Source: a virus
Reading direction: 5' to 3' (one strand)
DNA length: 40,275 bases
IMG/VR virus record: IMGVR_UViG_3300015242_000001
Positions within the stretch are counted from its first letter, which is position 1. The number at the start of each line of letters is the position of its first letter. Under the pieces are notes generated by a model. The model searched no databases, was not told the origin of the DNA, and saw nothing but the letters and a program-made list of their open reading frames with translations. Below, piece after piece: positions 1 to 40,275 of this stretch. Position numbers and translations under genes: made by a program.

Positions 1-456
1 AATTAATTGCTCTCTATAAGGCCAGATTCTGTCTTTCATTATTTGGAGAGCTTTGTTGATATAACGAATTGCTTCAGAATGTAGTTCTGTATCGCCTTTT
101 ATTTCGAGAGTATGTTCTATACCACATCCACTGGATAAATTTGGTAATATGTTTTGTAATAACTCATTATTTTTTATTTTACATTCTACCCAGAGTCTAG
201 GATATGCATTAAATACAAGCCCACATGTTACTTCAATCAATAATGTACAATCTTCCCCTAGAAATAATTCCTCTATTTTAACGAATGTTGATTCTAGCAT
301 CCCATCTCCGTAATTAAATCCTAAAGCATACAGAATGTTTGAAGCAACTGCATGAGAAGGTACATATTTAGTAGTCGGCTCTTTGAAAGGATCAATTCCT
401 ACTATATATCCTACAGGATTTGGTGGTGGAGTATCCCAGCTAAAATTTACACTCAT
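1..456 (-). CDS. hypothetical protein, runs off the window edge (MSVNFSWDTPPPNPVGYIVGIDPF...)
   Basis: Manually translated open frame from ATG at 456 (overlapping the recA stop) to position 1 with no stop codon. Confidence 0.7.
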   Translation of the reverse strand, partial: MSVNFSWDTPPPNPVGYIVGIDPFKEPTTKYVPSHAVASNILYALGFNYGDGMLESTFVKIEELFLGEDCTLLIEVTCGLVFNAYPRLWVECKIKNNELLQNILPNLSSGCGIEHTLEIKGDTELHSEAIRYINKALQIMKDRIWPYREQLI

Positions 457-1487
457 GATTTTAATTTTTCTAGTATTTTAGATTCTAATTCCGCAGAAAA
501 TTCTGGGTTATCTAATAAAAATTGTTTAACTTTTTCCTCTCCTTGGAATTTAGTTTCCTGATCTAAGAAATTGAACCATGCTCCACCCTTTTCAATGAAT
601 CCATATTCAACTCCTAAATCAATTATCTCCTGTATTCTTTGAATCCCTTTACCAAACTCCACATAGTAAGATGCTTCACCATAAGGAATACCTACTTTAG
701 ATTTCGTTATTTTGGCCTTTACTTGAATACCGTAAACACCATCAGTATCTTTATCTAAAGATTTGGATAGCTCAATTTTGAGGGAAGTGTAATATTTTAA
801 TGCCTCCCCACCCACTTCTATAAAAGGATTCCCGTAAGCACCAGGAGATATTCTGTATTGATTTAAAAGTACCAACCCTGTATTAGTACGTATAAGATGA
901 GCATTTACACTACGCATGGCTTGACTCAACATAGCGCCCACTCTGGCAATCTGTCCCCCTCCTGCAATACCTTTCTGTAATTCAGACATTGGAGTTAGAG
1001 TAGCAATAGAATCCAATACAATTACTCCAAAGGAATTAGTTTTTAATAAATCCACTAATACCTCCAACCACTCTTCTCCAGCAACTGCCTCCCGGTCTTT
1101 AATTTTCAAAGATTTCAATAATGCCCCTGCATCTAATAGATAGAGATTATCTAAATCTACCCCTAAGTTTTTTGCGTATTCCCTATCGAAAGTACCTTCA
1201 ACATCTAAAAAAGCACAAGGAAGCATCTTCTTTTGTTCTTCGGCGATTATGTGTAAACTTAATGTAGTCTTAGAAGAGGATTCCTTTCCTAATATGATAG
1301 TGATCTTCCCGTCTTTGGGGATTCCCCCAATTTTAGTGGCTAAATCTAACGTTAAAGATCCTGTAGATGTGAACTCCTTAACTTCTTCAAATTTCTCATC
1401 ACTTGCTTTTACCATTACCCCCTTTCCATACTTCTCTTCAAAATCAGCTAACAAACCTTTGACTTTTTCGTCTTTAACTTTCGCCAT
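453..1487 (-). CDS. recA: RecA/UvsX-like recombinase
   Basis: STGSLTLDLA, Walker A GKESSSKTT, FLDVEG, IVLDS, LNQYR, GGEALKYY and KGGAWF all match RecA signature segments. Confidence 0.93.
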   Translation of the reverse strand: MAKVKDEKVKGLLADFEEKYGKGVMVKASDEKFEEVKEFTSTGSLTLDLATKIGGIPKDGKITIILGKESSSKTTLSLHIIAEEQKKMLPCAFLDVEGTFDREYAKNLGVDLDNLYLLDAGALLKSLKIKDREAVAGEEWLEVLVDLLKTNSFGVIVLDSIATLTPMSELQKGIAGGGQIARVGAMLSQAMRSVNAHLIRTNTGLVLLNQYRISPGAYGNPFIEVGGEALKYYTSLKIELSKSLDKDTDGVYGIQVKAKITKSKVGIPYGEASYYVEFGKGIQRIQEIIDLGVEYGFIEKGGAWFNFLDQETKFQGEEKVKQFLLDNPEFSAELESKILEKLKS

Positions 1488-1506
1488 TAAACTAATTATT
1501 TATCTA

Positions 1507-1538
1507 CAAAGATAATGATTTTAATTAGTTTTAACAAG
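1507..1538 (-). promoter_or_regulatory. Bacteroidota sigmaA-type promoter upstream of recA (TTG-N20-TAtcTTTG)
   Basis: Minus strand reads CTTG TTAAAACTAATTAAAATCAT TATCTTTG, matching the -33/-7 consensus. Confidence 0.7.
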
Positions 1539-1572
1539 TGAATTACTGATTTTATTCATTACTTTAGTGCAT

Positions 1573-1601
1573 AAAAATCCCCAGCAAGAATGCCAGGGAG
1601 T
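1573..1601 (-). terminator. intrinsic terminator
   Basis: Minus strand TCCCTGGCA-TTCT-TGCTGGGGA followed by TTTTT. Confidence 0.7.
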
Positions 1602-1669
1602 ATGTTCTTCGCGTTACAAAAACTATAGTGTTTAACATTTACAACCCTTCCTTTAAGAGCGTTTAAGTG

Positions 1670-2128
1670 TTAATTAATAGTTACAGAGTTTACAGTACCA
1701 GTTACAAATATCATTATTTCTCTCAATAATTTTTGCATGGGATAATTAGTCTCTATCTCAATCTCAAGTTTCTTAATTGCATCTATAGCAGTAGTATGGT
1801 CATTTCCAGAGAGTCTGCCAATCTCTTTATATGAGACGTTATTGCAGTGTAAGATAAAAAACACAATTCTCCGTTTTAAAACAGTGTTGACTCTTTTAGT
1901 ATTTTCAAATACTTCCTCTTTTGTCCAACCACCCCCTTCTAAAATAAGGGAGAATAATTCATCTGTTGGAATTTTATCCCCCAGTCTACAAAGAGTTTCC
2001 CATTTACTTAATACTTTAAATTCAATCTTCTTTCCAGTCTTAAAGTAGAAATCATTATTATACCCATCTATTAAGGTCTTCTCTGTTATTGATAGTTCGT
2101 TCATATATTTATTTACTGTTTTTAACAC
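1670..2128 (-). CDS. DnaA C-terminal (domain IV, HTH)-like DNA-binding protein
   Basis: RRIVFFILH...SYKEIGRLSGNDHTTAIDAIKKLE resembles the DnaA signature S(L)xxIGxxFGGRDHTTV. Confidence 0.7.
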   Translation of the reverse strand: MLKTVNKYMNELSITEKTLIDGYNNDFYFKTGKKIEFKVLSKWETLCRLGDKIPTDELFSLILEGGGWTKEEVFENTKRVNTVLKRRIVFFILHCNNVSYKEIGRLSGNDHTTAIDAIKKLEIEIETNYPMQKLLREIMIFVTGTVNSVTIN

Positions 2129-2415
2129 TCAGGATATAAGTCATATTTTATGCAAAGTTTATGCATTTCAGGACGACATTTAAAAGTATAAATTCTTCCA
2201 TCCATTACATTTACTTGCTTTTGATAGGAAGTACCTTTTAGGATTTTCCAATTATCTTGTCGGGCTTTTACTATTAGTCTTAGATCAGTGAAAGAGAAAA
2301 ATCCTATATCCCACTTACCAATATGATCTTGAACAAATTCACAAGAAGAACAATAATGATCTTTTCTTGCTGATCTTATAATTTCATCTGATACTACAGA
2401 AACACATGTACACAT
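2122..2415 (-). CDS. hypothetical Cys/His-rich (putative Zn-binding) protein
   Basis: ARKDHYCSSC plus C-terminal CxxxxHxxC. Confidence 0.55.
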   Translation of the reverse strand: MCTCVSVVSDEIIRSARKDHYCSSCEFVQDHIGKWDIGFFSFTDLRLIVKARQDNWKILKGTSYQKQVNVMDGRIYTFKCRPEMHKLCIKYDLYPEC

Positions 2416-2419
2416 AATA

Positions 2420-2680
2420 TTATTTTAAATGAGTATACCACAAATCTGCCGCTAAACAACCCATAACAGATCCAATCGCAGCTCCAGAACAGTAGAGTAG
2501 TCTATCCATAAATGATCCAAAACAGACACGTCTAATGTTCCACGACCACACCAACGAAATAAGAAATCCCACTACAAATATCCCCACCCATTGTTTATGT
2601 GCTATTTGATAGGTATTACAGCTAACTAACGCCACTTGCACAAAACCTGTCAATAGTAGCTTAAGGGATTCTTTATTCAT
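2420..2680 (-). CDS. small membrane protein (about 3 TM)
   Basis: Three hydrophobic segments in 86 aa. Confidence 0.6.
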   Translation of the reverse strand: MNKESLKLLLTGFVQVALVSCNTYQIAHKQWVGIFVVGFLISLVWSWNIRRVCFGSFMDRLLYCSGAAIGSVMGCLAADLWYTHLK

Positions 2681-3057
2681 TTTAATATACTATTATATGG
2701 TGGCGTACTTGATGTACATATGATCGATGGAAAATCAGGAAAATTTTTTCTCTTCTGACTTTGGATATAACCAGCCAACAAAGCACTATAATTAGCAAGA
2801 TCTTGTAATGTATCAATCACAGATTCATCTTTTACTTGCAATTCTCCGTTTTGTACGAAAGAGGAAATTCGTTTCATCTTATCAAACATTCTCGTGATAA
2901 ATCCAACCTCCGTTTTAATACCTAAAACCTCTACAGAAGTAAAGTTAGAAAATGGATCAGGACTACCACCAGTATAATCTGCATTTTTTGCCTTTGATGT
3001 TTCTATACATTGGTTAAAAAAGTCTTTTGCATACTCGAAGTATTCTGTTTTTGTCAT
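2677..3057 (-). CDS. nucleotide modification associated domain 1 (Nmad1/DUF1599-like, all-alpha NTP-pyrophosphatase-like)
   Basis: KNADY, DPFSNF, RMFDKMKRI and DESVIDTLQDLANY motifs. Confidence 0.75.
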   Translation of the reverse strand: MTKTEYFEYAKDFFNQCIETSKAKNADYTGGSPDPFSNFTSVEVLGIKTEVGFITRMFDKMKRISSFVQNGELQVKDESVIDTLQDLANYSALLAGYIQSQKRKNFPDFPSIICTSSTPPYNSILK

Positions 3058-3407
3058 AACGTTTTTTCTAACAGGTTAAATGCTATAAAAAATCCTTCTA
3101 TTTCTGCTTCCATTCTTTCATCGAATCCATTTGCCATCATTCCGTTTTTAGATGGTCCAATACCATATCCAAATGAATCACCATCTCTAGCTACAAATAG
3201 ATATATTTCATTCTCATCAAAAAATCCCCATAAAGATCTATATCCAGCAGTTAAAGCTCCAGTAACTAAATTATCAAGAGTAAATGCTTCTTTAATTTCC
3301 TTGGGTAGAGCAGAATCATTATAATCTTGCTTTACCCATTCTTCCAGCTTTGCGTATGCTTTCGGATAGGAATTTTTAATCTCTACTGGGTTAAGTAGTT
3401 TTCTCAT
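3054..3407 (-). CDS. hypothetical protein
   Basis: ORF coupled by ATGA overlap. Confidence 0.6.
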   Translation of the reverse strand: MRKLLNPVEIKNSYPKAYAKLEEWVKQDYNDSALPKEIKEAFTLDNLVTGALTAGYRSLWGFFDENEIYLFVARDGDSFGYGIGPSKNGMMANGFDERMEAEIEGFFIAFNLLEKTL

Positions 3408-3607
3408 ACTGGTTTATTATTAGAATTTACATATTCTACCACTGTAAATCCCATTTGTTTTAATTGATTATTTAAATTATCTCCGGTTACATGACCTAGA
3501 ACATTATTATCTATGTCTGTAACTTCAAAAAAACTTCTGCCTAAAACAGTCATGCTTGATGAAACTATTCCAGAATTTACTGATTGAATTTTAATTTGAT
3601 TTTTCAT
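3404..3607 (-). CDS. hypothetical protein
   Basis: ORF in the co-directional array. Confidence 0.5.
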   Translation of the reverse strand: MKNQIKIQSVNSGIVSSSMTVLGRSFFEVTDIDNNVLGHVTGDNLNNQLKQMGFTVVEYVNSNNKPV

Positions 3608-3610
3608 TTT

Positions 3611-4138
3611 TTATAGTTTTATTTTATTAATGTCTAATGTCTCAGTTTCGCTATCGAATTTGTCCCAAAAGTCAAGATCAGTATTTAACTCAGAATCAAG
3701 ATTTTCCTCCCAATACTTCTTCAACCCATCTGTTTTATTAAAGATATGATGATAAAGACTGGGTTTATCGTTCATGGTATCTGGGAATAACTCTTTGTAT
3801 TTCTTTGACAGTTTGGAGTACTCTCCTTTTAATATGGTCTTGTAATCTTTAATAAAATGTTTAGGAAATGGGATAACTAGCACCATATAATTAGAACCCC
3901 TAACTGGTTCATACAAATCTTCAAATATGTTAGTAAATTCAGGATAGTCCTCAAAGAAATGCCCATTCATACCTGTAAATAATAAATAGACTCCTTTGAT
4001 ACGTATTGTTCTATTGACATCTCCAATAAAAGCATTTACAAACCCGTATTTCTCAGTTAGTTCTTTACGATTCAAACCTAATCCTGGGAGTAAAAAGATG
4101 GTACTATTGTTTGGCTTCATTCTCTGGTATTTGATCAT
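3611..4138 (-). CDS. conserved phage replication-module protein of unknown function
   Basis: FLLPGLG...GEYSKLSKKYK pattern recalled from crAss-like/Bacteroidota phages near PD-(D/E)XK genes. Confidence 0.55.
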   Translation of the reverse strand: MIKYQRMKPNNSTIFLLPGLGLNRKELTEKYGFVNAFIGDVNRTIRIKGVYLLFTGMNGHFFEDYPEFTNIFEDLYEPVRGSNYMVLVIPFPKHFIKDYKTILKGEYSKLSKKYKELFPDTMNDKPSLYHHIFNKTDGLKKYWEENLDSELNTDLDFWDKFDSETETLDINKIKL

Positions 4139-4451
4139 TAGAGATCCATTCAGTCATCCCTTTCAATCTCACTTTAGCACCTTTGAAAGACTGGATCAGA
4201 TGCCCTCCATCAGAAAGTCTACCACAATCTACATCCATCCCAATAGTAACTTCTTTTAGATATTGGAATAGATCCCTATCCTTATCCATAAATGTTATAT
4301 TTCCCCATCCAGTTCGTAAATTGCTAGGACTTTCTTCATACCACAATTGCCCTGTTTCATACCTACCTACCCATAAATAACTTGGACCTGATCCGTCACA
4401 ATGATAACGTTCTTTATTAAACTCCAACTCCCCTAATAATATTCCTTTCAT
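4104..4451 (-). CDS. hypothetical protein
   Basis: ORF in the array. Confidence 0.55.
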   Translation of the reverse strand: MKGILLGELEFNKERYHCDGSGPSYLWVGRYETGQLWYEESPSNLRTGWGNITFMDKDRDLFQYLKEVTIGMDVDCGRLSDGGHLIQSFKGAKVRLKGMTEWISNDQIPENEAKQ

Positions 4452-5509
4452 AATGCAAATTGCTTTATTGATAAATTACCCGAATTCCTATAATTATCAA
4501 ATGATATTCTCCAATCGTTAGAGACTTCAGTATGCCAGCGGATCTCTTTCAGAGCCTCTTTTATCCCCTTCCAGTGCCTTCCTCTGTAATCAAACCCATC
4601 TACACCTTGTCTAGCATGTGCTAATGTTGTATGCCACACTAAGGGCCTTAAAAAGGCATTGCTGTCACCTGCAATAAAGGATACTGGTTCAACTACATAA
4701 TCAGGGAACATTTCTTCCAGAGCATAATGATATACTCCATTTTGGAGATAGTACATATCATCTAAGTATGCCCACTCAAACGACTCGACTTGAAATGTGA
4801 TTTTTATGTCTAGTGGCTTGATAATCTTGTTCTTATGATCTACCTTCAAACGATCTATCATACCTTTGATTGTATAACCCTCCAATTCTATTTCAAATGG
4901 GAACTGATTAAACCATTCTACATCTCCATCTTCTTCTGGATTGAAGATAGCATATGTATTAGGATCGTTTTTCAATTGCCTAACTATAATCTCAGCCTTC
5001 TCAACTTCATCTGGAGTTACTACAGTTTTATCCATGGAATTCCTGAACTCTATGTAATAGTCGTACCCTATTTTCTTAGTCAAGAATTCATTTAACACGT
5101 AGTCAATATCTTTCTTCTTAAACTTCACTTCCTCACCAGCTGCATTGTACTTAACATCATTGAATGCTTCCCCAATAAGGACTTCCATTTCTTTAGTGAT
5201 GACATCATTTGAGTCTACAGCTGCTATGGTCCTTTTCTTCAAAGCATCGACGAAATCCAACATCTGTCCACTTGGTTTCTCAGCAGATGTAAGTACAAAT
5301 TTCTCATCGAAAGTATCCTCATCACAAGTAAGGTAGAAATCCACTAAATTACCTAACCTTATTGCATCATTTTCTTCCTTGACTTTTTCTTTGAGGATAT
5401 ACTTCTTCCTGAACTTCATTCTATTATCCAGGAACATTTTTATAGCGCTATAGCTGAGATATTTAATCTGTGTTTGAGGTTGTTGTACATTTTGAGTAAC
5501 CATTACCAT
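4448..5509 (-). CDS. PD-(D/E)XK Cas4/RecB-like exonuclease
   Basis: LSYSAIK, GNLVD, IKGMIDRL, PLDIKIT and YYLQNGVY motifs. Confidence 0.8.
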   Translation of the reverse strand: MVMVTQNVQQPQTQIKYLSYSAIKMFLDNRMKFRKKYILKEKVKEENDAIRLGNLVDFYLTCDEDTFDEKFVLTSAEKPSGQMLDFVDALKKRTIAAVDSNDVITKEMEVLIGEAFNDVKYNAAGEEVKFKKKDIDYVLNEFLTKKIGYDYYIEFRNSMDKTVVTPDEVEKAEIIVRQLKNDPNTYAIFNPEEDGDVEWFNQFPFEIELEGYTIKGMIDRLKVDHKNKIIKPLDIKITFQVESFEWAYLDDMYYLQNGVYHYALEEMFPDYVVEPVSFIAGDSNAFLRPLVWHTTLAHARQGVDGFDYRGRHWKGIKEALKEIRWHTEVSNDWRISFDNYRNSGNLSIKQFAL

Positions 5510-5955
5510 TTAGATAATTTATTTGAACATAATGGACTGTCTTTTACATGAACTCTAATTCCATCCTTATTTTCAACCCACCACCTATTGTATCGTACTT
5601 GTTTTTCTTTTAAGAAATAGAAGTTTTCATTACACCAATTGATAAAAGTTTTCTTGGGTTTATTATCAATAACAGCTATTTCAAATACTTGAGGATGTGG
5701 TACAAATAATTCTTCCAAATCGTTTTCTTGAATATCCCCAGCTAAATATCTCTGATGAAGTTCCAGATACCACCATCCATCTTTCTTACAAAACTGATCT
5801 GATTTAGAGCAGGTGATTACATAGATCTTTAGTTTATTATTCTCTTCTTCAGCAAAGAGGGAAAGACGACGTCCCTTATTGTCATATCGATTAAAATTTG
5901 CGTACATTTTATTTGTGTGTTTGCGTTTTCGTAAACAGATGCCTTTTGTGAACAA
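5503..5955 (-). CDS. hypothetical protein
   Basis: ORF with CSKSDQFCKKDG motif; start uncertain. Confidence 0.55.
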   Translation of the reverse strand: MFTKGICLRKRKHTNKMYANFNRYDNKGRRLSLFAEEENNKLKIYVITCSKSDQFCKKDGWWYLELHQRYLAGDIQENDLEELFVPHPQVFEIAVIDNKPKKTFINWCNENFYFLKEKQVRYNRWWVENKDGIRVHVKDSPLCSNKLSKW

Positions 5956-7026
5956 TCATCCTGTTTTTTTACCAAAATATCCTATACTCTTTGTCTCTTT
6001 ACCAAATTCATGACTGGATGGAAGTTTTTTCATTTCTACTAATCTCTGAATAGTCTCTTCAAAAGTATTTCCAATAATGATTACAGATTTGATCAATTCT
6101 CCCAAATGAGCCATGCTCATTCCTTCAGTTTGGTCTACCCAGCTTTTAAGATCTATAATATTTAAATCACTATCTTTTAACTTAGCCTTGAAATATATTT
6201 CTCTACATTCGGCATTTGGAGCTTTAACTTCAATTCTTAAATCAAACCTGGAAGGTCTATTCAAAATCCTGGCCGTAAGATTTTCTGGGAAATTTGTAGT
6301 ACCAATGTACACTACATTATTGATCTGATTAACACCGTCTAAAATGTTCAATAGAGTAGTTTCATTTTCTTTATAAGCACATAGGCCATCAATATCTTCT
6401 ATGCACACGACCAGCCGCCTGTTAGGTTCAATGACCCTTAATATTTCGCTGGAAAATTTATAATAACTGTCCAATTCTCCAGATTGAGAAATATAAATAA
6501 CTATACCGTTTAATTTTTCAACTAAGTGTTTACATAGTTTATTAATCAAACAAGATTTCCCCATACCAGCCTCACCATAAAGTAACACACCTCGTTTATA
6601 TGTATATCCATACTCTTTAAATTTCTCTTCACGTTCCCAGAATGTTTTAATACCAGTTACAACAGCGTCTCCTTCCTTCATCGGAAGATCCACTAGTTCA
6701 TCAAGGTTAAGATTTTTCTTAAAGAGGTAAAATCCAACTCCATCTGCGAATCTTATGTTATAAACTCCAGCATCTAATTCCTTTTGTGTATTAGAATTGT
6801 CAGCGGGGATGAAAGTACTTGTACCCCTTTTCAACCACTGACTATATTGTACTTTTTCTTCTTTTTTATCTTCAGCCATTTTTTTCTTATTGTTAAAATA
6901 TGATTCTAAAATTTCTGTTAATGTAAATCCGTCAATTAAGTTAGATGTATCAACATCATCTTCTGACTCTGGTATATAGTCTTCATCTCCTAATTCCTCA
7001 AGGTCATCTTGCCAGTCTTGATTCAT
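5956..7026 (-). CDS. AAA+ ATPase (BCS1/FtsH-type module)
   Basis: GVLLYGEAGMGKS, IEDIDG, LNILDG, TTNF and NRPSRFD (second region of homology). Confidence 0.88.
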   Translation of the reverse strand: MNQDWQDDLEELGDEDYIPESEDDVDTSNLIDGFTLTEILESYFNNKKKMAEDKKEEKVQYSQWLKRGTSTFIPADNSNTQKELDAGVYNIRFADGVGFYLFKKNLNLDELVDLPMKEGDAVVTGIKTFWEREEKFKEYGYTYKRGVLLYGEAGMGKSCLINKLCKHLVEKLNGIVIYISQSGELDSYYKFSSEILRVIEPNRRLVVCIEDIDGLCAYKENETTLLNILDGVNQINNVVYIGTTNFPENLTARILNRPSRFDLRIEVKAPNAECREIYFKAKLKDSDLNIIDLKSWVDQTEGMSMAHLGELIKSVIIIGNTFEETIQRLVEMKKLPSSHEFGKETKSIGYFGKKTG

Positions 7027-7682
7027 TTAAATTGAGTTAAATACTCATTTAATGTCCTTGTCTCGTATGAAATCTTTCTATTCTTTCCTGTACCTGTTAG
7101 TAAATAAGTACTAGGAGTAAAAGTTGGTTCAAATCTATTTTCGGGCTTAAAAATGTTAATGAATTTCCCGTATTTCTGGTACACCCATTTACAATCATTA
7201 ACTGCTTTAGATGTCTTCCCTTTCCAGTCAGTAAAATCTGGTTTAACTTCAATATGACAGTAATACTCATCTTTCTTATGATCATGACACACCAACCAGT
7301 GTTTCTCCCATTTAGTTCCACTTCCAAGTACCCAACAGAATACTCCAATAGCTTTCTTTGTGAAAATAGCATTGTAATCAGCTGTGTAACTATGACCATG
7401 TACTAATGTCTGGGCTGCTGGTTTACTGCCCCGCTTCATCTGGATAACAAAGTCATTAGTAATACTATCAGATAGAAGGAAAGACTCACTACGGGTAATC
7501 TCTTTCACATAACCGGCTTTCTTTAATTCTAATAACCAGGAAAGGGAGTACATCTCAGTAAGGCTTTCATAGAATATACCATCTAAATAACCTTCTTTAG
7601 ATACAGGTTTAGCTTTAACTTTTCTTTGAAATCTTGCTTTAGGACTAGTATCGCTTCTCGTAGGTGTTTTCTTATTCTTCAA
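7023..7682 (-). CDS. PD-(D/E)XK endonuclease (DUF1064 / resolvase-like)
   Basis: DGIFYESLTE, SYTADY and HIEVKP motifs. Confidence 0.65.
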   Translation of the reverse strand: MKNKKTPTRSDTSPKARFQRKVKAKPVSKEGYLDGIFYESLTEMYSLSWLLELKKAGYVKEITRSESFLLSDSITNDFVIQMKRGSKPAAQTLVHGHSYTADYNAIFTKKAIGVFCWVLGSGTKWEKHWLVCHDHKKDEYYCHIEVKPDFTDWKGKTSKAVNDCKWVYQKYGKFINIFKPENRFEPTFTPSTYLLTGTGKNRKISYETRTLNEYLTQFK

Positions 7683-7914
7683 TGGTAGGGTTTTCGTTCT
7701 TCTGTTCTTCTATCTGTTCTAATAACGATTTCTGGCGGTATTTGGGCTTCTTCTCATCTGCAACAGCTTTTCCATATATACATTCTAACTGTAACCAAGG
7801 AGACAGGGTGTTGTTGAGGTTTACTTCTTTAAAATCTTTTAATACTTGCCAAAAGTATTTATTACGTAATAATCGTAACTTTCCTTTAGTAATCTTCAAT
7901 TCTTCATCAGTCAT
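7672..7914 (-). CDS. hypothetical protein
   Basis: ORF directly after a promoter. Confidence 0.5.
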   Translation of the reverse strand: MTDEELKITKGKLRLLRNKYFWQVLKDFKEVNLNNTLSPWLQLECIYGKAVADEKKPKYRQKSLLEQIEEQKNENPTIEE

Positions 7915-7932
7915 AAACTAATAATTATGACG

Positions 7933-7963
7933 TAAAGATAATTATTTTAATTAGTTTCACAAA
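7933..7963 (-). promoter_or_regulatory. Bacteroidota-type promoter (TTTG-N19-TAtcTTTA)
   Basis: Minus strand TTTG TGAAACTAATTAAAATAAT TATCTTTA; spacer nearly identical to the 1507-1538 promoter. Confidence 0.65.
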
Positions 7964-8672
7964 ATTTAATTGTTTCCACCCATTCAATAGACTCATTTCT
8001 GGTTTTTAACAGGAATTCGTTAGTTTTAGAGAAAACATCCCTATGGTTCCATCTCCTAAATCCACTAATAGCTGTCTTTGGGTGATCACACATAAGAAGC
8101 TCATGTTCTGAAGAAACTGATTCAATATCTACTTTCACTAAATCCCCCATACAAATAACCACCAAAGGAGCTGGATAAGGGTTGATAACTGATTTAAGGA
8201 GGTAGGTTATAAACGGTCGCCAGATATCAAAGTGAGGGTATTTATCTCCTGCTGTAGTACTGAGGGCGGTATTCAGTAATAATACCCCCTGTGAGGCCAA
8301 ACCTGTAAGATCAGATGAAATATCTATATCCAGCTTTAAACCGTCAAATAAGTCCCTTTCTACCCCATCATACCATACTTCCAACTCTTTCTCTAATACC
8401 CCAGTTTCTGCACACGAAAAGGCCAACCCATCTGCTACTATTTTATTACTCCTGATATTGTTGTAAGGACCATCTGCTAATATGACTACTTTTAGATCCT
8501 CATAGTTACATTCACGAAATGGACGAAATAAATTGAACGCGGCAGGGGAAATCTTCTTACTCTTCCCAATAGTTTGTAGCTGTAGGAAAATATCATCAAA
8601 CTCTTTCGTAGATACAAATGGTTCCAAATAAGGTTTCCAGCTTTCTGAGCAATTTATTTTATCGATATTCAT
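7947..8672 (-). CDS. ung: family-1 uracil-DNA glycosylase homolog with degenerate catalytic motifs
   Basis: KVVILADGPY (cf. GQDPY), DGLAFS, QGVLLLNTAL, H-W, HPK (cf. HPS), FSKTNEFL...IEW. Confidence 0.8.
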   Translation of the reverse strand: MNIDKINCSESWKPYLEPFVSTKEFDDIFLQLQTIGKSKKISPAAFNLFRPFRECNYEDLKVVILADGPYNNIRSNKIVADGLAFSCAETGVLEKELEVWYDGVERDLFDGLKLDIDISSDLTGLASQGVLLLNTALSTTAGDKYPHFDIWRPFITYLLKSVINPYPAPLVVICMGDLVKVDIESVSSEHELLMCDHPKTAISGFRRWNHRDVFSKTNEFLLKTRNESIEWVETIKFCETN

Positions 8673-8832
8673 CTTTATATACTTACATTAAGAATTAAAT
8701 CGGTTGAATCTTCACATATTTCCTGGATACTCATCAAATTTACAAATGTGTCTTCAGCCACACCCTCAACAAAAATAGAAAACTCTTTATTGTCATCATA
8801 TTTATCAAGTAACTTAACAAATTCTCCTTTGG

Positions 8833-9655
8833 TCATAATTTCTCTTTTAAATCAATTTGTAATTTTAATGTTGTCTCTGATTTTACTTTAGCAACCAGTT
8901 CAATTTTATAAATTTCGTCCCCATGTTCTAAAGATCTATTTTCCAACCATTTTTCAACTGCTTCCCAGTTACCTATTTCTTGAAAATCCTGATCATCGCA
9001 ATAATGATTAGGACTATCTCCGTATTTAACTATGTATTGATCTTCCATTGTTTATAGTATTAATCAAAGTTATAATGAGCTATTTCCCATTTTTCAGCAG
9101 CATTTGATAAATCTTCAAGTCTATCATCCTCCTCCTGTGACAATTTAGAAAATCCTTTATCAAAAAGAGATTCAATTTCTTTCATTACTATGGTATATTC
9201 TTCGTGGGATGTAATTAGCATACAATATTGTATTTTTCATTAAAAAAGTGAAAGCATTCTGAATTGTGTTCCACTGCATGTCCCCAATCTCCATGCGCTG
9301 AATTATAGACTTTCTCTAAAAATCCATCTTTAAATACTAAATCGTAAGAGACATACATATATTCTTCCTTACCAAACTTATTATAAAACTTATAAGCCCT
9401 TGTTTCTTTCTTTTGTGTCATCATATTTTGCTATTTTTAATATTCTACTTCTTTTTCGTAAACTACTTTTGGGAAATGCTCCTTTTCGGATAATCTATCT
9501 ATATATTTCTTCGCGGAAAAAAGATTATCATAAAAATCTAATACCTTCCACCCGACAAATTCAACTGTCACACCTACTGGTGTACATCGTACATACTCTT
9601 GTACCTCGAAGTTTGTTTCTGAATGCTGCACTACCCTATATTTTGTTGTATCCAT
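8833..9655 (-). CDS. cluster of small hypothetical ORFs (8833-9048, 9215-9424, 9437-9655)
   Basis: Short co-directional ORFs with phage-like composition. Confidence 0.5.
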
Positions 9656-9656
9656 T

Positions 9657-10658
9657 TTATATTATATTTTTTGATTTTAATAGATTAATAAGTTCTTGCT
9701 TCCCATAGTTTTTCACAAGATCACTGGGATCTTTAGTTTTGGTTTCTTGATAGTATTTATTGGGTACGTTGACCCATTTGAAACCGTATTGGTTATAAAA
9801 TTTACAACTCCTTTTACCTGTATCATCACAGTCAAAAAAGAAATAAACCTCACCACAGTTATTTTGAAGGAATTCTATATTAGATTGATTTACAGCTACT
9901 TCGGATTCATTTTGACAAAGAACAATATTCGGAAATACGGATTTTAAACAGAGGTAATCTTTATGGGATTTAGTTACAATGACTGTATCCTTACCTTTTA
10001 CTTCTCCCAATCCATACATTCTGTCATTGGGGGTATTATTCCATATCCATTTCTTTTTCTTTTCAACTAAAGGACGGTATACTTTCCAATGTGGGTTGTA
10101 GAAATATCCAAACTTTAAACTGCTCTCCCAATCAGTAACAACTACCTTATTAATGATTAATTCCTTTATTCCATATACATCGTTATCATTTAGCATTTCC
10201 TCGGATACCTCATATTGTTCCCAATACAGTAGTTCTTCTTTGGTAAACTTTCTTACTTTTATTTGAATTAAATCAGGCTTTTTATATTTTAGTTTATCTG
10301 GCTTCTTATAATCTGAAATTAATAACTGATAGTTCTTTTTATCATTACTATAAATACCCAAACCAAAATCCTGATCTATTTTAACAATAGCTGCATTATA
10401 AGATAGTCCATATAACTGTTGTACCAAATTAACACAGTTACCGGCCTTAGTTGCATCGGCGTAATCTTTATGATACAGGAAGCCATCAACAGTGGCCCTA
10501 ACTCTGAAGGAGGGATGCTTGTCTACATGGAAAGGGGAAGAGACGTTCTTATGAGTATTAAAATCTACCCCTAAATAATACCTGTAAATATCATATTGCT
10601 CTATCTTCTCAAGAATACTCTCAAATCTAATTGGCTTCTTAGGTGAACCTTTGATCAT
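9657..10658 (-). CDS. DnaG-type DNA primase (degenerate CHC2 domain + TOPRIM)
   Basis: SSPFHVDKHPSF...HKDYA zinc-domain remnant; VTKSHKD, FFDCDDTG and KDPSD TOPRIM motifs as recalled for crAss-like primases. Confidence 0.82.
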   Translation of the reverse strand: MIKGSPKKPIRFESILEKIEQYDIYRYYLGVDFNTHKNVSSPFHVDKHPSFRVRATVDGFLYHKDYADATKAGNCVNLVQQLYGLSYNAAIVKIDQDFGLGIYSNDKKNYQLLISDYKKPDKLKYKKPDLIQIKVRKFTKEELLYWEQYEVSEEMLNDNDVYGIKELIINKVVVTDWESSLKFGYFYNPHWKVYRPLVEKKKKWIWNNTPNDRMYGLGEVKGKDTVIVTKSHKDYLCLKSVFPNIVLCQNESEVAVNQSNIEFLQNNCGEVYFFFDCDDTGKRSCKFYNQYGFKWVNVPNKYYQETKTKDPSDLVKNYGKQELINLLKSKNII

Positions 10659-10667
10659 TATAAAAAC

Positions 10668-11162
10668 TTAGCAAACTAAACTACCTGTCTTTACATTCCA
10701 TTTTAATCCATGACATGGACATTCTACAGTATCATTTATTACTTGACAGCTTTTTAAATTTGCCTTTTTATGAGGACAAATCATATCATGCATTTTTACA
10801 TCTTTATACATCTCAACTAATTCATCAAAAGAGTGTTCTGGTAATTTATCAAAATGCCTTAGATAGGGTAAGTCTAAATATCTCACTTTTAAAAAAGATC
10901 CCCATGCACTTTCAGTGTGAGGACTATATAAATGATGCATGATTTCTCTTTCATGTTCAACAATATAATGAGTAGGTATAAATCTCCAATCTAAATGATA
11001 GTGCATTTCTTGTAAATACAATTCTTTATCATGATGAAATTCACCGAATACAGGAGTCCATCCTTTATACCCATCAATATGGAAATCTCTTCTACTTTGC
11101 ACACATTTCACTAAATACTTCTCACCAACAATTGGATGTTGAACATTTTCAATTTTCTCCAT
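10668..11162 (-). CDS. Rieske [2Fe-2S] domain protein
   Basis: CPH-x16-CPCH (CPHKKANL...VECPCHGLKWNVKTG); extra His-rich N-terminal part. Confidence 0.8.
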   Translation of the reverse strand: MEKIENVQHPIVGEKYLVKCVQSRRDFHIDGYKGWTPVFGEFHHDKELYLQEMHYHLDWRFIPTHYIVEHEREIMHHLYSPHTESAWGSFLKVRYLDLPYLRHFDKLPEHSFDELVEMYKDVKMHDMICPHKKANLKSCQVINDTVECPCHGLKWNVKTGSLVC

Positions 11163-11181
11163 TTTTATTTATTTAAAGGAT

Positions 11182-11211
11182 AAAAAATTACCGCCATAAA
11201 AATAGCGGTAA
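11182..11211 (-). terminator. intrinsic terminator after ssb
   Basis: TTACCGCTAT-TTTT-ATGGCGGTAA followed by TTTTTT. Confidence 0.75.
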
Positions 11212-11236
11212 GATTATACACATAAGTCATGAAAAA

Positions 11237-12112
11237 CTAAAAAGGTAAATCTTCCTCAGTATCCCCTGAAGGATTATAAGTAGGTTCAACTTCTTTCTTA
11301 ATGGGTTGGTCAGTAGTCAAGAAGTTCTCATGGGGGTTATATTCTTCAAGCGGAGTCAATTTGAAGAAATCCTTACAACCAAATGTCTCATTGGTTACGT
11401 TCTTAATAAAGTATTCTACATAAGAAGGTTTCCTACTATCAGCTACTTTGAAGAAGTCAAGCGTTTTACCGGAGTTGGTTTCATAAGGAAGAAATGCGAA
11501 TGGATAAATATTTTGATATTCTACAGTATCCCCTTCTTTGTTTTTTCCAGTATTAATTGTAAATAATATGATTACTTTTTGACCTACAAAATTCTTAACC
11601 GTTTCATCTAACTCTCTAAAGTTACCACGTAGCAGTTTTGTAAGGTTAAAATCCAATTCTGCATCATTTTCCCTTGAATCTAAACAGAGCCATCTCCCCA
11701 TGAATTCATAAAAATTATCTTCCCCTATTTTAGCAGCTCTGTAGGGTCTTTTTGCAAAACTCGATTTTAATTCATTTTCAGTTTTCGCCCAGGCAGTAAA
11801 ACCAATATTGTTTATATATTGATACTGTCCCTTCTTACTTATTGGGCGTTCTTTATCTGTAATACTGAGCTTTAAATTATTGAAAATCCTACCAGTGGAA
11901 TTCTCTTTCAACCAGAATACAAAATTCACCTTGTCATTACCATTCTTATCTACATCTGTATATGAAGGATCTTCTTCTGGTTTCTTGCCAATTAACTCTT
12001 CGATCTTCTCAGAAGATGGATTGATTGCAACTACTTCTACTGCTGCAACACCAACATATTTCTTAAAACCCCCTTCTGTATTTTGAATCGTACTATTCCC
12101 TTTAATCGCCAT
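11237..12112 (-). CDS. single-stranded DNA-binding protein (crAss-like type)
   Basis: YVGVAAVEVVAINP N-terminus, acidic tail ending EEDLPF, location between primase and ERF. Confidence 0.7.
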   Translation of the reverse strand: MAIKGNSTIQNTEGGFKKYVGVAAVEVVAINPSSEKIEELIGKKPEEDPSYTDVDKNGNDKVNFVFWLKENSTGRIFNNLKLSITDKERPISKKGQYQYINNIGFTAWAKTENELKSSFAKRPYRAAKIGEDNFYEFMGRWLCLDSRENDAELDFNLTKLLRGNFRELDETVKNFVGQKVIILFTINTGKNKEGDTVEYQNIYPFAFLPYETNSGKTLDFFKVADSRKPSYVEYFIKNVTNETFGCKDFFKLTPLEEYNPHENFLTTDQPIKKEVEPTYNPSGDTEEDLPF

Positions 12113-12135
12113 GTAATTATTTGATTTATATTGTT

Positions 12136-12771
12136 TTAAATATCTGCTTCTGTAGCAATTGCTTCTTGAACAGCTTTTGCTATTCTATACTTAGCAATCA
12201 AGCTATCCAGGTTTCCTTCCTTCTTTGCAATCTCTACTGCTTCCTTGAATTCTGGTAACACGTCTGAACTACCTAATTTCGTCTTATTCAAATAAGGTCT
12301 TGTGTCTTCATCTTGCTTACCTTTACCACTTCCAGCATTTCCGTCGTCATCTACTACGGCCAAGTTTAATACAGCCAAAATAGCATATCTCCTAGCATAA
12401 GTAAGGGCAGAACCAAAAGATTGAGGAGTGGTATGTGGTTCTGATGCCCTCCATTCGACTTTCCCTGTCTTATCTTTCTCTTTCAAGTATTCAGGGATTG
12501 CACAGGTATTAAACTTAGTTTGAATAAACTCCCCACTTGTATGACTTAATATGACAATTAATTCATTTTTACCATAAGGCAAAGAAACAAGCGATAATTG
12601 ACTCTCAATCAATGCAGGGTCTATAGCATCCAATACATCTGATAGATCAGCGTATTTGGCATGGAAAAATGGATTTTCCTTTGTTTTTTTAATATCGCTA
12701 ACTTTTTTCTTGAACTCAACCAAGGAAGTGGCAATATTTTTTATACTTTCCGATCTCTTAAAATCTTCCAT
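12136..12771 (-). CDS. erf: ERF-family ssDNA annealing protein
   Basis: KENPFFHAKYADL and PQSFGSALTYARRYA...DDDG ERF signature. Confidence 0.9.
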   Translation of the reverse strand: MEDFKRSESIKNIATSLVEFKKKVSDIKKTKENPFFHAKYADLSDVLDAIDPALIESQLSLVSLPYGKNELIVILSHTSGEFIQTKFNTCAIPEYLKEKDKTGKVEWRASEPHTTPQSFGSALTYARRYAILAVLNLAVVDDDGNAGSGKGKQDEDTRPYLNKTKLGSSDVLPEFKEAVEIAKKEGNLDSLIAKYRIAKAVQEAIATEADI

Positions 12772-12787
12772 TGTCTAATAATTTCAT

Positions 12788-12818
12788 CAAAGATAATAAT
12801 ATTTATTAGTTTTGCAAA
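12788..12818 (-). promoter_or_regulatory. Bacteroidota-type promoter (TTTG-N19-TAtcTTTG) upstream of erf
   Basis: Perfect -33/-7 consensus; spacer CAAAACTAATAAATATTAT. Confidence 0.75.
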
Positions 12819-12892
12819 ATAATTTTATAATTTGTCAATTAATTGTCTAGGAATATCAAACCAGATTGACATAAATACATATTTCATATAAA

Positions 12893-13393
12893 TTAGTTTT
12901 CGTATTCTACTATTGTTACTTTACAGTCTGTTAATATACCATAGATCATCACTAGAACCTGAGTCCAGTTGCCTCCTGCTAATCCACACCCAATCCGAGG
13001 AAGGCCGATATGCTTTCCTTTGAACACATGGTTCATTTTAAGAAGACACAGCTCTAAAGCGGCATAGTCTAAAGGAATGTCAAATCTACTTGGTTCTACC
13101 CAATGATATTGAGTATACATATTGACAACGATCAATTCACCATGTTCAACATACAATGTTTCTGTGGCTACCCCATTTTTCAGATGAAACCCTACGTAAT
13201 CTATGCCTCCTAACTTATTGATATCTCCTACTCTGTTTTTATGCTCTAGCTCGAAACTATCACATCCAAAAGCCTTTACCATTTGAGGAGCTATACCACG
13301 CTTCATTTTGCAAAAACAATTACAGCCATGTCCTATTACATCAAATCTCCCTTCTAGTGCTAGGGATATTAGATTCCCTTTAATTATTTCCAT
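12893..13393 (-). CDS. macrodomain ADP-ribose-processing protein (DarG/Poa1p/T4 Tk.4-like)
   Basis: IIKGNL, HGCNCxxxMxxGIA, VNMYTQ and LPRIGCGLAGGNW motifs. Confidence 0.88.
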   Translation of the reverse strand: MEIIKGNLISLALEGRFDVIGHGCNCFCKMKRGIAPQMVKAFGCDSFELEHKNRVGDINKLGGIDYVGFHLKNGVATETLYVEHGELIVVNMYTQYHWVEPSRFDIPLDYAALELCLLKMNHVFKGKHIGLPRIGCGLAGGNWTQVLVMIYGILTDCKVTIVEYEN

Positions 13394-14043
13394 TAGTGAA
13401 AGTGTTTACAATGTGGACAAATAATTTTAGCTACTAAATCTGGTTTAGTTTCCTTAATGAAATCAATAGGTAAATGATCAATAGAAACCAAATTCCATGT
13501 TTCGCTTCCGTGTCCTCCAGGTTGCCAATAAAGTTTTACCTCATTCTCATTAAATTCATCTCCATCCTTTATCCACGTAGCTTCAGAACTAATTTCCGCA
13601 AGGATTTTAAATGAATGTTCTTTAGGTAACCGTATAACATAGAAGAAGTCCATTATTTCTCCAGTTGCCCTACCATATATACCAAAATTGCCCTTCCCAT
13701 AAACTCTCCTCTCGATTTTAGTTGGCATTTTTACATTCCAATAATTTGGTGTCTTAATTAATTGATCCTCAGCTCCATCTCCAGTAACAATACCCCATTG
13801 AGAGCTAAGACTACCATCATCGAACTTCCACATGGCTCTGATCTCATCACCTACTTGTATATCTCTACTACAGAGAACCCGTTTTACTTTAGTATACCTA
13901 TCCGTATTGACTATTTTTAAATCCTCTTTTCCAGCCACTCCTACAAATCTTGAATTGTCGTATATACACAAATAGACATCGCCTTCTTTTATCTCTCCTT
14001 CTACAGGAAGATATTTAGCAAAATACTTTTTCATATCAAACAA
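13393..14043 (-). CDS. hypothetical protein with C-terminal CPHC
   Basis: ORF of 216 aa; EGEIKEGD motif. Confidence 0.6.
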   Translation of the reverse strand: MFDMKKYFAKYLPVEGEIKEGDVYLCIYDNSRFVGVAGKEDLKIVNTDRYTKVKRVLCSRDIQVGDEIRAMWKFDDGSLSSQWGIVTGDGAEDQLIKTPNYWNVKMPTKIERRVYGKGNFGIYGRATGEIMDFFYVIRLPKEHSFKILAEISSEATWIKDGDEFNENEVKLYWQPGGHGSETWNLVSIDHLPIDFIKETKPDLVAKIICPHCKHFH

Positions 14044-14719
14044 ATTTAGGGATAAAGTTTCCTTGCGTGCATCCTAGTACAGGAGACATTAAATCACCTT
14101 TTTGATCCACAGAAATGTAATTAGAAATTCTATTATACCATGTGTTCTTATACATAGCTTCGATTTTTTCAGGATCGATTAATAAATGATAACCTCCTCT
14201 TGTTTCAATAATTTTAACTGCGTCTATATTTATTTTATCTGCTAATTCATAATATAAATCATCATTAGGTAATTTTTCATCCCAATCAAATATGACATAC
14301 CTAGTCTTACCCTTTGTTTTTTGGATTTCACTCATTACCTCTTGATGCGGATTCATCGTTTTATTATTTAACTGGAGACATTTAGCTAAGTGAACCAACG
14401 AATTGAAGGAGGCTTTCCAAAGATCCCTGGGGTTGATATTAATATAAAGAGCAAGTGCCTCTTGTGGAATACAAGTTTCTTTCTGCTTATAATACCCCAT
14501 TTCACATTCCAGTTGCTTGATCTTATCAAACATATTCTTCTTTTTGGATGTGAAACGCTTTAGTTGCTGTTTGTCAGATTTTATATGAACTAACCCATCC
14601 TTACAGTATTTACTCCTAGCAAATAAGCATAAATAATATTGTTCATATTCTTCTAATTCAGGAAGCCATTCAATAAAGTCCTTTAATATTGCTTCATCTT
14701 TAACAATTTCATAATTCAT
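14036..14719 (-). CDS. putative archaeo-eukaryotic primase (AEP) superfamily protein
   Basis: hhhDhD (VIFDWD) followed by ETRGGYH, the AEP motif I/II pattern. Confidence 0.5.
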   Translation of the reverse strand: MNYEIVKDEAILKDFIEWLPELEEYEQYYLCLFARSKYCKDGLVHIKSDKQQLKRFTSKKKNMFDKIKQLECEMGYYKQKETCIPQEALALYININPRDLWKASFNSLVHLAKCLQLNNKTMNPHQEVMSEIQKTKGKTRYVIFDWDEKLPNDDLYYELADKINIDAVKIIETRGGYHLLIDPEKIEAMYKNTWYNRISNYISVDQKGDLMSPVLGCTQGNFIPKFV

Positions 14720-15056
14720 ATGATATCTTTATAAATTATATCAGCAATCTCTTGTAATTTTTCCCTGATTAATTCTTCCCGTTGCTCCAAATGACTCATT
14801 ACAAATAAATCTTCATTTATATATCCCTTGAAGTTAAATTCTCCACCGAACCATAATTTATTTTCAGGTGCATCCCTTACAGAGAATACATAAGTACGAT
14901 ATGGGGGATTGTCCTCATGCTTTATTATTACTTCCATTCTCATTTAATTTGAATAATTGATTATAAGATCCTTTAACTCTCCTATACCCTAAGAAGTAAT
15001 CACTGACTGATTCTAGACGTACTGATATTGGAGGTTTTGGTGGGAGTTTCTTAGGT

Positions 15057-15293
15057 TTACTTTTCTTCATGATGAACATTGAATTTTTCAAGTCTTTTAA
15101 GAGAGTCACATGGTATGCATGTAAAACTATTTACATCAGAATATCCTCTTTCAGCAAAACATAAACCTGTTCTCAAGTCTTGAAAATATCGAATTTCTTT
15201 TTTCCAAGCCTGACTATTACCCTGTATATATTTAGGAGAGTTGTCTTCATTACATGCAGTAATCAATATCAGTAGTAATAATAAATATCTCAT
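15057..15293 (-). CDS. small lipoprotein
   Basis: MRYLLLLLILITAC signal peptide II with lipobox. Confidence 0.65.
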   Translation of the reverse strand: MRYLLLLLILITACNEDNSPKYIQGNSQAWKKEIRYFQDLRTGLCFAERGYSDVNSFTCIPCDSLKRLEKFNVHHEEK

Positions 15294-15457
15294 TGTTTAG
15301 TTTTAAAGGTTCCAGGAACAAACTCATCACATAATTTGACAAGTTCATCACATAATCGTTTTTGTTGATCTTCAGTAAGGTTGGCTTGTTTGAGCGCTTT
15401 TAACGCAGCACCTATAAAAACAGCATCGACATTAAATGGCATATTATAAAGTTTTAC

Positions 15458-16087
15458 TTAATTTTTGTTTGGTTTCTTCTTTGTTCTGCAAAGTCCCCAA
15501 GGACTATCGGGAATTACTAACTTCAAGTGCTTCCATGTCCTTCCTGCTTTTATTTCAGTAATTAAAGTAATTGGTATTCCTAATTTTTTTGCAGTTTGCG
15601 CATAATTTAATCCTGAGTTTATGAAACTTGGTATTTGGGTAATGATAGATTCAGAATATTTATTTAAATGGCATTTCTCACCCTGCATGTTTATAAAACT
15701 ATTAACTCGAAGGCCTATTTTAAAAGCATGTCTAGTATTTTCTAAATTTGTAATCCATTCCAGATTCAGATAGTAATTATTATTTCTATTCCCGTCAATA
15801 TGATTTACTTGAGGTAGTATATCTGGATTGGGGACAAACGCTTTCGCCACAAGTCTATGCACAGATTCATGTATACTTTTATCATCTAAATATTTAATTA
15901 AAATTCTCCAATATTTTTTGGTATTACAATTATTGGGTTTTAATAACCTTTCTTTTGTTAAATACGATATTTTATTAATGTTATGAACTCTCCAAAAAGG
16001 AATTCTTTTTACTCTTGCATAGGTTGACACGGCATAGGTACTGTTAGGAATATTACTCCAAACTTCATTTTCTAGGTTTATGATCAT
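15458..16087 (-). CDS. free-standing NUMOD4-HNH homing endonuclease
   Basis: EVWSNIP..YAVS NUMOD4; VHRLVAKAF, VNHIDGNRNNN and LEWIT..EN HNH motifs; C-terminal HTH. Confidence 0.9.
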   Translation of the reverse strand: MIINLENEVWSNIPNSTYAVSTYARVKRIPFWRVHNINKISYLTKERLLKPNNCNTKKYWRILIKYLDDKSIHESVHRLVAKAFVPNPDILPQVNHIDGNRNNNYYLNLEWITNLENTRHAFKIGLRVNSFINMQGEKCHLNKYSESIITQIPSFINSGLNYAQTAKKLGIPITLITEIKAGRTWKHLKLVIPDSPWGLCRTKKKPNKN

Positions 16088-17344
16088 TTAATTCATGTGC
16101 TTTGATATTTCGCTTATTTTGTCTTGATTGGTCATTTTAAAAGTATATAAGGGAACTCCTGAAATAGTACCTCTTTCCGTTACAATCTTATCTCTAAATC
16201 CGTCTTCTTCTTTTTCAATTCTAATCGTCTCAATTCTACCCAGGCGTTCCATATTGTTTGTAGTATCAATGATCTTTGCTTTTTTGTTTGGATTATTGGG
16301 GTCAATCCTAATTGCTCTCGCACACATTTGATACCATAGACCTAGAGACATTGTAGGTCGAGCCATTGTAACTGTATCCAACCATGGCATATCAACCCCA
16401 GTAGTCCACATTCCTACCGCACAAACGTGTTTAGTAATACCAGTAGTAAAGTTTTTTGTAATGGTTTCTTTCTCTTTATCGGTCATTTCAGATGTGATAA
16501 GTTCAGAAGTATATCCAAGACTACATAGCTTTTCGGATACCCTTTTGGCATGAAGTCTTGAGCTACAAAATATAAGATTTCGTTTGATTATAGTATCATG
16601 CTCAACAATAGCACTAATAACCTTCTCTACATTTTCAGCAGACATCATATAATTTTCTAATGCCGTTTCATCAAAATCTGCTCCGGTTGTATTCTCTTTT
16701 ATTTTAGAAATATCAATATTTGTATCCTTGTGACTAATATATTCTATAGGACACAACCAACCTTCTTTGAATAATTGATCAATTTGAATATTGTAGCAGA
16801 ATTTTTTGAAGAAAAAGGGATGGATTCTGTTTAGAACCTGAAGCATCGATGTGTAATACATATCCTCTCCGTCTTTATAGTATTTCTGAACCATCCTATA
16901 TGGAGATGCAGTTAACCCCAATACTTTAGGATTACCTATCGCTCTGAAAAATGAATTATACATTGCGTCCTTATTCTTTGCGTTGTAAAGATGTGCTTCA
17001 TCAATTAATACATAATTGAAATGTTTGAAAAGCTCAGGTTTAGTGTAAATAGATCCTATTGTGGCGTAAGTGAATTTATCTATTTCTTTTTTCTTAACTG
17101 AAGCAGAATACATTGCAACATCATTCACTCCATAGGACAATAACTTTTCGTAATTTTGTTTTAGTATTTCTTTAGACGGCTGTAGTATTAAAGTTGGCTC
17201 ATTTAACTCTTGTGCTAACATACTAATTATTAATGACTTACCTGATCCACAAGGCGCAACAATTACATCGTTTGATTTACCTCTCAATGCCCTCAAACCC
17301 TTCTCCACGGCTTGATTTTGATACCATCTTGGAATATAACCCAT
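16088..17344 (-). CDS. SF2 DExH helicase (UvsW/YejH-like)
   Basis: PRWYQ, APCGSGKS, IDEAH, GLTASP, TTGVDMP and QMCARAIR motifs. Confidence 0.9.
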   Translation of the reverse strand: MGYIPRWYQNQAVEKGLRALRGKSNDVIVAPCGSGKSLIISMLAQELNEPTLILQPSKEILKQNYEKLLSYGVNDVAMYSASVKKKEIDKFTYATIGSIYTKPELFKHFNYVLIDEAHLYNAKNKDAMYNSFFRAIGNPKVLGLTASPYRMVQKYYKDGEDMYYTSMLQVLNRIHPFFFKKFCYNIQIDQLFKEGWLCPIEYISHKDTNIDISKIKENTTGADFDETALENYMMSAENVEKVISAIVEHDTIIKRNLIFCSSRLHAKRVSEKLCSLGYTSELITSEMTDKEKETITKNFTTGITKHVCAVGMWTTGVDMPWLDTVTMARPTMSLGLWYQMCARAIRIDPNNPNKKAKIIDTTNNMERLGRIETIRIEKEEDGFRDKIVTERGTISGVPLYTFKMTNQDKISEISKHMN

Positions 17345-20300
17345 TGTGAATATTTATGTGTTTAACTTGGTTTATATTTAATACATTAGTCCCCGTTCTG
17401 TAGTCTTCTGACTCCAGGTAAATATTCCCTTTATTGTACCAACAAAATTTCACCCAATTATCCTGGAACTCATATCCGTGTGAAGTGTATCTGAGGCTAA
17501 CATACTGTCCTTTCTTTACTTTCAATTCTTTAAACTTCTTCTGAATCATCTAAGTCTTCTTTATTTTCATTATAAACACAATCATCTGCCATTATGTAAA
17601 CGTAATTTGGGAATGCTTCATCATTGGTAATGTCTATGCATTTTCCATCTGGATCAATACTATCAATCTCATAATCATACTGTATTCCATCATCTCCACA
17701 TCTAGTTACAGTATCTCCCACATCCATTCCTTGACAATAAGCACACCACCCACATTTATTCTCACATTTATTTTTCAGAAATTCTAAATAATTTGAATCT
17801 TTCATATTTCAACTTTTTGAATAATCAAAATTCCAACAAACTGTCAAAAACAAATACATCAATAAATCTGTTTTAGCACTCCACGCATCAATGTCATTCC
17901 AATGACCTTCTACTGTTTCATAATGTATTTTATTATTCTCAAACTTATAAGCAAGGGAATAATACTGAGGGATTTCATCATACAACCCTTGGAACGAAAC
18001 TTCTATTCTTTCATTGTTACAATCAATATTCCAAGTAAGGGAGGATTCAAAACTATTGAAAATTCCTCCTAAAAATTCTTCTAATCTCTCTTTCATAATT
18101 TATTATTTTATCCTTCCCAATCAGTTGTAGGGTAGCTTGATGAATATTTTAAAACATGCCACACCTTTGCAATATCTTTTATAGATACACTAAACGATTT
18201 TAAAAATCCTTTAAATTTACCCTCATCATCATATTGCTTTTTTGTCATCCATAAATCAGCCATACCGTGAAATTCTACAATAACAGTAGGTATCCAATCT
18301 CCTTTCTTTGGGTTGTATTTATCAGACATATATCTACTCATTTCAGTTCGTTTTTAACTTGTTCAATGGCTTGTAGAATGGTTTCTTCGGGATAATCATC
18401 ACTAAAGGTTCCAAGGATTTCCTGTTTTATACTTTCATCGGATTCATTATCATCAAAATCACGATATGCTTGATAATATGCCCTTACTTCCCGGTAGCAC
18501 ATGAGCGCGGTTAATTCACTGACCGTGTATTCAACACCCTCAATATCTGCTTGACCGTTCATGTATCCGGATTGAGATATTGATATGTTATTGTTAATTA
18601 TTTTAAGTATCTTATCCTTCATTGTCTTTGTTTAATTGGTTAAAGAAAATTTGGCTCAATTCTTTAGTCTGTTGATGGACATATTCATTCATTGCAACCT
18701 CTAATGTGTCTATCCAAGATTCATATTGAGAGTGTGACCAAATTGATTGAAAATGATGTTTTATGATTTCTCTGGCTGTTAATTTATCCTTCATTGTTCA
18801 GATATTTTTCGGTGAGTTGGTAAATATGTGGATACATTGATTTATATTCAATAATCCCATTTACTAATAAAAAATTTAATGTTTTAATGTTTATACTTTT
18901 GAAACATATTGGATCAACTTTCCAAGAAATATGGGTGCTATATAATGTCCATCCCTCCCTCATCTTATCCACGATTTCTTGTTGTGCTTTAGATAGTTTC
19001 ATCTTTATTAATATTAATTTTATTTAAGAGAACAGACATTGCAAAGTCTTTGCCCATAGGTGTAAAAGAATCTTCATCTTCGGGCCTTAAAGAATTATGA
19101 TGTACATTGTATCCGAATGACTTCATAACATTAATATCTTGAAACTCTACTCCAATAAATGCAGGTAACTTCCCATGACCACAACAACATCCGGTAGTCG
19201 TTATACCCAATTGCCACAAGATCATTACCTCTTCCGCTATACACCTATCCAAGCAATAACCGTTTTCTTTGGGCATATGAGCAGGAGAATGAACGAATGT
19301 TTGGTTGTCATAACTCCCTACTTCAATGTTTATACAAGTACATTTAAACATCTTCACTGTCCTCCTGTCCGCTGTCAGGGATTAAACCGTTAGCTGATAG
19401 ATACCCTGGTATGACATATTTATTATCCCCGTCTTCATAATCTTCACCATCGATCGGTAAAAGCTCACTTAATGCGTCTGTTACAGCTTCGGTCATCTGC
19501 TTTACTGTATCATGAGCAAGTGGAATAAGTAAGATATTCATTATCTCTTGTTTATTCTCTGGCTGCTCTGGTTCAACTACATCGAGTTGTTTTCTAATTT
19601 TATTGTACATACCTTCAGCTATGGCCTGCACTCGTTCGTTGTATGATTGGTTCATTATTAATAAATATTTGTATTAGTACAATCATGATAATATATTATA
19701 TGGACCTTTTTGAATCCACATTTCTTGAAATATGCCCATTGCCCATAGGGTAATTTCCATCCATATGAATACTTCACATGATGTATTCTATGAATTCCCG
19801 TAATTTTTTGTAGCAAACGATACATTTTTATTGGTTTCAATTTTAAATAGTTTTTATCTCAGATGTAGTAGTAGGATTCCTTAACATATGTGTCATATAC
19901 AACAACTTCTTTTCAGTATCAATAGTGAGGATAGTATAAATCATGCGATGAGTATTATATATTACCATTTCTGTTTCACTTATTGATAACTTTTTTACTG
20001 CTTTATCGTTATTGATATTATGCTGTACCAGATTAATAAACTCCTGGTTGGAAGTAAATACAGTAGTCATACATATCAATTTATTATTCTGGTATGTACA
20101 TACCAACCCTACTAAATTGTTTATGGGTTTAAATAGGTATTTAACATTCACAACCCCACGTCTCCCATTCACCACGGATCTAGCTAGTACTGGATTATTC
20201 TTCTTTACTATTGAGTCCATTCTATTAGAAGTCCACATAAATACACTTGCGTCCTGTGCAAATGATAAGTAACTAGATATGATAAGTGTTATTAATAATA

Positions 20301-20765
20301 TTAATTTTTTCATTCTTCATTTTTTAGTTCAATAATTTCAGCATCAGCTATCCATTTCCTCACACTTGCAATTGCGTTGTTTATTGCCATCAAATTATAA
20401 TACTCTCCTGATGTCATAAGTATTTGTCCGTTAGGTGCGTTTAGAGTATAATAATACATACCATTCACCCTGTTTGTTATCATTATTGTGGCAACTTTTT
20501 TATTTTTCATATTTCATTTATTTCTATTTAAATAATCTAAAAAACTATCTACATCTGTCCATGCTGAAATGTCTAAATGACTTCCAGGTACATCCAGTTC
20601 ATGTAAATCATGCGCAACTATGTCGTATGCCTCCTCTGAGCATATTTTATCAGGGAATATGTGAAATTTATGAGGGTAGTTAGGAGTTTCCTCATAATAA
20701 TAACCTGTAATAAATTGTGTATTGTCTTCGTATATCTTATTTGCCAGTTCCCGGTAAGATATCAT
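17277..20765 (-). CDS. array of about 13 small hypothetical ORFs between the two helicases
   Basis: Tightly packed, often overlapping minus-strand ORFs of 60-156 aa. Confidence 0.55.
18989..19357 (-). CDS. Cys-rich protein with DxCI...GITTTGCCCGH motif
   Basis: Motif reminiscent of the TYW3-type TxxSCSG segment; function unknown. Confidence 0.5.
   Translation of the reverse strand: MKMFKCTCINIEVGSYDNQTFVHSPAHMPKENGYCLDRCIAEEVMILWQLGITTTGCCCGHGKLPAFIGVEFQDINVMKSFGYNVHHNSLRPEDEDSFTPMGKDFAMSVLLNKININKDETI
19843..20313 (-). CDS. secreted/periplasmic protein
   Basis: MKKLILLITLIISSYLSFA|Q: SPI signal with Gln at +1, typical of Bacteroidota exported proteins. Confidence 0.65.
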   Translation of the reverse strand: MKKLILLITLIISSYLSFAQDASVFMWTSNRMDSIVKKNNPVLARSVVNGRRGVVNVKYLFKPINNLVGLVCTYQNNKLICMTTVFTSNQEFINLVQHNINNDKAVKKLSISETEMVIYNTHRMIYTILTIDTEKKLLYMTHMLRNPTTTSEIKTI

Positions 20766-20885
20766 GCGTTGTGGTTTTGGAAATAGTATAGGTTGTCTTT
20801 ACTTGAGGGTTCTATAAAAGTAAGGTCAAAATGTAAAAATAGAGGGTTACTACGCAAAGGATGTGCGGCGATTTTCAATAAGATA

Positions 20886-21791
20886 TTAGCTAAAATGTTT
20901 ATCGAAATTATATAGGTCTTTACCTGTTTTAAAATCTACATATCTATTTGTTCGTCTATCAAACTTTATAGTGAGCTGTTGTGGAATACCTGTTAACTTC
21001 TGTTTTTTAATTTTATCAGAAGCAAATATTACTTCTGTAGAAGTCTTATCAGTTGCGTGATTGGGCTTCCATACTACTAAAACATTATCTGAACCGTCCG
21101 CCCAGCTTCCTCCACCTTTTATACTATATGCTGAGGGTTTTGGATAGTTTGCATTCGGAACTCTAGGAGGTGTAACTTGGTGAAGTACTAAGTGTAAGGA
21201 GATGTGTTTTCTCCTGGCAAAATCGGTTAATAGTGTTGTTAAATACACGGCATATTGGTCATCCTTATCCATACCCGATGGTCGTGCGAACTTTATCAGA
21301 GGATCTATAATACCAGCATCGATGTTATATAATTCTATAAGTCCCTCCCATTCCTTCAGAACGGTTTTTATTGAATTCTCTGGGGGTGCTAAATAGTAAA
21401 AGATGAAGTTATATCTTAATCTCTCGTATATCTTCCTATAAAGTGATTCGCTTATTCTGTTAGGATTATCTCTGTCTGTTGATTGTCCCGCTACTGTATG
21501 TATAATATCATCAAAAAATTCAACTGCTGGGAAGTCTTCAGGACAGGTACATAAAATCTTCCAATCCTCTTCTAACGCTTTGATTGCAGAAATATATCTA
21601 AGGAATGTACTCTTGCCTTCATTTTGATATCCGGTCCATAAATTAAATTCTGTCTTTCTCCACTTCCAACAACAGTCCAATTCATTGATATATGTTGTTG
21701 TACCTTTCTCTTTCCCGTTTTTTAGATCATATAGCATTTTATCTATACAATCATCCATTGTAATAATCTGAGCTTTTGTTTCGTTTGACAT
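20886..21791 (-). CDS. SF4 (DnaB / T7 gp4-like) replicative helicase, no primase domain
   Basis: TGYQNEGKST Walker A, IIDP, VLHQ and IKGGGSWADGSDNVLVVW motifs. Confidence 0.85.
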   Translation of the reverse strand: MSNETKAQIITMDDCIDKMLYDLKNGKEKGTTTYINELDCCWKWRKTEFNLWTGYQNEGKSTFLRYISAIKALEEDWKILCTCPEDFPAVEFFDDIIHTVAGQSTDRDNPNRISESLYRKIYERLRYNFIFYYLAPPENSIKTVLKEWEGLIELYNIDAGIIDPLIKFARPSGMDKDDQYAVYLTTLLTDFARRKHISLHLVLHQVTPPRVPNANYPKPSAYSIKGGGSWADGSDNVLVVWKPNHATDKTSTEVIFASDKIKKQKLTGIPQQLTIKFDRRTNRYVDFKTGKDLYNFDKHFS

Positions 21792-21794
21792 TAA

Positions 21795-22433
21795 TTAATA
21801 TAAATCTTCTGGATTCACCAGCTGCTTATCATTTTCTGTCTCTTTTGGTTGTCCAATCCACCCTTCAAACTTTCTTTGCTTAAGGTAGGGTTCAGGACCA
21901 CTTATATACTGTAAATGGTTTATCCCAGTCTTTGCTGACTTGCTTTTCCTCCAGGACAATTCTGCTTCTAAAGCATTCCATAGTTGTTCTTCAGTGAACT
22001 CTTTTAATAGCGCTACAAACTTCCTTTCACACTTATCTTTATTATATGTAAAGAGTCTGTTTTTCTCATGCTTAATTCCTCTGGAATCTACAAAACCATC
22101 ATTCAAGGGCCACATAGAACACCACACAAGGAATCCTGGATGTAATATCCTTTCTGCCTTTACTTTCTTCATCTTCTCACCTTTCAGTTGTTTCTTAATG
22201 GCTTTCTTAATATCTCCCACAGTATATATTCCTTGCGCCGTATTATCTAAAGGATATACTGGAACACTATCTTTTAAAGCAAATTCAGATATATCAAAGG
22301 GGGGCCTCCATACTATACCACGACTGTCACGATAAGCAACCTCAGTATAATCATTATCACTATAATCTGAATTTATATTACCATAACTGTCTGTTACTAC
22401 TGGTATGCGAAATACACAAAAAACAGTACTCAT
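21795..22433 (-). CDS. putative replication initiator/helicase-loader-like protein
   Basis: Position just upstream of the helicase; FLVWCSMWP...PEPYLKQRKFE resembles phage replisome-organizer C-termini. Confidence 0.45.
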   Translation of the reverse strand: MSTVFCVFRIPVVTDSYGNINSDYSDNDYTEVAYRDSRGIVWRPPFDISEFALKDSVPVYPLDNTAQGIYTVGDIKKAIKKQLKGEKMKKVKAERILHPGFLVWCSMWPLNDGFVDSRGIKHEKNRLFTYNKDKCERKFVALLKEFTEEQLWNALEAELSWRKSKSAKTGINHLQYISGPEPYLKQRKFEGWIGQPKETENDKQLVNPEDLY

Positions 22434-22871
22434 AATTCATTACATTTAATTATTAGTTTTTTAGCAATTGCTACAGCATCATGTAATAGTTCATCACTAT
22501 TCTCAGTCCCATACTTATTAAGTAAGGAAGCAAGTAATACAGTAGACTTATCTAGCAGTAAATCATTGAAATCATTTACAGACATGCGTGTAGGATAGTC
22601 AGTCTCCTTAATAGGAGACGGTGATTTAGACATTCTGAGTATTTAATTGTCCCCTGAGAAATAATTGTTTCTGTTGTGGAGAAGCAAATTCGGTTTCTTT
22701 AGCTAATGTTAATTTATTAGCTTCTGCAAATTTGGTTTTAGAGTATTCGTAACCGATAACAGGAGGGGCAATGTAACAAATCAGGAGAAAGTCTCCTATT
22801 TTCCTGTTCCGTGTATCAGTTGTACTTATTAAAAGATCTCCAGCTTCTATTCTTCCTTTCTTCTTCGACAT
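22430..22871 (-). CDS. two small hypothetical ORFs (22430-22633, 22626-22871)
   Basis: Overlapping co-directional ORFs. Confidence 0.5.
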
Positions 22872-22985
22872 TTAAGTATATTAAAGTTAATAAATTAAAA
22901 TATTCAGCCCAATAACATCTTCGTGTAAGATTTACAATTATAAATAATACATATTTAAATAAATACATAAATTCATTTCTTTATT

Positions 22986-24929
22986 TTAATGTGACCAATA
23001 ATTTACGATCTTTGCTTCTGCATTTAATGGGACAATTTTACACCATATATCCCCGGCCTCCTTCATACACCGCTCTAACTCTCCTTTTGCATTTATTGCC
23101 ATGTCTTCAACTGTTTCAGCATTAATTTCATCATGAACTAGATTTGTTAAGTATATATCATCTTCCAACCCTTCCATTAATAACCATTCTCTAAATAACA
23201 CAGCAGCTTTCTTAGTGATACTGCCAGCCTCCCCCTGAATTGGATAATTGAGTCCATTTCTTTCCAGTTTACTCTTCAATTTAAAATATGCTGACCAATG
23301 CGGATTCTTCTCATCCTCTACACTTGCTACCCAATTAGCAGCTTTATTCTTTAACTCCTCTATCAGAGGATATTTCTTAAACCAACTCTTTCTCTTTGTA
23401 ACTGAATCGATAAAAATATATGGTTGTGATAGGGCCAGTTTTTTTGCCTTACTAAAATACTTACCCAGTCCTGGAAAGGCTTTAAAATATGCACTATATA
23501 CTCTATCTCCTTCTTCTATACTTATACCTAAATTATTAGCAATTGTCTTCCCTACACCGCCGTAGTTAATAGCAAAACCAGCAGCCTTTGCGGTTTGCCT
23601 TTCTTCTGAGTGATTTTCTTTAACTTCTGCTAAACTCAATTCCTTGAGTTCTTCAAATATCTTTGATGCAACAAAGCTGTGCATGTCTCCCAAACCATTC
23701 TTATAGAAAAACAGAAGATCCTTATCCTTTGATTTGTTAGCTAGTATTATCTGCTCTTGCCCCGAATAGTCAGCATTTGCCAGTTTAAAGCCTTTTGGGG
23801 CTATAAATGCTTCTCTGTGATCATCCGCTGGTATATTCTGTAGATTGGGGTTGTTGGAGGAAATACGCCCCGTATTGAGTATCTGCCGGTAGTCTGAGTG
23901 TATTCTGCCAGTTATTGGGTGTATATACTTCAAAAAATCCTCTCCAAACGTGGTTACTGCCTGTTCCGCTTCTTTAAACTCCAGGTATATGCTTACTAGC
24001 TCTTTGTATTGACCATGATATTTACTAAGTTCTTTCTTATCTACAGTATAGGCTAGTTTTTTAGTTGTTTTGGAAACTGCCTGTGGGCAAAAGCCTAAAT
24101 ACTTAAAATATTTAATTACTTGCCTGGAGGAGGTCCAAGATATACTAACCTTTATTTCAGCGGAGAATAAATCCATCTGTTTTTTAAAGAACTTTACATG
24201 ATCACTTTCTATTACAAACCTGTTCAACTTTTGCTGTAAAGAATTAAACTTTACCTGATTTTTAGCTGCTACTTCTTTCCACCTCTTTGGATCAAAAGCC
24301 ATTCCTTTATACTCAATATCCCCCAACACTTTAAGGAATTCCATTTCTAACTTGACTGTCTCCCCTAAATCGTTTTTCTCAGTTAGATAGTCAAGTTTAG
24401 ATTTAATCAGAAAAGGAACTATGATATCCTTTGCTCCATACTCTATCTGCTCTTTAATGAAAGGAAGATCGCGTATTGATAAGAAACTCAATCTTACATC
24501 CTTTGGAACTATGATATCACAACATTCTTTTGCTACGCCAGCTAATGATGCGTTTTTATCTAATCCGCAATGATTAATTTGATATACTATCATTGTATCA
24601 TACACTCTCTCTAACCGTACTCCATAATTATGTAGAAGGTGTTTGTATTCAAATTTCAAATTATGTCCTACCCAAATTACTTTCTTATTCAGTTTCTTGA
24701 GGAGGGCTTTAGGGTCTACTTTTCGAGCATCTATAATATACTGCTTTGATAATGTTCCTAACTGGATCATCACTGGTTTTGATGTATATGGGTCAAGTCC
24801 TTCCATTTCTCCATACTTCTCATATTTCCTAGTTGTTTCTAGGTCGATGCCTACATACAAATCAGTAATTTGCACCTGATCCAGTTCCTCCTGTTTCTCA
24901 ATGAATACATAATTTAAATATTCGTTCAC
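22986..24929 (-). CDS. polA: family A DNA polymerase with 3'-5' exonuclease
   Basis: Exo motifs GIDLET, GHNLKFE and YGAKD; TGRISSNNPNLQNIP; motif A DYSGQE; motif B RQTAKAAGFAINYG; motif C VHDEI. Confidence 0.95.
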   Translation of the reverse strand: MNEYLNYVFIEKQEELDQVQITDLYVGIDLETTRKYEKYGEMEGLDPYTSKPVMIQLGTLSKQYIIDARKVDPKALLKKLNKKVIWVGHNLKFEYKHLLHNYGVRLERVYDTMIVYQINHCGLDKNASLAGVAKECCDIIVPKDVRLSFLSIRDLPFIKEQIEYGAKDIIVPFLIKSKLDYLTEKNDLGETVKLEMEFLKVLGDIEYKGMAFDPKRWKEVAAKNQVKFNSLQQKLNRFVIESDHVKFFKKQMDLFSAEIKVSISWTSSRQVIKYFKYLGFCPQAVSKTTKKLAYTVDKKELSKYHGQYKELVSIYLEFKEAEQAVTTFGEDFLKYIHPITGRIHSDYRQILNTGRISSNNPNLQNIPADDHREAFIAPKGFKLANADYSGQEQIILANKSKDKDLLFFYKNGLGDMHSFVASKIFEELKELSLAEVKENHSEERQTAKAAGFAINYGGVGKTIANNLGISIEEGDRVYSAYFKAFPGLGKYFSKAKKLALSQPYIFIDSVTKRKSWFKKYPLIEELKNKAANWVASVEDEKNPHWSAYFKLKSKLERNGLNYPIQGEAGSITKKAAVLFREWLLMEGLEDDIYLTNLVHDEINAETVEDMAINAKGELERCMKEAGDIWCKIVPLNAEAKIVNYWSH

Positions 24930-25099
24930 TTATTCTTGGTTATAGACTGTAAAAGAATCACTGTCTATAAGATTACCTCCTAAACGCAATTGAACTTCAA
25001 CCTTCATTTTATTAGAGTCATAAAAAGTAGTGAGGGCATCAATTTGCAAGTGTGATACCAGAAATTCAATCAATTCTTCTTTATTCATAATTTTAATAT

Positions 25100-26463
25100 T
25101 TAAAAATCTTCCTCAAAACACTTATATGATTTAGTTAACCTCTCTTCAAACTCTGTATAGAACCAATCATCAATGTGTTTCAAGAATAAGTCAAATTTCA
25201 TTTTGTGGTCTAAGTTTTCTGGTACATATCCATTTGAAAGATATGGTTCAACCTCCCTTCTCTGTTCAGTAGATAATCTATAATATCTCTTAGATAGCTC
25301 CTCTACTAAATTATAGGTATCGATATCTCTCATGTCAACGTCTACGTCAACATTGACGCTTACTGTTCTACTCATATCAAACCAATTCTAAAGTTTCACT
25401 ATTGCGAATGATTGTCTTTACTTCTTCTATATTACCATTACCAATTTTGGAGATTATTTCATCGGGAATTTCTATTTCAAATTCTAGTTCTGACATCTTT
25501 AACCTTTCTTCAGGTGCATATTTCAAGGTATCGAAATACTCGATAAAAAGTTTTACTTCGGGAGGCATTGTTATTATCTTATTGAAACCTGTAGAAATTG
25601 AGGAATACCCAACTGTGGCTCTTGGGAAAATATCTCTTACAGCCAGAGCCACAGCACAATTTGTTATTATCTGTCCACGCCCAGCGCTAGTACCACACCA
25701 CATTGATTTCTTCAATATCTCTTTAGTTACTTTAATTTTCATTTTAATACTCATATATATTCAATTAATGTTACAAAATGTTTTACATCTACTTCTCCAG
25801 AGAGGAAACTATTCTCTATTCTTTCATAGTCTCCCCATGAAAAATATCCTTTAATTTTAAACGTCCTTTTTCGTAATCCGCTGTATTCGCGCGCTTTCCA
25901 AATATCTGCTTTAATTGAACCACAAGTGCAAAATTCTTCATCAAAATGCCTCCTCATAGCCCTGGATAACGCACAATCCTCATTACTCCCGTAAGCAGTA
26001 TTAATAAAATCTTCAGGGAGTAATTCTATCCTGAATTCTTTCATACTAATTCTCTTTTTTGTAATGTAATTTCATCCTCTATTACTTCTCCTTTTGATAT
26101 ATGGATTTGTTTAAGCATTTCTAATGTGGATGTCATAGCATTGAATAATGCATCTTCACGATTCATATCATTCCCGGTACGGGTATAACGTTCCGTCATA
26201 AACTTCTCCTCTAATTCTAATATTTCCTGTAGTGTATAAAGACTATTGGATTCTTGGTTTATACATTCTATAGCGCGGGATCTCATGTTTTTATTCGGAT
26301 CGACCTTTCCATATTCAAAGGAATGTCTTCCATCAATCCATTCGCCCTTGTTATTTAGAAGATTCCCCACAAAACAAGCACAAGCGTCACCCGCATTAAT
26401 TTCACACTTCAAATATGCTTGAATAATTTTCTCTGATTGTTCTTTAAATGTTGGTTTGTTCAT
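25100..26463 (-). CDS. four small hypothetical ORFs; 25377-25754 and 25751-26044 look paralogous
   Basis: Shared xCAhxxAhR motif (NCAVALAVRDIF / DCALSRAMRRHF). Confidence 0.55.
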
Positions 26464-26470
26464 TTTATAA

Positions 26471-26676
26471 TTATTTTAAAAAGTAATTAATTATGTGAAA
26501 AATAATAGATGTAATAACATAAACCCCCGTACAAATGAATAATGATATGAATCCCCACTTTAGTATTAGTTTCATTTGAATGTCTTTTTCTTAATAAAAA
26601 CAACTATAAAAATTGTAATGACCATTAGGTATAATAATCCTCCCCCGGTCCCTATGTGAAATGCACTTTCTTCCAT
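26471..26676 (-). CDS. two tandem 34-aa single-TM microproteins (26572-26676, 26471-26575)
   Basis: Manual translation: MEESAFHIGTGGGLLYLMVITIFIVVFIKKKTFK and MKLILKWGFISLFICTGVYVITSIIFHIINYFLK, joined by an ATGA overlap. Confidence 0.55.
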
Positions 26677-26846
26677 TAGCTGAAACCTTTAGTTCTACTC
26701 ATTTGTTTTGGAGACATTTTAAGAGTCTTTATTGCTGCTGTGTGGGATTTAGGAGGGATGAAGTAGTTCTTGTTGGTGTAGTAACTGAAAAACTCATCTA
26801 CATCAAATAGGTTGGGATCTTTCTTTTTCATATTGCAAATATTAAA

Positions 26847-27806
26847 TCAGATAATAAGAAATTTATTACCGAATTCTTTTTCATAAGTATCAATTACTTT
26901 TTGCATGTCTTCAATAGTTACTAGTGTTCCCTGCTCTTCACATCCAATCCATAAGGTGTTAATTGACCATTTGTAGGGGAAATAAGTAAGTTTATTCGTA
27001 TGATTCTTTACAAATTCTTTTAAAAGAGTTATCTGACCATGGACATCCCCTCCAAGTATATTATAAAATCCCTCTCGTTTAATTCTAATTGTTTTAACGG
27101 GATTACCAATCTCAACGTCCACAAACTCTTTCTCTTGTTCATAAATTGGAACAAAGTATTCAGTATTTAAATAACTAGCATATTCTTTACAGTAATCATC
27201 ACTTATTGGAAAATAATGACCTCTGTGAATTCCATGATTGTTTGGAAATTCTTTTACAACGTCATACCCTATTATTTTCTTATTCATGTTTAGTGGTTTA
27301 TCTGTTATCATTTCTTTCCATTGAGTATAGGTGAGAATTGGTAGGTCTGGGTATCTCATTTCGTACCAACTGGCGTGTGTGACGTATCCCGATTTATCAT
27401 CATAAGGATCATTGGGATTAATTCTATAATATATCTTCCCGCTGAGAGGATTAGAATTCTCAACACAAATCTCTTTTTGATGATTGGTTATTTCGACTGC
27501 CTGATCATAATTCTCAGAGATTACAATATAGTCGGTATATTGCTTATTGGCTTCCAATTTTGATATACCAGTTTCTCCGATTAACATTTGTAAGCCAGAA
27601 ATATCTAAATTTACCCCATAGATATGAACATGATCACTCTCGTGCCAGCCTACTGAAAATATGGTTCCCTTAAACCCGTCTTTACCGTTATAATGATCAT
27701 GTTCTGGAAATTTAAATCCCATTTCTCTATATTTATCACGATACATAGTGTAATTCATACCTGCATCGATTACAACAACTCTATCTCCTACTTTATATTT
27801 TTCCAT
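26847..27806 (-). CDS. hypothetical protein (N-terminal KYKVGDRVVV SH3/KOW-like start)
   Basis: 319-aa ORF. Confidence 0.6.
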   Translation of the reverse strand: MEKYKVGDRVVVIDAGMNYTMYRDKYREMGFKFPEHDHYNGKDGFKGTIFSVGWHESDHVHIYGVNLDISGLQMLIGETGISKLEANKQYTDYIVISENYDQAVEITNHQKEICVENSNPLSGKIYYRINPNDPYDDKSGYVTHASWYEMRYPDLPILTYTQWKEMITDKPLNMNKKIIGYDVVKEFPNNHGIHRGHYFPISDDYCKEYASYLNTEYFVPIYEQEKEFVDVEIGNPVKTIRIKREGFYNILGGDVHGQITLLKEFVKNHTNKLTYFPYKWSINTLWIGCEEQGTLVTIEDMQKVIDTYEKEFGNKFLII

Positions 27807-29368
27807 TAGAAATTTAGTTTAATAAGTTCTTCTTTAATTGCTTGATTTGATTCGTCATTGAATACATCTGATAATTTGGAGTAGTTATAATCAGAATGGA
27901 ATATCTCAGATGCGGTTTTATCTACTATTACAAATTGAATATCTTTATTGGAGTATACACCTATTACCCTCCCGTCTTCAACCTCTACTAATACTTTGAT
28001 CATTTGTCCTTTTGTTCGAGTAACTCATACCTTGTCTATTGTTGAATATCATATAAATTAGATAAATTAAAATACAAACTACACACCAACGAATCAGGTA
28101 TCCCTGTTGTTGTAATTTGGTCATAAAGGTAATAAATTTTATTAGTTTTATAAAATTATTCTATTTCAGTAGGATCTGCGAAGATATTTTGACCGAGAAG
28201 TAATGATACTACTTTATCAATTTCATTTTCATAGTGGATAATTGCTTCCCTGGGTTCTCTGGTATTTAGTACAATGGGGACATCTAAACAATACACTACT
28301 CCGTAATAGACATTTTCACTGGTCTTAAAATAATACTTTTTCATATCGATTCATCTTTCCAGCTTATTTCATACCAACTATCATTTCCCAATGACGAGTA
28401 AATTACTTTGTACCCGTCTGATTCTAATCGATGTATTAATCTATTATTTAAATGTCCCCAATAAAGCGCATTATTAGTTTCATCTTTCTGAATCTGCTTT
28501 AAAATCACTTCCATAGTTTCCGCATACATTATAGCGTCTAGCTCTAAGTCTTCATACCTTTCCTTATACCTTTCCTTTGATAATTCTCTTGCTTCTGCTG
28601 CTGTCATATGTTAAGTTTTATTCTATTATTCTAATATAATATCCTTGATATGTGCCATCTAATTGTCTCACTTGTACTCTAGCTGGTTTCTTTTCGGAGC
28701 TAGTAACTTTTTGTGTTGCTTTACAAGCGGTAAATAGCACTATTGCTACAAATAATAATGTTTTCATTTCTTTTTATTTTTTTCAAACCAATTGTCAATA
28801 TCTCGAATTATAATTATATTTCCATCGACTACTTCAAGTAACAATTTGTTAAATAATTCCTTAACTTCCTCCTCAGTATAAATAATCCCTGGTTCTACTA
28901 CTTCCACATCCGCTAATCTTAAATACCACCAATTATCAGGATTTGCTATACTTACCCCAATTACCTCACAATCGTACTCTCCCCACCACCCAAGGTTATC
29001 ATGCAATGTAACTTCCGTCCCTATTTTAAATTGATGGTCACAAGTATTGTACTTGACTATAGCAGTTTTACCGATTAAATATGATATATCTGGTTTCATT
29101 AATTATAATTTACTGTTGTTTCGAATTGTCTTATTGCTTCCATGTCTATACTTCTACCCCATGTCCAATCTTTACATTTAATGTCGACATTCCCTATACC
29201 ACAAAACGATAGTGCGAATTGGACAATAAGGCTGGCAAATTCAACCAAATCCTCAGTTGGGAACCCAGTCTTCAATTGTATATAGAGCTTCTTATTGAGC
29301 CTACAATAGTGGTATTTTTCTATAGCTGGGTATTTCCTTAATTCATCCAAGTACTTTAGACTATTCAT
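27806..29368 (-). CDS. cluster of small hypothetical ORFs
   Basis: Co-directional ORFs of 62-111 aa. Confidence 0.5.
28618..28767 (-). CDS. 49-aa lipoprotein (missed by ORF track)
   Basis: MKTLLFVAIVLFTACKATQK... lipobox FTAC; ATGA overlap with the upstream gene. Confidence 0.6.
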   Translation of the reverse strand: MKTLLFVAIVLFTACKATQKVTSSEKKPARVQVRQLDGTYQGYYIRIIE

Positions 29369-29387
29369 AACTCACTTGTTTAAAATG

Positions 29388-29419
29388 AAAAATCCCAGCA
29401 GAATTTAATCTACTGGGAT
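29388..29419 (-). terminator. intrinsic terminator
   Basis: ATCCCAGTAGA-loop-TCTGCTGGGAT followed by TTTT. Confidence 0.75.
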
Positions 29420-29441
29420 GTAAGTACCATAATTGGTAAAT

Positions 29442-29819
29442 TTATATCTCCACTTTTACCCCATTTGCCCCGACTTCAATTAACTTTACTCCAGGTAAAA
29501 CTTTTACTTCAACTCCATTTACTAAAAAACGAAATTCTTTACTTGTCTTAGTTTCAGGTAATGCTATTTGCTCTTGTTCTGTATTCTTACGGGACCAAGA
29601 TCTAGTTTTCTTAACATCATACCCTTCACTTTTCAATTTGGTTCGTAACTGTAATATCACATTTTCATTAGGCGTTCTATCTGCTTTGTAACGATTTAAT
29701 TTTCTCGCAATTTCAACAATGGGTAGATCACTACAAGCAATCTTTTTATCCTCTTCAGAATAAGCGTCTTTTCTGACTTTTCTGGTGGGAGTAGACGGTT
29801 TTTTATTTTTTGTTTTCAT
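29442..29819 (-). CDS. basic HTH-like DNA-binding protein, monocistronic
   Basis: YSEEDKKIA..DLPIVEIARKLNR..NENVILQLR HTH-like pattern; has its own promoter and terminator. Confidence 0.5.
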   Translation of the reverse strand: MKTKNKKPSTPTRKVRKDAYSEEDKKIACSDLPIVEIARKLNRYKADRTPNENVILQLRTKLKSEGYDVKKTRSWSRKNTEQEQIALPETKTSKEFRFLVNGVEVKVLPGVKLIEVGANGVKVEI

Positions 29820-29836
29820 TTTAAAATTAGTTAATA

Positions 29837-29916
29837 TGACAATTGGGTTTCTCTATTGACAGCAAAAGTATAATTCTGATTCTAATATTACAAAAGTAAC
29901 TGTCATTGGATTGTCA
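29837..29916 (-). promoter_or_regulatory. promoter TTTG-N20-TACTTTTG flanked by four TGACA/TGTCA sites
   Basis: -7 element at 29863-29870, -33 at 29891-29894; TGACA at 29837 and 29857, TGTCA at 29901 and 29912. Confidence 0.65.
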
Positions 29917-29969
29917 TTATTACTATTAGTTTCAAAAACTTAATATTTCAGTAATATTAATATATTAGT

Positions 29970-30302
29970 TTAATCCTTCAAAACTTCGGTAAATAGTTGT
30001 TTTTGGGGTTTTATAGATTCCCATAGATCAATAAATGCTTGATATAATTCTTCAGGCGAGACAAATTTCATCTTTTGTTCTATTTCGTATTGCTTGCGTT
30101 CTTCTGGAAAAGACTTTTGTCTATATGCCCAAGAATCGGTATCCACGGGGTCAGTCCATTTCTTCTTACCTTTTTCTCTGATTTCAATATCAAAGTCATA
30201 ACCGGGAACAATCCCGCGATAAGAATAAGTTGGGTGGATATTTTTAAACCAAACCCTAAGTTTAACTTGAATATTATTTTCTCGATTGAAGATTCTTTCC
30301 AT
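29970..30302 (-). CDS. hypothetical protein
   Basis: 110-aa ORF. Confidence 0.55.
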   Translation of the reverse strand: MERIFNRENNIQVKLRVWFKNIHPTYSYRGIVPGYDFDIEIREKGKKKWTDPVDTDSWAYRQKSFPEERKQYEIEQKMKFVSPEELYQAFIDLWESIKPQKQLFTEVLKD

Positions 30303-30304
30303 GT

Positions 30305-31087
30305 TTACATTTTAATTGCTAAAGTATTAACACCGTCAAGATCCTTGTATTTGAAGTCTCCATAACGGTTTAAAATCCTCCTGATATTTTCATCTCCACA
30401 TGAACAGTACTCATAAATAATATGGAGATTCTTTACATAGGTTAAGATGTTTGTAGCCCCCAACAATGCATCAATTTCCATTCCTTCGACATCCAATTTA
30501 ATAACTGTTAGCTTATCCTGGTTTATATTTTTAAAGGGGACAAGTTCATCCAATTTCTTACATTCAATTGTCCCTAGTTCGGCGTGGTTTAAATGACTTG
30601 AGCTAGTAACACCTTCCAGAACATTAAAAGCTACCTTTTTGTTCTCTTTACCAGCAGCACAAGCAAATATGGTGATATACTCATTTATTGCATTATTCCA
30701 GCCTAGATTCTCAATGATCGCTTCATAGTTAACTGGTTCAATAGCTACTGTAGGGATGTGCTTATTTGCCATCCATATGGCGTATTCCCCTATACAGGCT
30801 CCAATGTCAATGAACAATCCAATGTCTTTACTAATGCTCCCTAAATAACTTTTAACCTCTTTTTCATAGCTGAAATTGACAAATTGGAAGTCTGTGGTAC
30901 TTCTCCGAAGCATAAAAGATCCCATTTCAGTAGTAACTAGTCTATCGGTTTTGGGGAGCTTTTTAAATAACACATAATTCATTGAATCTTTGATAGTTTC
31001 TAAATCGTTACGTTTGAGGGCTTCTAAAAAATAAGAAATGTACTTCCCGTATTTCGTAACACGAAAGGGGGATGGGGCGTAAGGCAT
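30305..31087 (-). CDS. FkbM-family SAM-dependent methyltransferase
   Basis: FIDIGACIGEY, VAIEP, AAG and IKLDVEGME..AL.G motifs. Confidence 0.88.
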   Translation of the reverse strand: MPYAPSPFRVTKYGKYISYFLEALKRNDLETIKDSMNYVLFKKLPKTDRLVTTEMGSFMLRRSTTDFQFVNFSYEKEVKSYLGSISKDIGLFIDIGACIGEYAIWMANKHIPTVAIEPVNYEAIIENLGWNNAINEYITIFACAAGKENKKVAFNVLEGVTSSSHLNHAELGTIECKKLDELVPFKNINQDKLTVIKLDVEGMEIDALLGATNILTYVKNLHIIYEYCSCGDENIRRILNRYGDFKYKDLDGVNTLAIKM

Positions 31088-31151
31088 ACAAATAGGTTGA
31101 TTTGGGTATATTAATAACTGTCTTCCTAAAATTAGTACTTTATTTGAAAAT

Positions 31152-31182
31152 AAAAAATTTCCACTATAGACATAGCAGAAGT
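31152..31182 (-). terminator. probable intrinsic terminator
   Basis: CTTCTGCTAT-GTCT-ATAGTGGAAA (with G-U pairs) followed by TTTTTT. Confidence 0.55.
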
Positions 31183-31204
31183 ATCCATTATAATAACCCC
31201 TAAG

Positions 31205-31582
31205 TTAATGTATTCTATCTTTTAAAAGATTGCTAAGTAATTCCATTTCATGTACCTCTAAATTATTCACTAACACCTTCAGATCAGGACATTTTCTAGG
31301 TTTTTCAATAATTATCTTATCTAAAAAAGTTATGTTGAATTCCCTAAATGGTAATACATGATTGCCTTCCATATCTTTATAATTATCTAACTCTATCATA
31401 TATCCGACTTCTAAAAAAGTAGATTGATAAGATTTAGAATATTCACTATAATTCCACTTAAAAGTACACTTACCTTTTTCATTCACAATCGTACCTAAAG
31501 CATATCTTGGTTTTCCTCCTGTCCAAACTCTTACTTTACCTCCAATGCTTTTATTTTTTCTTTTAACTTGAATTGGTTTCAT
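31205..31582 (-). CDS. hypothetical protein
   Basis: 125-aa ORF. Confidence 0.55.
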   Translation of the reverse strand: MKPIQVKRKNKSIGGKVRVWTGGKPRYALGTIVNEKGKCTFKWNYSEYSKSYQSTFLEVGYMIELDNYKDMEGNHVLPFREFNITFLDKIIIEKPRKCPDLKVLVNNLEVHEMELLSNLLKDRIH

Positions 31583-31606
31583 TTCATTTACTTTAAGGAT
31601 TAAAAA

Positions 31607-31776
31607 ATTGGGCCGGTAGCTATCAGACTTGACTATCGAATATTAAAACTTACCTCGACACAGGGTAGACTTCCCGAATTTCCCCACTAATATAGCGTCT
31701 AGTCTCGTTAACGACCTACATAGTCTTATAATATTAATACCCTGTCAATTATCCTTCGCTTCTCATACGGCCCAAT
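31607..31776 (-). ncRNA. unidentified ~170-nt structured intergenic RNA element
   Basis: Ends pair (ATTGGGCCG 31607-15 / CGGCCCAAT 31768-76); nested ACAGGGTA 31660-67 / TACCCTGT 31738-45; further short helices; U-tract after the closing stem; no ORF. Confidence 0.6.
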
Positions 31777-31780
31777 ACAT

Positions 31781-32398
31781 TCAAATATTTGTTTCGATCC
31801 ATTTTTCAATATAAATTATTCTTTCAGCTCTATTAATTGGTAGTGAATAAGCATCTTCCATTCCAAATTTCATAACTAATTTTTTAATATCTTCTCTATT
31901 CCACATATTCTTCACTCCTTTTATTGATATGGTATTGTCCGGTGCTACTTTTAATCTATATCCTGCTGATCTTGGAACAAATACACCTCCTTCTAATTGA
32001 TCTTCATAAACTTGTTCATATTCAACCATTACATTGTCAAATCCACCTAATTCACAATACTTTTTAATAAATGAATCTGAAGGTCTTGGTAAATTTAATG
32101 AGGGATCAGTAGACGCTATTATTTTATCACAACCATCTTGTCCACAATTAAATTGATAAGGATGATCTACTTTATGAATAATGAAATTTTTAGGCTTATC
32201 AGAATTAAAAGCCCAATCCCCTGCTTTAATTTCTTCATCAGATAAAAAATATAAATGCTGTGGACTAAAACCAGATAAATATTTCTTATCGTTAGAACCT
32301 AAATAATACATCTGTATTTTTGAAATCCAAATTTTACTATCTTTTTCTACAGAGGATTGACGCATTACTATTTTACATTTCTTAAACTGTGTTGTCAT
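31781..32398 (-). CDS. hypothetical protein (QHLYFLSDEEIKxGDW family)
   Basis: 205-aa ORF. Confidence 0.6.
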   Translation of the reverse strand: MTTQFKKCKIVMRQSSVEKDSKIWISKIQMYYLGSNDKKYLSGFSPQHLYFLSDEEIKAGDWAFNSDKPKNFIIHKVDHPYQFNCGQDGCDKIIASTDPSLNLPRPSDSFIKKYCELGGFDNVMVEYEQVYEDQLEGGVFVPRSAGYRLKVAPDNTISIKGVKNMWNREDIKKLVMKFGMEDAYSLPINRAERIIYIEKWIETNI

Positions 32399-32423
32399 AA
32401 ACTTAGTTTTTGAAGATTATTTC

Positions 32424-33716
32424 TTAAGATTTATTGTATTTTAATTTTCCTGTTCTCATTCTGCTAAGATAATATACAGTATTCTTAAAGCACCAACTCG
32501 CACTCCATTTCATTTTAGTGATGTTTTTACTCCAAAAAGTTATACTTATGTTCATAAAATAAAGATCAATAAACATACTGGTTCCTCCTTTTGCTTTTGA
32601 AAAATAAGAGTGATTCTTAAGCATATCTCATAAGTTTTGTTTGTAAAAAATTACCCACTATTAATATAGTGAGTCTGTATTTATACTTATTATTATGAAA
32701 AATTATTTCTAGTCTTTATTTTTATCTGTATCCGTAGCCGGGACGGTTTTAGGTTCATTATAGTCTACAATTATTTTAATTCTGAATGATATAATACACA
32801 TCTCAAAATCTGATGTATCGCATGCATCCTGATAGTTATATGAAAGACCACCAGGGATTTTTTCTCCTATTTCAGGCTTACGAAAAGCGGTCCTTAGAAC
32901 CGTCTGAGGCAATTCATTCATTATATCATCGATATGATACCAATTCCCAGCCTTATAATTTTTCTGAGACTTGACTCTATTTTTAAAGATTGATGTCATT
33001 TTGTATGAATTTAAGGTAAATTACCTATTGTAGAATTAATTCCATTATTCTTATAACACATCATACGATCGGCTAATACCTTCGCTACTTCCCAACTAAA
33101 TGCTATCATATCCGTTAATGTTACCCTTCCTAGCTCTTTAACATATTCTGTAGCAATTACATTTCTCAAATTTTCAGTAAGATGTTCTTGCGTTCTAATA
33201 TCTTCAATGAGTTGTAACAGCTCCTCATAAGATAATTGGTCTAAGTGCATAAAATTAAGTGTTAAAAGTTATTCAATTTCAGGCAATTCTTCCCCGTAAA
33301 TGATTTTTGCAACTAACTCCTCACTGGAAAGACCATAGGGAGATTTTGACATATTCCCGGACATATACCATGCTTGCACAGCTTCGGCCACTTTTAAGCC
33401 AGTATTAAATAAATCGTTTTCTGTGTATTGTGCTCCAAAGACTTCTTCATCATAGTCATTACTGTCTTTCATAAAAATAAATTTAAAGTGTATAAAATTT
33501 AAATATCTGATTTTTTAAATTCCGGTCCAAATGATATGTTTTGATATATTCATCTACAGATCCAGGCCAAAATATATCACCACGCTTTAAAGTATGTTTA
33601 ACAGTACCTTTTAAGGCTCTGTATTCGGTCTTGTACTGCCGAAAAGCTAATTTATGCAAATGTTGTTGTATTGTGTCCATGATAAGTGTATTTTTTAACT
33701 TCAGAAATAGCACCAC
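32424..33716 (-). CDS. cluster of small hypothetical ORFs
   Basis: Co-directional ORFs of 66-96 aa. Confidence 0.5.
32645..32674 (-). terminator. intrinsic terminator
   Basis: ACTCACTAT-loop-ATAGTGGGT then AATTTTTT. Confidence 0.6.
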
Positions 33717-34074
33717 ACCAATTAACCATTATAAACGACCTCTTTAAAAAATATGCAGCAAGTAACCTATGATTCCCATCAATAATAGTGGGGTAACAAG
33801 TATTGGGTATTCCAAAATCAATTTCTATGGGGAAGTCATCACTAAAATTATTGACTAGCCAAGCAATTCTTTTAATATGGGTGGTGCGATCGGATATATC
33901 CCATATTAATTCAAACTTTACTGGTATATGAGGCCCCTGGGTTTGATTATTATAAAGAGATTCTTCAATTTCTATACTGCTTATAGGTTTGTTACATTCA
34001 ACCCAAATATTACGTTCCCAAGGTTGAAATAATTCTGCTAATTTTAGCAAATCTATTTTTAAAACCTCTTCCAT
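33652..34074 (-). CDS. ParB/Srx-like domain protein
   Basis: PIEI...IIDGNHRLLAA motif. Confidence 0.65.
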   Translation of the reverse strand: MEEVLKIDLLKLAELFQPWERNIWVECNKPISSIEIEESLYNNQTQGPHIPVKFELIWDISDRTTHIKRIAWLVNNFSDDFPIEIDFGIPNTCYPTIIDGNHRLLAAYFLKRSFIMVNWCGAISEVKKYTYHGHNTTTFA

Positions 34075-34488
34075 ATTTAAGTAGTTAACAATTCCAAAAA
34101 TCCATTATTAGCCTCAATTAAAGCCCATGATAATGGTATTTCATTTCTTGCAAATTCTTTACCTGTGTATCCAGGTCCATTTTCATCAGGAACTACTAAT
34201 AACACTTCATCTATTAAAGAGTGTTGAACTTGCATTCCTAATTTAATATCGTTGGGTGTTAATGTTTTCATAATATTTTAGTTTAAAACAATTACGAATG
34301 CACTGGCAATCATTGTTGCTGGTATTTCGATAGGGATGATGTGACTTTCCATATCTGCCACCTGATACGTAGTACTTTTAGGGTGCATTTCTATTGAGGT
34401 AGGGATACACCAAAACATACCGTTATTAAGATCGGTATAAAATTCATTGGAGTACATAAATTTGGGGATTTAAATGTGAAGTTTGGGG

Positions 34489-34890
34489 TTATTTACTTTG
34501 TTCGTTATACCATTCTATAAACATTAATACAGCCTTGTATACAGCCTCCATTTTAGTTTCAGCAGTTGTATAGATTGTATTAAAGGTGTTTTTATGGCTA
34601 GGGCTAATCTCACAATGATGTAATTTATCTACGTTGTCCCAACTAATGTTAAATTCGTATACTTCATTATTACATTCGATTCGTTCAACTACATACATCA
34701 GCCGATCCCAAGATGTGTGGAATTTTAATTCATTTATATCCTCTTCAAAATCATAATTACCGCTTTCAAACTCATATAGGAATTTAGGGTGGTATAACTC
34801 TGGGGGGATACTTACATCATTTCCATTTATGGCCCATCCCATAAACTCAACAATTCTTTCATTATATAGTATTATTTCTTGTTGTTTCAT
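34489..34890 (-). CDS. hypothetical protein, paralog of 34909-35358
   Basis: NERIVEFMG, FHTSWDRLMYVVERIE and EAVYKAVLMFIEWYN. Confidence 0.7.
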   Translation of the reverse strand: MKQQEIILYNERIVEFMGWAINGNDVSIPPELYHPKFLYEFESGNYDFEEDINELKFHTSWDRLMYVVERIECNNEVYEFNISWDNVDKLHHCEISPSHKNTFNTIYTTAETKMEAVYKAVLMFIEWYNEQSK

Positions 34891-34908
34891 AATTAGTAAT
34901 TTACAAGA

Positions 34909-35358
34909 TTATTTAGTTGATGTATTATACCATTCAATGAATTTGACGACAGATTCCAAAACAGACTCTATTTTAGAGATTTTAGATTCCCCATTAAATT
35001 GGGTATCTTCATTCACAAAAATATTGCAATAATAAAATGGCTCATTAATATCATTATGACGTGAAATATATACTTTGCAATATTCAGTAACGGATTTTAA
35101 ATTCATGGGGGTATCCTCAATTTTAATAATAACGGGCATCAACCAATCCCATGAATTATGATATTTCATAGTTTGGGGAGTATGGGAGGAGGAAAGACCA
35201 AATGGTGTATCTTCACAAAGATACTCATGCTCAGGAATATAATAAGCATCCCTTTTAACGTATTTTCCATTTTCTAGGAAATGTACATTATTCTCCATCT
35301 TATGACCCATAAATTCAGCAATCAATTTATTACCTTTTAATATTTCATCTTGTGTCAT
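34909..35358 (-). CDS. hypothetical protein, paralog of 34489-34890
   Basis: NKLIAEFMG, YHNSWDWLMPVIIKIE and ESVLESVVKFIEWYN. Confidence 0.7.
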   Translation of the reverse strand: MTQDEILKGNKLIAEFMGHKMENNVHFLENGKYVKRDAYYIPEHEYLCEDTPFGLSSSHTPQTMKYHNSWDWLMPVIIKIEDTPMNLKSVTEYCKVYISRHNDINEPFYYCNIFVNEDTQFNGESKISKIESVLESVVKFIEWYNTSTK

Positions 35359-35381
35359 AATAATAAGATTTAAGAGTAAAC

Positions 35382-35406
35382 AAAAAACCGGACAATTATA
35401 TCCGGT
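35382..35406 (-). terminator. intrinsic terminator
   Basis: ACCGGA-loop-TCCGGT followed by TTTTT. Confidence 0.65.
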
Positions 35407-35884
35407 CTGAAGTATTATATATAAATTGGGTAATTACCAACGTGCATTAACTATCTCTTTATCTTCATTTTTATATCTCCATTCACAACGTCTAAAGGGA
35501 CAAGGTTTACCAGATGCAGAATAGTCTAATACAATATCATACAGATTATTCCAAGCGTGTTGTTTGACTAATGTTCCCGGTCCCATTGTGGTAATAACCC
35601 GCTTGTTTTCTGGTTTAGATACAGGCGTAAACATAATTTTAATATTTTGAGTATTATATATAAAGATAATAATAAATTCAAATTTGATTTTCGGGTAACT
35701 GGTTTAATTTTTCAGCTATTTTCATAACCGCTGCTTTCGTTCCCATTACTTTTCCTCCAATACCCCATCCATCAGCCAGCCGTGAGTATTTTCTATCGTA
35801 TAAATACCAATGTTCGTGTTCATTCCCCATTCCATAAAATGTGTAGCGACCTTTAGTTGCTTTCTTTTCCATAATAAAAAGATT

Positions 35885-36136
35885 TTACAATTTAATTTTT
35901 AACTCTTTTACTCCCAATGCCTTTGCATATTGTAAAAGAAATTTCAAAGATCCGGGGGAATTTTTTGGGTTCTCAAAATAATTTATTAATGTATAGTGAC
36001 ATCCTATAATTTCCGCTAATTCTCTATCGGATATATTCAGGAACTTTCTAAACTCCCTCATTTGTAACCCTATTGATATTGAAGTATCTATGGTAATGCT
36101 CTTTAACCTTACATCAATTCTTTTGTCTTTTTTCAT
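35885..36136 (-). CDS. XRE-family HTH transcriptional regulator
   Basis: GLQMREFRKFLNISDRELAEIIGCHYTLINYFEN...YAKALGV. Confidence 0.8.
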   Translation of the reverse strand: MKKDKRIDVRLKSITIDTSISIGLQMREFRKFLNISDRELAEIIGCHYTLINYFENPKNSPGSLKFLLQYAKALGVKELKIKL

Positions 36137-38484
36137 TACTCCCCAGTAATTTCAGGTGCTAATAAGCCATATCCTCCCCAATCAGTTTTCAATCCAATAT
36201 CTTTATATTTACCTGTATGAGGATTCATAAATTCGGATTCGATTTTTAAAGTGTACCCTCTTGCGTCGCCGTTTATACGTAATCCATCTAATTTATTATT
36301 AAATAACTTTATAACCTGAACGGTGTATCCTATTTCCCTTACCTCCCATTGTTCACTATCAATATCACCGTTACACCAGTCTGTTGCATCTTTATGGGCT
36401 TTAGATTCAATCAGGCGTAGTTTAGAGCTTATTTTTTTGCCATCTGGATTACTTACCCCACATAGTTCAGCTAGTTTTGTAAGGGCTGCGTAATGCCGTT
36501 CTAATTCGTTTTTACGGCGTTCTAATTTAGTAGACATAATAATAAGTTTTACAGTAAAATATCTGTTTTCATTTCCTCAAAATGAAATTCACCCTCCCCA
36601 TCATAGCCTTGTGTTTGTTTAATACTTTTTAACAACTCAAGTTGTACATCACTAATTCGATGATCTTCGTTTTTGGCCCTCCTTACACAAATTTCTATTG
36701 CTCTTTTAGGGGTTGTACCTACTCCTATTAATTCTCTACTGTTATAACTATGCCAAGTATCTGTTTTATATATTAGATATACGCTTTTCATGATATTAAG
36801 ATTTAAAAATCGCTTGTAAATTCCATTTTCCTAGAATATAGACCAGGATCATTATTCTCATTGTATTGTTTGCACCTTTCCCTAGCTTCCTCAATTGTAT
36901 TTACATAGTCTATTTGTGATTTTCTACCTATTTTAGGGATGCGTTGTTTGGTCTTTGGGTCTTTTGCCCACCATGTACGAACAAATATTTGATATTTCAT
37001 AATAATAAGTTTTATGTAAGATTAGCTAAAAATAAAGGCGCTACTTCATCAATGGTTTTACAATAACTACATGGTATCCCCTGATTGTACGAAAAATCTC
37101 TTGGTATAAAACATGCAGGTGTTTTTGCGGTAATTAAATGTTTGTAATCTTGTGCTAAAACCCAGCAATTATGTATTCGTATATAAAGATAATTATCATC
37201 TAATTCCATAATAATAAGTTTTATGTATTAACGAGATTATTTCCTGCCCATATTTTGAAATAAACATTGAACGAAAAGGGGTCATACTTCCTAACTAGTG
37301 TCCCCAACTTATGATTGGCATGGGCAGTATAGATTTTTGACTTTTTTATTTTTCCATTCTTCAAATAACAAAATTGATCATATGCTTCCGACTCAGTATA
37401 CATATCTGTATATAGTTCATTTAGATACTTCTCATATGCAGATTTTGTATTTTTCACAGTAAGGAAAAGTTTATAGTTTATTTTGTGTATCGTCCCATTC
37501 GTTAAAGTTAACTACGGTAGGTCGATAAAACCTTTTAGGATGTGCCCAATCCCCTGCTTTTTTCATCAGCCTTCCATCTTTGATATATGAATCAATAGTC
37601 TCATTCCATGCTTGCCGTAACGCTGGTTTGTCATCTTTTGGGATATTGGGTTCTATTTCAGATTTAAAGAACGCTTCAAATTGTTTCTTGTTCATAAGAA
37701 TTTTTTATAATATTAATAATGAAGGCAATAAAATTAAAACAAACGGCCATATTCCAATACTACTATGTCTAACATTCCTTCATCATTTAATTCAGGCGCC
37801 TTGATACTATATGTTCTATAGATTTGTCTATCTCTAAACGCTTCACACAACTTTTTATAGGAAAAATATTCCTTCTCTTCGAATTCTTTCCTTGACCATG
37901 AACTTTTTTTAGTATTATGATAAGAACAAGCTGCTTTCCAAACACTTTTTAGATTTCCTACAACCCCTAAGATTCCATCGCCTGAGCCTGATATAACAAA
38001 TATTAATTGACCATTTTTCATTTGGTGCTAGTTTTCTGTAATTTGATCTTTCTTTTTTCCCAATACTCCCCCCGTTAATTTAATAATTGTAAAATAGCAA
38101 TCGAAATTAATAATACGATCATCAATATATCTATTACATTAGGCTCCTCGTCCTACGGGTAATGCCAGGCATCACTCATGTTTACAATTTTAATAAATTA
38201 ATAGCTTCTTGTTCTGTGAAATTATTATCGAAGCCGTCCCAGTGAGTAAGAAAACCATATTCCCAATTACATATTGCTCCCTTATCATCATAAACTGGCC
38301 CTTTACATACCTCGAAACAATATCCTTCTCTGTGATAAACCCTTAATTTTTTTATCTGTTGAGCTTCCTCTACTTCATCACTAACATTTATTACATCAAA
38401 CTTTGTTCCCTCTGTATTACTGAATTGTTCAACCAAATCAAACAAGTTTTGTTCAATCGTACTTAACCAATTTTTTGCATCCAT
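36136..38484 (-). CDS. array of small early/host-takeover ORFs (65-133 aa)
   Basis: Eight ORFs, several separated by identical 11-nt spacers. Confidence 0.6.
36538..37220 (-). repeat. repeated 11-nt intergenic spacer AACTTATTATT (36538-48, 37001-11, 37210-20; variant ATCTTAATATC at 36792-802)
   Basis: Each lies exactly between a TAA stop and the next ATG. Confidence 0.8.
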
Positions 38485-38511
38485 AACAATAAATTTAAAA
38501 TATTAATAATA

Positions 38512-39150
38512 TAATCCCTCTGCACACTATGTAATAGGCTCCTGCTCCTGGATAAAGGAATTGAGCAATACTTGTTGCACCTATTACATAGCTCACCCTT
38601 GGGAGGCTGATTAATATCCCTTTCTAACATTTTAAGTTGAGGCTGTCTATTAATCAGGAGGATTGTTTATACCTCTGAGAATGGTGCATTAATAGACAAT
38701 TATTTAGGCTGTAACAGTCGTCAATAACTTACATTTGATGGATCGCTAAACCTCCATACCTATATAATTGTCGTAATATCTTATTTGGAATAATCCGGAT
38801 ATAACGGTATCTTTGCGTTATCAGATGTAAAAATACATAATATACCCGAATGTAATAAACTGTATTATTAAGACACGTTGAATGTGTGCCTTGTCACAGG
38901 GAGTCTATCCCCTGCTACCTTTCCGAACGTGATATAATGCAATTTACTGCTTCGGGTATCCTTGTTACATAGGCTCAGATACTTGCCTTCGTTACTTACT
39001 GGTAACATTCAGACCATGATGCACATAGTTTGGGCGCTTACTGTAATTTCAGCGACGTTAACCACAATTCAGTGATTTCAACCTTTCACACGTTTGATCC
39101 GGTTTCTGTTCCTGTACTTAGTAAGGTACATTGTCTGTTTCAGGATCACG
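38512..39150 (-). ncRNA. putative large (~640 nt) structured ncRNA, family unrecognised
   Basis: No ORF of 60 aa or more in a genome otherwise wall-to-wall coding; many nested inverted repeats (12 bp 38527-38/38580-91; 11 bp 38644-54/38688-98; 9 bp 38842-50/38951-59; 11 bp with one mismatch 38729-39/38820-30). Confidence 0.65.
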
Positions 39151-39153
39151 ATA

Positions 39154-39208
39154 CTAAGGTAAAACTAATACTATTCTAAACCTAATAATTTTTGTCATTT
39201 ATTTGTCA
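39154..39208 (-). promoter_or_regulatory. putative promoter (TTAG-N20-TACCTTAG) with upstream TGACA-N6-TGACA
   Basis: Near-consensus -7/-33 elements; direct repeat TGTCA at 39193 and 39204. Confidence 0.5.
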
Positions 39209-39234
39209 CGATTAACTGATCTTTTACCAGTGTT

Positions 39235-39286
39235 GACTAGGACACGGTTTCCCGTGTTTCGCTGACTTACAGCTCATCGGCTAGTC
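39235..39286 (-). ncRNA. type I hammerhead ribozyme (U4C core variant)
   Basis: Minus strand: GACUAG CCGAUGA GCUG-UAAGU-CAGC GAAA CACGG-GAAA-CCGUG UC CUAGUC; three perfect stems, GAAA core and GUC cleavage triplet. Confidence 0.88.
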
Positions 39287-39441
39287 TTTTAGAAATCTAA
39301 AGGTTATATTATAATAACCCATTTTTTCAAGCAAGGGAACCCATAAAATAGCCTCTTTTTCGGTTTCTACTGCTTTACAGTGATAATTGCTATTGTAATA
39401 AAATTCTAAAATATAGTTTATTGTTCTCATAATAATTAGAT

Positions 39442-39705
39442 TTAAAGGTTATCATTGATGTGCTGAACGATGGCTGTATAAGTGGTTTCCGGGACTGGCT
39501 CCCGTTGTCCTTTGGCAAGGAAAGGGGAAATAAGATACAATTGCACACTATATACGGGTAGTTCATTTGATTTGTCCTTTGTGACAAAGATATGCAGTCC
39601 GTCCGGCGCGTTGTCTGCTATCCAGTCCATGAGTAATTCAAGGGCGTGGGTTTCCTTTGATATAAGGATAGTGTTTTTATTGATAAGATAATATGCTTTG
39701 TTCAT
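39442..39705 (-). CDS. hypothetical protein
   Basis: 87-aa ORF. Confidence 0.55.
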   Translation of the reverse strand: MNKAYYLINKNTILISKETHALELLMDWIADNAPDGLHIFVTKDKSNELPVYSVQLYLISPFLAKGQREPVPETTYTAIVQHINDNL

Positions 39706-39723
39706 GATCTAATGGTTTAAGAG

Positions 39724-40047
39724 TTATTGATTAATATACAATGTAGCGTACTGATACCCCCAAAAATTAGACTGTATGAGTAGCATGTTTTTACTGCTCC
39801 TTATAGCTATTTTCATACAGTCATTAACAAATTGCTGAGTGTCCTTAATTGATCTTGGACCAGCAATATTAAAATCAAAACTAAAGAAGCTATGTTTTGT
39901 ATCAACTGTTGTTCTACAGGTATCAATCTCGCAAATAATAGCCTTGTTGTGCTTAGCATAGTCATATACTATAGTAACCTGCTCAGCGGGTGGTAATTCA
40001 TTAATGTTTGCTGGTAAGCCTATTATATTGGACGTGGTGATTGACAT
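39724..40047 (-). CDS. hypothetical protein
   Basis: 107-aa ORF. Confidence 0.55.
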   Translation of the reverse strand: MSITTSNIIGLPANINELPPAEQVTIVYDYAKHNKAIICEIDTCRTTVDTKHSFFSFDFNIAGPRSIKDTQQFVNDCMKIAIRSSKNMLLIQSNFWGYQYATLYINQ

Positions 40048-40275
40048 ACAATGTAGTTTAAAGATTATTCAGCAATAGTAACTTTATAATACCCTTTGGG
40101 ATCAATCCAGTACTTAAAGCCTCCATTGTCACACGTATTGGTTTGTTCTATCAATTCATATGCACAATCAGCTAGTGTCTCCTGCGCTAATGTATAGAAA
40201 AGTCCCTGTAAGGTTGGTTCGTTACGTTGTTCTTTTGCTTCATTGACGGCCTGAAATAACCAGCGCTTGCCCTGC

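Follow-up and report, generated by a model that had tools for sequence, protein, structure and literature searches.

The largest gene-free stretch in this soil phage genome consists of three consecutive modules: a hammerhead ribozyme, an RNA of ~459 nt with its own promoter, and a twister-type element. The locus is real and partly new, comprising one known ribozyme, one uncatalogued variant of the twister type and one lineage-restricted RNA candidate, and it is less unified than was proposed in a prior sequence-only reading. The window (the whole stretch of DNA that was analysed, 40,275 nt) corresponds to the first 40 kb, reverse-complemented, of an 82.6-kb IMG/VR virus record; its final 30 bases (40246-40275) are missing from the matching contig. 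Long genes in the window are all on the minus strand, and the region sits among small early-type genes. As the sequence-only reading had noticed, no other large stretch is free of ORFs: the interval 38485-39389, of 905 nt, is the largest such gap across the entire record. Features are collected in Table 1.

Table 1. Features of the gene-free region and its flanks (window coordinates; all on the minus strand)
Feature	Position	Strand	Basis or detail
87-aa early gene, upstream	39442..39705	-	ORF; homologues of 80-90% identity
Type I hammerhead ribozyme, U4C core variant	39235..39286	-	Fold and relatives
TGACA-N6-TGACA direct repeat	39193..39208	-	Recurrence with the same spacing
Bacteroidota-type promoter	39154..39185	-	-33-like TTAG 39185-39182, 20-nt spacer, -7 box 39161-39154
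~459-nt conserved structured RNA, candidate class	38691..39149	-	Conservation, wobble-compatible changes
Twister-type element, P1 topology with P5	38516..38691	-	Family model and covariation; 176 nt
Twister-type parts	U-1 38691, A+1 38690, A+2 38689, P2 38688-38684/38525-38521	-	
Twister-type P4	38679-38676/38595-38592 and 38606-38605/38597-38596; loop L4 38604-38598	-	
Two hairpin arms inserted in P4	38607..38675	-	Four-way junction
P5 hairpin	38527..38591	-	p 0.99
Twister-type tail GAGGG	38520-38516	-	General-base G at 38520
100-aa gene, downstream	38182..38484	-	ORF; begins 32 nt past the twister-type element

The helicase, primase, RecA-like and virion genes of the record are consistent with a phage, and its DNA polymerase is ~31% identical to those of crAss-like gut phages; "crAss-like" is therefore used here as a loose label. 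The upstream 87-aa gene, a read-through transcript of which would include the hammerhead, has no match in PHROG or Pfam. The downstream 100-aa gene opens a long run of co-oriented genes; 47 distant relatives of it were found, and the RNA is absent beside the two whose context was checked. Relatives of the locus were drawn from runs of two further soil studies, and one of them, L016, served as the principal homologue. It carries a 1.1-kb divergent intergenic region (L016:7709-8842), and because an integrase and host genes (flavoprotein, dehydroquinase) adjoin its sequence (L016:1-8850), this close relative looks like a prophage, and a crAss-like phage of this group may thus be one. A 3031-aa gene without a PHROG match (L337:355-9450) stands in the virion gene block, the usual place in crAss-like phages for genes of injected proteins such as the virion RNA polymerase.

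Everything downstream of the promoter had been read as a single RNA of ~640 nt, a view that comparison with relatives does not sustain. In L016 a 67-aa gene is inserted at ~38691, a third strain has sequence similar to that gene at the same position, and the 3' part is matched alone in more than 100 other phage loci, all of which, among the matches listed, are missing the 5' part. As the L016 gene sits at 38691 and the 3' part occurs alone, the 640-nt stretch is therefore two modules, which these arrangements indicate are adjacent here through absence of the intervening gene, and the uncatalogued RNA shrinks to ~459 nt. The block 39261-38691 is kept in strains of the two further soil studies, amid flanking DNA that is unrelated or less conserved, and one strain that is only ~91% identical has the same boundary.

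The 3' module is a member of a sizeable phage family. A first pattern drawn from it retrieved 41 viral loci, 37 of them true homologues, and a second gave at least 120 matches, the family reaching at least 122 copies in at least 107 phage loci. Its commonest form is compact, with the order N/AA, 5-bp P2, C, a linker of 3-4 nt, P4, a 7-nt loop, P4', the P5 hairpin, P2', GA and GGG. Since the 122-copy parse was selected for P2/P4 pairing, covariation was recounted without selection for pairing; in the 42 cores so parsed, the P4 pairs have 11-21 two-sided changes each and three P2 pairs have 3-4 each. In an alignment of 27 sequences, P2 and P4 are 100% paired, a score reached by 0 of 500 shuffles, with slid controls at 33-48% (kinship inflates these counts). 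Two-sided changes occur in three of the five P2 pairs and five of the six P4 pairs. A family model built without the window copy matches 38508-38698 (36 bits, E 1e-7). The catalytic positions A+1, A+2 and the general-base G are kept in the family: AA follows the cut site in 120 of 122 copies, in the parse that favoured it, and the GAGGG tail is present in 33 of the 37 loci found by the loop pattern alone. Copies are intergenic in 81 of 86 cases, mostly upstream of a gene on the same strand.

The family departs from the twister class at T2. T1 (PK2) is a complementary CCC/GGG that is nearly invariant, and partly fixed by the search patterns, and so shows no covariation. T2 (PK1) can form one invariant C-G pair rather than two, and the neighbouring base covaries as the fifth pair of P2. 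We infer that one T2 pair was traded for this fifth P2 pair, with a loop one base shorter, such that six stacked P2 and T2 pairs are kept. T2 is the element most sensitive to defects, which lower the activity of natural twisters (PMC11662667), and the twister stem P1 is dispensable (PMC6154101); P1 amounts to 2 bp in the window copy, and its pairing in the family is 0.56-0.78 versus 0.40-0.69 in shuffled sequences. P4 of the window copy has a low predicted probability, and the twister secondary structure lies at most 2.9 kcal/mol above the minimum, pseudoknots uncounted. The P4 insert of this copy is a short form of one present in ~31 family members; both arms retain their pairs across 31 insert forms, one pair showing a G-C/A-U exchange, and the arm 38657-38648/38616-38607 has p 0.96. 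The P5 hairpin corresponds to the last helix of the sequence-only reading, and its loop varies freely, being replaced in L016 and across the family. Rfam twister models gave no match to the family, a compact member included, and a search of the literature for its loop and tail sequences returned nothing relevant. Because T2 is reduced and the Rfam models give no score, the element is termed twister-type and is not filed as a member of the class; it is likely to work like a twister, with a predicted cut between 38691 and 38690.

Were the module no longer able to cut, it might persist as a structured repeat, a processing signal or a handle for recombining gene cassettes, and the transcript would stay in one piece of ~640 nt or longer. 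The single T2 pair and the missing Rfam score would fit such a loss, as would the unusual conservation of the P5 sequence, the occurrence of tandem and degenerate copies, and the gain or loss of a gene exactly at the module's 5' edge. We consider it unlikely, since the catalytic positions are all kept in ~120 copies while P4 varies freely, and since the lost T2 pair coincides with the covarying fifth P2 pair and the shortened loop, by which the stack would keep its six pairs; a one-piece transcript is further at odds with the separate occurrence of the two halves.

Other members of the family show further variety. Five loci (L058:9872-10476, L057, L050, L046 and L101) carry tandem arrays and degenerate copies that have a tetraloop instead of the L4 loop and probably do not cut; degenerate copies without loop or tail also exist. 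Copies stand directly upstream of a tRNA gene or within a tRNA cluster in L066 (8440-8883) and L071. A long P4 insert with a conserved internal loop, absent from the window copy, is found in L051 (5720-5983) and ~30 other loci, whose two strands may resemble loop B of the hairpin ribozyme. A pattern scan of GTDB gave mostly chance matches, three loci passing the filter and two of them clearly; intact compact copies lie at L236:1024-1048 and L274:3025-3049, on contigs binned with Sediminibacterium and Phycisphaerales genomes, the former being consistent with a Bacteroidota host.

At the other end of the region, the sequence-only reading had placed a hammerhead at the head of a minus-strand layout, and this is borne out. 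Stems I, II and III form with pair probabilities of 0.96-1.0, stem I being open, and the fold has a z of -3.96. The core (C3 U4 G5 A6 N G8 A9 / G12 A13 A14, the A15-U16 pair and H17) is complete except for U4C. In Rfam the motif gives a weak HH9 match (18.9 bits) below threshold. Its identity is settled by the relatives, because they have a canonical CUGA core and a fully replaced stem II, an unrelated 4-bp stem, together with one extra U; their sequence diverges from the window upstream of 39261. A stem I pair becomes a G-U wobble in one related strain, and L016 does not preserve the complement to loop II that the window copy has in its 3' tail. The motif is, by core and fold, a genuine type I hammerhead for which self-cleavage is predicted, between 39241 and 39240. 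U4C has been described among natural hammerheads; it is slow in vitro but suffices for a viroid (PMC3088659). Between two ORFs of an unrelated GC-rich contig (L203:580-640) we also saw a canonical type I hammerhead whose stem III is identical.

Between hammerhead and RNA, the TGACA-N6-TGACA repeat and the Bacteroidota-like -7 box of the sequence-only reading are both present, and they recur as a unit. The repeat stands 30-31 nt before a -7 box at two further places: window 29916-29863, with a perfect TAnnTTTG as its box, and L016:8739, ahead of the first early gene. The genome holds two such units versus 0.005 expected in shuffles, by a pattern defined after seeing the copies. The single change of the homologue in the repeat lies in its spacer. 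Judged against the Bacteroidota consensus (PMC7366714), and supported by the same-spacing copies at 29916 and in the relative, the promoter appears genuine; no excess of sigma-70 promoters was found. The repeat is probably a transcription-factor site, and transcription would start near 39149. Downstream of the second unit (29916-29840, minus strand) come two inverted TGACA sites, an arrangement that points to a phage regulon; at 12848 there is a looser copy.

The 459-nt stretch that follows is probably a functional structured RNA. In the predicted fold, a cluster of hairpins forms the 5' part, a long irregular helix (38959-38842) encloses a multiloop, and the 3' part is a three-way junction (38772-38695); the last two are its best-predicted parts. 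The junction, whose 14-bp helix 38772-38759/38708-38695 has p 0.99, stops four bases short of the predicted twister cut; in L016 it is followed by a U run. All arms of the helices listed in the sequence-only reading lie where they were placed, although two pairings (38830/38739 and 38698/38654, the latter absent from the homologue) have a probability of ~0 in context, being outcompeted by this 14-bp helix and by the P4 arm given above, neither of which had been listed. The listed GAUCC/GGAUC helix is an alternative to a long-range helix 39102-39097/38800-38795: p is 0.77 in the long transcript and ~0 in the promoter-started one.

Compared with L016, the RNA differs by 11 substitutions in 459 nt (2.4%), versus 79 in 1130 (7.0%) in five shared genes (p 1.7e-4); against the four closer shared genes p is 0.015. 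Five of the 11 keep or improve a predicted pair (four by G-U wobble), three lie in loops, and the other three disrupt pairs that are terminal or alternative. That several G-U pairs work on the minus strand only, as had been suggested, is upheld by the four interchanges of G-U with Watson-Crick pairs, harmless on that strand alone. When the changes are placed at random, more pairs are broken on the minus strand (p 0.039), but this does not hold for the plus strand (p 0.48). An energy-based version of this test was not significant, and a first pairing test at variable sites, with one coordinate off by one, gave p 0.14. Covariation, proposed as a check, is found for the hammerhead and the twister-type module; in the 459-nt part, the homologues are near-identical and hold no compensatory change. 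In comparison with shuffles, the z of -3.1 over 656 nt is equalled on the opposite strand, with -2.5 (minus) and -2.4 (plus) for the 5' part, and 2 of 9 control windows elsewhere in the window reaching -2.6. The RNA is thus predicted to fold modestly better than shuffles, with folding energy that is not strand-specific.

These equal scores, and control windows as low, are what one would expect if the block had no selected RNA structure and were instead a DNA-level element (an origin or protein-binding array) or neutral DNA that recent recombination has kept similar. The promoter part equals the RNA part in conservation, no homologue was found in the searches beyond close relatives, and the high identity of the block could stem from recent transfer. 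On the other hand, only the minus strand can accommodate the wobble interchanges, a 9-nt insertion falls in a linker, no iterons or direct-repeat array were found, a promoter and a ribozyme-type element flank the block, and the ~91% identical strain has the same boundary. A DNA element or neutral block therefore seems to us a rather improbable account.

Searches for more distant homologues of the 459-nt part were negative in GenBank phages, in GTDB, in pattern searches of viral sequences, by blastn in 13 and 36 phage records and by nhmmer on all loci. Two metagenome pattern matches were unrelated save for hammerhead stem III, searches with neighbouring proteins led to none, and two covariance models run on 73 records gave no match, with little power and no positive control. 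One apparent relative, L002, was a chance match. The lack of ROOL, GOLLD, tmRNA or RNase P hallmarks reported in the sequence-only reading is confirmed: ROOL (RF03087) was not matched in Rfam searches, nor in a further model search run without positive control; GOLLD (RF02032, conserved 3' domain) gave no match; and ARAGORN called no tmRNA. Two likenesses seen by eye, one with SRP helix 8 (~38937-38912) and one with RNase P CR-V (~39108-39095), were dropped when the RF00169 and RF00010 models gave no match and detected their positive controls. The Rfam search of window and L016 (gathering and E-value thresholds) gave the sub-threshold hammerhead match and no family for the RNA or the twister-type module. 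A 47-codon ORF from 39008, open in both strains, was rejected as coding, three of its four changes altering the protein. Outside its own locus, the genome has no stretch of 13 nt or longer that matches the RNA in antisense. A hairpin-rich, gene-free region of ~1.3 kb in a RecA-related phage (L084:5500-6900) surrounds a degenerate twister-type copy and bears no relation to this RNA. As far as these searches reach, the RNA occurs in close relatives only; the earlier candidate structured RNA downstream of the promoter survives as a conserved, uncatalogued candidate that is smaller than was thought.

Overall, the best reading, which we hold to be somewhat better than even, is that an early transcript is cut by two ribozymes and releases a lineage-restricted structured RNA. 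The hammerhead would cut transcripts of the upstream small genes at 39241/39240, separating them from what follows, probably slowly in this strain because of U4C, and a regulated Bacteroidota-type promoter would start a second transcript near 39149. Its first ~459 nt would fold into a multi-domain RNA ending in the 14-bp closing helix, and the twister-type element would then cut at 38691/38690, freeing an RNA with a cyclic-phosphate 3' end, of 459 nt from the promoter start or 550 nt from the hammerhead cut. The downstream mRNA would keep the 175-nt twister remnant as a structured leader with a 5'-OH, which ends 32 nt short of the next gene; in relatives, the small gene would be released together with the RNA. 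As to the job of the freed RNA, a stable early RNA binding a host or phage protein as decoy or scaffold is our best guess, offered tentatively. The scaffold, sponge and anti-defence roles suggested in the sequence-only reading are conjectural likewise.

Ranking close behind is a cis-acting 5' leader of the early operon, serving antitermination or translation control, with the put RNA of HK022 and other long leaders as analogues. The region lies directly behind a promoter and ahead of ~38 kb of co-oriented genes, the L016 ORF begins 28 nt past the last helix of the RNA, and no strong terminator was found. Such a leader would, however, be detached from its mRNA by the self-cleavage predicted immediately 3' of it; the downstream gene differs between strains whose RNA is 97.6% identical, and the RNA is several times longer than put-type elements. 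We therefore regard a leader as doubtful, and a DNA element or exchanged block, or a circular RNA, as less likely still. Circularity would require an RNA ligase of host or phage to join the ends of the 550-nt piece 39240-38691 (5'-OH and 2',3'-cyclic phosphate), end chemistries that follow from the orientation of a type I hammerhead and the P1 topology of the twister; a related phage (L200) encodes a protein with an RNA-ligase domain. This we hold improbable, since the internal promoter would yield a 5'-triphosphate form that cannot be circularised in this way, the predicted fold has no helix joining the two ends, and the U4C core is slow in vitro (PMC3088659). Speculative, and on balance unlikely, is the most ambitious reading: the 459-nt module would found an undescribed class of large phage RNAs, would be set free by the hammerhead and an active rearranged twister (5-bp P2, 1-bp T2, four-way junction), and would act on the host in trans, perhaps with a 550-nt circle as a further form.

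Returning to release by two ribozymes, if the twister-type element cuts, its class can do without a pseudoknot pair held to be essential, and Rfam has been blind to a phage family that numbers well over 100 copies. The locus would also offer a natural case for the question of what the self-cleaving ribozymes of phages are for, as they would here define the ends of a non-coding RNA. The RNA itself may be a new large phage RNA, the present evidence for which comes from one small group of related phages.

Each module has a counterpart among known systems. The hammerhead shares with type I hammerheads of phages and prophages (PMC3088659) the three stems, GAAA, the GUC site and an intergenic position among small phage genes; it differs in the U4C core of the window copy, in the extra U before stem II of the relatives, in apparently having no conserved loop II pseudoknot, and in scoring under the Rfam cut-offs. 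With twisters of type P1 and optional P5 (RF03160; PMC6154101; PMC11662667), the 3' module has in common the order N/AA, P2, a P4 loop U-CCC-AA-G, P5, P2', GA and GGG, as well as a potential three-pair T1, A+1, A+2, the general-base G and a weak or dispensable P1. Its 5-bp P2, 1-bp T2, 7-nt L4 closed by a Y-R pair and long P5 with a variable loop set the family apart, as do the two arms that the window copy carries in P4. Like ROOL and GOLLD (PMC12286853), the 459-nt RNA is phage-encoded, several hundred bases long, multi-domain and of unknown function; unlike them, it has ~459 nt, lies in the early region ~40 kb from two tRNA genes, is bracketed by ribozyme-type elements, and has neither demonstrated pseudoknots nor covariation, its homologues being few. 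Ribozymes flanking small phage genes are known, and the locus as a whole resembles the ribozyme-flanked gene blocks of prophages (PMC3088659), in which self-cleaving motifs likewise stand on either side of a variable early-region cassette; here, by contrast, the cargo consists of a promoter and a long non-coding RNA, to which relatives add a small gene.

Follow-up and report, generated by a model that had tools for sequence, protein, structure and literature searches.

A compact type I hammerhead with a natural U4-to-C core substitution near the left end of a phage contig

Background

The hammerhead is a textbook small ribozyme in which the 2'-OH of residue 17 attacks the adjacent phosphate, leaving a 2',3'-cyclic phosphate and a 5'-OH end, and in which the core nucleotide U4 is regarded as nearly invariant. 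In phages and prophages, hammerheads flank genes or short gene blocks, transcripts carrying several of them are cleaved in vitro at every site, and the processing of long transcripts is their favoured but unproven role (PMC3088659, PMC6765202). The closest described counterparts of the element analysed here are the phage and prophage type I hammerheads of Perreault et al. 2011 (RF00163, clan CL00010; PMC3088659), with which it shares the three-way junction with an open stem I, the core, the A15.1-U16.1 pair, the GUC cleavage triplet, a setting among small same-strand genes and the proposed processing role. It differs from them in the presence of a C at core position 4, in an Rfam score below the gathering threshold and in being followed by an ORF-free stretch instead of a start codon.

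The same core substitution occurs naturally in a viroid hammerhead, which, as summarised in PMC3088659 (citing Ambros and Flores 1998), is much weaker in vitro but sufficient in vivo for infectivity. That ribozyme sits in a replicating circular RNA pathogen, whereas the C4 hammerheads described below are of type I, are encoded by double-stranded DNA phages and occur at a minimum of 12 loci, diverged relatives among them. The hammerhead of phage Bcep176 carries an A6C change and still cleaves, with its preference shifted towards Mn2+ (PMC3088659, PMC7151607). Both this ribozyme and the element described here are phage intergenic hammerheads with a single change in the conserved core, at position 6 in Bcep176 and at position 4 here. 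Hammerheads between phage genes and one natural U4C hammerhead are already known, and a literature search recovered no paper on recurrent C4 hammerheads in DNA phages.

Genomic context of the hammerhead locus

The window, that is, the whole 40,275-nt stretch of DNA analysed, corresponds, in reverse complement, to bases 1-40,245 of an IMG/VR viral contig of 82.6 kb. Its last 30 bases (40246-40275) lie off this contig and seem richer in GC than the phage DNA, and an open-ended 69-codon ORF (40065-40274) extends into them. The sizeable ORFs are all encoded on the window minus strand, where small ORFs without a PHROG match are followed by a replication module coding for a DNA polymerase, helicases, a primase and a UvsX-like recombinase. 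The GC content of 33% and the lack of Shine-Dalgarno (SD) sequences before the genes would fit a Bacteroidota-type host. The hammerhead is located on the coding strand approximately 960 nt from the left end of the contig, amid the small same-strand ORFs and downstream of three of them, with 107, 87 and 49 codons. The last of these (39281-39430, minus strand) is preceded by an early-gene start motif, and its TAG stop codon (39283-39281) falls inside stem I of the hammerhead.

This motif, centred on CCTTTAAA, is found 10-12 nt upstream of the ATGs of the left-end early genes both in this phage and in its relative G001. Copies are located on the minus strand at 39292-39306, 39437-39451, ~39711-39725 and ~40053-40067, and G001 has many more within its first 5 kb (L267, reverse strand). 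The motif often overlaps the stop codon of the preceding gene and is restricted to the left-end module, without enrichment across the whole window. It precedes the C4 hammerheads of both phages by 9-10 nt, the copy at 39292-39306, which is degenerate, lying 9 nt 5' of the hammerhead in this phage. It could act as a promoter element of the early genes or as a signal for SD-independent start or re-initiation. Upstream of the hammerhead, neither a sigma-70-type scan nor one for TAnnTTTG, the -7 motif of Bacteroidota, revealed a convincing promoter.

Members of the hammerhead class to which the element belongs (see below) are usually located ~10-30 nt 5' of a gene start, with a ribosome-binding site or an ATG following next. 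The window copy departs from this arrangement, being followed by a 14-codon mini-ORF and then by approximately 600 nt without a convincing ORF under genetic codes 11 or 4, or with TAG read as Q. No tRNA, Rfam family or homolog in G001 or the GenBank phages was found for the region 38640-39235 (minus strand), and the fold of the ~600-nt ORF-free stretch is no more stable than those of its shuffles (z = -0.95). The surrounding region, window positions 38600-39900, likewise showed no similarity to the GenBank phage collection.

Anatomy of the predicted hammerhead

A complete type I hammerhead, with stems of 6, 4 and 6 bp and a GUC cleavage site, can be read on the minus strand at 39286-39235, both from the sequence and by descriptor scan. 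Stem I is formed by six Watson-Crick pairs between 39286-39281 (positions 2.6-2.1) and 39240-39235 (positions 1.1-1.6). It is followed by the core strand C3-A9 (39280-39274), which agrees with the consensus C3 U4 G5 A6 N7 G8 A9 at six of seven positions, the sole deviant being the C at 39279, which occupies the U4 site. Stem II and its loop (39273-39261) consist of four pairs, 39273-39270 with 39264-39261, including the canonical G10.1-C11.1, and of a 5-nt loop at 39269-39265 that fits the pattern U-N-A-N-U. G12, A13 and A14 follow at 39260-39258. Stem III (39257-39242) comprises the A15.1-U16.1 pair (39257/39242) and five more pairs, so that 39257-39252 pair with 39247-39242, and is closed by a GAAA tetraloop (39251-39248). 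Position H17 is taken by a non-G residue, C17, at 39241. Overall, 12 of the 13 core positions are canonical and 16 pairs are perfect. On its 5' side the element is bordered by an A-rich flank (39290-39287), of which an A abuts stem I, and on its 3' side two A residues (39234-39233) abut the same stem, both features being recognised from the class frequencies given below.

The preliminary description of this DNA, which was drawn from the letters alone, had proposed a type I hammerhead with C4 as its only departure from the conserved core and with cleavage between 39241 and 39240. Every element was recovered at the positions it gave, and C17 falls on 39241 by hammerhead numbering, so that the predicted cut lies on the 3' side of this residue (39241/39240) and the 3' strand of stem I would form the 5'-OH end of the downstream product. 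The perfect pairing it ascribed to the stems likewise holds for stems I (6 bp) and II (4 bp), while stem III has six pairs, A15.1-U16.1 included, and not the five originally counted. When 71 nt were folded, the minimum free energy (MFE) structure was precisely the three-way junction, stem I being open. With the native context extended to 231 nt, all three stems are retained in the centroid structure, and the MFE structure re-pairs stem I and retains stems II and III.

Class membership and statistical support

In searches with hammerhead models, a step which the preliminary description had proposed, the element remained below threshold in Rfam and scored 54.9 bits with a model of its own class. 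In the Rfam scan at gathering thresholds the window element was unmatched, while at an E-value threshold it was reported as Hammerhead_HH9 with 18.9 bits, below the cut-off of 52. Searches of the whole contig with the Rfam hammerhead families returned no match, RF00163 included. Canonical U4 copies in the loci L011, L100, L135 and L266/G001 fared little better, as few of them were reported by Rfam 15 and none at the gathering score, the best value among these loci being 31.5 bits against RF00163, for which the cut-off is 34. The failure of Rfam to recover the window element is therefore uninformative, because its canonical compact phage siblings are missed as well. At the Rfam thresholds, standard annotation would overlook most of what is an abundant class of compact phage type I hammerheads.

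The class model, R1, is a covariance model derived from 23 canonical (U4) type I hammerheads of viral contigs. When it was run with filters off against the 40-kb window, this element was the sole significant match (54.9 bits, E ~6e-12), the runner-up scoring 12.1 bits. Canonical members score 51-70 bits with R1, a range that is somewhat inflated since most of them are training sequences, and the other C4 copies score 43-63 bits. Elsewhere on the 82.6-kb contig, which was covered in full by a descriptor scan, no second convincing hammerhead appeared. The window element genuinely belongs to the compact type I hammerheads of phages. That a hammerhead-like arrangement arose by chance in AT-rich intergenic DNA is extremely improbable. 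While the sub-threshold Hammerhead_HH9 match would be in line with such a resemblance, the Rfam thresholds are also failed by the canonical siblings, and the R1 E-value, the distance to the next match in the window at 12 bits, the 16 perfect pairs, the 12 of 13 canonical core positions, and a loop and flanks that bear the signature of the class, all argue against it.

Peripheral signature of the compact class

Members of the compact phage type I class share an open, A-capped stem I of exactly 6 bp, a stem II of 4 bp whose loop reads U-N-A-N-U, and a stem III of variable form. Among 164 non-redundant class members (loci L002-L417), the first position of loop II is a U in 100%, the third an A in 88% and the fifth a U in 90%. 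The base immediately 5' of stem I, A(-1), is conserved in 163 of the 164 members (99%), and the first and second bases 3' of this stem, A(+1) and A(+2), in 159 (97%) and 138 (84%), respectively. All of these signature positions are present in the window element. The class thus has a peripheral signature which is both simple and testable.

It had been suggested that AGU in loop II could pair with ACU in the 3' flank (39231-39229) and that this contact might compensate for the substituted core. Such pairing is permitted by the sequence, but across the 164 members the fractions with loop II/flank complementarity were 0.11 and 0.16, as compared to permutation-null means of 0.15 and 0.14, showing no excess over permuted loops. 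A loop II/flank pseudoknot was consequently rejected as a feature of the class, and the AGU/ACU pairing is possible in this single copy. As both the loop and the flanks are conserved without Watson-Crick covariation between them, the pattern suggests that across the class the conserved loop may touch the A-capped end of stem I by means of a non-Watson-Crick tertiary contact. An intact peripheral contact of this kind could partly offset C4 in the window element, by analogy with the tertiary contacts which are generally thought to compensate for variant hammerhead cores (PMC3088659).

The C4 hammerhead of a related phage

No relatives were found by means of the protein encoded by a 133-codon ORF of this phage, and a pattern in which the same stem II was fixed yielded 22 canonical hammerheads and no close relative of the window copy. 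In the collections searched, the 107- and 87-codon ORFs matched only G001, a complete 78.3-kb phage genome with terminal repeats, as well as a short metagenome fragment which ends before the hammerhead site. The terminal 195 nt of G001 and this phage show 98% identity and the products of their 107- and 87-codon ORFs share 90% and 86% amino acid identity, respectively, and beyond the 87-codon ORF the two diverge almost completely. Both contigs start at the same nucleotide, and since G001 is complete with terminal repeats, the start of the contig analysed here is probably the true left end of the genome.

A C4 hammerhead is also encoded in G001, directly after the next, unrelated ORF and 10 nt behind an early-gene start motif. 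Its core strand is identical to that of the window copy, C4 included. Stem I differs by U-A in place of C-G at 1.1/2.1 and by G-U in place of A-U elsewhere, with pairing kept, while the sequences of stems II and III are wholly different from those of the window copy and are still paired, and the cleavage triplet is CUA. Conservation of the stems in related phages, the lack of which had been named at the outset as evidence against the element, was thus observed in the one relative compared, in that the stems differ in sequence and yet all pair. A second hammerhead of G001, located 2.1 kb further along, has the canonical U4. In both G001 hammerheads (L024:2960-3012 and L024:5051-5103) stem II is opened by a U10.1-U11.1 mismatch, to which one of them adds C4 and the CUA triplet. 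Hammerheads with this mismatch are a rare, tolerated variant (PMC3088659), and the window copy has the canonical G10.1-C11.1 pair at this position.

The C at 39279 is represented by a single metagenomic contig, with which the one relative was compared, and could in principle stem from an assembly or sequencing error or from a minor allele, in which case the true phage sequence would have U4 and a fully canonical hammerhead. This is very unlikely, because C4 is likewise found at the homologous site of G001, which was assembled independently, and C4 hammerheads are furthermore present in ten other contigs.

Recurrence of C4 in other phages

Two pattern scans of viral contigs, both of which fixed U7, were used in the search for further C4 copies. 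The first, in which the C4 core and the G10.1, C11.1 and GAAAC positions were fixed, recovered intact C4 hammerheads in L030, L062, L083, L089, L100 and L135 (R1 scores of 46-63 bits) among the 118 stretches listed. The second, with stem I matched to this lineage (29 stretches), recovered intact copies in L282, L287, L288 and L290, besides that of G001. Together with the window copy and that of G001, the ten other viral contigs bring C4 hammerheads to at least 12 loci. Like canonical copies, the other C4 copies are located just 5' of a ribosome-binding site or a start codon. In a tabulation from the descriptor parse, which covered eight of the 12 C4 copies, three to five Watson-Crick kinds of pair occur at most stem positions. 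The copies in L030, L062 and L083 are syntenic and retain C4, even though their flanks share only ~70-80% nucleotide identity, and in their stem II a G-C pair is replaced by A-U, with pairing maintained, alongside changes in stem III. In L100, a canonical sibling with the same stem I is located 1 kb from the C4 copy.

A control pattern with A4 gave no well-formed hammerhead among the 119 stretches listed, with one 26-bit R1 match only, and the proportion of well-formed hammerheads among the matches listed differs between C4 (6/121) and A4 (0/119; Fisher p = 0.03). With the matched stem I pattern, five well-formed C4 hammerheads stand against at least 141 with U4, and all 58 of the neighbouring, unselected hammerheads in the same loci have U4, with no C4 among them. 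The share of C4 in the class is below ~4%, a bound derived from the matches listed and not from a census. Half-decayed C4 copies were essentially lacking in the R1 searches, save for one match of 28.7 bits. Two weak R1 matches without a proper stem III, L038:7066-7114 (C4, 28.7 bits) and L174:2820-2890 (A4, 26.3 bits), could reflect chance, or hammerheads that have decayed or been split.

The recurrence of C4 in intact copies of other phages suggests that it is probably tolerated rather than a mark of decay, while its rarity in the class indicates that it could be mildly deleterious. The main alternative to an active ribozyme is an inactivated relic or a non-catalytic element, a once active hammerhead whose catalysis was abolished by C4 and whose fold either lingers briefly or is kept only as a stable 3' or intergenic structure. 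The U4 residue, which contacts the phosphate between A6 and N7 (PMC3088659), is among the most conserved of the core, core mutations as a rule reduce activity in vitro drastically (PMC3088659), and deep mutational scanning of a type III hammerhead showed the CUGA turn to tolerate mutations poorly (PMC9901934). These costs, the rarity of C4 and the lack of the usual start codon directly downstream of the window copy are all in keeping with a relic. By contrast, every stem of the window copy is perfect, and C4 has been kept over the long term, along with compensated stems, in two independent lineages, represented by the positional homolog of G001 and by L030, L062 and L083, despite their strongly diverged flanks. 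The near absence of half-decayed C4 copies, the 28.7-bit match excepted, and the failure of the A4 control to yield a well-formed hammerhead among its listed matches further argue against decay, and a dead relic is accordingly considered somewhat unlikely.

Proposed role in transcript processing

The observations are best explained by a genuine member of the compact class with a natural U4-to-C substitution, which is fairly probably cleaved at 39241/39240, presumably at a reduced rate, and splits the left-end transcript. The same-strand genes of the left end would be transcribed and the RNA would fold into the three-way junction, whereupon the chain would be cut between 39241 and 39240 through attack of the C17 2'-OH on the residue's own phosphate. 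The upstream product would be a message with the 107-, 87- and 49-codon ORFs, the ribozyme body forming its 3' end and carrying a terminal 2',3'-cyclic phosphate, and the downstream product an RNA beginning with a 5'-OH, so that the three left-end genes would be separated from the RNA that follows. With C4, cleavage would probably be slower yet still take place, and the core probably folds more readily thanks to the intact peripheral signature. Counting against such a role are the lack of a start codon next to the window copy, the lack of a recognised promoter and the Rfam scores below threshold.

The processing of an early multi-gene transcript had already been put forward for this element. 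It fits the setting, since the hammerhead lies on the coding strand at the left end, with small same-strand ORFs before the replication genes, and it fits the published proposals for phage hammerheads. While the sequence and fold of the window copy, its place in the class and the repeated, conserved occurrence of C4 are established, its transcription, its cleavage, the effect on rate and the biological role are inferred. Alternatively, C4 hammerheads may form a functionally tuned subclass which is kept by phages as slow or conditional cutters dependent on pH or metal ions, although we regard this as unlikely. A protonated C could replace the hydrogen bond of the U-turn, which would make cleavage dependent on pH, and a dependence on metal ions could be envisaged by analogy with the Mn2+ preference of the A6C hammerhead. 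In a tuned subclass, C4 at chosen junctions would govern how much of the early RNA is read through and how much is processed, the junction in this phage being that between the left-end genes and the 600-nt ORF-free, possibly non-coding, RNA region.

Under the favoured reading of a natural, slower-cleaving class member, the element remains another phage hammerhead, with a substitution that has once been reported in nature. Should the C4 copies cleave, searches in which U4 is fixed would undercount natural ribozymes, and the U-turn would be more tolerant of variation in a full-length context than the biochemistry of minimal ribozymes has implied. Phages may then also tune the completeness of transcript cutting through core variants. 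In the viral contig region L135:2288-8611, approximately 15 type I hammerheads, one of them C4, are encoded within 6.5 kb. Nearly every hammerhead in this locus is followed after 5-10 nt by an AGGAGG ribosome-binding site and an ATG, an arrangement by which each gene would gain its own 5'-OH leader.
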